Source: a virus. Taken from it: 22,115 bases of DNA. The notes beneath the pieces were generated by a model that worked only from the letters and a program-made list of their open reading frames with translations, searched no databases and was not told the origin of the DNA. How positions within the stretch are numbered: position 1 is the first letter of the stretch; every line of letters begins with the position of its first letter. Positions 1 to 22,115 of this stretch are shown here, piece by piece. A program made the translations under genes and the position numbers. The stretch is taken from UHGV virus genome UHGV-0080127; one strand, given 5' to 3'.

Positions 1-1173
1 TCACCCAATCGCTAAATAGTTAAAAGCATCCGTGTTAGCTGCGGTTGACTTCGCAATAAACCCAGTGGTAGTGGGCGACGAAATACCTACTGCTGTTGGC
101 TGTTGTGCTGAAGTATAAGAGGGGTCAATCTGACCGGTCGTAATGATGACAATCCCTGACGGGAATGGAATCGGGAACGTATTAGATATTCCCGTTGATG
201 CTGAGTTACCCGCATTCGCAGATCCCCACTGCAAAATGTATCCTCCCGGTAGTTTTTGATACCCAGATCCTGACGCGAAGGCGGACATGTCCGGTATCTG
301 ATTTGCCCCCGTCCCGACATTCCTTTTCGATGCCGTTCCCAAACCAAGGTATGCGAGAAGACCTGCTACATCCTTTCCACTCAAATGAGTCAGCGTATTG
401 TCCAGCGGTTGTTTACCTGCCAGCGCATTAAGCATTGTCGTGGCAAAGTTCGGATCATTCCCCAGTGCCGCCGCCAGTTCGTTCAGTGTGTCCAGCGTGG
501 CTGGCGCTCCGTTAATCAGAGCAGTAATAGCGGCCTGAACAAACTCTGTGGTCGCAATCCGAGTGGTGTTATTTCCTGCTGCAGGCGTCGGCGCTTTTGG
601 TTCTCCGGTAAATGTCGGATTATGTTTCTGCGCATACTGGGTATGAGGATCCTGTGCGGCAATGTGGTTTCTCATCTGGTCATCCACATACAGCTTTAAT
701 TCCAGGACTTTATCATCCACGTATTTACGGGTTGCCAGCACTACAGCAGGGTCGATTTTCAGGGTGATATTGTCCGTGCTGCTGGTAATCAGCACCATGC
801 GCACGGTCTGGGTACGCCCGCTGCCTTCAGCCAGTTGCGGCTTATAGCTTTCCGGGCAGTTTCCCACGGCAATCAATGCCCCGGACTCATCAAACAGGCC
901 CACTTCACGTATCCACCAACCGCCCTCGTTTTCAGGTATCACCTGTTCAGCAATAATCTGGCTGCTGTTCTGCGGGTCGATATAAAGCATATTCAGCGCA
1001 GCCCGGCGTTTCTCATTTACCAGTGCCGTCTGCTTTGCGTCCGGCGTTGGCAATACTCCGCCGCCATCGCCCACCGCCATATGGGTAATTTTTAGCGGCA
1101 CACCGAGCGCGGCGGCGCTGGCAAGTTTCGCCGCGCCAATATCCGTCAGCAGGGTATAAAATTTTGTGCTCAT
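1..1173 (-). CDS. H: Tail fiber protein, N-terminal 390 aa; C-terminus lies beyond the window start
   Basis: ATG at 1173..1171 overlapping the upstream gene stop (ATGA). N-terminus [18 protein letters not shown]...MAVGDGGG resembles the conserved P2 gpH N-terminal domain. ORF runs off the window edge. Confidence 0.85.
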
Positions 1174-1775
1174 GGATTCACTCTCATTGTGTCAATAACA
1201 TGGACCGCCCCGCCTTCATGCGCGGTGCCACCGGAAATAATCGTTTCGTTGATATACGGATAGATCGTGATTTCTTCGCCAAGATAGCTGGCGGCTCCCA
1301 CCCAATGCGGGCCGCTGGTCTGCAGATTGATGGACATGCCGATCATGTGGCGGCTACATGGTTTGGCATCGCTTATCAGTCGCTCAAGTTCCAGATAGGT
1401 ATCTTCAGTGATGCCCTGGTCCTGCACGCCGATATCCAGGCGAAACGTGCCCGGTGTTTCTCCGGTCTGCCACCACTCAATAATGCGGATCAGGAATCCG
1501 AACGGCTCCACCACCCGCCGCACGGCACTGGTGGTCCCTTTATGCTGATGAATATAAAAAGCATCCTTCACCACCTGGCGCTTGACGCTTTCTGTCCAGC
1601 CCTCGTCCCAGCGATCCACAGAGAACGCCCAGGCGAGATAAGGCAGGAAACTGACCGGACAGGTTGCCGGATTCCACAAGTCACGAAGCGGCACCTGCAG
1701 ATCAGAAATCCCGCTGCAGGTTTGCGCCAGTCGGCGCTCCAGTGGTGTTGAACCCGGTGGCAGCAGACTATTCAT
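1170..1775 (-). CDS. I: Baseplate assembly protein gpI
   Basis: 201-aa ORF, ATG at 1775 with GGAGGA RBS upstream; position between J and H; sequence resembles P2 gpI. Confidence 0.85.
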
Positions 1776-2676
1776 CCGTTCCTCCGTTGGTTACGCTCCA
1801 CTGCGTACATGATGCCGCCTGTGTTTTGTTCAGGACCACATCCGCCAGAGGAGAAGCCAGCTCCACACGCTGCACCCCCTCAACATGCAGGGCGGCAAAG
1901 ATGGCGCTACGGCGAATATCCCGACCAAGACGCGTCTGACTGGCGATGTACTTCTGCAGGCTGGCTTTTGCCGCTGCCATTACCGGCTCTGCTTCCGGTC
2001 CAGGATAGAGAAAAATGGTGGCTTCCACGCGATACGGGATGATTTCTGCGCTGCGAACCGTAAGACGGTCAGCCACCGGGCGGACGTTCTCACTGTTCAG
2101 AGCTTTTCCCACCACGTCCAGCAGGTCTTTTTCTGCAGTTCCATCGCCTTCGCGGCTAAGGACAGTCAGCACCACCTCTGCAGGTGCCGGGCTGGTTGCA
2201 CTGGCATCCGCCACCCGACCGTCGGCGCTTCGGGCATGAAATTCATAAGCTGCAGTTGGCCCCGCAACAGAAAGCCCTTCAAAGGCAGCAGGCACACGCA
2301 GGCGCAACGCTTCATCGCTTTCCATCACAGCTGCAACGGGCGGCACAGCATCATTATCAGCAGGCGTCACCGTCAGGCGTGTCACGTTGTAGTTGGCAGC
2401 GAGCTGGTCAAGATCGCCGCCCATCGCGTAAGCCACCATCACCGCCTGCGCGGCTTCGTTAATGCGCTGGCGCAGAAGCAACTCACGGTAAGCGTTCTCC
2501 TGCAACAATTTAGTGGCGGGTTCAGATTCCAGTTCCAGCGTGCGGATCACTGCTTCCTGCTCATCTTTCGGATGAAGCGCCACAAATTCTGCCTTGCGTT
2601 CGGCAAGCAGCGTCTCAAAGTCCGGCACATCCACAATCTGCGGTGCAGGCAACTGCGAAAGGTCAATCACTGCCAT
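1768..2676 (-). CDS. J: Baseplate assembly protein gpJ
   Basis: ORF track begins at 2715; I place the start at the in-frame ATG at 2676 (MAVIDLSQLP...) preceded by AGGAG, giving about 302 aa as in P2 gpJ. Confidence 0.8.
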   Translation of the reverse strand: MAVIDLSQLPAPQIVDVPDFETLLAERKAEFVALHPKDEQEAVIRTLELESEPATKLLQENAYRELLLRQRINEAAQAVMVAYAMGGDLDQLAANYNVTRLTVTPADNDAVPPVAAVMESDEALRLRVPAAFEGLSVAGPTAAYEFHARSADGRVADASATSPAPAEVVLTVLSREGDGTAEKDLLDVVGKALNSENVRPVADRLTVRSAEIIPYRVEATIFLYPGPEAEPVMAAAKASLQKYIASQTRLGRDIRRSAIFAALHVEGVQRVELASPLADVVLNKTQAASCTQWSVTNGGTDE

Positions 2677-3022
2677 TCTCTGCTCCTGTTGATACGGAAA
2701 GGGACACAGGCACACCGTTATTCCGCCGCCCGGTCAGCTCCACCACCATTGAACCGTCAAAATTGCTGTTGATGGTGATGGAATCCAGCGTCAACCGTGG
2801 CTCCCAGCGACTCAGCGCCACATACACTGCCGACATGACCTGCAGGCGTAATGCCGGATTTTGTGGCTGATCTATCAGTGCCGACAGCAGGGAACCATAT
2901 TCCCGGCGGGCAATACGGCTACCCTGCGGTGTCAGCAGAATGTCCCGCACCGACTGGCGCAGATGATCAATATCAGTAATGACTTTGCCGCTGGTATTGT
3001 TCATCCCGCTATAAAGCGTCAT
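2663..3022 (-). CDS. W: Baseplate protein gpW (GPW/gp25 family)
   Basis: 119-aa ORF, ATG at 3022; size and position between V and J match P2 gpW. Confidence 0.8.
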   Translation of the reverse strand: MTLYSGMNNTSGKVITDIDHLRQSVRDILLTPQGSRIARREYGSLLSALIDQPQNPALRLQVMSAVYVALSRWEPRLTLDSITINSNFDGSMVVELTGRRNNGVPVSLSVSTGAENGSD

Positions 3023-3597
3023 ACCGGGCCTCCGGTTGTATCACCGCCTTTCAGGACGCCAGTATGCTGATGCGCATCAACCACGATCCCATTAGAACTC
3101 ATCGCTCCGCCGCCCTGGGTAACGCCACCATTGATCACCACTTCGCTGTTAATGCGCGTGCGGTCAGCCTCCAGTACAAACTCACTGGTTTTCATGGTGA
3201 TGTTGTCAGCGGCCTCAATGACCATTGATTTGATGCCCCTGACATACCAGCGCCCGGTGGCGGGTTCGTATTCAAACCAGCCACCGTCAGGATGTTCTGT
3301 CACGCAGGCGTCCGCCGACGTCGACGGTGGCGCGAACTGATTCGAATAGATGGCGGGTAACGCAAAGGCGGTTTCCAGATTGCCGCCCAGACTCAGCAGC
3401 ACCACCTGCTCACCTTCCGATGGTCGCCACCATGTGCGGGCATTCCCGGCACGCAGCGTCAGCCAGCTGATCCAGTTGGTTTCAAGCTCGCCCGTTTTCA
3501 CCCGGCAAAGCCAGTTTTCCCTGTCCACTTCGGTGACTACCCCAGTGCGGATCAGGTTGGTGATAAGGCGCATGATTTCGGTTAATTGTGCGTTCAT
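3019..3597 (-). CDS. V: Baseplate spike/assembly protein gpV
   Basis: 192-aa ORF, ATG at 3597; position and sequence are P2 gpV-like. Confidence 0.8.
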   Translation of the reverse strand: MNAQLTEIMRLITNLIRTGVVTEVDRENWLCRVKTGELETNWISWLTLRAGNARTWWRPSEGEQVVLLSLGGNLETAFALPAIYSNQFAPPSTSADACVTEHPDGGWFEYEPATGRWYVRGIKSMVIEAADNITMKTSEFVLEADRTRINSEVVINGGVTQGGGAMSSNGIVVDAHQHTGVLKGGDTTGGPV

Positions 3598-3643
3598 AGG
3601 GAAAGGTTGCCATCAGGGGAAGAAAGGCGGCAGTGCTGCAACT

Positions 3644-3661
3644 TGTATCAGTGCTGATACA
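3644..3661. promoter_or_regulatory. TGT-N12-ACA palindrome (TGTATCAGTGCTGATACA), candidate Ogr/Delta-type late-activator site upstream of V
   Basis: Perfect 18-bp palindrome with the TGT-N12-ACA architecture known for P2/186 late promoters, in the S-V intergenic gap. Confidence 0.45.
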
Positions 3662-3665
3662 AAGA

Positions 3666-4112
3666 TCACTCCGCCAGCCATTGCAGAATCATGTCGCGGG
3701 TCATTGCCTCAACATCATCATTTACACCCAGCAGGCGGCGCTCTGCGTAACGGACCTCCGGTCCTTTGCGACTGACGCGATCACGCAGGCCGTAATGGTG
3801 AACACGGGCAATACGCTGCACCTTGCCTTCAAACTGTACGCTGGCAGAGTCGGCGTTGGCGGCAGTTTTCAGGTATTTTGTGGTGCGCAGCTTTGCAAAC
3901 ATCTGACGTTTGATGCGGCCTTTTTTACTGCGTGCTGTTACCCGTCGCGGTTCATAGCTGCTGCCGTCAGGGTTGCGCTGCATCCTGATGTTCTGCTGCT
4001 GTGTCCGGCGCAGTTCCTGCGCCAGCTGGCGCATCATGCGACTTCTGGCGGCTGGCTCCAGATTCGCCAGCAAGGCACTCAGCCAGTCGTCCACTTTCTG
4101 CAGTTCAGCCAC
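3666..4112 (-). CDS. S: Tail completion / virion morphogenesis protein gpS
   Basis: 148-aa ORF; the start codon at 4112..4110 reads GTG and overlaps the end of R; sequence is P2 gpS-like. Confidence 0.75.
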   Translation of the reverse strand: MAELQKVDDWLSALLANLEPAARSRMMRQLAQELRRTQQQNIRMQRNPDGSSYEPRRVTARSKKGRIKRQMFAKLRTTKYLKTAANADSASVQFEGKVQRIARVHHYGLRDRVSRKGPEVRYAERRLLGVNDDVEAMTRDMILQWLAE

Positions 4113-4536
4113 GTTTCACCGTCCACATTTCTTCAGGTTCATCAGGTTCCGCTACAGCTTCAACGCTCGACACACTGCCGTCAGTGCTGACCAGCACACG
4201 CTCCGTCAGTTGCAGGTTCAGGCTGATATCACAGACATCGTTGCGCAGAATATCCACCTCAAAGGTGAATAGTTTTTCCCGTAACGCCGGGTTATTGATG
4301 GCATCGGGCTGGTTATCCCTCAGCCACAGCAAAACCGGGGCCATCAGCAGATTCTGGTCGCCGCTGAAATCCTCAATCACCGCGTTCAGGGTGTAACGGT
4401 ACTCCCACGACATGGAGCTGCCCCCCGTGGCAACCAGCGAACCGTTATCCACAAACAGATGCAGTTTGTCCGGGTTATTGCGGACATAAGGCACCGCTTT
4501 ATTGAGGGCGTGGCGCAGGGATTGTGGTTTGTTCAC
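4105..4536 (-). CDS. R: Tail completion protein gpR
   Basis: ORF-track start at 4557 is TTG; an in-frame GTG at 4536 is preceded by AGGAG (8-nt spacer), so I prefer 4536. Sequence is P2 gpR-like. Confidence 0.75.
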   Translation of the reverse strand: MNKPQSLRHALNKAVPYVRNNPDKLHLFVDNGSLVATGGSSMSWEYRYTLNAVIEDFSGDQNLLMAPVLLWLRDNQPDAINNPALREKLFTFEVDILRNDVCDISLNLQLTERVLVSTDGSVSSVEAVAEPDEPEEMWTVKRG

Positions 4537-4789
4537 TGTTTCGCTCCTGACACGCAATAATCATGTCCACTTTGTCTGCACAGACCGCCCAGGCAGCCTC
4601 CGTTTCATCCAGCAACGCGTTCAGATCACCATTAGTGCGCGGCGTTGCCTGATCCAGCCGACACGGCGTCACTCGCGGACAACCACTGACGGTAAGCTGC
4701 ACCTCCGGTGAGTGCCGGACGTTCCCGCAGCCGGATAATGTCAGCAGGCAAAGGAGTATCAGCCCAGCGGCGTAAATCCTCGTTCTCAC
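4499..4789 (-). CDS. lysC: LysC-like outer-membrane spanin lipoprotein (Rz1 analogue)
   Basis: N-terminal signal peptide with lipobox LTLSGC; begins inside lysB in another frame and extends past its end (overlapped spanin arrangement as in P2). Start codon reads GTG. Confidence 0.6.
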   Translation of the reverse strand: MRTRIYAAGLILLCLLTLSGCGNVRHSPEVQLTVSGCPRVTPCRLDQATPRTNGDLNALLDETEAAWAVCADKVDMIIACQERNSEQTTIPAPRPQ

Positions 4790-5060
4790 GTTTCAGTTCC
4801 TCCATCCGGCGTTGTCGTTGTCTCAGCAGTGCGCTGGTCTGTTCTGCTTCGGCATAGAGCCGCGCCTGCTCCCGGTTATTGGTTTCAGTCAGAATGGACA
4901 GGCTGATAAGCTGGCTGTTGCTCTTTGCCAGTACCTGGCTTTGGCGCTGCAGCTCGTCTGCCTGCGTGCTGATGGTCTGGCTGGCATCAGCCAGCCGCCA
5001 CGTCTGCCAGCCCAGCGCCGCCAGTAATAACGTCAGCATAACCAGCAGCAACCGGTTCAT
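4632..5060 (-). CDS. lysB: LysB-like inner-membrane spanin (Rz analogue)
   Basis: 142 aa, N-terminal transmembrane segment followed by a charged coiled-coil-like region (QADELQRQSQ..., RQRQRRMEELKRENEDLRR); ATG at 5060. Confidence 0.7.
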   Translation of the reverse strand: MNRLLLVMLTLLLAALGWQTWRLADASQTISTQADELQRQSQVLAKSNSQLISLSILTETNNREQARLYAEAEQTSALLRQRQRRMEELKRENEDLRRWADTPLPADIIRLRERPALTGGAAYRQWLSASDAVSAGSGNAAH

Positions 5061-5434
5061 GCTGCTACCTGTTGCGCCATCTGATTACGGGTGATCCAGA
5101 AGGCAATAACGGTCAGTAGATAAAAGACCAGAGTAATAGCCCACCCCGTCCAGGCGAGACTTACGACAATCAGCAATCGCATCACCCAGCTGATAAATAC
5201 GTTTTCTTTTCGGGTAATGGTCTTAAGCAAAGATGCCCTTAACTCCTGCCAGAGCGGGCCATTCTTAATTAACGCAGCCAGTGCTACCGGAATTACCGCC
5301 CATGTCAGTAAACAGGCTACCCAAACGCCGGACGCTGCCAGTACCGGAAAAATCCCCTGCGGATACACCATTGCTGCGATTAACAGCGCCATCCATAACA
5401 TCAGAAACAGCCCGCTGATTAATTTCTTTTTCAT
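5057..5434 (-). CDS. lysA: LysA-like lysis-timing membrane protein
   Basis: In-frame ATG at 5434 (MKKKLISGLF...) with GGGAG upstream, immediately after the endolysin stop; multiple hydrophobic segments. Confidence 0.6.
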   Translation of the reverse strand: MKKKLISGLFLMLWMALLIAAMVYPQGIFPVLAASGVWVACLLTWAVIPVALAALIKNGPLWQELRASLLKTITRKENVFISWVMRLLIVVSLAWTGWAITLVFYLLTVIAFWITRNQMAQQVAA

Positions 5435-5435
5435 T

Positions 5436-5948
5436 TCAGTTTGCTCCCTGTAAACACCAGGCCATCTCCCGCGCACGGCGGTTATCCAGCCCCTGATTAA
5501 ACACACCTTTCACATAAACCCAGCGCGGCAACTGTCGGCACGCATCCGCCCAGCGCCGCTGATTGAGTAATTTCACCAGCGTGGAACTGCAGGCATTGCC
5601 CGTCCCCACGTTGAAGGCAAACGACACCGCAGCGTCATACACCTTCTGCGGCGGCTGTTGCTTCACACACCTTTCCAGCGCCCGCTCCACACGTAGCACG
5701 TTGGAGATCAGCCCTTCCGCTGCCTGTCGTTCCGTAATGGTTTTGCCCGGGATGACGCCCGATGTATTACCAATGCCGTCGGTCCAGACACCCGCGCTGC
5801 ACTGATACGGCTGCAGACGACAGCCTTCGTAATCAGCAATCAGTTTCAGCCCCTCCACGGAGGTGTGAAGCTGCTGAAAACCCGGCAGCGTGGCAGTAAT
5901 AGCCAGCACGGTCCCGACAAGGCAGCGTTTAACGATTGATGGATTCAT
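5436..5948 (-). CDS. K: Endolysin, lysozyme family, with N-terminal signal-anchor (SAR-type candidate)
   Basis: 170 aa; weakly hydrophobic Gly/Ala-rich N-terminal segment (LVGTVLAITATLPGF) followed by a lysozyme-like core (EGLKLIADYEGCRLQPY...GVWTDGIGNT). Confidence 0.75.
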   Translation of the reverse strand: MNPSIVKRCLVGTVLAITATLPGFQQLHTSVEGLKLIADYEGCRLQPYQCSAGVWTDGIGNTSGVIPGKTITERQAAEGLISNVLRVERALERCVKQQPPQKVYDAAVSFAFNVGTGNACSSTLVKLLNQRRWADACRQLPRWVYVKGVFNQGLDNRRAREMAWCLQGAN

Positions 5949-6144
5949 AGTCCTCCCGCGAGATCTGCCCGTCGCGCAGAAGCTGGTAGGCTTTGTGTTT
6001 GTAGTACCAGTTGATAGCCAGCATCAGCACACCAATCATCAGGCCGCCCAGCGTTGAGGCATCCTTGATGGACAAATCACCCAGCCAGGCCAGCACGACG
6101 GCGATGCAATACGTGATAAAGGCGCTGATTCGCTCAAGCGTCAT
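5929..6144 (-). CDS. Holin (small membrane protein)
   Basis: 71-aa ORF with two hydrophobic helices and a charged C-terminus, directly upstream of the endolysin. Confidence 0.6.
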   Translation of the reverse strand: MTLERISAFITYCIAVVLAWLGDLSIKDASTLGGLMIGVLMLAINWYYKHKAYQLLRDGQISREDYESINR

Positions 6145-6147
6145 AAT

Positions 6148-6351
6148 TCAGTCCCATAGCTGGACGGTCTGCACGGTGGTGGTGGTCGGAATGTCCGGCA
6201 GCTCCACCTGCAGCCCGTGAGGTAAAAAAGGGCCAAATTCGGCAAGCCCCGGATTTGCCTTCAGTACCTGCTCCGTGACACCCTGCGTGCGCCCGTAATG
6301 ACGCCAGCAAAGCGCGTCCACCGTGTCATACTGATGCGCACGCACTTTCAT
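6148..6351 (-). CDS. X: Tail protein X
   Basis: 67-aa ORF, ATG at 6351 overlapping the L stop; size and position match P2 gpX. Confidence 0.75.
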   Translation of the reverse strand: MKVRAHQYDTVDALCWRHYGRTQGVTEQVLKANPGLAEFGPFLPHGLQVELPDIPTTTTVQTVQLWD

Positions 6352-6815
6352 CAGATAAGCTCCACTGTGCAGTGCGGCGCATCCTGCACCCGGCTGATGG
6401 CCCAGCGGGCGTCACGCCACAAATCACCGCTGGCTTCTGCCAGTTCTTCGCCTCGCTTCACACCGGATGCCGTGGCGTCATAGTCCTGGTATCGTTCGTT
6501 GAGCATGGCGCGAGCCCAGCAGTAAACCGCGTTGAAATAGTGCTGAATGCGCTCGCTTTTCCCGTCCAGCGATTCCGCCGGAACCTCTGCCAGCGAGGCA
6601 TATCCCAGCATCTGCTGGCGTCTGCGAAACTCAAACAGCTCTGCGTTGACCTCCGAAATTGCCGACAGCGCAACCTGCTTTAAACGCGGCTGCGTCACCG
6701 TGCCGTCAGTGCGCATCACACTGCGAAACTCCGACAGGTCCACATCAGGCCAGAACGGCGTATTTCTGATGATTTCCGCCTGTTCCGGTGCCTGTTCTGG
6801 CGCAACAAACTTCAT
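6351..6815 (-). CDS. L: Capsid completion protein gpL
   Basis: ORF-track start at 6878 is GTG; the in-frame ATG at 6815 (MKFVAPEQ...) has an AGGAGA RBS. Position between M and X. Confidence 0.75.
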   Translation of the reverse strand: MKFVAPEQAPEQAEIIRNTPFWPDVDLSEFRSVMRTDGTVTQPRLKQVALSAISEVNAELFEFRRRQQMLGYASLAEVPAESLDGKSERIQHYFNAVYCWARAMLNERYQDYDATASGVKRGEELAEASGDLWRDARWAISRVQDAPHCTVELI

Positions 6816-6910
6816 GCTGCTTTCTCCTGAAATAGAGGGCGGTGGACGGGATTTTGATGTGGCAGTGCCTTTCGCCACCCCGTGCCGCCCGTGCGCGGGG
6901 GCACGTTCTG

Positions 6911-7561
6911 TCAGCGGCTGTCATTGCGCAGTCTGCGCTCCAGCTGCTGTTTGTCTTTTTTCACGCCACAGCGGGGATCGAGCTGTAACGCATGGTTGAG
7001 ATGATTAAGGGCGGAAGCCGGATTGCTTTCACTCAGGACAGCGCCAATCGCTTTATGCAGACGCGCCCGTGACTGGTCCGGCATATCCAAACCGTCTGTC
7101 AGCTCCAGCGTCTGCAACAACAGATCGGCATCAAAGCCGGTGGCGGCAAGCATTGCGCTCTGCGCGGCGTCTGCCATTTCCTCTGCCAGCACGGTCTGCA
7201 CGTTGCGGTTACCCAGCGGCATCACCCAGCCATGACGCAGGGCATGACGCCCGATCTCCAGCGCCCCGGCATAATCTCCAGCATCAATACGCCACAGCAT
7301 CACGTACATCAGCACGTCATCCTGTTGAGCGCCTCCGGCAGCCAGGACACCCTCTGCCCAGGCGGCGTACTTCGGCAGCAGCTCCACCTTGATTTCCGCT
7401 TTTTTGACCGTGGACTGAACGCCCTTGAGACGGCGGCGGTCTTCCGCCAGTTGCAGCAGCATCAGGTCATAGCCCGACGCGTGGCGAACGCTGCCACCCT
7501 CGCGGGCGGCCTGTTCAGCCTGAACGCGCAGGCGATGCTGCCGTGCGGGACTCAGGCTCAT
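6911..7561 (-). CDS. M: Terminase small (endonuclease) subunit gpM
   Basis: 216-aa ORF, ATG at 7561; P2 gpM-like sequence and position. Confidence 0.85.
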   Translation of the reverse strand: MSLSPARQHRLRVQAEQAAREGGSVRHASGYDLMLLQLAEDRRRLKGVQSTVKKAEIKVELLPKYAAWAEGVLAAGGAQQDDVLMYVMLWRIDAGDYAGALEIGRHALRHGWVMPLGNRNVQTVLAEEMADAAQSAMLAATGFDADLLLQTLELTDGLDMPDQSRARLHKAIGAVLSESNPASALNHLNHALQLDPRCGVKKDKQQLERRLRNDSR

Positions 7562-7564
7562 GGA

Positions 7565-8623
7565 TTACGCTCCGGTTTCTGCTGCGGCGGCGCTGAAGTC
7601 GCCAATCTGGATGTTTTCCACCAGTGCGGCGCAGCGGTAGTCCTCAACCACATAGGCTTCGTTAACGGATTCAAAATTTTCAATCCGGTCACGTTTCGGG
7701 TTGTCGATAACTGAACGGCGGCGGGTATCTTCCTGCCAGTAGATGGACAGGTTATCCAGACGGGTGATTAGCAGCGCATTCGGCGGGAAGAACGGCGCAC
7801 GCACGGCCTGCAGGCCCCCCATGCGCTTCTGACTGATGATCATATCGGCAGCCAGTTTTTCACTGTTTTCCTGCTCTTTGTTGACCAGCGGGAAATACTT
7901 GTCAGACAGCAGTTCACGACCGCAAATCACCACCAGATCGTCATCGTCCTGGTAAACCACGTCGATAAGCTCATTGACGGCATCCATCACCACAGCGTCC
8001 AGGTTGGCATATTCGCCACCTTTCCCGACTTTCACCGCACCCGGAGTGGTTTCGCCGCCCGTGGTGGTGCTGCCCATGACGTGATCCGGTGCATCTTCAC
8101 GGATTTTCTGTAACCAGCCTTTGTTCACATCCTGCAGCAGCGGGTTTTCGCTACGGTTGGAGGTTTTCGCACGCTTCACGCCGTTAAAGCCGATCATGAT
8201 GCGGTCCAGTGCCTGACGTTTCACGATGGCGTCACGGATACGCACCTGGAAATCCTGAAACTTCGCCCACAGGTCCAGCTTCGCGTAGGTCAGTACCGTG
8301 TCAAAGTTGGTCTGCTCGCATTTGTATTCAACATCGACCATCAGCGTAGGATCGACAGGTTCACGCTCTTTCGCGGTGGTGTCAGTGGTTCCGGCAATGG
8401 TGCTACCAACACCCAGCCCCAGCAGCTGACCGGACTGCTCAGTCACTGGCGTGACGTTAATCAGCGTCAGGAAAGCGGCGGACTGCTGGATCTGGTCTTC
8501 CAGCGTCTGCTGTACAGACGGCTCCACGGTGAACTTGCTGGACAGTTCTTCAACTGCCACACCGTTCAGACGCGCCAGCTGCTGCAGGTAAGCGTTAAAA
8601 GCAAAGCGGGTATTCTTCTTCAT
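7565..8623 (-). CDS. N: Major capsid protein gpN
   Basis: 352-aa ORF; size and position match P2 gpN. Confidence 0.9.
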   Translation of the reverse strand: MKKNTRFAFNAYLQQLARLNGVAVEELSSKFTVEPSVQQTLEDQIQQSAAFLTLINVTPVTEQSGQLLGLGVGSTIAGTTDTTAKEREPVDPTLMVDVEYKCEQTNFDTVLTYAKLDLWAKFQDFQVRIRDAIVKRQALDRIMIGFNGVKRAKTSNRSENPLLQDVNKGWLQKIREDAPDHVMGSTTTGGETTPGAVKVGKGGEYANLDAVVMDAVNELIDVVYQDDDDLVVICGRELLSDKYFPLVNKEQENSEKLAADMIISQKRMGGLQAVRAPFFPPNALLITRLDNLSIYWQEDTRRRSVIDNPKRDRIENFESVNEAYVVEDYRCAALVENIQIGDFSAAAAETGA

Positions 8624-8639
8624 CAGGTTTTGTGCTCCA

Positions 8640-9473
8640 TCAGCAATTGGTCAGAGTGTCAGCGGGGGCGTTACCGCCTGTTGCACGCTGGCGGTAGTCC
8701 TGGCGGCTGTCTTCATGACTCAGCTTATTCACCAGTTCGTTAAAGGCGGTTTGCTGCTCCTGCAGAGCAGTCTCCAGTTCAGACAGGCGTTCTTCCTGCT
8801 CAGACAGGGATTTTTCTGTGCGTGCGCTCAGGTTCTGCTGCTCAGTGGCGACCAGCTCCACGGCCTTATGTACATCAGAGAACCGGGCGTCATCGGACTG
8901 CTCTTTTTTGGTAAACAGCGCCGTGACACGGGCAAACAGGGACGGTTTGTCATCCTGGATTTCTTCCAGTTCGATCACCGTTTCCTCTGCGGCGGTAAAG
9001 AGATTGGCGGGATTCTGCTTGCGGTTTGCCAGCGGGTTATGAGCTGCGCTGGCGCTGAATGTCAGCATTTCAGTGCCCAGACTGGCAGGATCATCAGTGG
9101 CAGCCAGGCCGACCAGGTAGGCTTTGCCCGTATCAGCGAACTTCGGGCTGACTTCCATAGAGGTGAATAATTTCTGGCCTTTTTTCACCAGTTCCACTAG
9201 GGACTCCGTTGGCTCAACGTCGGCATACAGCGCCATCTTGCCTGCCAGCGGGCCTTCCGTGATTTCTTCAGCAAACAGCGCCGTCACCTTGCCGTAGCGG
9301 TTAAAGGTGCTGTCCGGGAGATAAGACTTGATGTGCTCAAGGTTAATCAGCGCGGTATACACCGCCGGGTTGTAGCTGGCTGCCATCTGTTCCAGCCATT
9401 CACGCTGGATTTCGCGTCCGTCGGTGGTGGCACCTTCCACCCCGATGCGAAAACGCTTTGCTTTCACTGTCAT
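8640..9473 (-). CDS. O: Capsid scaffolding protein gpO
   Basis: 277-aa ORF, ATG at 9473; acidic coiled-coil-rich C-terminal half as in P2 gpO. Confidence 0.9.
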   Translation of the reverse strand: MTVKAKRFRIGVEGATTDGREIQREWLEQMAASYNPAVYTALINLEHIKSYLPDSTFNRYGKVTALFAEEITEGPLAGKMALYADVEPTESLVELVKKGQKLFTSMEVSPKFADTGKAYLVGLAATDDPASLGTEMLTFSASAAHNPLANRKQNPANLFTAAEETVIELEEIQDDKPSLFARVTALFTKKEQSDDARFSDVHKAVELVATEQQNLSARTEKSLSEQEERLSELETALQEQQTAFNELVNKLSHEDSRQDYRQRATGGNAPADTLTNC

Positions 9474-9551
9474 GAGCCGTGCTCCGTTAGAAAAAACTTA
9501 CTGGAGCCTTATGGTTGCGGTGATGGGGGCCGTGAAACAATGCGCGGTATT

Positions 9552-9569
9552 TGTACCGACAACCACACA
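9552..9569. promoter_or_regulatory. TGT-N12-ACA motif in the divergent O/P late promoter region
   Basis: TGTaccgacaaccacACA in the 142-bp gap between divergent O and P, matching the Ogr-type late-activator site architecture. Confidence 0.4.
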
Positions 9570-9615
9570 AACCGCAGGCGGGGAAAGCCTTCATTCAAGG
9601 CTGTAGGTTTGTGCC

Positions 9616-11382
9616 ATGAACACCACACTGACACCCGCAGATCTCGATCCCCGTCGGCAGGCCATGCTGCTGTACTTTCAGGGATACCGCGTAGCCCGCA
9701 TTGCTGAAATGCTGGGCGAGAAAGTTGCAACCGTTCACAGCTGGAAAAAACGCGACAAGTGGGGTGATTATGGGCCGCTGGATCAGATGCAGCTCACTAC
9801 CGCCGCACGCTACTGCCAGCTCATCATGAAGGAGCACAAAGAAGGGAAAGATTTCAAAGAAATTGACCTGCTGGCGCGCCAGTCGGAGCGCCACGCGCGG
9901 ATCGGCAAGTTTAACAATGGCGGTAACGAAGCCGACTTAAACCCTAACGTCGCCAACCGCAACAAAGGCCCGCGCCGTCAGCCGGAAAAGAATGTTTTCA
10001 CCGATGAACAGATTGAGAAGCTGGAAGAAATTTTCCATTCCTCCATGTTCAACTACCAGCGCCACTGGTGGGAAGCCGGAAAAACCAACCGCATCCGCAA
10101 CCTGCTGAAGTCACGCCAGATCGGCGCGACCTTTTACTTTGCCCGTGAAGCCCTGATTGACGCCCTGCTTACCGGACGTAACCAGATTTTCCTTTCCGCC
10201 AGCAAGGCACAGGCCCACGTCTTTAAGCAGTACATCATCGACTTCGCCAAAGAAGTGGAGGTGGAGTTGAAAGGCGATCCGATGGTGCTTCCTAACGGGG
10301 CCACGCTTTACTTCCTCGGCACCAATGCCCGCACTGCCCAGAGTTATCACGGCAACCTGTATCTGGATGAATATTTCTGGATACCGAAATTCCAGGAGCT
10401 GCGCAAAGTGGCTTCCGGTATGGCTATTCACAAAAAATGGCGACAAACCTATTTTTCCACGCCATCCAGCCTGACTCACAGTGCTTATCCGTTCTGGTCC
10501 GGTGCGCTGTTCAATCGTGGGCGCAACAAAGCCGATAAGGTGGACATCGACCTGTCCCACAGCAATCTGGCCCCCGGCCTGCTGTGCGCAGACGGGCAGT
10601 ACCGCCAGATAGTCACTGTGGAAGATGCGGTGCGCGGCGGCTGTAACCTGTTCGACCTCGACCAGTTGCGCATGGAGTACAGCCCGGACGAATACCAGAA
10701 CCTGCTGATGTGCGAGTTTGTGGACGATCTCGCGTCCGTGTTTCCGCTCAGCGAGCTGCAGGCGTGCATGGTGGACAGTTGGGAAGTCTGGACCGACTTT
10801 CATGCTCTGGCCCTGCGCCCGTTTGGCTGGCGCGAAGTGTGGATCGGTTATGACCCGGCAAAAGGTACGCAGAACGGCGACAGCGCCGGATGCGTGGTGG
10901 TGGCACCGCCAGCCGTGCCGGGCGGCAAGTTCCGCATTCTGGAGCGACACCAGTGGCGCGGGATGGACTTCCGCGCCCAGGCTGACGCCATTAAAAAACT
11001 GACGCAGCAGTACAACGTGACCTATATCGGCATCGACTCGACCGGCGTCGGTCACGGTGTCTACGAGAACGTGAAAGCGTTCTTTCCTGCCGTGCGGGAG
11101 TTTGTCTACAACCCCAACGTCAAAAACGCCCTGGTGCTCAAGGCCTACGACATCATCAGCCACCGCCGTCTGGAGTTTGACGCCGGACACACTGACATTG
11201 CGCAGTCATTCATGGCAATCCGTCGCGCAACCACCGCCAGCGGCAACCGCCCGACCTATGAAGCCAGCCGCAGCGAAGAAGCCAGCCACGCCGATCTGGC
11301 CTGGGCAACAATGCACGCACTGTTTAACGAACCGCTGCAGGGCGAATCCGCCAATACCAGCAATATTGTGGAGATTTTTTGA
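9616..11382 (+). CDS. P: Terminase large (ATPase) subunit gpP
   Basis: 588-aa ORF, ATG at 9616; P2 gpP-like; its stop overlaps the Q start (TGATG). Confidence 0.9.
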   Translation: MNTTLTPADLDPRRQAMLLYFQGYRVARIAEMLGEKVATVHSWKKRDKWGDYGPLDQMQLTTAARYCQLIMKEHKEGKDFKEIDLLARQSERHARIGKFNNGGNEADLNPNVANRNKGPRRQPEKNVFTDEQIEKLEEIFHSSMFNYQRHWWEAGKTNRIRNLLKSRQIGATFYFAREALIDALLTGRNQIFLSASKAQAHVFKQYIIDFAKEVEVELKGDPMVLPNGATLYFLGTNARTAQSYHGNLYLDEYFWIPKFQELRKVASGMAIHKKWRQTYFSTPSSLTHSAYPFWSGALFNRGRNKADKVDIDLSHSNLAPGLLCADGQYRQIVTVEDAVRGGCNLFDLDQLRMEYSPDEYQNLLMCEFVDDLASVFPLSELQACMVDSWEVWTDFHALALRPFGWREVWIGYDPAKGTQNGDSAGCVVVAPPAVPGGKFRILERHQWRGMDFRAQADAIKKLTQQYNVTYIGIDSTGVGHGVYENVKAFFPAVREFVYNPNVKNALVLKAYDIISHRRLEFDAGHTDIAQSFMAIRRATTASGNRPTYEASRSEEASHADLAWATMHALFNEPLQGESANTSNIVEIF

Positions 11383-12428
11383 TGAGTGAACCCGAAGCCT
11401 TAACCAGCAAAACGCCAACAGAAGCTACGGCACCGAAAAACACAGGCGTAAGTGCCGAGGCTTTCAGCTTTGGCGATCCGATCCCGGTACTGGACCGCCG
11501 CGAGCTGCTGGACTATGTGGAATGCGTACAGATGGACAGATGGTATGAACCGCCGGTCAGTTTTGATGGGCTGGCTCGCACCTATCGCGCCGCCGTACAT
11601 CACAGCTCACCGATTGCAGTGAAATGCAACATTCTAACCAGCACCTACATCCCTCACCCGCTGCTTAGCCAGCAGGCTTTTTCACGTTTTGTGCAGGACT
11701 ATCTGGTATTTGGTAACGCCTACCTGGAGAAACGCACGAACCGCTTCGGTGAAGTTATCGCCCTTGAGCCTGCTCTGGCAAAATACACCCGACGCGGATT
11801 AGATCTGGATACCTACTGGTTTGTGCAATACGGCATGACCACGCAACCGTATCAGTTCACGAAAGGCAGCATTTTTCACCTAATGGAACCGGATATTAAT
11901 CAGGAGATCTACGGCCTGCCCGGTTATCTTTCTGCCATTCCGTCTGCCCTGCTCAACGAGTCCGCCACGCTGTTCCGTCGAAAGTATTACATTAACGGCA
12001 GTCATGCAGGCTTCATTATGTACATGACCGATGCCGCGCAAAACCAGGAGGATGTGAACAACCTCCGCAATGCGATGAAAAGCGCCAAAGGACCAGGTAA
12101 CTTCCGCAATCTGTTTATGTACTCGCCTAACGGCAAAAAGGACGGGCTTCAGATCATCCCGTTGTCAGAAGTCGCGGCGAAGGATGAGTTTCTAAATATC
12201 AAGAACGTGAGCCGGGACGACATGATGGCAGCACACCGAGTGCCGCCGCAGATGATGGGGATTATGCCTAATAATGTAGGGGGGTTTGGGGATGTGGAGA
12301 AAGCCAGCCGGGTATTTGTTCGGAATGAACTGATGCCTTTACAAAAACGCATTGCCGAAATTAATGAATGGTTAGATGAAGAGGTAGTCAAATTTGAATA
12401 TTATGGCTTAGAAAATAATCAGTCATAA
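11382..12428 (+). CDS. Q: Portal protein gpQ
   Basis: ORF-track start 11379 is TTG; ATG at 11382 overlaps the P stop, with GGAG upstream; about 348 aa, P2 gpQ-like. Confidence 0.9.
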   Translation: MSEPEALTSKTPTEATAPKNTGVSAEAFSFGDPIPVLDRRELLDYVECVQMDRWYEPPVSFDGLARTYRAAVHHSSPIAVKCNILTSTYIPHPLLSQQAFSRFVQDYLVFGNAYLEKRTNRFGEVIALEPALAKYTRRGLDLDTYWFVQYGMTTQPYQFTKGSIFHLMEPDINQEIYGLPGYLSAIPSALLNESATLFRRKYYINGSHAGFIMYMTDAAQNQEDVNNLRNAMKSAKGPGNFRNLFMYSPNGKKDGLQIIPLSEVAAKDEFLNIKNVSRDDMMAAHRVPPQMMGIMPNNVGGFGDVEKASRVFVRNELMPLQKRIAEINEWLDEEVVKFEYYGLENNQS

Positions 12429-12435
12429 AAAAGAA

Positions 12436-12466
12436 GTGAACAAGTTGAATTTATCAGCTTGTTCAC
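12436..12466. terminator. Bidirectional hairpin terminator between convergent Q and the 12484-12952 cassette
   Basis: Perfect 9-bp inverted repeat GTGAACAAG...CTTGTTCAC with a 13-nt loop; on the minus strand it is followed by TTCTTTTTT. Confidence 0.55.
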
Positions 12467-12483
12467 TATTATCTGTATTATCT

Positions 12484-12753
12484 CTACTGCATCCGTCCGG
12501 GTAAATCGCTTTCATTGCGTAAACGCCAAGCTAACTGTTCACGATCCCAAACTATATCGTCTTTGCTAGCCTTTCTAAAATTTGCTAGCACAGTACTGCT
12601 TATAGCGTAATTACCATTCTCATTAGTTTTGATGAACTCGTCCCCAAAGTCATTGATTAGAAATTCAACAACCTCGGACTGATACAACACACCATTAGAA
12701 CGAGTGGTATTAACCATCCAGTCAACTATTTTTATCAGAGAATCATTCATCAT
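12484..12753 (-). CDS. Hypothetical protein (about 89 aa), second gene of the cos-proximal cassette
   Basis: Start placed at ATGATG (12753) overlapping the upstream gene's last codons and stop (GATGATGAATGA); AT-rich; no family recognised. Confidence 0.5.
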   Translation of the reverse strand: MMNDSLIKIVDWMVNTTRSNGVLYQSEVVEFLINDFGDEFIKTNENGNYAISSTVLANFRKASKDDIVWDREQLAWRLRNESDLPGRMQ

Positions 12754-12952
12754 CACTCTCAGCTTTTGGAACAAATAAAACTAGAGTATCTTCGTGAAAA
12801 ACTCCGCGCTGGTTCTTAGCACCAATAAACCACGTACAAACTGCCATTGTAGCCGATTGGTAGTGATCAATTACCATGATTGGACCATGTCCTGTTGCAT
12901 GTTTTACTTTCTGGCCCGGTGTATATTTTGCCACTCTCACGTCTCCTTTCAT
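12743..12952 (-). CDS. Small protein resembling the DUF2158/YodC family (69 aa)
   Basis: ATG at 12952; motifs PGQKVKH..GHGPIMVI and AVCTWF resemble my recollection of YodC-like small proteins; no clear Shine-Dalgarno, possibly a short leader. Confidence 0.5.
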   Translation of the reverse strand: MKGDVRVAKYTPGQKVKHATGHGPIMVIDHYQSATMAVCTWFIGAKNQRGVFHEDTLVLFVPKAESDDE

Positions 12953-13013
12953 GTGTAAGTTATCAATTTCAGAATATATCTACATTAATTGCAAGTAAAC
13001 ATGTTTGCGCGCG

Positions 13014-13032
13014 CTCGTATCCCCGCCACGCC
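13014..13032 (-). other. Candidate cos site (cohesive-end sequence)
   Basis: Minus strand reads GGCGTGGCGGGGATACGAG followed by CGCGCGC, closely resembling my recollection of the P2 19-nt cohesive end GGCGAGGCGGGGAAAGCAC followed by TGCGCGC; correct side and orientation relative to Q. Confidence 0.5.
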
Positions 13033-13075
13033 TGCCCGCTTTTTGTAGCGATTTTCATGCAGGTGCATGACATAA

Positions 13076-13101
13076 GCAAAAGCCCACCAGAACTGGCGGG
13101 C
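13076..13101 (-). terminator. Rho-independent terminator downstream of the 260-aa membrane protein gene
   Basis: Minus strand GCCCGCC-agttct-GGTGGGC (7-bp stem with one G-U pair) followed by TTTTGC, about 50 nt after the stop at 13150. Confidence 0.5.
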
Positions 13102-13149
13102 CTCAGCAAAAACGATCCTCAAACGATCATGCATATTCATGCGGCATAG

Positions 13150-13932
13150 TCATGCAGTGACTTTGGTCTGGTCAGGCGTAGAAAAATCTTCGAAAGATTT
13201 ATAAGTTTCAGTATCAAATATTGAAATACTCTCAACCTGATCCATTGGGATTACATGCCTAAAATGATTTAAGTTCAGTGGAGTTGAGTCTGCTGTAATA
13301 TTTTTACTAAGGTAAAGTTCATAGTAACGATGCTGCTCATGGTATCTGAGCGTATCTTTATCACGATAACCACTGATGTATGGTATGAGAGCCAGATGCT
13401 GAGTTTCCTGATGCTCCATCCGAGGAGCAGCTACGTAACCAATGTAAACTTTTCTGGATTTTAGCGTAACAAAGATGAGCTTACCTTCATCTATAGCCTG
13501 AACTAACAGTGACTCAATTCCATCTTGAGCTGCCATCTCGCGATATGCAGATTGACGAATCTCTTCGTTTTCTATTGCTCTTCGCGCATTGTTACCTTGG
13601 TCATAAGCAATAAACACCGCAAGCAGCATAGACAACACAAAGAACAATGGGTAAGACATTATCTTTACGTCTGTGAGCCATGAATAAAAGTCCACATGTA
13701 ACTTAGGCCAAAAATAACCAAAAAAATTGATAACTGAGCTTATAACTAGCAAGGTAACGAATGTAACAGCCATCAGAGTAAACCCCTGAATAGCAAACTT
13801 ACAACCATGCATAGCTACATAAAAATAGGAATTCCAACCATTACTTCTTGCTTGCCTGATGCGGGACTGGTAATGATTTTCGGTGTACCAGAACCCGCAA
13901 ACCAGGACGACCATGATAACTAAGGGTCCCAT
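13150..13932 (-). CDS. Hypothetical multi-pass membrane protein (260 aa) with a roughly 150-aa soluble C-terminal domain
   Basis: ATG at 13932 lies 3 nt after the upstream gene's TGA with AAGGA inside it (translational coupling); three hydrophobic stretches in the first ~110 aa; AT-rich codon usage unlike flanking phage genes. Confidence 0.6.
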   Translation of the reverse strand: MGPLVIMVVLVCGFWYTENHYQSRIRQARSNGWNSYFYVAMHGCKFAIQGFTLMAVTFVTLLVISSVINFFGYFWPKLHVDFYSWLTDVKIMSYPLFFVLSMLLAVFIAYDQGNNARRAIENEEIRQSAYREMAAQDGIESLLVQAIDEGKLIFVTLKSRKVYIGYVAAPRMEHQETQHLALIPYISGYRDKDTLRYHEQHRYYELYLSKNITADSTPLNLNHFRHVIPMDQVESISIFDTETYKSFEDFSTPDQTKVTA

Positions 13933-13935
13933 TCC

Positions 13936-14136
13936 TCATCCTTGTCGTTTTGCAGCCAATTCTTCCATTCTGGCACGCATTGATTCACGTACCTGCTTAT
14001 TGTTCATGTTTAAGGTCGCCGCACCATTAGCATCTGTGATAATTTTACTATTATCAGACTGTTGCACATCCTGACGGATGATATCCTGCATAATCTTACC
14101 TGGTGCAGAGAGAACTTTGCGCAGAAGTTCAGACAT
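13936..14136 (-). CDS. Hypothetical small soluble protein (66 aa), first gene of the two-gene operon
   Basis: ATG at 14136 with a strong AAGGAGG RBS (5-nt spacer); the ORF-track TTG start at 14211 is rejected because a TATAAT box lies inside that extension. Confidence 0.5.
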   Translation of the reverse strand: MSELLRKVLSAPGKIMQDIIRQDVQQSDNSKIITDANGAATLNMNNKQVRESMRARMEELAAKRQG

Positions 14137-14196
14137 ATTTTCCTCCTTATGCCTCAAACGCCACGGATTGTGGTGCATGGAAGCTGTCATCTTATG

Positions 14197-14202
14197 ATTA
14201 TA
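14197..14202 (-). promoter_or_regulatory. Candidate -10 box (TATAAT) of the promoter for the 13150-14136 operon
   Basis: Perfect TATAAT on the minus strand about 60 nt upstream of the 14136 ATG; the -35 region is weak and AT-rich. Confidence 0.35.
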
Positions 14203-14355
14203 GGACAACAAAAATACGAAACTATTCGAAGAGTGCTACGTATTAACCTATTTACATATCACCCTGCAACCAATTTATCCATAACTAACGCCTCGCACGG
14301 CTCGTTGCTCAACCTTGCGAACGGTAAAAACCAGTTTTATCGTCCGCAACGTTCC

Positions 14356-14589
14356 CTAATGTAACCAGCTGTCGTCTTCCCACACCTTCTGCATAATTTT
14401 CATCACTTGCTTCCTTTCTTCGTCCAGTTGCAGTCCGGTCAGTTCCACACCGTTAGAGCTACCTTTGCGGATACGAATTACCGTTTTGGGATACAGGGGG
14501 CGCAGATTGCGGTAAAGCTCGGATTCAAGGGCGTCCAGTGTAGACTGGCTAATCTTCTGCTCTTTATCGATCATTATTTCAATGCGCAT
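14356..14589 (-). CDS. dinI: DinI-family protein (about 77 aa)
   Basis: From the in-frame ATG at 14589 (AGGTGA RBS) the protein reads MRIEIMIDKEQKISQSTLDALESELYRNL...QKVWEDDSWLH, matching the DinI pattern (MRIEVTI...ETWESADDW). Confidence 0.75.
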   Translation of the reverse strand: MRIEIMIDKEQKISQSTLDALESELYRNLRPLYPKTVIRIRKGSSNGVELTGLQLDEERKQVMKIMQKVWEDDSWLH

Positions 14590-14599
14590 AAAAGTCACC

Positions 14600-14788
14600 T
14601 CAGCTGATGACATCCATTGAGCGGTTGTATTCGTGGGTTCTGATTTTTGCCATGAGTTCATCTGTTAGTTCAGAAACCCACTGCAAAGCCAGCCCCTTCT
14701 CTTCATCACTACACTCACTAGCCGCTACAAGCTTAAGAAAAAAATCAATGCGCTGGAGCTTCAAAGACTCCAAAAAATAGTCCTGCAT
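14600..14788 (-). CDS. Hypothetical 62-aa protein, first gene of the SOS operon (possible Tum-like antirepressor segment)
   Basis: ATG at 14788 with AGGAGGAAAG RBS, about 43 bp downstream of a LexA box; function inferred only from synteny with the 186 tum operon. Confidence 0.45.
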   Translation of the reverse strand: MQDYFLESLKLQRIDFFLKLVAASECSDEEKGLALQWVSELTDELMAKIRTHEYNRSMDVIS

Positions 14789-14828
14789 CTTTCCTCCTAT
14801 GACACCAAAGCAATACTGTATACATAAC

Positions 14829-14848
14829 CACTGTTTATATTTACAGTA
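14829..14848. promoter_or_regulatory. LexA (SOS) box CACTGTTTATATTTACAGTA overlapping a promoter for the minus-strand operon
   Basis: CTGT-N8-ACAG with an AT-rich spacer, matching the E. coli LexA consensus TACTGTATATATATACAGTA; minus-strand TTACAT and TATACT-like hexamers overlap it. Confidence 0.7.
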
Positions 14849-14940
14849 TATAATAATCTTACTGATGTAAAACGTTTTTTTACGTTCATCAGCCTGATAT
14901 GCCTGGTATTATTAAGAGCACGAATTGTTAACCCGCGTAA

Positions 14941-17355
14941 TTAATACAGGTTCCGCCACTTATCATCTTCCTTCAGACGCTGGTTCCGATAGAAGATACG
15001 CAGGCCTGCTCCTGACGGAATACTGCCACCGCGAAGGAGTAAATCGACCTCTTTCTCGCTGCCATCAAATCCTCTGGACTTCAGTTCATAGACGAGCTGC
15101 TGTCGTTGATGGTCTGTAATTCGCTGTTTGTAGTCTCTACGCCGTTTCGGTTTCACCAGGCGTAACCTTACAGCCAGTTCCCGGCGCTCTTTTTTGTTCA
15201 TACTGTGCAGAAAATCGTGCAACTCCTTGTCATCCATGCGGGTAATATCCGTTCTGGTGTCCCCATCAGCTGATTTATCTTTCTCCTGTTGGTTCAAATT
15301 TTCAGCAAGGGGACAGTTATTGCCACGAGTCCAAGGGGCGCAAGCGCCCTGGTCGGCTGCCGCCTCCTGAACGTCAACGGCCTTACGAACCATTTTCCAC
15401 TTCACCGCATGAGTGCAGATCTTGCCCTCTGCAATGGGTGACCAGATGCCATAAATACGAATACCGTGATCGCCATAAGCGGTTGGCTCTTCGTTGATTT
15501 CATAAGCGGTTCTGATGAGGTGATATTTACGGGGAACCAGTACGCCACCCTGCTTCATGATATAGGTGGCAAAACAACCAGCATCAGCAGCAGCCAGAAT
15601 GGCATCAAGGCGCGGGTTATCCAGTACCGGCGCACCTGCTTTTTTGTCACCCTGTTGCCTTGCCGCCTGACCAGCCAGCAATCGCAGTTCACGGTAAGCC
15701 TGACGCCCCGGAATGCCAAAGAAGCGGAATTGCTGAACACGATGCAGAGACGCCCAGGCATTAACGTATTCAGCGTTATCACGCAGGGATTTACCCGTTT
15801 CCTTGCTGATCTCCCCAGCCAGACCACGCCCGTCAATGTTCTTACTGATGTATTTCGCGATATAGCTTGTTGGCGTACCTTTGCGCGGGTTTATCAGCTC
15901 AGACTTAAAGCGTGGTCCCGTGTTATTGCCCAGCTCCTCGCGGTCTTCACGGATGGCAAACTTACGCAGTAATGCAGTGATGGCGCGGCGGTCTTTTTTA
16001 CGCATGAAACACATGAGATGCCAGTGCACAGTACCGTCATGATGCGGCTCAGCTACCCGCACGCCATACCAGCGCAACTCGGCTTTATGCATAGCCTTAC
16101 GAAATGCAGCAAACATGCCGACCAGATAATCGCTACTTTGTCTTACCGTCGCGTTTGTCCAGGTCGGGTTTGGTCTGCCGTTATTGAGCGTGGAATGGAA
16201 ACGCGACGGACAGGTGATAGTGTAGAAAACGGCACAGTCACTGCGCATTTCCGCGATAAGCTCCAGACCTTTAACACAGGCCATCATCTCATTGCGGCGA
16301 TGCGCCGGGTTGCTGCTGCTGGCGTTTACCACATCTTCCATATCCAGCGTGTCGCCGTCTTCGTTCACCAGTTCATGAGAACGAAAAAACTCCAGCGACT
16401 TACGGCGCTGCTCACGTTTATGCATCACGGCTTCATAGCTGACATAGGGGGATGCTTTTTTGCTGACCAGGCAGACAGCACGCAACTGCTCTTCCCGCCA
16501 TTCGCAACGCATCTTCCATAATTTCCGATACCACCAGTCGGCACACAACATACGCGCCAGCGAACCCGGGATGAGTTCATAGGGCACTGGTTTGCGGCGG
16601 TTTCTTTTCCGACGAAGTTTCTCAAACGCAGGCGGGATAACATCCAGACGCAGGGTTTCCGCTGCCACCTTTTCCCATGTCTTGCGGATTTCTTCTGGCT
16701 TAACGTCATCGGTGGCATACAAATCACCACAAGCGTCCTCAAGACACATGCTCATATGCGCTGCTACCAGGGTGGACAGGCGTTTCACCTGATCCTGGCT
16801 CATTTCAGGCAGGATCAGCAGACCCTCCAGCCCTTGATGGCTTGCCATAAAACGGAAAGAAACAGATAGCTGACTGTCACGTACACAATCCAGTCGCTCC
16901 AGACATGGCTTAATCGTCTCACGCAAATAGCGGGAATAAGCCTTTGGCCTGCCCAGGCTGCTGAAGTATTCAATACGTTGCATCAGCGGCTTGCTGATAT
17001 GGGAAGGCTGGGCGTTTACGTCCGCCAGAATGACCATGTCCGGATTAAAACGCTGCTGCTCATGCGCCAGCTTTGCCCGGCTAATGAGCTTATCCTGCTC
17101 CATTTCGCGCTGGACAGGATCACGGGATTCATTAAAGAAATAACGCTCCCAGACCTGCTCACTCAGTGCCTCGCGGCGCAGTTGTTCCTGCTCGTTATCG
17201 GCAGCGTACAGAGTGATCAGGTTTGAAAGTGCAGACTCCGGCGCAACTTCCGCCGGGTCCAGATAAGGGTTAATGGCCTTTTTCGAGCCGTTCCATGAAA
17301 ATGCTGCGGCGGCCTCGTTAAAGCCGCTGCAATTGTTCATATCGTCATGACTCAT
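14941..17355 (-). CDS. A: Replication initiation endonuclease gpA (rolling-circle type)
   Basis: About 804 aa from the ATG at 17355 (ORF-track start 17361 is GTG), which overlaps the dam stop (ATGA); contains an HUH-like motif ([13 protein letters not shown]); P2 gpA-like. Confidence 0.9.
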
Positions 17356-18209
17356 ACACACACTCCGTACACGGCAGAACTATCCACGCCACGCGAAGGA
17401 TCAAATCCCAACCAGCAGCTCGGCCCGGAAACAGCAATGATTTCTGTTGCAGATTTACCCTCGCCAGCTGACACGCCGATGCTGCGTTTTGCCTTGATAT
17501 AGTGGTGAGTAAAATTGCGATACAGCGAACGAATCAGGGATGTGTCATTGTTAGAAACAATGACCGGATGTCCTTCTGATGACCGATGTTCAAGAATGGA
17601 TGCCAGGTGATACTGGTCATCTTCAGTGAAACCATCAGTGTGATAGCCGGAAAACGTACCGTCATACGGCGGATCGCAATACACCACATCCCCCACCTGC
17701 AGCATCGCCAGCGTTTCATCAAAGCTCGCGCAGATAAACGTTGCCCGCTGGGCTTTCTCTGCAAATGCGCGAATTTCTTTTTCAGGGAAATACGGATTTT
17801 TATAATTACCGTAGGGAATGTTGAAATACCCGCTCTTGTTATAGCGACATAAACCACGGTAACCGTGACGATTGAGATACAGGAAATATATCGCCTTCAT
17901 GAAATCAGTAATTTCAGTTGAGTAATTAAACTCCTGTCTTATGTTGTAATAAGCCAGCTCACTGTTTGCTTCCTCAAATAAAACTTTGGCACGAGATATA
18001 AACGCTTCGCAATCAGCGGCAATCTTTTTATAGAGGTTGATTAAATCAGGATTAATATCCGCAACCAGATAGCTGGGGTAATCCGTCGCCATCATCACAG
18101 CACAAGAACCCGCGAAAGGTTCAACCAGTCGCGGGCCAGCAGGAAGGTATTTTTTCAGTTCGGACATAATGGCGGTTTTATTACCCGCCCATTTCAGGAT
18201 GGTGCTCAT
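17352..18209 (-). CDS. dam: DNA adenine methyltransferase (Dam family)
   Basis: From the ATG at 18209 the protein reads [11 protein letters not shown]..., with AdoMet-binding region and DPPY catalytic motif; translationally coupled to A. Confidence 0.85.
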
Positions 18210-18433
18210 ACAGCACCTCCGTTGTAATGTTTGCCTTTCAACTCTGCGATTTCCTGGCAGGTAATGCAAAGCTGCACTCCAGGAATGGCACGGCGGCGTG
18301 CTGGCGGAATTGGCGCTTCACACTCAACGCAAAGCACGCGGGACACGCCCGGCGTTTTGGCACGGGCAGCACGGATATGGCGTTGGCGTTCTTCTTCAAC
18401 GCGCTGCTGTACGAGATCCATTGCATCAGCCAT
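18206..18433 (-). CDS. TraR/DksA-family C4 zinc-finger protein
   Basis: 75 aa with CVEC...CITC four-cysteine motif; ATG at 18433 overlaps the upstream stop. Confidence 0.7.
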   Translation of the reverse strand: MADAMDLVQQRVEEERQRHIRAARAKTPGVSRVLCVECEAPIPPARRRAIPGVQLCITCQEIAELKGKHYNGGAV

Positions 18434-18666
18434 CAGTGGATCTCCTGCGCTTCGTTCTGGATTGCTTCAGCAGTCACACGCAGCAGTTCTGCCGCTTCGA
18501 CGTGGTTTAGCTGGCGGGAGGTGATATGACACGCCAGGCTATCGAGGCGAGCAGCCATTGCTTCAGCCCTTGCCCGGCGTTCTTCCAGACGAGCCTCTGT
18601 CAGTAAAAGATTAAGACCTGCATCATCCGGTCCGGTTTTGGTCGTGAGGGTTTCAATATTACGCAT
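18433..18666 (-). CDS. Hypothetical early protein (about 77 aa)
   Basis: ATG at 18666 with AGGAGA RBS (ORF-track start 18672 is TTG); no family recognised. Confidence 0.45.
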   Translation of the reverse strand: MRNIETLTTKTGPDDAGLNLLLTEARLEERRARAEAMAARLDSLACHITSRQLNHVEAAELLRVTAEAIQNEAQEIH

Positions 18667-18733
18667 AAGCAATTCTCCTGAATTTAGATAAAGGGATGCC
18701 CGGCGGGTTTACGCCATTAATTTCATTAGTTGG

Positions 18734-19075
18734 TTAATTCGGCATGGTTAGCCGTCTGGGAAATAAGCTCACCACTGCACGAAAATGATTCATTGCTTTA
18801 ATCAACTCCCGCTTTTCGTCAGTGGTCAGCTCATTAATGCTGATGCTATGACGTTCAGCTGGAATTTTTGCCATAAAGAATATGGCAGCCAGTGCCCGTT
18901 TATTTTGTTCATTATTGATATCCCGTGGATCACGCATATCTTTAATAAACCGCTCAAGCTCTGACTCAATATTCAAACCAAAAACTTTCGCCCTTAACTC
19001 CGCAATATGATTAAGTCCATTCAGGCGTTCACCGGGTCTTAATGGAACAGTCGCCGCAGCGCCTTCAATAGCCAT
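18734..19075 (-). CDS. Hypothetical early protein (113 aa)
   Basis: ATG at 19075 with a GGGGGA-type RBS; in the early rightward-operon position; no family recognised. Confidence 0.45.
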   Translation of the reverse strand: MAIEGAAATVPLRPGERLNGLNHIAELRAKVFGLNIESELERFIKDMRDPRDINNEQNKRALAAIFFMAKIPAERHSISINELTTDEKRELIKAMNHFRAVVSLFPRRLTMPN

Positions 19076-19239
19076 TTGTTCCCCCGTTTTTTCGTAGATA
19101 GTTCTGCCAGCAATTCATCTTGTGAACGGCACGGATGCCAGCGTTTTCCATCCTCACCCATGATCCAGCCGTGACCGTAGTGCATTGCCGGGCTTTGCTT
19201 TACCAGCAGCGATGCAAATGATGGTTCTTTCGTCAGCAT
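19039..19239 (-). CDS. Hypothetical small early protein (about 66 aa)
   Basis: In-frame ATG at 19239 (MLTKEP...) with GAGGTG RBS, just after the cII stop; positional analogue of 186 fil, not verified by sequence. Confidence 0.4.
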   Translation of the reverse strand: MLTKEPSFASLLVKQSPAMHYGHGWIMGEDGKRWHPCRSQDELLAELSTKKRGNKWLLKALRRLFH

Positions 19240-19246
19240 AAGCACC

Positions 19247-19756
19247 TCACAGCAAACCGAATGAAGCACCGAGGCCAGTCACGGTATCAACTGCACTCGC
19301 CATCGCAGGGTTAGCCTGTAAACGGGCCTGCAATGAAACAGCAGCCAACGCCATCAGTCGTGTTACAGAGTTAATGCTGCTGATAGCATCACGACGACCT
19401 GCACTGGTTTTTACATCGCCAGATACCGCACCTGCAGCAACACGCCCGATCTCTGCGGTTGCACTCATGACGTAATGTGGCAGTTTCTCTTTTGCCACCT
19501 CATTAATCGGTACGCATGGCAGGCAGTGAATCTGAGCCAGAAAACCATCTACCAGCGTTGAATCTTCAGTCAGATCGGTAAGCAGCCAGATTTCTGGTGC
19601 GGTTAATAAATGAGGTTGCGCTGGGTTCAACTTGTTCCGCAGAATCTGCACATTCATGCCAGCACGTTCTGCCAGTTGCACCAGGTTGTGGCGCAATGCG
19701 AATGCACGACAGGCTTCATCAAAATGTGGATGTTTGGAAACTTGGTAATCAAACAT
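19247..19756 (-). CDS. cII: CII-like lysogeny-establishment transcriptional activator (186 type)
   Basis: From the ATG at 19756 the protein (169 aa) reads [24 protein letters not shown]...[21 protein letters not shown], closely matching my recollection of phage 186 CII. Confidence 0.8.
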
Positions 19757-19788
19757 GGTCAATGCCTCTGATGTATTTCAGAATCGAA

Positions 19789-20010
19789 CTAATTAAGGTT
19801 TAGATTGCATTCTGAAAGCGCATCAACGGTCATTGCTGCTATGTTGATCATCACTTTTTCGCGTTTTTTATCTTTGCGCAGACGGTGACGGATAAGGCGT
19901 CCATCAGCCAACATGTCATTGATGGTATCGATGGATAGCCCTGTCAGCTCGCTATAGCGTTCAATAGTCACATGAGGGGTGGTAAGAGTGATTGAAATGT
20001 TAGGTCTCAT
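19789..20010 (-). CDS. apl: Apl/Cox-type excisionase and transcriptional regulator
   Basis: 73-aa ORF, first gene of the leftward lytic operon, with a helix-turn-helix-like segment ([21 protein letters not shown]). Confidence 0.65.
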
Positions 20011-20135
20011 GATGCAACATTCCTCGTTTAATGATGATTAATCAGGACGAATACGGATCGTTTGTATTTTGTGAACACCATAAACATACGATCGCACAGT
20101 GAAATCGTCAAGATAAAAGTTCACTTGGAGTGACC
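20011..20135. promoter_or_regulatory. Lysis-lysogeny switch region (divergent promoters and candidate CI operators)
   Basis: 125-bp gap between divergent apl and cI; contains the inverted repeat GTGAAC (20071-20076) / GTTCAC (20119-20124) and two GATC sites. Confidence 0.45.
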
Positions 20136-20705
20136 ATGAATTTGGAGAAAGGCGGACGAGGCGCTATAGAGCGCATGGTAGAAGCTTATGGATTCAAGAC
20201 TCGACAGGCGTTGTGCGATCATTTAGGAATCTCTAAAAGTACACTCGCCACACGCTACATGCGTGACTCATTCCCAGCAGAATGGGTAATCCAGTGCGCC
20301 CTTGAAACAGGCAGCTCGCTTAATTGGCTCACAACCGGGCATGGTTCAAAGCAAACTTCAGGTAATACAAATACTATGGAAGTTGCTAAATATGTATTAT
20401 CTGATGGGGCCTTGTGTGAAGACGGTTTTTATATTTTCGATAGAGAATTTCTACCGTCGGCATTCAAGAATCTTTTTGTAATCACAGATAATAATTCTGA
20501 ATTTATTTGTGATAAGGAATTTGATGATATACGTGATGGTAAATGGGTAATAAGTATTGATGGCGAAATAACGATCCGTGACATTACTCGTTTACCCGGT
20601 GGAAGAATCTTCGTCGAGGGTGGAAACAGAGCCTTCGAGTGCAAGATAGAAGATGTTGAAATAATTGGGAAAATTATAAGTTTAACAATTAGGTACGTTA
20701 GGTAA
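20136..20705 (+). CDS. cI: CI immunity repressor (186 type)
   Basis: ATG at 20136 with GGAG RBS (ORF-track start 20130 is GTG); conserved block CALETGSSLNWLTTGHG resembles 186 CI (CALETGANLQWLLTGEG), as does the C-terminal ...ISIRDITRLPGG. Confidence 0.8.
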   Translation: MNLEKGGRGAIERMVEAYGFKTRQALCDHLGISKSTLATRYMRDSFPAEWVIQCALETGSSLNWLTTGHGSKQTSGNTNTMEVAKYVLSDGALCEDGFYIFDREFLPSAFKNLFVITDNNSEFICDKEFDDIRDGKWVISIDGEITIRDITRLPGGRIFVEGGNRAFECKIEDVEIIGKIISLTIRYVR

Positions 20706-20720
20706 TACCGGGAGGAAACT

Positions 20721-20912
20721 ATGCTTGGTAAGGTATTTTTTGTGGTTTTATCATGCTCTTTGTTATTAAACCCACTAACTACCTATGCTAAAAATTATCC
20801 TTGTTCTGGGAAAAAGGGAGGTGTCTCTCACTGTACCTCCGATGGAAAGTTCGTTTGCAATGATGGAACTATTAGTAAATCAAAAAAAATCTGTACTAAA
20901 AACTCGCGATAA
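20721..20912 (+). CDS. Small secreted cysteine-rich lysine-rich peptide (63-aa precursor)
   Basis: ATG at 20721 with strong GGGAGGAAACT RBS; predicted signal peptide [23 protein letters not shown], then a roughly 40-aa basic region with four Cys; co-directional with cI and int. Confidence 0.55.
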
Positions 20913-21045
20913 ATTTTGCTTTTATATCTGCGCCTAATATAACAATGAGCCGCAGGCTAACCGCAAAAGTCATATACTCACATAGCAAAAAATAGCTAAC
21001 TTCATTATGGCTTCAGTGAGATGTATGGTCGCAGGATTTCATACA

Positions 21046-21074
21046 TTGACACTGGTTATACATACAGTAAAAAT
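21046..21074 (+). promoter_or_regulatory. Candidate promoter upstream of int (TTGACA -35 plus an A-rich -10-like region)
   Basis: Perfect TTGACA at 21046-21051 followed 16-17 bp later by TAAAAA/AAAAAT, about 30 bp upstream of the int ATG. Confidence 0.3.
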
Positions 21075-21098
21075 GCTCTCTACTGGAGGGCATTTTTT

Positions 21099-22115
21099 AT
21101 GGCAGTACGAAAACTCACCACAGGAAAATGGCTTTGCGAATGTTACCCCGCCGGACGTAGTGGACGTCGTGTGCGTAAACAATTCGCCACCAAAGGCGAA
21201 GCTCTGGCTTTTGAGCGTCACACGATGGAAGAAACCGAAGCAAAGCCCTGGCTGGGCGAATCAGTGGATCGTCGGACATTGAAAGACGTGATTGAGCTAT
21301 GGTTCAAACTACATGGTAAATCTCTGACAGCTGGGCAGCATGTCTATGACAAACTGCTGTTGATGGTTGACGCTCTGGGCAATCCCCTTGCAACTGATCT
21401 AACCTCTAAAATGTTTGCCCACTATCGAGATAAACGCCTGACAGGTGAGATCTACTTCAGCGAGAAATGGAAGAAAGGAGCAAGCCCGGTCACCATTAAC
21501 CTGGAGCAAAGCTATCTAAGTAGTGTTTTTAGCGAACTATCCCGCCTGGGCGAATGGTCGTATCCGAACCCACTGGAGAACATGCGAAAATTCACCATCG
21601 CAGAAAAAGAGATGGCATGGCTTACCCATGAGCAGATTGTTGAACTGCTGGCTGATTGCAAACGTCAGGACCCAATTCTGGCACTGGTAGTCAAGATATG
21701 CCTAAGCACAGGCGCACGCTGGCGAGAAGCAATAAATCTTACCCGCTCGCAAGTGACCAAATACCGAATTACCTTTGTAAGAACGAAGGGGAAGAAAAAC
21801 AGAAGCATCCCTATCAGTAAAGAGCTTTACGAAGAGATCATGGCGCTTGATGGGTTCAATTTCTTTACAGACTGCTATTTTCAATTTTTATCCGTGATGG
21901 AAAAAACGTCTATCGTGCTCCCTCGCGGTCAACTGACACACGTTCTGCGCCATACGTTTGCGGCGCACTTCATGATGTCGGGTGGAAATATCCTTGCTTT
22001 GCAAAAAATCCTCGGACATCACGATATAAAAATGACTATGCGCTATGCCCATTTAGCACCCGATCATCTTGAGACGGCTCTGAGATTCAACCCCCTCGCA
22101 ACGCTAGAAGTGTGA
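21099..22115 (+). CDS. int: Tyrosine recombinase / integrase (P2/186 Int family)
   Basis: ATG at 21099 with GGAGGG RBS (the ORF-track upstream extension is unlikely); C-terminal catalytic residues in ...HVLRHTFA...MRYAHLAPDH...; stop at the window end. Confidence 0.9.
   Translation: MAVRKLTTGKWLCECYPAGRSGRRVRKQFATKGEALAFERHTMEETEAKPWLGESVDRRTLKDVIELWFKLHGKSLTAGQHVYDKLLLMVDALGNPLATDLTSKMFAHYRDKRLTGEIYFSEKWKKGASPVTINLEQSYLSSVFSELSRLGEWSYPNPLENMRKFTIAEKEMAWLTHEQIVELLADCKRQDPILALVVKICLSTGARWREAINLTRSQVTKYRITFVRTKGKKNRSIPISKELYEEIMALDGFNFFTDCYFQFLSVMEKTSIVLPRGQLTHVLRHTFAAHFMMSGGNILALQKILGHHDIKMTMRYAHLAPDHLETALRFNPLATLEV

What the first reader, a model, noticed from the sequence alone, without database searches (positions are those of the whole stretch)
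12430..14350. Compositional island flanking cos: AT-rich cargo without a recognisable Old or Tin
The roughly 1.9-kb stretch around cos is visibly AT-rich compared with the GC-rich structural and replication genes on either side, suggesting horizontally acquired cargo. I see no large OLD-family ATPase-nuclease ORF, so the classical P2 old gene appears to be replaced by different small modules.
Basis: seen in the sequence. Interest (0 to 1): 0.55.

Follow-up and report, generated by a model that had tools for sequence, protein, structure and literature searches.

The report
Swappable cargo slots beside phage cos
The AT-rich stretch is the known variable "cargo hotspot" beside the packaging site of a P2-family prophage; here it holds two independently swapped small gene cassettes instead of old/tin, and the larger one encodes an uncharacterised but widespread two-gene membrane module.

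Summary
Window 12430-14350 has 41% GC, against 56% in the structural genes and 48% on the replication side, and it is the lowest-GC stretch of that size in the window. There is no Old or Tin homologue.

It is the cos-proximal gpA-gpQ hotspot of P2-like phages (Rousset 2022). It is two cassettes, not one island, separated by a conserved GC-rich cos core (13005-13156):
- **Slot L (12429-13004):** a DUF6953 gene plus a 63-aa gene.
- **Slot R (13157-14284):** a clean 1128-bp insertion relative to an empty site in phage vB_EcoM-813R9. It holds a 66-aa gene followed 3 nt later by a 260-aa gene.

The two cassettes occur independently in relatives. The AT-rich DNA from 14285 to 14940 is conserved backbone: a LexA-controlled TumA/DinI operon.

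The 260-aa protein has two or three N-terminal membrane helices and a cytoplasmic Sm-like domain. It is system #43 in Rousset's table, untested. Its family has about 2,700 clusters and no Pfam model. A small upstream partner gene nearly always accompanies it. The pair recurs in P2-like, lambdoid and Mu-like prophages, on plasmids and in chromosomes.

Function is inferred only: a membrane-acting phage-exclusion module is the most likely reading (about 0.45). The hotspot is ordinary; the cargo is moderately interesting.

The parts
11379..12428 (+). gpQ portal gene; left conserved flank of the hotspot
   Evidence: Annotated as a phage portal protein in the 99.3%-identical COL60J locus. About 80% DNA identity to the CFT073, 813R9 and Fels-2 Q genes up to 12364-12394.
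12435..12467 (.). 14-bp-stem hairpin between the convergent Q gene and the slot-L genes; a bidirectional terminator candidate
   Evidence: Terminator-like site in the scan; the sequence is shown.
12429..13004 (-). Slot L cassette (576 bp, GC 0.38)
   Evidence: Homology to CFT073, 813R9 and Fels-2 stops at the end of Q and resumes at 12999-13005. The cassette is present at >=99% identity in only 8 of 5426 E. coli genomes.
12484..12753 (-). DUF6953 family gene (89 aa from the RefSeq start; the ORF extends to 12774)
   Evidence: Pfam PF22266, 84.5 bits against a cut-off of 27. PHROG 10782, unknown function. WP_096997786 in COL60J. It stands alone next to the portal gene in Klebsiella P2-like prophages.
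12743..12934 (-). 63-aa gene overlapping the DUF6953 start by 11 nt; weakly DUF2158-like
   Evidence: Pfam DUF2158, 19.5 bits, below the 22.3 cut-off. PHROG 3261, E=1e-7. WP_024169233. SD AAAGGAG at 12943-12949; promoter-like hexamers at 12994-12999 and 12973-12978 (read from the sequence).
13005..13156 (.). Conserved cos core (GC 0.54)
   Evidence: 87-89% identical to Fels-2 and vB_EcoM-813R9, and at least 98% identical to CFT073 and strain 300709. GC.
13014..13032 (-). 19-nt cohesive-end sequence GGCGTGGCGGGGATACGAG
   Evidence: Aligns with P2 cosR GGCGAGGCGGGGAAAGCAC (14 of 19) in the same GC-rich context.
13074..13102 (-). Intrinsic terminator (GGCCCGCCAG/CUGGUGGGC followed by UUUUGCUU) inside the cos core; same position as 186 t95b
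   Evidence: RNA fold of 13040-13160 on the minus strand: -40.8 kcal/mol, z = -2.85. Coordinates. The 186 t95b annotation is.
13157..14284 (-). Slot R cassette (1128 bp, GC about 0.41)
   Evidence: A clean insertion relative to the empty site in vB_EcoM-813R9, where L015 positions 2652 and 2661 adjoin. Present at >=99% identity in 16 of 5426 E. coli genomes, including CFT073.
13150..13932 (-). 260-aa membrane protein with a cytoplasmic Sm-like domain
13936..14136 (-). 66-aa partner gene; its stop lies 3 nt before the 260-aa start
   Evidence: SD AAGGAGG at 14142-14148. WP_001292590. A homologous small ORF lies directly upstream of the membrane gene in about 78 of 86 loci. The AF2 model is helix-helix-hairpin-helix, pLDDT 75.
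14197..14202 (-). Perfect -10 hexamer TATAAT inside the cassette; candidate own promoter (weak -35)
   Evidence: Read from the sequence. The consensus scan did not call it because no -35 reaches 4 of 6.
14313..14351 (-). Conserved stem-loop just after the DinI stop, without a U-tract; same position as the partial terminator t95a of 186
   Evidence: RNA fold. It lies in the backbone conserved with the empty-site phage. The 186 annotation is.
14356..14589 (-). DinI-like gene (TumB-like); conserved backbone, not cargo
   Evidence: Pfam DinI, 80.3 bits. 41% identical to the C-terminal half of 186 Tum. The Fels-2 record calls its homologue TumB-like.
14600..14788 (-). 62-aa first gene of the SOS operon (WP_001154434); conserved backbone
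   Evidence: PHROG 698. Annotated in COL60J, CFT073, Fels-2 and 813R9. No similarity to the N-terminal part of 186 Tum.
14829..14848 (-). LexA box TACTGTAAATATAAACAGTG in the promoter region of the SOS operon
   Evidence: CTGT-N8-ACAG match, the only one in 12300-15100. Compared with the 186 p95 LexA site TACTGTATGTTTATACAGTA.
14941..17361 (-). gpA replication endonuclease; right conserved flank
   Evidence: 36% identity to 186 A and 32% to P2 A. Annotated as a replication endonuclease.

Best explanation
The AT-rich stretch is the cos-proximal accessory hotspot of a P2-family prophage of the SOS-inducible PsP3/Fels-2/186-like type. It is made of two independently exchangeable cassettes on either side of a conserved GC-rich cos core.

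**Shown**
- Slot L (12429-13004) carries a 63-aa gene and a DUF6953 gene. They are transcribed from the cos side towards Q.
- Slot R (13157-14284) is a 1128-bp insertion carrying a closely spaced pair (stop and start 3 nt apart): a 66-aa soluble protein, then a 260-aa inner-membrane protein whose C-terminal domain has an Sm-like fold.
- Slot R lies between a stem-loop after the LexA-controlled DinI-like gene and the terminator inside the cos core. This is the same slot and orientation as orf97 in phage 186.
- Old and Tin are absent.

**Inferred**
- The cassettes are swapped by recombination in the conserved flanks (Q end, cos core, segment downstream of DinI).
- Slot R is expressed from its own promoter (-10 TATAAT at 14197-14202) in the lysogen. 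After SOS induction it is expressed further, by read-through from the LexA-controlled promoter.
- The 260-aa protein assembles through its Sm-like domain into a ring at the membrane. The small partner acts as its regulator or sensor.
- The pair blocks competing phages by disturbing the membrane (abortive infection or superinfection exclusion).

Probabilities: about 0.9 for the hotspot and two-cassette anatomy; about 0.45 for the phage-exclusion function of slot R; about 0.3 for any defence or toxin-antitoxin role of slot L.
For: **Composition:** GC 0.41 against 0.56 and 0.48; GC3 0.30-0.42 against 0.56-0.71.

**Boundaries and independence of the cassettes:** blastn against COL60J, CFT073, strain 300709, Fels-2 and vB_EcoM-813R9, the last with an empty right slot.

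**Rarity of the cassettes against the flanks:** 16 and 8 genomes against 1260, out of 5426.

**Published hotspot:** the locus between gpA and gpQ is the described P2 hotspot, where 3 of 8 newly cloned systems protected against phages. The 260-aa protein is listed there as system #43 with 93 occurrences, and I found no record of it among the tested systems (PMC9122126).

**Two-gene unit:** a homologous 47-85-aa ORF ends -4 to +15 nt from the membrane gene in about 78 of 86 loci, and also in distant members.

**Recurrence in mobile elements**
- Divergent versions (31-47% identity and lower) sit in the same gpA-Q slot of a Salmonella diarizonae prophage, Klebsiella phage ST15-OXA48phi14.1, Salmonella SEN4/SEN5 and one further prophage.
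- The pair sits between the antiterminator and the holin in lambdoid prophages, and between Mor and the endolysin in a Mu-like prophage.
- It is found on a plasmid and next to a type III-B CRISPR locus.
- TIR and SEFIR genes are neighbours in two phages.

**Regulatory layout:** LexA box, DinI-like gene, stem-loop and terminator, compared with the 186 annotation of p95, tum, t95a, orf97 and t95b.
Against: - No experimental data exist for either cassette.
- No PADLOC, Pfam or NCBIfam model matches the 260-aa protein or its partner.
- Among one-genome-per-species loci, most homologues are not in prophages or defence islands. They sit between ordinary metabolic and transport genes, and in Erwinia and Photorhabdus the positions are syntenic across species. 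That pattern is unusual for defence systems.
- Five Erwinia species keep an intact membrane gene with no partner within 400 nt upstream.
- In lambdoid and Mu-like prophages the pair lies directly upstream of, and co-directional with, the lysis genes, which also fits a role in the phage's own lytic cycle.
- The ring assembly, the promoter and the SOS read-through are all inferred.
- Phobius in the published table counts 2, not 3, membrane helices.
Confidence: 0.55

Rival explanations
1. The small-plus-membrane pair serves the phage's own lytic cycle, not defence. It would be a lysis-timing or membrane-preparation factor, or a device that stops re-adsorption or superinfection during induction. 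It would be expressed with the late or SOS genes.
For: In two lambdoid prophages and one Mu-like prophage, the pair lies immediately upstream of the holin or endolysin genes and points the same way. In P2-like phages it always points the same way as gpA and the LexA-controlled operon, and it sits inside that transcription unit, between the stem-loop and the final terminator. The membrane topology is compatible with holin-like proteins: the C-terminal domain faces the cytoplasm.
Against: Those prophages already carry complete holin and endolysin sets. The cassette is dispensable: there is an empty site in vB_EcoM-813R9 and it is absent from about 99% of related E. coli prophages. Most homologues are in chromosomes with no phage genes nearby. 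No holin family matches consistently; one weak hit in 39 members.
Confidence: 0.2
2. The pair is a toxin-antitoxin-type addiction module. The membrane protein is the toxin and the small upstream protein is the antitoxin. It stabilises the prophage or plasmid and has no specific anti-phage role.
For: The layout is typical: a small gene first, with a 3-nt gap to the larger gene. The pair occurs on a plasmid next to par and rep genes, in prophages and in small chromosomal islets.
Confidence: 0.1
3. The pair has a cellular membrane or stress-physiology function, for example an ion or solute channel with a cytoplasmic regulatory ring. Temperate phages carry it as a host-fitness gene.
For: Most species-level homologues lie among transporters, oxidoreductases and regulators, at positions conserved within Erwinia (MFS transporter, pair, CrcB) and Photorhabdus (cueO, pair, hpt). 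Several genomes carry both a chromosomal and a phage-type copy. Membrane helices followed by an Sm-like beta domain is the general plan of MscS-type channels (my own knowledge; fold data).
Confidence: 0.15
4. The low GC is only local compositional noise or intergenic AT-richness around cos, with no acquired genes.
For: Promoter and intergenic stretches here are AT-rich. For example, 14789-14940 has GC 0.34 yet is conserved backbone.
Against: The low-GC DNA is almost entirely coding, with four genes that have family support and RefSeq annotation. Its limits coincide with homology breakpoints and with an empty site in a relative.
Confidence: 0.02

Closest known systems
P2 old/tin locus: the cos-proximal gpA-gpQ hotspot of P2-like phages (Rousset et al. 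2022, PMC9122126)
   Same: Same position (between gpA and the portal gene gpQ, next to cos), the same high turnover of small AT-rich cassettes, and the same proteins listed in that paper's Tables S5A and S5B.
   Different: No Old (ATPase-TOPRIM) and no Tin. Here the cargo is resolved into two slots on either side of cos. The paper lists the 260-aa protein as a single-gene '2 TM' system of unknown function; I found no record of it among the tested systems.
Phage 186 orf97 in the p95 SOS operon (p95, tum, t95a, orf97, t95b, cos)
   Same: Same slot, same orientation and same regulatory frame: a LexA box, a DinI-type gene, a stem-loop, the cargo gene, then a terminator before cos. The 186 record notes that orf97 expressed from a plasmid blocks 186 infection.
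   Different: No sequence similarity between Orf97 and the 260-aa protein (best BLASTP E=0.96). Here the tum function is split into a 62-aa gene and a DinI-like gene. The 53-bp segment that lies upstream of the cassette here lies downstream of orf97 in 186.
Lambda RexA/RexB and other two-gene prophage exclusion systems with a membrane effector
   Same: Prophage-borne, two genes, one soluble and one an inner-membrane protein, and no enzymatic domain. This comparison rests on my own knowledge of Rex.
   Different: No sequence or model match (PADLOC). The sizes are reversed: here the membrane protein is the large one and carries a cytoplasmic Sm-like domain. No phenotype is known.
Sm/LSm/Hfq ring proteins
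   Different: It is fused to N-terminal membrane helices. No Pfam LSM hit. Ring formation and RNA or nucleotide binding were not tested.
MscS-type mechanosensitive channels
   Same: The general plan is N-terminal membrane helices followed by a cytoplasmic Sm-like beta domain that forms a ring (my own knowledge).

Membership tests
OLD family (P2 Old: ABC-type ATPase plus TOPRIM nuclease, about 586 aa) | A large ORF with ATPase and TOPRIM domains, similar to P2 Old | tested here: not met
   The longest ORF between Q and A is 260 aa. tblastn of P2 Old against the whole window: best E=7.3. No ATPase, TOPRIM or PADLOC hit.
P2 Tin | Sequence similarity to P2 Tin (253 aa) | tested here: not met
   BLASTP of the 260-aa protein against Tin: best E=7.2. 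tblastn of Tin against the window: best E=1.8.
P2-like cos-proximal hotspot cargo (Rousset 2022) | Located between gpA and gpQ, next to cos | tested here: met
   Gene order is Q, slot L, cos, slot R, DinI operon, gpA.
P2-like cos-proximal hotspot cargo (Rousset 2022) | Variable among otherwise related prophages | tested here: met
   Different cassettes or an empty slot in CFT073, strain 300709, Fels-2 and 813R9. Cassettes in 16 and 8 genomes against 1260 for the flanks.
P2-like cos-proximal hotspot cargo (Rousset 2022) | Listed in the published catalogue of the locus | tested here: met
   WP_000529102, WP_001292590, WP_096997786 and WP_024169233 are in Table S5A. The 260-aa protein is system #43 in Table S5B.
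Known anti-phage defence systems (PADLOC-DB 2.0) | A match to any defence-system protein model | tested here: not met
   No hit at E<=0.1 for any of the eight ORFs. Newer catalogues and machine-learning predictors could not be run.
Sm/LSm fold | An N-terminal helix followed by a strongly bent five-stranded beta sheet | tested here: met
Sm/LSm fold | Sequence-level membership (Pfam LSM) and a hexameric or heptameric ring | tested here: inconclusive
   No Pfam LSM hit. Oligomeric state could not be tested with the tools available.
MscS channel family | A match to the MS_channel profile or to MscS structures | tested here: not met
Type II toxin-antitoxin module | A small antitoxin gene directly upstream of the toxin, with the partner obligatory | tested here: inconclusive
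   The gene layout fits. However, 5 Erwinia species keep the membrane gene without a partner, and the partner has no antitoxin-like fold. Toxicity was not testable.
DinI family (186 Tum C-terminal domain / PsP3 TumB) | A Pfam DinI domain under a LexA-controlled promoter | tested here: met
   PF06183, 80.3 bits against a cut-off of 24.2. 41% identity to 186 Tum residues 71-145. LexA box at 14829-14848.
DUF6953 (PF22266) | A match above the Pfam gathering score | tested here: met
   84.5 bits against a cut-off of 27, covering 70 of 74 profile positions.
DUF2158 (PF09926) | A match above the Pfam gathering score | tested here: not met
   19.5 bits against a cut-off of 22.3. This is resemblance only.

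The most novel reading that the evidence does not exclude
The 66-aa plus 260-aa pair would be the founding example of a large, unnamed family of two-gene membrane systems (about 2,700 sequence clusters). A membrane-tethered Sm-like ring, controlled by a small soluble partner, would act as a new kind of abortive-infection or superinfection-exclusion effector. Alternatively, it would be an SOS- or late-expressed gate on the membrane. P2-like, lambdoid and Mu-like phages and plasmids would have captured it repeatedly from a chromosomal ancestor in Erwiniaceae and relatives.
Probability: 0.35. Interest if true: 0.6.

Novelty: new member of a known kind. Interest (0 to 1): 0.4.

Why it matters
The hotspot itself is textbook for P2-family phages and needs no new explanation. 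Three things go beyond the published catalogue.

1. The locus resolves into two separately exchangeable slots around a conserved cos core. The right slot is embedded in the LexA-controlled transcription unit.
2. Catalogue entry #43, listed as a single '2 TM' protein, is really a conserved two-gene unit with a membrane-anchored Sm-like domain.
3. This unit belongs to a very large family that has no Pfam model and no PADLOC defence model, and it recurs in the cargo slots of three different temperate-phage types.

If the pair proves to be an exclusion system, it adds a new effector type. It would also give a handle on hundreds of unannotated hotspot genes. If it proves to act in the phage's own induction or lysis, it would be a new accessory function linked to SOS induction.

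Tried and rejected
**Old, Tin, P2 Orf91 and 186 Orf97:** BLASTP and tblastn found nothing.

**Family searches on the cargo ORFs**
- PADLOC, NCBIfam and Pfam gave only DUF6953, sub-threshold DUF2158 and DinI.
- Spurious plus-strand ORFs (12880-13149, 14062-14364) had no family support and were dropped.

**Structure and sequence searches**
- A sequence search of solved structures with the DUF6953 protein and with the 260-aa family profile gave nothing meaningful.
- Foldseek against viral predicted structures gave no match at E<=0.001 and TM-scores of about 0.2.
- The AlphaFold-database library was unavailable.

**DUF6338:** a possible link was seen in one distant member (25.1 bits, below the cut-off) and at E=0.05 in one of 39 family members. 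I treated it as inconclusive.

**Literature**
- Full-text searches for DUF6953, DUF2158 and DUF6338 found nothing relevant; a search on Sm-like, transmembrane, anti-phage and prophage (3 of 4 terms required) listed no paper that contains 'Sm-like'.
- The supplements of the 2026 P2/P4 hotspot paper are not held, so its predictor scores for these proteins could not be checked.

**Phage marker search:** my first search of the 80 species loci showed that only 3 are P2-like. That forced me to abandon the idea that the family is phage-only.

**Promoters:** the consensus scan found no significant excess of promoter-like sites (4 found against 7.5 expected). The promoters named in this report are read from the sequence and remain unproven.
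Full report
**1. What the window is**

The window is a P2-family prophage of Escherichia coli. The gene order is tail and head genes, O, then P and Q on the plus strand. After Q come the region in question, gpA, a Dam methylase, the immunity region, and the integrase at the right end. The stretch 12300-15000 is 99.3% identical to E. coli COL60J. Its outer parts (Q, cos, DinI, gpA) match 1260 of 5426 complete E. coli genomes and many Klebsiella and Salmonella P2-like phages, including Fels-2.

**2. Check of the observation**

- GC of 12430-14350 is 0.410, against 0.559 to the left and 0.482 to the right.
- It is the lowest-GC stretch of that length in the window: the minimum starts at 12341, and about 1% of windows are as low.
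- GC3 of the four genes inside is 0.30-0.42, against 0.56-0.71 for the core genes.
- There is no large ORF. P2 Old, P2 Tin, P2 Orf91 and 186 Orf97 have no counterpart anywhere in the window.

Both halves of the observation hold.

**3. Anatomy from comparison with relatives**

blastn against five relatives shows that the AT-rich stretch is not one island.

- **cos core.** A 152-bp segment, 13005-13156, has 54% GC and is conserved in all five relatives. It contains the 19-nt cohesive-end sequence GGCGTGGCGGGGATACGAG at 13014-13032 (P2: GGCGAGGCGGGGAAAGCAC). On the minus strand it contains a strong intrinsic terminator at 13074-13102.
- **Slot L.** To the left of the core, 12429-13004 differs between relatives.
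- **Slot R.** To the right of the core, 13157-14284 differs between relatives. In phage vB_EcoM-813R9 this slot is empty: the cos core and the segment that starts at window 14285 are 8 bp apart. Slot R is therefore a clean 1128-bp insertion.
- **Independent swapping.** CFT073 has the same slot R but a Hypoth_Ymh (TIGR02391) gene in slot L. Strain 300709 has the same slot L but a different gene in slot R. Fels-2 differs in both.
- **Frequency.** Slot R occurs in 16 complete E. coli genomes and slot L in 8. Only COL60J has both.

**4. What is not cargo**

The stretch 14285-14940 is also rather AT-rich (0.34-0.47) but is conserved backbone. It holds these features:
- a LexA box (TACTGTAAATATAAACAGTG, 14829-14848);
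- a 62-aa gene;
- a DinI-like gene, 41% identical to the C-terminal half of 186 Tum and called TumB-like in the Fels-2 record;
- a stem-loop without a U-tract at 14313-14351.

This layout copies the 186 SOS operon: p95 with its LexA site, tum, partial terminator t95a, orf97, terminator t95b, cos. Slot R occupies the orf97 position, inside that transcription unit and in the same orientation. The cassette also has a perfect -10 hexamer (14197-14202) and a strong ribosome-binding site before the 66-aa gene. Expression from its own promoter, plus SOS read-through, is inferred and not shown.

**5. Relation to what is published**

Rousset et al. (PMC9122126) described exactly this locus, between gpA and gpQ next to cos, as a diversity hotspot. 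They found 1,650 gene arrangements in E. coli, including old/tin in P2 itself. Three of eight newly cloned systems were protective. All four cargo proteins here appear in their Table S5A as 'hypothetical'. The 260-aa protein is system #43 of Table S5B: 93 occurrences, no Pfam, '2 TM'. I found no record of it among the tested systems. A 2026 survey reports that 19% of P2 elements carry only genes of unknown function at the main locus (PMC13586616).

**6. The slot R cargo**

*Family and fold.* The 260-aa protein has no Pfam, NCBIfam or PADLOC match but a large family:
- 158 close homologues, all annotated as hypothetical where a source names them;
- 201 species genomes encoding a relative;
- 2,675 clusters at E<=0.001 in an exhaustive profile search, nearly all 240-300 aa long.

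*The partner gene.* A 66-aa gene ends 3 nt before the 260-aa start. A homologous small ORF sits in the same place in about 78 of 86 loci examined, and also in very distant members. This is a two-gene unit, not the single gene listed in the catalogue. The partner model is helix-helix-hairpin-helix and resembles nothing solved.

**7. Where the pair lives**

- **P2 hotspot.** Divergent versions (47%, 34%, 31% identity and lower) sit in the same gpA-Q slot of a Salmonella diarizonae prophage, Klebsiella phage ST15-OXA48phi14.1, Salmonella SEN4/SEN5 and one more prophage.
- **Other prophages.** It lies between the antiterminator and the holin in Enterobacter and Gilliamella lambdoid prophages. It lies between Mor and the endolysin in an Aeromonas Mu-like prophage, and after the tape-measure gene in Ignatzschineria.
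- **Plasmid and CRISPR neighbourhood.** One copy is on a plasmid, and one is beside a type III-B CRISPR locus.
- **Chromosomes.** Of 80 one-per-species loci, only three are P2-like. Most lie among ordinary genes (aldo-keto reductases, sugar transporters, LacI regulators). The positions are syntenic across 12 Erwinia/Pantoea loci and 3 Photorhabdus species.
- **Partner loss.** Five Erwinia species have the membrane gene without the partner.

**8. How it most likely works**

*Shown:* the position, the boundaries, the two-gene unit, the predicted fold, the distribution and the regulatory frame.

*Inferred:* the protein forms a ring through its Sm-like domain at the inner face of the membrane. The conserved N-terminal region and the partner control it. 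In the lysogen it interferes with infecting phages through the membrane, as other prophage membrane effectors do.

I put about 0.45 on that function. In its favour are the repeated capture of divergent versions by the P2 hotspot and by cargo slots in other prophages, and the defence-type neighbours. Against it are the chromosomal, syntenic majority of the family and the absence of any model match.

The rivals are:
- a role in the phage's own induction or lysis (0.2), supported by the position beside lysis genes and inside the SOS unit;
- a cellular membrane function carried as a fitness gene (0.15);
- a toxin-antitoxin module (0.1), weakened by the partner-less Erwinia copies.

**9. The slot L cargo**

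The 63-aa gene and the DUF6953 gene overlap by 11 nt. They are transcribed from the cos side towards Q and end at a hairpin shared with Q. DUF6953 is a family of unknown function. In Klebsiella P2-like prophages it sits alone next to the portal gene. The 63-aa protein is only weakly DUF2158-like, below the Pfam threshold. No function can be assigned. Only its position suggests an accessory or defence role.

**10. Verdict**

The added value is threefold: the two-slot anatomy, the embedding of slot R in the LexA-controlled unit, and the recognition that catalogue entry #43 is a conserved two-gene system with a membrane-anchored Sm-like domain and a very large, unnamed family. Interest is 0.4. 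I classify it as a new member of a known kind.

Noticed in passing
window 14356-14848: The SOS operon is split compared with phage 186. A 62-aa gene with no similarity to the N-terminal part of Tum is followed by a separate DinI-like gene, under a near-consensus LexA box. In 186 both parts are one protein, Tum.
   Followed up: partly
window 14285-14337 vs L004 5361-5413: A 53-bp conserved segment lies upstream of the slot R cassette here but downstream of orf97 in phage 186. The right slot therefore has at least two different insertion points.
   Followed up: no
window 17352-18269: A DNA adenine methylase gene overlaps the start of gpA. The Fels-2 record likens its homologue to the retron Ec67 Dam. 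GC is 0.46, lower than the neighbouring gpA.
   Followed up: no
window 17600-18200, 18600-19000, 19800-21000: There are further low-GC stretches (0.36-0.44) in the early and immunity region. They include a 191-aa ORF at 20130-20705 (GC 0.41), the size of a 186-type CI repressor.
   Followed up: no
L005 3826-4617; L100 3559-4992: Defence-type genes sit next to the small-plus-membrane pair in two phages. One is a TIR_2 domain gene in the Aeromonas Mu-like prophage. The other is a SEFIR domain gene sharing the gpA-Q hotspot in Klebsiella phage ST15-OXA48phi14.1.
   Followed up: no
L040, L047, L070, L075, L077 (Erwinia/Kalamiella species): The membrane gene is intact, but no partner ORF is detectable within 400 nt upstream. 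Sister species with the same MFS-CrcB synteny keep the partner.
   Followed up: partly
NZ_CP030919.1 (E. coli KL53), hit H64: An IS1B element is inserted within the slot L cassette next to the DUF6953 gene.
   Followed up: no
NZ_CP019257.1 (E. coli 13TMH22, 36,172-bp 'plasmid' record), hit H62: The record begins with 69 bases identical to the start of the slot R cassette. Its size suggests a P2-like phage genome assembled as a separate circle.
   Followed up: no
L036 6965-7450 (Photorhabdus): A 161-aa protein with a ClpX-type zinc finger follows the pair in the cueO-hpt islet. zf-C4_ClpX proteins also appear in P2 hotspot arrangements in Rousset's Table S5A.
   Followed up: no

Follow-up and report, generated by a model that had tools for sequence, protein, structure and literature searches.

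A coupled DUF2158-DUF6953 gene pair beside the cos site of a P2-like prophage: a candidate accessory conflict module

Between the portal gene and the cohesive end of the P2-like prophage studied here (UHGV virus genome UHGV-0080127; the window is the whole stretch of 22,115 nucleotides that was analysed) stand two small genes that run against the portal gene, and their presence raises the question of whether they are genuine genes and, if so, what such a pair might do in a place that is empty of genes in both P2 and 186. The earlier note on this DNA, made from the letters alone, had described a compact two-gene cassette between cos and the portal stop, bounded by a hairpin terminator and a candidate promoter, and had likened it to toxin-antitoxin or small defence modules. 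Every element was found where that note had placed it, with the corrections described below. The features are the following.

11379-12428, plus strand: portal gene (gpQ homologue, from the list of open reading frames), convergent with the cassette and left boundary of the slot
12426-12467, minus strand: intrinsic terminator of the cassette, a stem-loop at 12435-12467 (GTGAACAAG...CTTGTTCAC) followed by TCTTTTTT(A) at 12434-12426
12484-12753, minus strand: DUF6953 gene, encoding a predicted winged-helix protein of 88 aa, counted from the second ATG (12750; 89 aa if counted from 12753), with its TAG stop codon at 12484-12486
12743-12934, minus strand: divergent YodC/DUF2158-family gene, encoding a predicted SH3-like small beta-barrel of 63 aa from the GTG at 12934; stop TGA at 12743-12745
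12935-12948, minus strand: putative ribosome-binding site of the small gene, with AAGGAG at 12948-12943, an 8-nt spacer at 12942-12935 and then the GTG; the Shine-Dalgarno sequence is invariant and the spacer variable relative to Klebsiella
12953-13013, minus strand: putative control region of the small gene, on its cos side, with a sequence that is conserved in the Klebsiella cassette
13014-13032, no strand assigned: cos cohesive-end sequence GGCGTGGCGGGGATACGAG (minus-strand reading), where the mature phage genome has its left end and the insert its right boundary

Genes and signals between the portal gene and cos

The interval from the portal stop at 12428 to the cohesive end, which is equivalent to cosL 1-19 of P2 and 186, measures 585 bp and contains the segment under study (12436-13013). 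With a GC fraction of 0.37-0.39 it is poorer in GC than the terminase and portal genes (0.50-0.62), so the AT-rich spacer of about 600 bp described earlier is confirmed. A gpA homologue lies at 14941-17361, which places the insert between A and the portal gene Q, adjoining cos, and PGAP gives the label 'phage portal protein' in the E. coli COL60J locus, which is 99.8% identical. The block at 13005-13156 is conserved, with matches in 1251 E. coli genomes and in 45 phage records. On the mature genome the cassette lies at the very left end, and the suggestion that it is the first DNA packaged or injected is trivially true, in one sense or the other, of any segment located at an end.

The small gene was first listed as an open reading frame of 69 aa starting at the ATG at 12952 (12743-12952), with no obvious Shine-Dalgarno sequence. 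PGAP annotates the protein as 63 aa, and in a comparison of E. coli with Klebsiella two invariant blocks, ATGAAAGGAGAC and then GTGGCAAAATAT, flank 6 nt of which 5 have changed. Because this invariant-variable-invariant pattern places AAGGAG, an 8-nt spacer and GTG in succession, a Shine-Dalgarno sequence is present rather than missing; it escaped attention because the upstream ATG had been chosen, which left AAGGAG inside the first codons. On this comparative pattern, the GTG at 12934 is most likely the start, rather than the ATG at 12952. The protein scores 19.5-19.7 bits against Pfam DUF2158 (PF09926), below the gathering threshold of 22.3, and the KSGGP of the family reads ATGHGP in it. 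Aligned with 79 bona fide DUF2158 partners, it retains G7, G17, P18, W35, F36 and G38; phmmer matches reach down to 4e-7, and the confident AF2 model is a five-strand, SH3-like barrel. Since the invariant residues, the phmmer matches, the barrel model and the position upstream of DUF6953 all agree, we regard it as a divergent member of DUF2158, and the original YodC/DUF2158-like assignment stands with that qualification.

The downstream protein, previously listed as unknown, is identified by profile search as Pfam DUF6953 (PF22266; E 5e-24, 84.7 bits against a threshold of 27, residues 8-77 over profile positions 4-73 of 74), and its predicted fold, also a confident AF2 model, is a winged helix. 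As first listed, its open reading frame (12484-12753/12774, minus strand) overlapped that of the small gene in ATGATGAATGA. Since the first ATG reads AAG in Klebsiella, while the second (12750) is conserved, we place the start at 12750, which gives 88 aa and an 8-nt overlap, ATGAATGA. The coupled overlap proposed for the two genes is retained in this form, and coupling is common in homologous pairs. The protein is acidic (pI 4.65), which is atypical for a DNA-binding repressor; charge and pI do not discriminate. Both reading frames are about 87% identical at the amino acid level in Klebsiella P2-like prophages, where dN/dS values of 0.05 and 0.08 at a dS of about 0.9 point to purifying selection on the two; together with the Pfam match of DUF6953, these values mark them as genuine genes, as the earlier note had taken them to be.

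The strong hairpin terminator with a T-tract that had been read from the letters is supported by folding, by shuffling and by a compensatory change. The hairpin at 12435-12467 has a 14-pair stem with a folding energy of -16.1 kcal/mol (z -5.1, with 0 of 200 shuffles as stable), its stem changes from AAG/CTT to AAA/TTT in Klebsiella, and it is followed directly on the minus strand by UUCUUUUUU, the T-tract at 12434-12426 overlapping the portal stop codon. It thus has both the stable GC-containing hairpin and the U-tract expected of a rho-independent terminator. P2 tQ stands at the equivalent place and, like tQ, this terminator probably also ends the convergent P-Q operon. At the other end, the candidate sigma-70 promoter (TTTACT at 12999-12994, an N15 spacer and TATATT at 12978-12973) fared less evenly: the 50 bp upstream of the small gene are well conserved with Klebsiella, but the match to consensus is weak and a consensus scan did not flag it. 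We infer promoter activity within 12953-13013. A 10-bp palindrome, AAACATGTTT, at 12997-13006 is not perfectly kept in Klebsiella, and when the two promoters were searched for an operator, no inverted repeat common to E. coli and Klebsiella was found. Rfam and tRNA scans gave no matches and hence no indication of an RNA antitoxin or sRNA.

A rare insert in P2-like prophages and a widespread gene pair

The cos-Q/W interval of P2 and 186, which the earlier note had proposed for comparison, is about 170 bp long and holds a terminator only, with no genes. Of the 5426 complete E. coli genomes examined, 8 have the insert, compared with 1251 that match this cos region, which shows that it is no fixed morphogenetic feature. 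Because the slot is gene-free in P2 and 186 and carriers are so few, the insert is cargo of the gpA-gpQ variability and defence hotspot described for P2-like phages (PMC9122126, PMC13586616). As with the hotspot cargo of Rousset 2022, the insert is located between A and Q beside cos, and the content there varies among related prophages; the same slot holds a TIGR02391 protein in CFT073 and a 565-aa protein in Fels-2, both unrelated to the insert. Rousset 2022 gives the same two proteins (WP_024169233 and WP_096997786) in its table of the hotspot, labelled 'hypothetical' (PMC9122126), and the pair was too rare for curation there, since the threshold was at least 10 occurrences (PMC9122126). In that study 3 of 8 tested P2 candidates defended, and the hotspot was found to hold partition and toxin genes too (PMC9122126). 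Among our E. coli carriers, IS1 interrupts the small gene of KL53 and leaves DUF6953 intact, and an IS66 insertion in DS26-1 maps to 12972-12979; insertions in or near the unit in 2 of 8 carriers are anecdotal evidence, confounded by polarity.

Word-index protein searches with both window proteins returned near-identical enterobacterial matches only, and 639 representative clusters were retrieved with DUF6953 as query. Diverse DUF6953 loci were collected with a hand-made degenerate DNA pattern, 119 of whose 120 matches proved to be true DUF6953 genes. A DUF2158 gene lies directly upstream on the same strand in 82 of 111 loci from diverse phyla, the other 29 having no such partner, and Pfam DUF2158 is matched by 79 of 80 partner reading frames. 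Most junctions are overlapping (61 of 83) or within 10 nt (a further 20), and the two families co-diverge, with a mirror-tree r of 0.54 versus a permutation maximum of 0.20. DUF6953 was found downstream of all six partner-type DUF2158 proteins looked up, none of them solitary, a count biased by a profile that was built from partner-type sequences. A natural DUF2158-DUF6953 fusion protein (P0145), a DUF6953 fused to a TIR domain (P0015) and tandem DUF2158 copies also exist, and no third neighbour gene recurs across DUF6953 loci. The two families are a conserved, co-inherited operon in many phyla, sometimes fused, that needs no third gene.

The genes around these loci include integrases, resolvases, terminases, conjugation genes, Abi_alpha, AIPR and PIN; among 142 neighbours there are about a dozen strong PADLOC matches and two small terminases. 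One pair lies inside an Accumulibacter defence island, and another, in Variovorax, between housekeeping genes. Lambdoid prophages of E. coli, P22-like ones among them, and a Pantoea prophage have the pair in antisense to the late operon, starting about 26 bp away from terS; P2-like loci are absent from the 119 diverse ones. DUF6953 proteins gave no match by tblastn against 50,697 phage records, nor against a plasmid collection. The widespread coupling of the pair, its natural fusion, the lack of a conserved third gene and the terS-adjacent copies are new.

Possible functions of the cassette

Searches for function returned little. PADLOC-DB v2.0.0 gave no significant match for either protein (the best for DUF6953 was JukA at E 0.033; the small protein had none), NCBIfam matched neither and Pfam showed no other family above threshold, a sequence-profile search of the PDB found nothing for DUF2158 or DUF6953, and Foldseek of BFVD no match below E 0.04. 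Neither protein matches known toxin or antitoxin families in sequence or fold, and both predicted folds, which look like binding modules with no enzyme domain, are free of catalytic signatures. The searchable literature on DUF6953, DUF2158 and YodC contains no functional study and mentions DUF6953 nowhere.

Context and architecture make a toxin-antitoxin or defence role the leading hypothesis, and our best guess is a TA-like or exclusion module expressed from the prophage. In its fuller form, to which we give somewhat less than an even chance, the segment would be an accessory conflict module of a P2-like prophage (TA-like or for superinfection exclusion) in which the barrel is active and the winged helix neutralises it. 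A horizontally acquired, self-contained unit (a 'moron') would have entered the gpA-gpQ hotspot at its cos-to-portal sub-slot, bringing its own control region and Shine-Dalgarno sequence, two coupled genes and a hairpin terminator that is probably common to the portal operon, back-to-back. The description as a compact two-gene cassette holds well here, the unit being autonomous, translationally coupled and an insertion relative to P2 and 186. Transcription from the prophage would be independent of the late genes, the two proteins would form one complex made of binding domains only, and the unit would serve in conflicts among mobile elements. Of the two partners, the small barrel would be the active one and bind the target, and the winged-helix protein would be its cognate neutraliser, act as a sensor and probably autoregulate the pair, in an order that would be 'reversed' as in HigBA, MqsRA and HicAB.

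Several observations touch on this reading from either side. Solo DUF2158 proteins exist, E. coli YodC among them, and we know of no characterised toxin that is a 60-aa barrel of this type. An active barrel would fit the finding that 29 of 111 loci have DUF6953 with no partner, whereas none of the 6 partner-type DUF2158 proteins looked up was solo, as well as the IS1-hit small gene beside an intact DUF6953 in KL53. The P0145 fusion and the co-divergence of the two families are, like the KL53 insertion, indirect hints that one product could bind and neutralise the other. Solo DUF2158, tandem copies and DUF6953 fusions are atypical for toxins, and the acidic DUF6953, the lack of an operator palindrome and the non-defence cargo of the hotspot likewise speak against a conflict function. 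The TIR fusion speaks for one, as does the presence of YodC-domain genes with UG2/DRT2 reverse transcriptases (bioRxiv 10.1101/2021.12.02.470933).

A broader version of the conflict module, which we consider unlikely, is that of a phylum-spanning, enzyme-free, two-protein system, not recognised before, that would act by binding rather than catalysis, with DUF6953 as the sensor, as in the TIR fusions. Temperate phages of unrelated kinds (P2-like, P22-like and further lambdoid ones) would each have captured it beside a packaging signal or gene. The targets of the system could be foreign DNA, incoming or replicating, the terminase or cos of rival phages and satellites, or a core host factor.

It is doubtful, to a similar degree, that the cassette is an anti-defence operon of the Acr-Aca type, in which the barrel would inhibit an immune component of the host or of a rival element and the winged helix would be an autorepressor. 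Such operons do consist of a small gene directly upstream of a small (winged) HTH gene, under a promoter and terminator of their own and on mobile elements; both proteins are, by their models, purely binding modules, and a position at the very end of the mature genome would allow very early expression after injection. However, the upstream gene is normally hypervariable beside a constant Aca, whereas here both families are conserved and co-diverge. The pair spans phyla with very different immune repertoires and also sits between housekeeping genes, as in Variovorax, the operator search was negative and the window's winged-helix protein is acidic. No more probable, in our estimation, is a split transcription factor or sensor, comparable with BrxR and CapW, in which wHTH and WYL share a single chain. 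Here DNA would be bound by DUF6953, and a ligand or nucleic-acid signal by the YodC barrel, so tuning prophage or host genes in trans (for example in induction, immunity or stress).

Distinctly less probable than these is a packaging-site factor, a complex that would act at or near cos/pac or on terminase and, for example, bias packaging or exclude satellites and rival phages sharing the terminase. The pair does adjoin a packaging signal or gene in unrelated phages, tens of bp from cos in the P2-like case and close to terS in the lambdoid E. coli and Pantoea prophages, and there are the two small terminases among the neighbours. These positions, however, are well-known insertion sites for any moron, and most pairs lie outside recognisable phage packaging modules, with 0 of 119 diverse loci P2-like. 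The orientation is moreover opposite to the late operons, which suggests expression in the lysogen rather than late. Finally, the reading frames are short, the small protein falls under the Pfam gathering score and IS elements have landed in or near the unit in two carriers, but the notion of chance or decaying frames in an AT-rich spacer is almost certainly wrong given the dN/dS values, the DUF6953 match, the confident AF2 models and a pairing and coupling conserved across phyla, and is ruled out by dN/dS, the pairing counts and the junction and mirror-tree data.

If a conflict function is true, a very small, enzyme-free module of about 150 codons with a wide distribution would join the catalogue of phage-borne immunity and addiction systems, and the Pfam families DUF6953 and DUF2158/YodC, the latter including an uncharacterised E. 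coli K-12 protein, would gain a first function. If it is not, the 0.6 kb E. coli cassette would still exemplify how P2-like phages have a second slot for cargo on the portal side of cos. The conserved operon, the Rosetta-stone fusion, the TIR fusions and the cos or terS position in several phage types can be used now.

Comparison with known systems

The closest likeness in position is to the cargo of the P2-like hotspot (old and tin of P2 and the systems of Rousset 2022; PMC9122126, PMC13586616), which occupies the same locus beside cos and is equally short, AT-rich and variable. However, old and tin lie on the other side of cos, whereas the cassette is on the portal side, where P2 and 186 are gene-free, and most validated hotspot systems have an enzymatic or membrane effector domain, whereas the cassette has none and no PADLOC match. 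With toxin-first type II systems (HigBA, MqsRA, HicAB) it shares two small co-directional genes with a stop/start overlap, a downstream partner with a (winged) HTH that also occurs solo, a patchy presence on mobile elements and an upstream gene that has once been disrupted by an IS; it differs in matching no known toxin or antitoxin family, and tandem copies and fusions would be unusual for a toxin.

The likeness of DUF6953 to BrxR/CapW is at the level of the predicted fold only, with 8-16% identity. Those regulators combine wHTH, WYL and WCX in one chain, whereas the unit described here consists of two small proteins with no WYL or WCX and no adjacent defence operon. Acr-Aca operons resemble it in having a small gene upstream of an HTH-type gene in an autonomous operon on prophages, but the upstream gene of the cassette belongs to a conserved, co-diverging family (79 of 80 partners being DUF2158), and the pair is also found in non-mobile chromosomal contexts. 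The last relative is E. coli YodC (DUF2158/COG5475), in K-12 the product of a solitary chromosomal gene. The window protein differs from it in being divergent, sub-threshold and paired with DUF6953, yet the two belong to the same Pfam family and share the same predicted beta-barrel of about 60 aa.

The cos-portal interval and its two genes

The window carries a P2/186/Fels-2-like prophage in which 585 bp separate the portal stop from cos; their GC content (0.37-0.39) is below that of the terminase and portal genes (0.50-0.62). The two-gene cassette that an earlier note placed here is present: two minus-strand ORFs together take up this AT-rich interval, beginning a few tens of bp from the left cohesive end, and a conserved cos flank of about 125 bp lies across the cut.

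Features of the interval (window positions)
stop at 12428, plus strand: portal gene (gpQ homologue), from ORF calling and the annotation of a near-identical locus
12435-12467: hairpin with a 14-pair stem, adjoining the portal stop
12484-12753, minus strand: downstream (DUF6953) ORF
12743-12952, minus strand: small-gene ORF as drawn in the earlier note
13014-13032, minus strand: cos cohesive-end sequence GGCGTGGCGGGGATACGAG

The same unit occupies the same position in a Klebsiella P2-like prophage at ~87% amino-acid identity, and chance ORFs can be excluded: at a dS of ~0.9 the two genes have dN/dS values of 0.05 and 0.08, indicating strong purifying selection on both. The overlap first described, with junction ATGATGAATGA, holds in a narrower form. 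At the 5' end of the small gene ATGAAAGGAGAC is unchanged in Klebsiella, the next 6 bases differ at 5, and GTGGCAAAATAT is unchanged again; the predicted start is GTG 12934, placed 8 nt from a Shine-Dalgarno sequence, AAGGAG (12948-12943), that is invariant in Klebsiella and had been reported as missing because an upstream ATG was taken as the start. The small protein would therefore have 63 aa, and PGAP annotates exactly this length in an E. coli genome with 99.8% identity. Klebsiella has AAG at the first of the two ATGs of the DUF6953 gene; the start that is conserved is placed at 12750, which gives a predicted 88 aa and a gene overlap of ATGAATGA.

The downstream product, previously an unknown protein of 89 aa, belongs to Pfam DUF6953 (5e-24; 84.7 bits, cut-off 27) and to phrog_10782. 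The YodC likeness of the small protein was borne out by a DUF2158/YodC score just under threshold (19.5 bits, cut-off 22.3), a phrog_3261 match (1e-7) and an alignment with other DUF2158 partners in which all invariant residues are kept. Profile searches of the PDB by sequence found no solved relative for either family, and neither contains a catalytic motif.

The proposed hairpin terminator also stands: as minus-strand RNA it reaches -16.1 kcal/mol (z = -5.1 against shuffles), is followed by UUCUUUUUU, and shows a compensatory stem change (AAG/CTT to AAA/TTT) between E. coli and Klebsiella. The promoter fared less clearly. From cos to the Shine-Dalgarno sequence, 50 bp are well conserved with Klebsiella, but the candidate TTTACT-N15-TATATT is a weak consensus match that the promoter scan did not call, so the cassette promoter is inferred. 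A perfect 10-bp palindrome, AAACATGTTT (12997-13006), adjoins the GC-rich cos end and overlaps the candidate -35; its Klebsiella counterpart (AAGCATGTTT) is imperfect. Rfam and tRNA scans of the cassette region returned no family and no tRNA.

Pairing of DUF2158 and DUF6953 genes

A full HMMER scan found 639 representative clusters matching the DUF6953 protein, and a degenerate DNA pattern made from its invariant residues, run on one-genome-per-species contigs, returned 120 loci, 119 of them true DUF6953 genes, ranging over Proteobacteria, Acidobacteria, Planctomycetes, Verrucomicrobia and Actinobacteria. Where upstream DNA sufficed (111 loci), a DUF2158 ORF lies directly upstream on the same strand in 82 and DUF6953 is alone in 29; 79 of 80 upstream partners match Pfam DUF2158 (best 2.5e-19). 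Genes overlap at 61 of 83 junctions, mostly by ATGA or TAATG, and lie within 10 nt of each other at 20. Pairwise identities of the partners correlate (r = 0.54; permutation maximum 0.20), and DUF6953 follows all six partner-type DUF2158 proteins looked up, two of these cases having been missed by the original gene caller. A natural fusion of DUF2158 with DUF6953 also exists, in the representative protein P0145 (3e-10 and 4e-26). YodC/DUF2158 and DUF6953 constitute a conserved, widespread and coupled two-gene module. This is the main new result here; its added value lies in the recognition of the module as widespread and coupled, with a fusion as further evidence and repeated placement in prophages. 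In Variovorax (L153 4793-5458) two tandem DUF2158 genes precede DUF6953, which recalls the roughly 1.5 DUF2158 repeats of P0145.

The genomic surroundings of the pair are mixed. Direct neighbours include integrases (6/142), resolvases, small terminases, conjugation genes, Abi_alpha, AIPR and PIN, as well as housekeeping genes; as a raw count, about a dozen neighbours match PADLOC models strongly (CBASS cyclase, AbiU, SoFic and several PDC candidates), and the survey found no recurrent third gene. In Accumulibacter the pair lies inside a defence island with a CAP12-type TIR protein, an SRA-HNH protein, an SNase and a RES-Xre pair, and in a published survey YodC-domain genes, some WYL-fused, adjoin UG2/DRT2 reverse transcriptases (bioRxiv 10.1101/2021.12.02.470933). 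None of the 119 diverse DUF6953 loci has a P2-like context. The canonical pair, YodC family plus DUF6953 family, was matched in 19 E. coli genomes; the two that were opened carry it in lambdoid prophages whose head modules differ. There (L149 and L150, both 6002-6468) and in Pantoea (L138 6001-6464) it has the lysis genes on one side and terS on the other, is antisense to the late operon and starts ~26 bp from terS. DUF6953 is also the C-terminal domain of longer proteins (P0015, P0132, P0060, P0142, P0158), preceded by, among others, a TIR domain (P0015), zinc ribbons or a weak Swt1-like HEPN region (P0158). In many further members the N-terminus is long, acidic and repetitive and closes with a PEPDPNLT-like motif.

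A cargo slot beside cos

Comparison of cos-to-Q distances marks the cassette as an insertion. P2 has only a terminator between its left cohesive end (1-19) and the Q stop at 187, as does 186 between the cos end and the equivalent portal stop at 196. With the same cos flank as the window, E. coli CFT073 fills the slot with a 383-aa TIGR02391-family protein (L002 2772-3923) and Fels-2 with a 565-aa hypothetical protein (L003 2243-3940). The genes are clearly not shared by all related phages: the conserved cos block (13005-13156) occurs in 1251 of 5426 complete E. coli genomes, the cassette in only 8. At the sensitivities used it was not found in 50,697 phage records or 72,556 plasmids; six IMG/VR contigs hold an identical copy. 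The cassette is thus cargo, not core.

The cos-adjacent gpA-gpQ interval is a published variability and defence hotspot of P2-like phages (PMC9122126, PMC13586616) that also houses non-defence cargo, and a paper on Ralstonia P2-like phages likewise describes variable gene content near cosL (PMC5694545). The cassette belongs to this recognised class of cos-proximal hotspot cargo, where its own proteins are already catalogued, unnamed: WP_024169233 + WP_096997786 appear in the table of PMC9122126 as 'hypothetical + hypothetical' (e.g. NZ_CP025903). Curation in that study was confined to arrangements with 10 or more occurrences, and three of the eight P2 candidates that it tested defended; no sign was found of this pair having been examined there. 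The same table (Rousset 2022, supplementary file 6) lists a further DUF2158-containing P2-like arrangement (WP_001547483 + WP_001161210 + WP_000816354).

Insertion sequences occur in the unit in two of the eight E. coli carriers. In KL53 (L145) an IS1 lies within the small gene (target site 12822-12831), leaving DUF6953 intact; in DS26-1 (L146) an IS66-family element has inserted at 12972-12979, just ahead of the candidate -10, and displaces the -35. The cassette could be costly, or its AT-rich DNA could merely draw IS elements.

Other features surround cos. Across it from the cassette is a compact co-directional minus-strand pair, probably the 'first' cassette of the earlier note: 13150-13932 encodes a 260-aa protein whose N-terminal part has hydrophobic segments (phrog_3630, 8e-90; no Pfam), and 13936-14136/14211 is a 66-91-aa ORF (phrog_22451). 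Both genes are uncharacterised and also occur in CFT073. The conserved cos flank contains a hairpin at 13074-13102, GCCCACCAG-AA-CTGGCGGGC, with TTTTGCTT after it on the minus strand; its loop is too short for the scan to have called it. This hairpin could end transcription of the upstream 260-aa operon ahead of cos, or it could belong to the region that terminase recognises. At 14356-14661 on the minus strand, in the stretch from the hotspot cargo to gpA, lie a DinI-like gene (Pfam 1.3e-22) and a hypothetical gene of 62 aa that is conserved and that PGAP annotates beside DinI in COL60J (L001), a near-identical locus. Both genes are also found in CFT073, Fels-2 and KL53, and they appear to be semi-core in this phage group.

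Possible functions of the cassette

The cassette is an operon for two binding-domain proteins, which are co-inherited and sometimes fused; it is autonomous and mobile, and its genes are translationally coupled. In phages it occupies cargo slots and is oriented as prophage-expressed genes typically are. We infer that its products form a complex and work in conflicts between mobile elements. The earlier note had suggested a toxin-antitoxin or small defence module, and it is quite possible, if somewhat short of probable, that the cassette is toxin-antitoxin-like or an exclusion module. The small protein, a predicted barrel, would be the active partner, and the DUF6953 protein, a predicted winged helix, would act as its neutraliser, sensor and possible autoregulator. 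We favour this reading because the cassette is coupled and mobile, because DUF6953 is alone in a quarter of loci and partner-type DUF2158 never in the look-ups, because DUF6953 is fused to a TIR effector, and because the IS1 of KL53 lies in the small gene with DUF6953 intact. The support is circumstantial, since the proteins match no known toxin, antitoxin or defence model in Pfam, PADLOC or NCBIfam, a search of the promoter region found no operator, the DUF6953 protein of the window is acidic, and the hotspot takes non-defence cargo as well.

An Acr-Aca-like anti-defence operon is an unlikely alternative, as the upstream gene of the cassette is conserved and co-diverges with the partner, and a regulator split into a winged helix-turn-helix and a barrel is equally doubtful with no regulated neighbour present. 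A packaging-site-associated factor would suit the repeated placement beside cos or terS, but standard cargo sites explain these positions equally well, and we consider it very improbable.

The cassette is a real insertion, rightly spotted, and a good candidate for experiments. As a toxin-antitoxin-like module, with the active partner encoded first, it would have the same gene order as HigBA, MqsRA and HicAB.

Follow-up and report, generated by a model that had tools for sequence, protein, structure and literature searches.

The window, by which we mean the whole stretch of 22,115 nucleotides of virus genome UHGV-0080127 that was analysed, is a P2/186-like prophage of the Peduoviridae type, almost identical to those of E. 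coli 13TMH22, APEC O78 strains and CFT073. Between its DinI-family gene and its cos site lie two open reading frames on the minus strand, encoding a small protein of 66 amino acids and a large protein of 260 amino acids, both of which exist as an earlier note on this DNA had described them. The features of the region, in window coordinates, are as follows.

12428, plus strand: end of the portal gene; the terminase and portal genes lie on this strand (gene map).
12484-12774, minus strand: small AT-rich open reading frame of the DUF6953 type (gene map).
12743-12952, minus strand: small AT-rich open reading frame, DUF2158-like (gene map).
About 13021-13040: cos core (GGCGTGGCGGGGA on the minus strand), seen in the sequence, which parts the cargo slot from the portal-side slot.
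About 13071-13104, minus strand: hairpin and U-tract resembling an intrinsic terminator, downstream of the large gene and in the backbone.
13150-13932, minus strand: large gene, 260 amino acids (ATG at 13932, stop at 13152-13150), matching phrog_3630.
13157-14284, strand not applicable: cargo insert of 1,128 bp, delimited by blastn of the flanks, GC content and presence or absence.
13936-14136, minus strand: small gene, 66 amino acids (ATG at 14136, stop at 13938-13936), matching phrog_22451.
14142-14148, minus strand: strong ribosome-binding site AAGGAGG, 5 nt before the ATG of the small gene.
14197-14202, minus strand: TATAAT, a perfect match to a -10 hexamer, inside the insert.
14356-14661, minus strand: DinI-family gene (gene map).
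14600-14788, minus strand: gene for a 62-amino-acid phrog_698 protein (gene map).
14941-17361, minus strand: gpA (gene map).

The stretch at 13021-13040 is presumably cos, a name that we give it from our knowledge of the cohesive ends of P2 and 186. No RNA family of Rfam was found within 12400-15000.

The limits of the insert were set at 13157-14284 because its homologous flanks lie just 8 nt apart in phage vB_EcoM-813R9, from which the insert is missing. In pairwise blastn this phage matches the window at 13005-13156 on the cos side (88.8% identity) and at 14285-14950 on the DinI side (94.8% identity). The insert contains the TATAAT hexamer, the ribosome-binding site and both genes, and the terminator hairpin lies outside it in the shared backbone. 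The interval of 13076-14245 proposed in the earlier note is thus close to these limits; it takes in the terminator of the backbone and leaves out 40 bp of the insert that lie ahead of the promoter. The insert has a GC content of 40.2%, compared with 52.5% for gpA, 50.3% for the portal gene and 57.0% for the terminase gene, so that the pair is indeed more AT-rich than the flanking phage genes (50-57% GC), as had been suggested. The GC content is also below that of the flanks at 60 of 70 related loci.

Occupancy of this site is variable among related prophages. In complete genomes, the cos-proximal flank is found in approximately 536 E. coli records and the whole cassette in 16, and a sensitive blastn search detects some version of it in 29 of the 5,426 complete E. 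coli genomes (16 near-identical copies and 13 diverged alleles); among deposited phage genomes, none carries the cassette at high identity. Most P2-like prophages lack the pair, and among them are close relatives with an empty site. The gene map and the empty site of the relative also bear out the claimed position between the DinI gene and cos, that is, in the accessory slot between gpA and gpQ/cos, where the pair lies beside cos and between gpA and the portal gene, as cargo of the gpA-gpQ hotspot does. The cassette is a mobile two-gene accessory "moron" of a P2/186-like E. coli prophage. Published work has validated gpA-gpQ experimentally as the main defence hotspot of P2-like phages, the cargo of which has repeatedly proved to be new immune systems; the same literature reports that many genes of the hotspot are not defensive, for example partition systems and the CDT toxin, and that about half of P2-like prophages have no recognisable defence system.

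The cassette has its own signals for initiation of expression. The TATAAT hexamer at 14202-14197 has neither an acceptable -35 element nor a TGn extension, and no promoter was called there by a consensus promoter scan. A -10 element (TATAAT, TATAGT, TACAAT or TAAAAT, after TG.TGTCC) is nevertheless kept upstream of the small gene at seven loci in differing genomic contexts, and the AGGAG of the ribosome-binding site is the same at every aligned related locus. Because the -10 element and the Shine-Dalgarno sequence are conserved across these contexts, the expression signals travel with the pair, and the conserved -10 element suggests that the cassette has promoter activity. A weak inverted repeat lies between the -10 element and the ribosome-binding site and could be an operator.

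At the junction of the two genes (...GGA TGA GGA ATG...), the ATG of the large gene begins 3 nt past the stop codon of the small gene, and across the family the distance from the end of the small open reading frame to the start of the large gene ranges from -1 to +9 nt. Given this spacing, co-translation of the pair is almost certain. Downstream of the large gene, at approximately 13104-13071, a GC-rich hairpin is followed by UUUUGCUU; the 96-nt fold has a free energy of -40.2 kcal/mol (z = -4.2). This hairpin was missed by a consensus terminator scan and was recognised by hand and by folding. Its DNA is common to approximately 520 other E. coli P2-like prophages and to vB_EcoM-813R9, and it therefore belongs to the conserved backbone that flanks cos; the same hairpin is found in one of the related loci. 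The -10 hexamer, the ribosome-binding site and the TGA-GGA-ATG junction thus read as the earlier note had it, whereas the terminator that it assigned to the module is not the module's own. The description of the cassette as self-contained holds for its -10 element and ribosome-binding site, which lie inside the insert, and fails for termination, which is supplied by the backbone.

Neither protein belongs to a recognised family, as had been surmised from the sequence: neither matched Pfam or NCBIfam, and neither matched a family of the PADLOC-DB v2.0.0 defence HMMs at E<=1, which also holds for the homologs of the pair on IncC plasmids; the databases used reached no later than 2023. The only matches were to PHROGs of unknown function (phrog_3630 at 8e-90 for the large protein and phrog_22451 at 2.6e-43 for the small protein). 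Sequence searches of the PDB with three profiles gave nothing significant; the top sub-threshold match of the broad profile was the Sm-like protein YaeO/Rof. The family of the large protein is nonetheless extensive. A word-indexed search detected 158 clusters at 90% identity, a profile search of an exhaustive library detected 2,676 clusters at 50% identity with E<=1e-3 (1,540 with E<=1e-10), and a collection of one genome per species contained 201 matching stretches.

In nearly all of the 80 loci that were fetched, including those that are only about 35% identical, the large gene is immediately preceded by a small open reading frame of approximately 60-80 codons, and an HMM of the small protein found a member in 96 of 104 loci. 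In five species (Kalamiella, for example) the large gene is intact and retains all motifs but has no small partner. Overall, the pair is conserved in approximately 100 loci, down to approximately 20% identity, and the small and large proteins co-evolve. For both genes dN is 0.06-0.44 and dS is at or near saturation, which points to purifying selection on both; the one comparison in which dN/dS could be computed gave 0.049, dS being saturated in all others. It follows that chance open reading frames or a decaying, functionless remnant, a view for which the missing annotation speaks and nothing else, can be dismissed, since it is refuted by this conservation and is also at odds with the low dN and with a confident structure model (see below).

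The large protein has hydrophobic segments at residues of about 1-16, 45-72 and 91-110, which are also seen in the family average, and thus has the three hydrophobic segments and soluble C-terminal domain that had been noticed earlier, in the family as well as in the window. Lysine and arginine are more abundant in the loop of residues 17-44 and in the region after the third transmembrane (TM) segment than in the loop of residues 73-92, which suggests that the N-terminus is probably outside and the C-terminus inside. Apart from the first TM segment of the large protein, no feature resembling a signal peptide was found in either protein. An AlphaFold2 model built from an alignment of 44 sequences (pLDDT 85.9) consists of helices through residue 149 and strands at residues 152-157, 161-167, 179-190, 197-202, 226-229 and 233-239. 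In the predicted model, an N-terminal helix leads into a strongly bent antiparallel sheet of five strands, which is the arrangement of the Sm-like fold. A Foldseek search of the PDB with the model independently pointed to this fold for the barrel: all 50 of 50 matches were Sm/LSm chains (E of about 0.01, target-normalised TM score 0.39-0.70). The BFVD library of viral structures gave only weak matches with low TM scores to uncharacterised proteins. The large product is therefore modelled as an inner-membrane protein with three TM segments, a helical linker (approximately residues 110-150) and a C-terminal Sm-like beta-barrel of the LSm/Hfq/WYL type (approximately residues 138-250).

Conservation within the large protein is concentrated in this barrel, where K158-S159-R160, Y163, G165, P184, S187-G188-Y189-R190, Y203, Y207, S237 and F239 are invariant, and for the TM segments nothing more than hydrophobicity is conserved. 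The basic and aromatic residues among them (K158-S159-R160, Y163, G165, S187-G188-Y189-R190, Y203 and Y207) fall in the loops of the barrel. Proteins of the Sm-like fold typically assemble into rings and bind nucleic acids or nucleotides, and folds of this type are used to sense such molecules, among others in the defence regulators DriD and BrxR. From the model, we infer that the large protein may likewise form rings and bind a ligand.

The small protein is soluble, with a pI of 9.8. It is modelled with moderate confidence from a shallow alignment (pLDDT 75) as helix-helix-beta-hairpin-helix. The core of its family is a beta-hairpin motif, (K/R)-h-h-h-D-x-x-G-x-h-x-h-N, followed by the C-terminal helix; the charge of the small protein varies within the family.

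In temperate phages, relatives of the pair occupy no fewer than six distinct accessory slots; others are found on IncC plasmids and at stable chromosomal positions in Pantoea and Erwinia. The P2-type slot between gpA and cos, or between gpA and the portal gene, is occupied in Erwinia mediterraneensis, a Pantoea MAG, Dryocola, Citrobacter, Salmonella phages SEN4 and SEN5 and, at just 31% identity, Pectobacterium atrosepticum. In the same slot, an AAA_13 ATPase gene (Pfam) comes after a 70% allele of E. coli, and a gene for a bSEFIR protein (PADLOC, 6.9e-103) comes after the relative in Klebsiella phage ST15-OXA48phi14.1. Also in this slot, the pair adjoins a type IV restriction/HEC-06 gene in a 35-kb P2-like element of Enterobacter (PADLOC). 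Elsewhere, relatives follow gpD at the att end of Aeromonas P2-like prophages, lie within the lysogeny region of Pseudoalteromonas phage C5a, between int and attP of Cronobacter phage phiES15, and between the Q-like region and the holin genes, immediately upstream of the latter, in a lambdoid prophage of Enterobacter; in a lambdoid prophage of E. coli, the relative is in the nin region beside hok. Plasmids account for 32 records, including 25 records of Salmonella plasmids, of which the one inspected is an IncC plasmid; on the IncC plasmid, the pair adjoins a gene for a RecD-like ATPase (PADLOC). The clade to which the window belongs (>=60% identity) is found mostly in accessory slots of prophages.

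The chromosomal relatives present a different picture. A 63% allele lies beside the pqq operon of a Pantoea chromosome, and another relative lies between rnb and an oxidoreductase gene in Erwinia, with no phage genes near either. A clade of about 35% identity (clade B) is found in 13-18 Pantoea and Erwinia species at fixed offsets from housekeeping neighbours, namely genes for a PHO4/pitA-type phosphate transporter, UspB, an HI0933-like/yhiN-type flavoprotein, an aldo-keto reductase, an SDR and QueH, and is evidently inherited vertically. Several Pantoea genomes have two divergent pairs each. With the panels used, approximately 75 of the 80 loci kept from the one-genome-per-species scan had no detectable P2-type or lambdoid hallmarks within 8 kb.

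The likeliest reading, plausible although somewhat short of probable, is that the pair is a membrane-level phage-exclusion or abortive-infection module. This reading is based on its place in a validated hotspot, its capture into many unrelated slots, the defence genes that adjoin it and its effector-like architecture. The immediate neighbours of relatives are often recognised defence genes (bSEFIR, HEC-06/type IV restriction, RecD-like ATPase and AAA_13 ATPase), and the sharp low-GC insert and the rarity and patchiness of the cassette in E. coli also support the reading; the confident model of the large protein (pLDDT 86), the travelling -10 element and purifying selection on both genes have been counted in its favour as well. 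Against it count the lack of a PADLOC match, the chromosomal residence of clade B and the many hotspot genes that do not serve defence.

If the pair acts in this way, it would be expressed in the lysogen and would exclude or abort infection by other phages at the inner membrane. The Sm-like domain would serve as the cytoplasmic module for sensing and oligomerisation, and its ligand-dependent assembly would rearrange the three-TM bundles, whereby the membrane would be permeabilised or genome entry blocked. The small protein would be a stoichiometric partner that gates or tunes the large protein rather than an essential antidote. A more elaborate version, in which the pair is a stand-alone anti-phage device of a new kind whose membrane-tethered Sm-like ring directly senses either the nucleic acid of phages that are entering or replicating or a nucleotide signal, and in response opens or clogs a pore of 18-21 TM helices, with the small protein as the gate and with divergent copies domesticated in Erwiniaceae, is unlikely as a whole.

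The stability of clade B among housekeeping genes is not typical of defence cargo, which turns over rapidly, and points to a resident cellular role. The pair may accordingly be a module of host physiology or lysogenic conversion. On this view it would perform a cellular task at the membrane, for instance as a factor that is tethered there and binds RNA or nucleotides, or as a device related to the envelope or to stress; phages and plasmids would occasionally pick it up, and its benefit to the lysogen would be unrelated to phage resistance. The size of the family (the 2,676 clusters and 201 stretches given above), the approximately 75 of 80 loci that lack phage hallmarks within 8 kb, the fixed housekeeping offsets of clade B and the phage-free chromosomal copies at rnb-oxidoreductase and at the pqq operon are all consistent with such a role. 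However, the clade of the window resides mostly in accessory slots of prophages, the cassette is rare and patchy in E. coli, the GC content is low relative to the flanks at 60 of 70 loci, and the presence of two divergent pairs in several Pantoea genomes is more reminiscent of accessory systems than of housekeeping genes. We therefore regard a host module as a serious but rather doubtful explanation.

A toxin-antitoxin or addiction function, in which the membrane protein would be the toxin and the upstream small protein the antitoxin, so that the pair stabilises the prophage or plasmid, agrees with the order of the genes (the small one first and the larger one second, tightly coupled), with their presence on mobile elements including IncC plasmids, with the location of one relative beside hok in a lambdoid prophage, and with the weak inverted repeat as a possible operator. 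A strict relationship of this kind is nevertheless improbable because orphan large genes exist: the absence of the small partner in five species with an intact large gene is a condition that a constitutive toxin would not tolerate. Moreover, neither protein matches a toxin-antitoxin family in Pfam or NCBIfam, and the small protein varies in charge.

A role in the cycle of the phage itself, such as lysis timing, packaging at cos or control of replication, rather than in the fitness of the lysogen, is more improbable still. The cassette and the gpA-DinI early operon share one direction of transcription, no convincing terminator separates the cassette from the DinI gene, and one relative is located immediately upstream of holin genes in a lambdoid prophage. 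However, the pair is missing from most P2-like prophages, including close relatives in which the site is empty, is present at phage-free chromosomal loci and differs in position from phage to phage; sites left empty and loci free of phage genes make such a role unlikely.

The locus itself is not new, because the copy in CFT073 has already been catalogued, as "hypothetical + hypothetical" in Table S5A (Rousset et al., 2022). What is new are the limits of the cassette, the conserved pairing of the small and large genes, the architecture of three TM segments and an Sm-like domain, and the breadth and mobility of the family, and these amount to the first anatomical description of a large family (approximately 2,700 clusters at 50% identity) for which Pfam has no model. 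A literature search found no experimental test of the pair and no paper that mentions the CFT073 accessions outside one supplementary table. In a paper on the nitric-oxide transcriptome of CFT073, neighbouring prophage genes are present and c0942-c0947, which are guessed tags for the locus, are absent. The cassette is small, carries its own expression signals and occurs in the model uropathogen CFT073, and is therefore easy to test. If the pair proves to be defensive, a membrane effector that is free of a signal-producing enzyme and has a sensor fold of the nucleic-acid-binding type would join the known repertoire; if not, it still represents a membrane-tethered Sm-like family that is conserved in Erwiniaceae and has been mobilised repeatedly by phages and plasmids.

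The orf91-tin-old region of P2 is the closest known counterpart in position, since it occupies the same place between gpA and cos and is likewise non-essential, AT-rich cargo; it excludes T-even phages and lambda. In P2, a promoter near cos drives transcription of tin and old towards A, whereas the present pair is transcribed in the opposite direction, towards cos. The earlier note had considered that the pair might be a divergent orf91/tin pair. This is contradicted by a tblastn search with both proteins of 50,697 phage records, P2 among them, which gave no match in P2, and by hhalign of Tin (NP_046797) and Orf91 (NP_046796) against the family profiles, which gave a probability of 0.07% each; the pair is thus set apart from Tin and Orf91 by both sequence and profile comparison.

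In its general plan, three TM segments followed by an Sm-like barrel, the large protein resembles MscS, in the core of which a TM helix lines the pore and leads into an Sm-like beta-domain that assembles as a heptamer. An MscS-like channel was supported neither by the MS_channel models of Pfam nor by the fold search. A few distant relatives give sub-threshold matches in the N-terminal three-TM region to DUF6338, a family of uncharacterised integral membrane proteins for which no functional literature was found (best match 25.1 bits, E 1.5e-5, against a gathering threshold of 26.5 bits); these extend over no more than the first half of the model and leave out the Sm-like domain, and the large protein of the window has no match to DUF6338. 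With the barrels of Sm, LSm, Hfq and WYL proteins the domain shares no significant sequence similarity, and it differs from them in being fused to a three-TM anchor and in having an extra helix and loop between strands.

The effectors Cap15 and OptE (S_2TMBeta, PF18153) of CBASS and Panoptes resemble the large protein in that an N-terminal TM anchor is fused to a small cytoplasmic beta-barrel, which in these effectors binds a nucleotide signal and controls membrane disruption. PF18153 matched neither the large protein (E<=1) nor ten of its relatives (E<=10). One Aeromonas homolog of the large protein is named "SMODS-associating 2TM beta-strand rich effector" in UniRef, a name that was reproduced by neither the Pfam model nor the fold search. 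No CD-NTase/SMODS, mCpol cyclase or other signal-generating enzyme adjoins the pair in the window or at the annotated loci. The large protein also has three TM helices instead of two, and the pair has a conserved small partner protein in place of a cyclase. If it is defensive, the pair would therefore be a variant of the theme of a membrane effector with a cytoplasmic sensor barrel, similar to Cap15 and OptE in logic and not in family.

Homologous pairs of small and large genes in P2-like elements other than the window have recognised or probable defence genes directly after them, as in the following fetched loci:

L099, 4059-5492: bSEFIR gene directly after the pair (PADLOC, 6.9e-103)
L106, 8069-10405: AAA_13 ATPase gene directly after the pair
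L105, 5052-6794: frameshifted gene for a DUF262/DUF1524 type IV restriction enzyme (HEC-06) directly after the pair

The window also contains a second AT-rich cargo slot, which is separate from that of the pair and extends from the portal gene to cos (12429-13004; GC 38%). It is occupied by two mutually overlapping ORFs:

12484-12774, minus strand: DUF6953 protein (Pfam, 5.9e-24)
12743-12952, minus strand: DUF2158-like protein of 69 aa

In CFT073 and phage vB_EcoM-813R9, these two ORFs are replaced by a 383-aa TIGR02391/Hypoth_Ymh protein, which has weak PADLOC similarity to PD-Lambda-3_B/HEPN. A further AT-rich stretch (GC 0.36-0.37) is located past the early-gene block of the prophage, at 20400-21000.

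Escherichia coli 13TMH22 carries a chromosomal copy of the prophage of the window together with a separate replicon record of 36,172 bp (NZ_CP019257.1), positions 1-126 of which are 100% identical to 13100-13225 of the window. This record may represent an excised or packaged phage genome that was assembled as its own contig, and if so, the prophage would be active.

The large gene also occurs without its partner. In five species of Kalamiella and Erwinia, which belong to one subclade, it is intact and retains every conserved motif, and the upstream small gene is absent:

L022, L029, L052, L057 and L059, about 8001-8783 in each: large gene without a small partner

In L022, this gene is flanked by an MFS transporter gene and a short multi-pass hydrophobic ORF, which we take to be a putative crcB-like gene. 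Two divergent pairs are found in each of five Pantoea genomes (loci L003/L026, L017/L031, L012/L079, L004/L055 and L039/L063), one from the clade of the window (64-78% identity) and the other from the roughly 35% clade, whose pairs occupy fixed chromosomal positions.

Between the -10 box and the ribosome-binding site of the pair lies a short inverted repeat:

14158-14176, minus strand: short stem-loop

The stem-loop could serve as an operator or as a 5′ hairpin of the mRNA. Related loci have a stronger version, such as AAACGCCGCTG-C-CAGCGGCGTTT in Pantoea; compensatory changes are found in four of the six base pairs, but the consensus fold reaches only -3.4 kcal/mol.

An Aeromonas caviae homolog of the large protein (P0295; loci L092-L094) is named 'SMODS-associating 2TM beta-strand rich effector domain-containing protein' in UniRef, a name not borne out by the current Pfam S_2TMBeta model, which gives no match to this protein even at E<=10. 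When the broad family profile A2 was compared with PDB sequences, the best match, at a non-significant E of 0.42, was the Sm-like Rho inhibitor YaeO/Rof (chain 6jie_B). This match spans profile positions 141-177, including the TLKSRKVYIG strands, and is consistent with an Sm-like fold for the C-terminal domain of the large protein.

Follow-up and report, generated by a model that had tools for sequence, protein, structure and literature searches.

Does the SOS-controlled locus of this prophage encode a single fused antirepressor, as phage 186 does with Tum, or two separate proteins, and which part would then act on the immunity repressor? The window, by which we mean the whole 22,115-nt stretch that was analysed (UHGV virus genome UHGV-0080127), is an E. 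coli prophage of the P2/186-like group (Peduoviridae). An initial annotation, made from the sequence letters and their open reading frames, had described a LexA box over a promoter that reads into a 62-aa ORF and then a DinI-like gene, and had likened this arrangement to the tum operon of 186. It had allowed for either two coupled genes or a frameshifted fusion. We find that the locus is very probably an SOS-induction operon of the "split tum" form, carried by a Fels-2/186-type P2-like E. coli prophage and encoding two proteins with no fusion between them. The 62-aa ORF is referred to below as tumA and the DinI-like gene as tumB. All features of the tum module lie on the minus strand, and they are listed here together with the neighboring genes considered in the text.

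14941-17361 (minus): replication gene gpA, with its gene end at 14941
14861-14893 (minus): predicted RNA hairpin in the stretch from the gpA stop codon to the tum promoter, sharing bases with the -35 hexamer
14866-14871 (minus): -35 hexamer TTTACA of the tum promoter (p95 equivalent), 17 nt upstream of TACTGT
14843-14848 (minus): -10 hexamer TACTGT, forming the left half of the LexA box; the same -10 is annotated for p95 in the 186 record
14829-14848 (minus): LexA (SOS) box, the 20-mer TACTGTAAATATAAACAGTG, matching the LexA consensus at 17/20 positions
14814-14833 (minus): conserved element CAGTGGTTATGTATACAGTA just 3′ of the LexA box, matching the LexA consensus at 15/20 positions
14600-14788 (minus): tumA, 62-aa antirepressor gene by homology to the N-terminal half of Tum, with a GGAGG Shine-Dalgarno sequence at 14793-14797
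14590-14602 (minus): junction as read from the sequence, with the tumA stop TGA (14602-14600), a 10-nt spacer and the tumB Shine-Dalgarno sequence GAGGTG (14596-14601)
14356-14589 (minus): tumB (ATG at 14589, stop at 14356), 77-aa DinI-family protein, Pfam DinI E = 6.6e-23
13150-14211 (minus): variable cargo that follows tumB, with ORFs of 66/91 aa and 260 aa
about 20136-20705 (plus): cI, immunity repressor of the 186 type that TumA presumably targets, 32% identical to 186 CI (E = 9e-38)

The tum promoter, its LexA box and their conservation

The intergenic region between gpA and tumA is 152 nt long and holds the tum promoter. The locus follows gene A in a Peduoviridae genome with a 186-type CI, as a Tum module does, and its synteny matches that of Fels-2, PSP3 and 186. 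Within this region the LexA core CTGTTTATATTTACAG at 14831-14846 is the sole exact CTGT-N8-ACAG in the 22-kb window. Shuffled sequences are expected to hold 0.31 such cores per window, and at least one was present in 29% of shuffles. By count, a single exact core in 22 kb is not significant, so the case for the box rests on its position and conservation.

Both point the same way. The 20-mer TACTGTAAATATAAACAGTG starts exactly at the -10 hexamer of a TTTACA-17 nt-TACTGT promoter, and the annotated p95 of 186 has the same layout, TTCACA-18-TACTGT with a LexA site that begins at the -10. Overlap between a LexA box and the -10 of the operon promoter is a defining trait of the 186-type Tum module, and the window has it. 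A generic sigma-70 promoter scan did not call the tum promoter because its -10 hexamer, TACTGT, is weak; the promoter was recognized through its analogy to the annotated p95 of 186 and through its conservation.

Among 70 distinct relatives, the locus varies least in the block from the -35 hexamer to the LexA box. Differences from the window amount to 0.9% in this block and 7.6% in the adjoining 5′ UTR, to 1.7% in tumA and 4.4% in tumB, and to 57% directly downstream of tumB, where homology among relatives stops at the tumB stop codon. In two diverged types, SopEPhi and ST437-OXA245phi4.1 (ST437phi4.1), the sequence of the 17-nt spacer has wholly diverged, while TTTACA, the 17-nt spacing, TACTGT and the exact LexA box are all kept. 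An exact LexA box stands at the equivalent place in 186, PSP3, SopEPhi, ST437phi4.1, ESSI2_ev015, ENT90, YenM_324 and YenM_201.16. The initial description of a LexA box overlapping a promoter is therefore confirmed: an exact CTGT-N8-ACAG sits on the TACTGT -10 and is conserved in relatives.

The locus is also common. Over the 1.9 kb around it, several E. coli chromosomes match at 99.9% identity and CFT073 at 98.5%, parts of this region match in 1126 of 5426 complete E. coli genomes, and more than 590 loci in IMG/VR encode a relative of the 62-aa ORF.

Two further elements flank the LexA box. In the conserved CAGTGGTTATGTATACAGTA element just 3′ of it, the right LexA half-site is good and the left one poor; the pattern ACAGTGGTTAT..TACAGT within this element persists in diverged relatives, with several internal positions variable. 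From its sequence, the element is a candidate for a second, weak LexA site, or it may belong to the 5′ UTR. On the upstream side, the hairpin at 14861-14893 has a folding energy of -12 kcal/mol (z = -3.7; 0/200 shuffles fold as well), and its sequence is almost invariant across Fels-2-type relatives. It may be a terminator or an insulator that stops transcription of the early operon from reading through. An Rfam search of positions 13900-15100 gave no match.

Two proteins related to the halves of 186 Tum

We turn to the products of the operon, which lie where the initial annotation had placed them, the 62-aa ORF leading and the DinI-like gene following. Membership of TumB in the DinI family is clear: it scores 81.3 bits against Pfam DinI (PF06183; cut-off 24.2), covering profile positions 1-63 of 63, and it matches E. 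coli DinI (PDB 1GHH, E = 2.7e-6) over its full length, including the region of the acidic C-terminal helix. Against NF007893, the NCBIfam equivalog model for host DinI, it reaches 42.7 bits with a cut-off of 111; because it falls below this cut-off, TumB is classed as a phage paralogue and not as host DinI. The alignment of TumB with residues 71-145 of 186 Tum is free of gaps, with 41% identity, and its first position coincides exactly with the internal GTG start annotated in 186 tum, whose product is described in the 186 record as "truncated Tum - modulates SOS induction". Judged by this alignment, TumB is the equivalent of the C-terminal half of 186 Tum and of its internal-start product. The window thus has a DinI-like moiety directly downstream of the 62-aa ORF, as expected of a Tum module, and this moiety is 78% identical to PSP3 TumB.

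The relation of TumA to Tum is more distant. BLASTP gave no alignment of TumA with either 186 Tum or PSP3 TumA, and searches of Pfam, NCBIfam, PADLOC and PDB sequences with TumA gave no match. Since direct similarity is too low for BLASTP, homology to Tum rests on profiles, intermediates and synteny. TumA matches phrog_698 (E = 3.6e-38), phrog_8554 (2.4e-8) and phrog_1993 (2e-3), and residues 1-70 of 186 Tum match the same three profiles in the same register (5.9e-6, 3.4e-12 and 1.5e-23, respectively). With hhalign, a profile built from 49 members of the TumA family places residues 4-43 against residues 4-43 of Tum at P = 1e-3; the probability is 22%, which comes from a shallow profile. A chain of intermediates connects the proteins, with identities of 51% between the window and ESSI2_ev015, 37% between ESSI2_ev015 and YenM_324, 45% between YenM_324 and 186, and 38% between 186 and PSP3. 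The motif shared by TumA and Tum is roughly [LI]x[EQ]R[IV][DE]hhh[RK]h......C....[KR].[IL]AL.[WL][IV][AS][ED][LI].

These comparisons indicate that TumA and the N-terminal half of 186 Tum are distantly homologous, and that the window has the antirepressor domain, homologous to Tum 1-70 and PSP3 TumA, that a Tum module should contain. An AlphaFold model of TumA is a two-helix hairpin (pLDDT 90), and a Foldseek search of the PDB with this model returned generic helical hairpins only (best E = 0.9). Alignment with 186 Tum, which the initial annotation had proposed as a check, gave a positive result for both proteins, at 41% identity for TumB and through profiles for TumA. The likeness to the 186 SOS module is borne out by the p95 layout and by the Tum homology of both products.

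The two parts are arranged differently in the two phages. In both, a LexA-boxed promoter (the LexA-repressed p95 in 186) precedes an N-terminal antirepressor part and then a DinI-like part, after gene A, and a 186-type CI is the target in 186 and the presumed target in the window. The 146-aa Tum of 186 is one polypeptide, with the DinI-like part also made from internal in-frame starts, whereas no single-frame Tum in this strict sense, a fused polypeptide of 146 aa, is present in the window. Identity between the two is about 21% in the N-terminal part and 41% in the DinI part.

We then considered whether the frames are nevertheless joined, by a programmed +1 frameshift or by a sequencing or mutational one, into a fusion of about 140 aa. 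Ahead of the tumB ATG, 25 codons of the DinI frame are free of stops, in +1 phase relative to tumA, and the summed length of TumA and TumB is near the 146 aa of 186 Tum, which is a real fusion. An open stretch of 25 codons, however, has a chance probability of about 0.37 at the stop-triplet frequency of the window. The phase between the genes is not conserved either. In the type represented by the window, Fels-2 and E. coli HS it is a 10-nt gap in +1; in SopEPhi and ST437phi4.1 it is an 11-nt gap in +2, with only 14 open codons; PSP3 has its genes in frame across one stop codon; and 186 is truly fused. Recoding is rejected because the phase varies in this way among relatives; a prfB-like +1 frameshift should keep its phase, and its downstream frame should have no start of its own. 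In the window a conserved Shine-Dalgarno sequence and ATG serve tumB: the start GAGGTG-N6-ATG is strong, and 77 of the 83 junctions that were read have the identical sequence TGAGGTGACTTTTATG. Reading the junction by eye, we saw no prfB-like slippery or stimulatory motif at AGC-UGA-G.

The protein relatives agree with this, as TumA was fused to a DinI domain in 0 of the 120 best ones, and the longer versions of TumA (84-109 aa) are gene-caller N-terminal extensions that run through the LexA box. A sequencing error is countered by the presence of the split arrangement in hundreds of loci. Taken together, the chance-level open stretch, the unconserved phase, the conserved tumB start and the unfused relatives lead us to reject a recoded or frameshifted fusion, which we regard as extremely improbable.

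The tumA and tumB genes do not overlap, the tumB ATG following the 10-nt spacer in +1 phase. The initial annotation was right that the DinI frame is open upstream, over the 72 nt that it gave, and the first ATG in that stretch is at 14661; the gene overlap it drew from this did not hold, the stretch being accidental. Of the two arrangements it had offered, the coupled genes stand and the fusion falls, since relatives keep separate ORFs in varying phase. Its search for a fused ORF in relatives came out negative, with none among those 120 database relatives. It had also stated that consistently separate ORFs in relatives, with a first ORF unlike Tum, would count against the module; the ORFs are indeed consistently separate, and the first one resembles the Tum N-terminus.

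A hairpin across the tumA stop and the tumB Shine-Dalgarno sequence was also considered as an attenuator. It was flagged as terminator-like by the terminator scan, and was rejected because it folds no better than shuffles (z = -1.1) and is not conserved in the SopEPhi type.

The antirepressor and the likely course of induction

Split tum loci have been described before, and the records and publications on them bear directly on the division of labor between the two proteins. Fels-2 and PSP3 tum are split in two halves according to Lemire et al. 2011 (PMC3121763), which for Fels-2 cites Bunny, Liu and Roth 2002. In Fels-2 (STM2728/STM2726.1) the likeness to the window is very close, with TumA (STM2728) identical at 61/62 residues, TumB at 100%, and the LexA box, the promoter, the 10-nt junction and the position after gpA all shared; it differs in CI, which is 41% identical overall with a similar N-terminal domain, and in its downstream cargo. 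PSP3 likewise has two genes behind a LexA-boxed promoter, but its TumA is only about 22% identical, and its genes are in frame across a single stop where the window has 10 nt and a +1 phase. The PSP3 record describes tumA as "similar to 5' end 186 tum; UV induction of prophage" and tumB as "similar to dinI and 3' end of 186 tum", and Lemire et al. 2011 (PMC3121763) ascribe the PSP3 antirepressor activity to the upstream gene.

The most direct evidence comes from prophage DuoHS of E. coli HS. The "Phollow" paper (PMC12055606) describes an in-frame deletion of "tum" (ECHS_RS04495), and reports that Δtum, like lexA(Ind-), abolishes mitomycin-C-induced lysis. ECHS_RS04495 is the 62-aa ORF, and the DinI-like ECHS_RS04500 lies 10 nt downstream. 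DuoHS and the window share 61/62 TumA residues, 77/77 TumB residues, 97% of CI, the same -35/-10/LexA-box block and the same 10-nt junction; they differ by one TumA substitution (T51S), by small changes in the 5′ UTR and by other downstream cargo. Going by these identities, the module in the window is for practical purposes the one already tested in E. coli HS. The module is thus already known, in architecture from Fels-2 and PSP3 and in function from the Δtum mutant of E. coli HS, and LexA control and the requirement of TumA for induction have been shown in close relatives.

Two other assignments of function were weighed against an upstream antirepressor. If the DinI-like protein were the inducer, for example by boosting RecA activity on CI, the 62-aa ORF would be an unrelated accessory gene; it is true that the recognized Pfam domain lies in the DinI-like gene only, and that the 62-aa ORF matches nothing in Pfam, NCBIfam or the PDB. 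Yet deletion of the 62-aa ORF alone abolished induction in E. coli HS, this ORF is homologous to the Tum N-terminus, the 186 record calls DinI-only tum products modulators and not the CI inhibitor, and phages with tumA only exist. We therefore give this assignment almost no credence.

Joint action is somewhat easier to entertain, though still improbable. Here TumA and TumB would act only together, as the non-covalent equivalent of full-length 186 Tum, with both required. The two parts are fused in 186, the genes lie side by side and are conserved together in over 80 loci with hardly any variation at their junction, and the published Δtum may have left the two functions incompletely separated, as it could in principle also affect tumB translation and so leave some room for a TumB contribution to induction. 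Against this, four Peduoviridae lineages carry a LexA-boxed tumA-like gene and lack a DinI gene in the 1.5 kb examined to each side of it, so that TumA is apparently able to stand alone. The attribution of the PSP3 activity to the upstream gene alone argues in the same direction, as do non-polar dinI deletions in Gifsy prophages, which had no significant effect on induction according to Lemire et al. 2011 (PMC3121763). Finally, the start-stop fusion in Δtum keeps the tumB Shine-Dalgarno sequence and ATG, yet induction is lost, which shows that TumB alone is insufficient.

The question of which protein is the antirepressor, if any, which the initial annotation had left unresolved, is effectively answered by homology and published genetics in favor of the upstream 62-aa ORF, TumA. 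The course of induction with a split TumA and TumB can then be outlined. In a lysogen, LexA bound to the box over the -10 would keep the operon off, to go by the sequence and the annotated p95 of 186. DNA damage would bring about RecA-stimulated cleavage of LexA and derepress the promoter, and one mRNA would give rise to two separate proteins, TumA and TumB. By analogy with the N-terminal half of 186 Tum, TumA is predicted to form a non-covalent complex with the 186-type CI and so keep this repressor from binding DNA, and the lytic promoter would be released once CI is blocked. TumB, made from its own Shine-Dalgarno sequence and ATG, would probably tune the SOS signal via RecA filaments, as is annotated for the DinI-like internal-start products of 186 tum. 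For 186 Tum, the one case in which action on CI is known, the record notes that Tum "inhibits CI DNA binding", and Tum is described as reversibly binding CI and preventing operator binding (Shearwin et al. 1998, as cited in PMC3121763).

The tum locus links host DNA damage to the induction of prophages that belong to a very common P2-like family. Its TumA is annotated as "hypothetical protein" or mis-called with an N-terminal extension through the LexA box. As TumA has no Pfam or NCBIfam model and is mislabelled, annotation misses the gene that decides prophage induction, and the main value of our analysis lies in annotating a widespread "hypothetical protein" as TumA.

Downstream cargo and the CI repressors adjoining TumA

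The terminator scan found no canonical terminator after tumB. Transcription from the SOS promoter may run on into the cargo ORFs at 13150-14211, by analogy with orf97 in 186. These ORFs had no Pfam or PADLOC match, and they show no similarity to 186 orf97 or Fels-2 STM2726; orf97, which lies downstream of tum in 186, is absent from the window. The comparison with Orf97 that the initial annotation had suggested thus came out negative, the downstream ORFs being unrelated to it.

One aspect of the locus may be new, and it is the only such lead: a single TumA allele that serves many CI alleles. In IMG/VR, TumA is 100% identical in every one of the best 80 of more than 590 loci. A co-variation between TumA and CI over its whole length was considered and rejected, as identical TumA occurs alongside many CI types. 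Tentatively, and with somewhat less than even confidence, we suggest from these sequences that TumA of the Fels-2 type may have broad specificity as an antirepressor and recognize a conserved surface on the N-terminal, DNA-binding domain of CI, for which the SKST block described below is a candidate. The pairing pattern could alternatively reflect mosaic recombination around a conserved replication-tum block. If TumA does have broad specificity, a single TumA made under SOS induction could bring about cross-induction of heteroimmune P2-like prophages or satellites that share its cell, and the target of Tum would be the N-terminal domain of CI and not its C-terminal domain.

The CI repressors that adjoin the identical TumA fall into at least 17 clusters that are mutually less than 80% identical. 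Their N-terminal HTH domains have a median identity of 72%, and their C-terminal (oligomerization) domains a median of 29%. For the C-terminal domains, the 29% median among clusters compares with 27% to 186 CI. The N-terminal domains contain a near-invariant block, SKST-A-R--RD-FP--W-IQCALETG, and 186 CI, which is paired with a different TumA type, differs in this block.

Tum architectures in the Peduoviridae and naming of TumA

LexA-boxed tumA-like genes were found in ESSI2_ev015, ENT90, YenM_324 and YenM_201.16 (loci L091, L092, L093 and L094), with no DinI-like gene within 1.5 kb on either side of the tumA-like gene. Given these loci, the family has three architectures: a fused tum as in 186, a split tumA-tumB pair as in PSP3, Fels-2 and the window, and tumA alone. 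In Escherichia phage 500465-1 (L009), the module is a copy in decay, with internal compensating frameshifts in tumA, a 1-nt deletion in tumB, and a replication gene gpA that has been broken up by IS elements.

4483-5013 of L009: decaying tum module

The start of TumA is often called too far upstream, generating an ORF that reads across the promoter and LexA box (L003, 3072-3362, and among the 120 best protein relatives of TumA, P0001-P0120). These overextended calls are 84-109 aa in length, and some are named 'levan regulatory domain protein'. The 62-aa TumA is a 'hypothetical protein' in RefSeq, and neither Pfam nor NCBIfam has a model for it.

Elements flanking the tum promoter

14861-14893, minus strand: RNA-fold hairpin that follows the gpA stop codon, lies ahead of the tum promoter and overlaps its -35
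14814-14833, minus strand: element CAGTGGTTATGTATACAGTA, directly 3′ of the LexA box, matching the LexA consensus at 15 of 20 positions

The hairpin has a predicted dG of -12 kcal/mol (z = -3.7), and equally good folds were obtained in 0 of 200 shuffles. It may insulate tum against read-through from the early operon; similar palindromes precede LexA boxes in Gifsy prophages (Lemire et al., PMC3121763). On the other side of the LexA box, the right half-site of CAGTGGTTATGTATACAGTA is a good LexA match, and the pattern ACAGTGGTTAT..TACAGT is kept in promoters of the diverged split-tum SopEPhi and ST437phi4.1 types. This element may act as a second, weak LexA site, or it may instead be a conserved feature of the 5′ UTR.

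Cargo slot downstream of tumB

13150-14211, minus strand: cargo slot of variable content, preceding the portal gene

Homology among relatives ends exactly at the tumB stop codon, which defines the region beyond it as a variable slot. In the window, the slot is occupied by a 66/91-aa ORF and a 260-aa ORF, the latter with an N-terminus that appears hydrophobic by eye; in relatives, the same slot carries TIR-domain, Ymh-domain or other genes. Both window ORFs are unrelated to 186 orf97 and gave no matches to Pfam or PADLOC. Since no canonical terminator was found in the window between the SOS operon and the slot, the cargo may be under SOS induction.

CI repressors paired with TumA

20136-20705, plus strand: cI, immunity repressor gene

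Among the best 80 of >590 IMG/VR loci (L011-L090), in which cI lies ~5.3-6.5 kb upstream of tumA, one identical 62-aa TumA is accompanied by 17 CI clusters that are mutually <80% identical. Median identity among these CIs is 72% in the N-terminal HTH domain but 29% in the C-terminal domain. This pairing and the uneven conservation suggest one of two explanations: the N-terminal domain of CI is the target of TumA, or a recombination breakpoint lies within cI. About ten loci (including L057, L074, L066, L062, L015, L027 and L086, with cI upstream of tumA) encode a ~310-aa CI in which two tandem N-terminal HTH domains precede a single C-terminal domain.

What the first reader, a model, noticed from the sequence alone, without database searches (positions are those of the whole stretch)
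20721..20912. Small secreted cysteine-rich basic peptide encoded between cI and int (lysogenic-conversion candidate)
A 63-aa ORF with a strong RBS lies 15 bp after cI, in the same direction as cI and int, so it is probably expressed from the lysogenic transcript in the prophage state. It has a classic signal peptide and a roughly 40-aa lysine-rich mature region with four cysteines. A prophage-encoded exported mini-protein of this kind could act in the periplasm on envelope stress, receptor masking or lysozyme inhibition, or as a bacteriocin-like peptide. I recognise no family for it.
Basis: partly seen in the sequence, partly recalled or inferred. Interest (0 to 1): 0.6.

Follow-up and report, generated by a model that had tools for sequence, protein, structure and literature searches.

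The report
Prophage copy of periplasmic mini-protein YdcA
The ORF is a real, strongly conserved gene for a small exported, disulfide-bonded, basic protein of the already catalogued but functionally unknown YdcA family, carried as accessory cargo behind the repressor gene of a 186/P2-like E. coli prophage.

Summary
A 63-codon ORF (20721-20912) with a GGGAGG ribosome-binding site starts 15 nt after cI. It encodes a Sec-type signal peptide and a 40-residue mature peptide with 8 Lys and 4 Cys. The claim of "no family" is wrong. The ORF passes the curated NCBIfam cutoff for YdcA (NF007463) and matches PHROG 6000. RefSeq names the protein at this position in a 99.7%-identical prophage copy "YdcA family protein"; BL21(DE3) and REL606 carry the same accession. 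The gene is under strong purifying selection. The two main prophage haplotypes differ by 11 synonymous changes and 1 conservative change. The cI-int interval is a cargo slot: sister prophages carry a KAP NTPase (PADLOC PDC-S20) or other genes there. Haemophilus phage HP2 and Yersinia prophages carry a YdcA homologue in the same slot. The published function is unknown. My searches gave three leads. The domain is fused N-terminally to three unrelated secreted nuclease families. It occurs in tandem arrays. Its only solved relative, with moderate statistics, is Dis2 of the Legionella Dot/Icm secretion system. I infer a stand-alone periplasmic binding module, most likely for nucleic acid or another polyanion, co-expressed with cI. 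The mechanism is unproven. Interest is moderate.

The parts
20136..20705 (+). cI repressor gene, with the start as annotated in RefSeq copies (an alternative GTG lies at 20130). It is the upstream gene of the presumed lysogenic transcript.
   Evidence: Pfam Phage_CI_repr 2.1e-32 and Phage_CI_C 8.5e-27. RefSeq annotation of a 99.7% identical copy.
20710..20715 (+). Shine-Dalgarno sequence GGGAGG, 5 nt before the ATG of the YdcA-family ORF.
   Evidence: Read directly from the sequence.
20721..20912 (+). YdcA-family gene, 63 codons plus stop.
   Evidence: ORF list. NCBIfam NF007463 116 bits against a cutoff of 93. PHROG 6000 4.6e-34. RefSeq product 'YdcA family protein' WP_001321204.1 at this position in a 99.7% identical copy. 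Purifying selection.
20721..20789 (+). Predicted Sec signal peptide (residues 1-23), with cleavage after T-Y-A.
   Evidence: Basic n-region, hydrophobic core and an A at -1 that is invariant in the family alignment while the leader sequence itself is not conserved. The E. coli K-12 YdcA is described as having a signal sequence (PMC11340327). SignalP was not run.
20790..20909 (+). Mature 40-aa peptide [40 protein letters not shown]. The core domain is PC...C (residues 27-58) with 4 invariant Cys.
   Evidence: Invariant columns P27 C28 S29 K32 G33 G34 C38 F44 C46 D48 G49 S52 S54 K55 C58. A 132-sequence domain alignment. AF2 pLDDT of 84-92 over residues 31-60. Charge and pI.
21046..21074 (+). Promoter-like site TTGACA-17-AAAAAT upstream of int. 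Its spacer holds a LexA-box-like palindrome CACTGGTTATACATACAGTA (21050-21069).
   Evidence: Promoter scan, 10 of 12 matches. The LexA consensus scan gave 4 mismatches, with 0.003 such sites expected per shuffled window. The block is conserved upstream of int whatever the cargo, and also in Yersinia. Function is not shown.
21069..21098 (+). 13-bp hairpin followed by a U. It ends 1 nt before the int ATG and contains the int Shine-Dalgarno sequence (GGAGGG, 21085-21090). It is the likely end or silencer of the cI-ydcA transcript.
   Evidence: RNA fold -19.1 kcal/mol, z = -3.5, 0 of 200 shuffles as stable. The stem is kept with arm changes in sister prophages (GCCCTC/GAGGGC in L006 and L173). The simple terminator scan did not flag it.
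21099..22115 (+). Integrase gene (tyrosine recombinase), at the prophage end next to host rcdA/ybjJ in complete genomes.
   Evidence: Pfam Int_N and Phage_integrase. RefSeq context.

Best explanation
The ORF encodes a prophage-borne paralogue of E. coli YdcA.

Shown or strongly supported:
- It is a real, selected gene.
- It has a Sec-type leader and a 40-residue mature part built on a four-cysteine core, PCSGKKGG[VI]SHC-x(2-3)-GKF[VI]C[NK]DG[ST]xSxSKxxC. This core is 74-87% identical in chromosomes, plasmids and phages of Escherichia, Yersinia, Haemophilus, Moraxella, Acinetobacter and Neisseria.
- It occupies a cargo slot between cI and int of 186-like Peduoviridae.

Inferred:
- It is transcribed with cI from the lysogenic promoter as a two-gene unit that ends at the hairpin just before int. 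It would therefore be made continuously in the lysogen.
- After export, DsbA-type oxidation gives two disulfides. The 4.3-kDa, +7 peptide then stays in the periplasm.

Mechanism I commit to (inferred, about 40% for the ligand and lower for the benefit):
- The YdcA domain is a small ligand-binding module for a polymeric polyanion, most likely nucleic acid.
- The same module sits, behind a signal peptide and before a linker, at the N-terminus of three structurally unrelated secreted nucleases. It is also found in tandem arrays.
- As a stand-alone, abundant periplasmic copy it would bind that ligand without cutting it.
- The most plausible pay-off for a prophage is interference with incoming foreign DNA (superinfecting phage, transformation, conjugation). 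A second possibility is protection of the envelope under acid or organic-acid stress, as reported for the chromosomal paralogue.
For: Family membership:
- NF007463 116 bits.
- PHROG 6000.
- PF27300 on the 97%-identical P0001.
- RefSeq name.

Selection:
- Core comparison with 27 homologues.
- Prophage haplotypes.

Export:
- Leaders diverge but keep signal-peptide features, and the domain starts 2-3 residues after the predicted cleavage site.

Cargo slot:
- Sister prophages at the same att site carry other genes between cI and int. These are a KAP NTPase matching PADLOC PDC-S20 at 1.3e-173, a 314-aa ORF, YdcA plus KAP, a 558-aa ATPase and a 349-aa ORF.
- The integrase-primase interval is listed as a minor P2 defence hotspot (PMC13586616).

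Same slot elsewhere:
- In HP2 an unannotated 60-aa homologue overlaps the cI stop codon in the annotated pL operon.
- Yersinia prophages have CI upstream and integrase downstream of their copy.

Transcript architecture:
-.

Binding-module idea:
- Fusions to SNase (4.8e-24), Endonuclease_NS (8e-33; at least six proteins: P0193, P0167, L134, P0325, P0338, P0339) and PLDc_2 (5e-19).
- Nucleases account for 5 of the 13 member-to-family matches (7 families) among the 70 longer relatives.
- Tandem two- and three-copy proteins exist.
- The gene next to the HP2 homologue is a secreted OB-fold (tRNA_anti-like, 2.8e-13).
- The mature peptide has net charge +7.

Chromosomal paralogue:
- A ydcA deletion made E. 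coli W sensitive to 300 mM 3-hydroxypropionate. The gene is described as acid-induced (PMC7642389).
Against: - No experiment on any family member shows a ligand. The literature calls YdcA 'unknown function'.
- Basic charge is not a family constant. Domain net charge ranges from -2 to +8 (mean +3.4), and the nuclease-fused copies carry only 0 to +4. DNA binding by charge alone is therefore not supported.
- The module could equally be an anchor or localisation tag.
- The neighbours of 80 genomic copies are heterogeneous and give no functional partner.
- There is no PADLOC hit.
- Transcription from pL, cleavage of the leader and disulfide formation were not tested. The simple terminator scan did not call the hairpin.
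- In Moraxella and Acinetobacter phages the gene lies among late genes rather than next to the repressor. Lysogen-specific expression is therefore not general.
Confidence: 0.45

Rival explanations
1. It is an envelope-stress or acid-tolerance factor. The prophage copy does what the chromosomal YdcA is suggested to do, protecting the periplasm or outer membrane under acid or organic-acid stress. It could do so by binding LPS, phospholipid head groups or peptidoglycan, with no link to nucleic acid. The prophage gains by making its host fitter.
For: - A ydcA deletion in E. coli W grows poorly in 300 mM 3-hydroxypropionate. ydcA is reported as induced at pH 5 under YdcI (PMC7642389).
- An RpoS-holoenzyme SELEX site lies in the rydC-ydcA spacer (PMC5493296).
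- The core is 77% identical to the K-12-type YdcA core (L140).
- The peptide is polycationic and periplasmic.
Against: - The phenotype comes from one study of the chromosomal gene. A yieP deletion overrode it, and no mechanism was given.
- This reading does not explain why the only enzymes fused to the module are nucleases.
- It does not explain the spread on phages of very different hosts.
Confidence: 0.2
2. It is a Dis2-like docking protein. The peptide binds the periplasmic face of an outer-membrane-spanning machine or receptor, such as a secretin, a T4SS or T2SS, or a phage receptor. It thereby masks or alters that structure, giving superinfection exclusion at adsorption or entry, as each lobe of Dis2 does structurally in the Dot/Icm outer-membrane cap.
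For: - Dis2 (Lpg0823, 7muc/7mud chain AN) is the top PDB match in three sequence searches (E 2.2e-4, 1.3e-4 and 0.014).
- Dis2 is also the top Foldseek match of the AF2 model (prob 0.96, 38% identity over 39 columns).
- hhalign of the domain profile against Dis2 orthologues gives 81% probability, P = 1.2e-5.
- A Dis2 orthologue fragment carries the same precomputed Pfam PF27300.
- Dis2 is made of two similar disulfide-pinned lobes under the outer membrane (PMC8486379).
- UniRef labels the protein 'Conjugal transfer protein', an unverified label.
Against: - The function of Dis2 itself is unknown and its deletion has only subtle effects (PMC12716638).
- No T4SS genes lie near the YdcA genes sampled.
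- No target is known.
Confidence: 0.15
3. It is a secreted antimicrobial peptide or bacteriocin, or an inhibitor of a protease or lysozyme.
For: - It is small, cationic and Cys-rich.
- It has weak sequence resemblance to plant Pin-II proteinase inhibitors (E 0.06-1).
Against: - The Pin-II hits are not significant, and those domains have 8 Cys rather than 4.
- The leader is Sec-type, not a double-glycine leader.
- There is no immunity, processing or export gene beside it in the window or in 80 other loci.
- There is no Pfam match to Ivy, MliC or Pli families.
- The family is a harmless single chromosomal gene in E. coli K-12.
Confidence: 0.04
4. It is a chance ORF or a decaying remnant with no function.
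For: - It is very short.
- It was unannotated in the older REL606 annotation (inferred from the new-style locus tag) and is unannotated in the HP2 and Ab11510-phi records.
Against: - The curated HMM score is above cutoff.
- The exhaustive search found 460 50%-identity cluster representatives.
- Synonymous sites are saturated with 74-87% amino-acid identity.
- The haplotypes differ by 11 synonymous changes against 1 non-synonymous change.
- All 80 copies are intact.
Confidence: 0.01

Closest known systems
E. coli K-12 YdcA (57 aa, predicted periplasmic, function unknown; NCBIfam PRK10040 group, Pfam PF27300)
   Same: Both have a signal peptide followed by a four-Cys core with the same motif. 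Core identity is 77%. The window protein passes the curated cutoff of the sister equivalog NF007463.
   Different: The window copy is prophage cargo behind cI. The K-12 gene lies between rydC/cybB and hokB. The window protein scores below cutoff on the K-12-type model NF007462 (68 against 118 bits). It has a different leader, a longer basic C-terminal tail (TKNSR) and a higher net charge.
Unannotated ORF of Haemophilus phages HP2 and S2 between cI and orf1(S)/int (L002 3420..3602)
   Same: It sits in the same slot directly after cI in the lysogenic (pL) operon of a P2-like phage. It has the same domain, with 81% core identity.
   Different: Its start overlaps the cI stop codon instead of following a 15-nt gap. 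It is followed by a secreted OB-fold protein before int. The host is naturally transformable.
Dis2 (Lpg0823), outer-membrane-cap subunit of the Legionella Dot/Icm type IVB secretion system (PDB 7MUC/7MUD chain AN)
   Same: Each Dis2 lobe carries the motif C-x3-GG[VI]-x-x-C...G-x-[LV]VCN[DN]G-x-x-S. Like YdcA it is a Sec-exported, disulfide-locked small domain located in the periplasm under the outer membrane.
   Different: Dis2 has two fused lobes with 10 Cys and is not basic (+2 and -3). It is part of a 13-fold secretion-machine ring. The window protein is a single free domain with no T4SS nearby. The homology statistics are moderate only. Published work calls Dis2 Legionella-specific.
N-terminal modules of secreted nucleases (YdcA domain fused to SNase, Endonuclease_NS or PLD-type Nuc). 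By analogy, from memory only, the Excalibur domain on Bacillus YokF/YncB nucleases.
   Same: The domain is the same and sits directly after the signal peptide.
   Different: The window protein has no catalytic domain. The analogy with Excalibur is recalled, not tested.
Prophage lysogenic-conversion and exclusion proteins of the envelope (Cor and Llp lipoproteins, P1 Sim, lambda Bor), recalled from general knowledge
   Same: Like them it is a small exported protein encoded by a temperate phage and plausibly made in the lysogen.
   Different: There is no sequence relationship. It is not a lipoprotein: the leader Cys12 lies too close to the N-terminus (position 12) to serve as a lipobox cysteine, and the equivalent leader position is not conserved as Cys across homologues. 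No exclusion phenotype is known.

Membership tests
YdcA family (NCBIfam NF007463 / PRK10040.1-2; Pfam PF27300; PHROG 6000) | The whole-protein HMM score is above the curated cutoff. | tested here: met
   NF007463 116.1 bits against a cutoff of 93, E 4.2e-34. PHROG 6000 4.6e-34. PF27300.1 is precomputed on the 97%-identical cluster representative P0001. The local Pfam copy lacks this model.
YdcA family | An N-terminal signal peptide is followed within 2-3 residues by the domain. | tested here: met
   Alignment A1 has an invariant Ala at -1 and variable hydrophobic leaders. 153 of 173 relatives pass a simple hydrophobic-core and basic n-region test. No SignalP run.
YdcA family | Four invariant Cys and the motif PCSGxKGG...FxCxDG..SxSK..C. 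| tested here: met
   Invariant columns in A1 and in the 132-sequence domain alignment A5.
Dis2 (Lpg0823) of the Dot/Icm T4SS | Two tandem lobes pinned by five disulfides. | tested here: not met
   The window protein has a single domain with 4 Cys. Dis2 architecture is taken from PMC8486379.
Dis2 (Lpg0823) of the Dot/Icm T4SS | Encoded in a genome with, and assembled into, a type IVB secretion system. | tested here: not met
   The window is a P2/186-like prophage. No T4SS families appear among the neighbours of 80 loci.
Dis2 (Lpg0823) of the Dot/Icm T4SS | Lobe-level sequence and fold homology. | tested here: inconclusive
Known anti-phage defence systems (PADLOC-DB 2.0) | Match to a defence-protein model. 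| tested here: not met
   0 families for the ORF. The KAP NTPase in the same slot of a sister prophage hits PDC-S20 at 1.3e-173.
Prophage exclusion lipoproteins (Cor/Llp type) | A lipobox with the Cys at +1 of the mature protein. | tested here: not met
   The only leader Cys (C12) lies too close to the N-terminus (position 12) to serve as a lipobox cysteine, and the equivalent leader position is not conserved as Cys across homologues. In a crude count, 60 of 173 family leaders contain some Cys.
Prophage exclusion / lysogenic-conversion genes in general | Expression in the lysogen and a host phenotype. | not testable with these tools
   Only promoter, terminator and hairpin inference is available.
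Class II bacteriocins / microcins | A double-glycine or dedicated leader, plus adjacent immunity and export genes. | tested here: not met
   The leader is Sec-type. The neighbours are cI and int. No recurrent partner appears in 80 loci.
Pin-II (potato type II) proteinase inhibitors | A repeat of about 50 aa with 8 Cys, and significant sequence similarity. | tested here: not met
   E values are 0.06-1 only, and the window protein has 4 Cys rather than 8.
Periplasmic lysozyme inhibitors (Ivy, MliC/PliC, PliG) | Pfam family match. | tested here: not met
   No such hit at E <= 1.

The most novel reading that the evidence does not exclude
The YdcA/PF27300 domain is a previously unrecognised periplasmic nucleic-acid-binding module. 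It would be shared by secreted nucleases, by the Dis2 subunit of the Dot/Icm secretion machine and by free mini-proteins. Temperate phages of E. coli, Yersinia, Haemophilus, Moraxella and Acinetobacter would carry free copies to intercept or block foreign DNA in the periplasm. That would be a new, very small class of superinfection-exclusion, anti-transformation or anti-conjugation factor, expressed with the repressor.
Probability: 0.15. Interest if true: 0.7.

Novelty: new member of a known kind. Interest (0 to 1): 0.4.

Why it matters
YdcA is one of the remaining uncharacterised small exported proteins of E. coli. The prophage copy is present in about one in nine complete E. coli genomes, including the laboratory strains BL21(DE3) and REL606, so experiments are easy to set up.

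The survey here gives the family its first functional leads:
- repeated fusion to three unrelated secreted nucleases;
- tandem arrays;
- a probable relationship to Dis2, which the literature treats as Legionella-specific;
- recurrent carriage in the repressor-proximal cargo slot of P2-like phages of distant hosts.

If the domain binds DNA in the periplasm, that would add a new module to the biology of DNA uptake and exclusion. If not, the gene remains an ordinary moron of unknown function.

Tried and rejected
- **Megablast of 20100-21100 against deposited phages:** no match. The immunity region is known only from prophages. The cI protein is under 60% identical to nearly all phage records.
- **Local Pfam:** no significant hit, because the copy lacks PF27300.
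- **PADLOC:** no hit.
- **Rfam on the whole window:** nothing.
- **Foldseek against BFVD viral structures:** nothing meaningful.
- **afdb50 library:** not available.
- **Neighbourhood analysis of 80 species-level loci:** no conserved partner gene. Only lineage-specific blocks appeared: CI plus integrase in 5 loci and cytochrome b561 in 5.
- **Plasmid contexts (Acinetobacter p3ABAYE, a Rhizobium plasmid):** no T4SS linkage.
- **Literature:** nothing on the family beyond 'unknown function', one 3-HP phenotype and expression lists. The genes called 'ydcA' on F-like plasmids and in the gonococcal island are name coincidences.
- **Lipoprotein reading:** rejected. Cys12 is not in a lipobox context, and that leader position is not conserved as Cys in homologues.
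- **Pin-II inhibitor and LDL-receptor-repeat resemblances:** rejected as Cys-rich background.
- **Charge-only argument for DNA binding:** weakened by the family's charge spread.

Full report
**1. Observation**

- The window is the right half of a 186/P2-like prophage. It runs from tail, lysis, head, terminase and portal genes through the replication gene, dam, cII, an apl/cox-like gene and cI to int.
- In complete genomes the prophage lies next to rcdA/ybjJ.
- The ORF described is present at 20721..20912 (+), 63 codons. GGGAGG lies 5 nt before the ATG, and the ORF starts 15 nt after the cI stop codon.
- Pfam confirms cI and int.
- The product has a typical Sec leader, [23 protein letters not shown].
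- The mature part is 40 residues with 8 Lys, 1 Arg, 2 Asp and 4 Cys. Its net charge is +7, its pI 9.6 and its mass 4.26 kDa.

**2. It is a real gene**

- The 31-codon core was compared with 27 homologues from Enterobacterales, Neisseria, Comamonas, and Haemophilus, Moraxella and Acinetobacter phages. Synonymous differences are saturated (pS 0.7-1.2), while non-synonymous differences are 0.07-0.18.
- In 80 IMG/VR copies of this prophage type the ORF is always intact. The two main haplotypes differ at 12 of 192 nt: 11 at third positions and synonymous, and one K24R change.
- The cI-ORF-int block is present with at least 80% coverage in 590 of 5426 complete E. coli genomes.
- BL21(DE3) and REL606 both carry it. 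In BL21(DE3) the prophage is otherwise decayed, but cI, the ORF and int are intact.

**3. It has a family**

- RefSeq calls the protein at this position in a 99.7%-identical copy (WP_001321204.1, also in BL21(DE3) and REL606) 'YdcA family protein' in newer annotations.
- NCBIfam NF007463 scores 116 bits against a cutoff of 93.
- PHROG 6000 scores 4.6e-34, with function unknown.
- The large protein collection carries precomputed Pfam PF27300 on it and on its relatives.
- The local Pfam copy does not hold that model, which explains the empty Pfam result.
- The family is uncharacterised. E. coli K-12 YdcA is a 57-aa predicted periplasmic protein of unknown function next to rydC (PMC11340327).
- One study found a ydcA deletion of E. 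coli W sensitive to 300 mM 3-hydroxypropionate and cites acid induction (PMC7642389).
- Other papers only list the gene in expression tables.
- No paper mentions PF27300, PRK10040 or the accession.

**4. Distribution**

- An exhaustive profile search found 460 representatives of 50%-identity clusters at E <= 1e-3, of which 268 are at 1e-10 or better.
- A species-level genome scan found 229 loci in alpha-, beta- and gammaproteobacteria.
- 505 IMG/VR viral contigs encode a relative.
- 58 plasmids do, mostly in Acinetobacter and Rhizobium.
- Among deposited phages the mature domain is mostly 73-80% identical to the query (one hit, Pseudomonas phage Y12, at 55%). The hits are 20 Moraxella catarrhalis phage records, 3 Acinetobacter, 3 Haemophilus (two HP2 records and one S2) and 1 Pseudomonas.
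- Leaders differ completely between lineages, while the core is nearly invariant.
- Neighbouring genes are heterogeneous. The gene behaves as a self-contained mobile unit.

**5. The slot**

- In HP2 an unannotated 60-codon homologue starts on the last base of the cI stop codon. It lies inside the annotated pL lysogenic operon and is followed by orf1(S) and int.
- Yersinia prophages also have CI upstream and integrase downstream of their copy.
- Sister E. coli prophages at the same att site carry other genes between cI and int. These include a KAP P-loop NTPase that matches PADLOC candidate system PDC-S20 at 1.3e-173, a 314-aa ORF, a YdcA homologue plus the KAP NTPase, and a second CI-like gene plus KAP.
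- Phage vB_EcoM-813R9 has a 558-aa ATPase in that position, and Klebsiella phage 4LV2017 a 349-aa ORF.
- A 2026 survey lists the integrase-primase interval as a minor defence hotspot of P2-like phages (PMC13586616).
- The ORF is therefore accessory cargo in a recognised variable position.

**6. Expression architecture (inferred)**

- The scan found no plus-strand terminator between cI and the ORF.
- Homology shared with prophages that carry other cargo starts at about 21036-21041.
- From there to the int ATG lies a conserved block with three elements:
  - a promoter-like site, TTGACA-17-AAAAAT;
  - a LexA-box-like palindrome in its spacer, with 4 mismatches to the consensus and 0.003 such sites expected by chance;
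  - a 13-bp hairpin followed by a U that ends 1 nt before the int ATG and contains its Shine-Dalgarno sequence (-19 kcal/mol, z = -3.5).
- In other prophages the stem is kept through changes in its arms.
- My reading has two parts. First, pL makes a cI-ydcA message that is stopped, or has int silenced, at the hairpin. Second, int has its own, possibly SOS-controlled, promoter whose transcripts begin inside the left arm and so leave the ribosome-binding site free. This is inference only.

**7. Functional leads**

(a) Domain fusions.
- Among the best 150 representatives, and in a second search, the module sits directly behind a signal peptide and before a low-complexity linker in proteins with different C-terminal domains.
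- The C-terminal domain is SNase (4.8e-24), Endonuclease_NS (8e-33; at least six proteins) or a PLD-type nuclease domain (5e-19).
- These are three unrelated nuclease folds. Nucleases are the only enzymes seen among the fusions.
- Other partners are VasL, DUF4124, the basic PBCV adaptor motif and lysine-rich repeats.

(b) Tandem arrays of two or three copies exist.

(c) In HP2 the next gene encodes a secreted OB-fold protein (tRNA_anti-like, 2.8e-13).

(d) The only solved relative is Dis2 (Lpg0823) of the Legionella Dot/Icm outer-membrane cap.
- Sequence searches give E = 2.2e-4, 1.3e-4 and, with a domain-only profile, 0.014, where LDL-receptor repeats score nearly as well.
- hhalign gives 46% and 81% probability.
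- Foldseek of the AF2 model (pLDDT 84-92 over the core) puts Dis2 first at probability 0.96.
- A Dis2 orthologue fragment carries PF27300.
- I regard the relationship as probable, not proven.

**8. Interpretation**

- Fusion to three unrelated nucleases is most simply explained if the module binds their common substrate. Tandem arrays fit a polymeric ligand.
- Against this, net charge varies widely in the family (-2 to +8) and the nuclease-fused copies are only weakly basic. An anchoring or localisation role, or docking on an envelope machine as in Dis2, is therefore a serious alternative.
- For the prophage copy I commit to a free periplasmic binding module co-expressed with cI. I put nucleic acid as the ligand at roughly 40%. 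The benefit would be either interference with incoming DNA or stress protection.
- The rival readings (stress factor, Dis2-like docking or receptor masking, antimicrobial or inhibitor, chance ORF) are scored in the Rival explanations section.

**9. Novelty and score**

- The object is a member of a catalogued family and is annotated as such in RefSeq, so it is not new as a sequence.
- The following appear not to be in the searchable literature: its recurrent place behind the repressor in P2-like phages of distant hosts, the nuclease fusions and the Dis2 link.
- Interest is moderate (0.4). The reasons are a tractable, widespread, unexplained small protein with testable leads, but no demonstrated mechanism.

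Noticed in passing
window 21046-21098: int has its own promoter-like site (TTGACA-17-AAAAAT). A LexA-box-like palindrome, CACTGGTTATACATACAGTA, sits in the spacer. A conserved 13-bp hairpin followed by a U comes next; it buries the int Shine-Dalgarno sequence and ends 1 nt before the ATG. The block travels with int whatever cargo lies upstream, and it is also present in Yersinia prophages. It suggests SOS-controlled int expression insulated from the cI transcript.
   Followed up: partly
window 14829-14848, with ORFs 14600..14788 (-) and 14356..14661 (-): This is a second and better LexA-box-like site (3 mismatches). It lies upstream of a 62-aa ORF and an overlapping DinI-like ORF (PF06183, 1.3e-22). 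The arrangement resembles the LexA-controlled tum antirepressor locus of phage 186; that comparison is from memory.
   Followed up: partly
window 12430-14940: The portal-primase interval, the main defence hotspot of P2-like phages, carries a 260-aa multi-pass membrane protein (13150..13932 -) with no Pfam or PADLOC match. It also carries a DUF6953 protein (12484..12774 -) and a DUF2158-like small protein (12743..12952 -). This cargo is of unknown function.
   Followed up: partly
L002 (Haemophilus phage HP2, NC_003315.1) 3420..3602; L004 (Acinetobacter phage Ab11510-phi) 3917..4102: Clear YdcA-family genes (60 and 61 aa) are not annotated in these phage records. The HP2 gene overlaps the cI stop codon.
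   Followed up: yes
L002 3612..4376 (HP2 orf1(S)): The gene after the HP2 YdcA homologue encodes a protein with a signal peptide and a tRNA_anti-like OB-fold domain (PF12869, 2.8e-13). It is a second exported protein with a nucleic-acid-binding-type fold in the same lysogenic operon.
   Followed up: partly
L005 1153..2484, L007 3255..4586, L008 4106..5623 (sister E. coli prophages): The cI-int slot holds a KAP-family P-loop NTPase that matches PADLOC candidate defence system PDC-S20 (1.3e-173). In L007 it sits together with a YdcA homologue.
   Followed up: partly
P0065 (197 aa, three YdcA domains): The precomputed Pfam annotation lists PF12587 (DUF3761) beside PF27300. DUF3761 has a similar C-x-DG-x-x-S...GGV motif in a different order, which hints at a relationship or circular permutation between the two families.
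   Followed up: no
L170 (BL21(DE3), NC_012971.2 872014-876014): The BL21(DE3) copy of this prophage has pseudogenised cII and replication genes but keeps cI, the YdcA-family gene and int intact.
   Followed up: partly
cluster of the window protein: UniRef entries label this protein 'Conjugal transfer protein'. No basis for the label was found. It is curious given the possible relationship to the T4SS subunit Dis2.
   Followed up: no
L124, L137, L144 (Providencia chromosomes): YdcA domains are followed by 150-200 residues of lysine-rich KEKATKA-type repeats. A roughly 132-aa enterobacterial subfamily ends in a conserved Cys-containing tail (…[23 protein letters not shown]).
   Followed up: no
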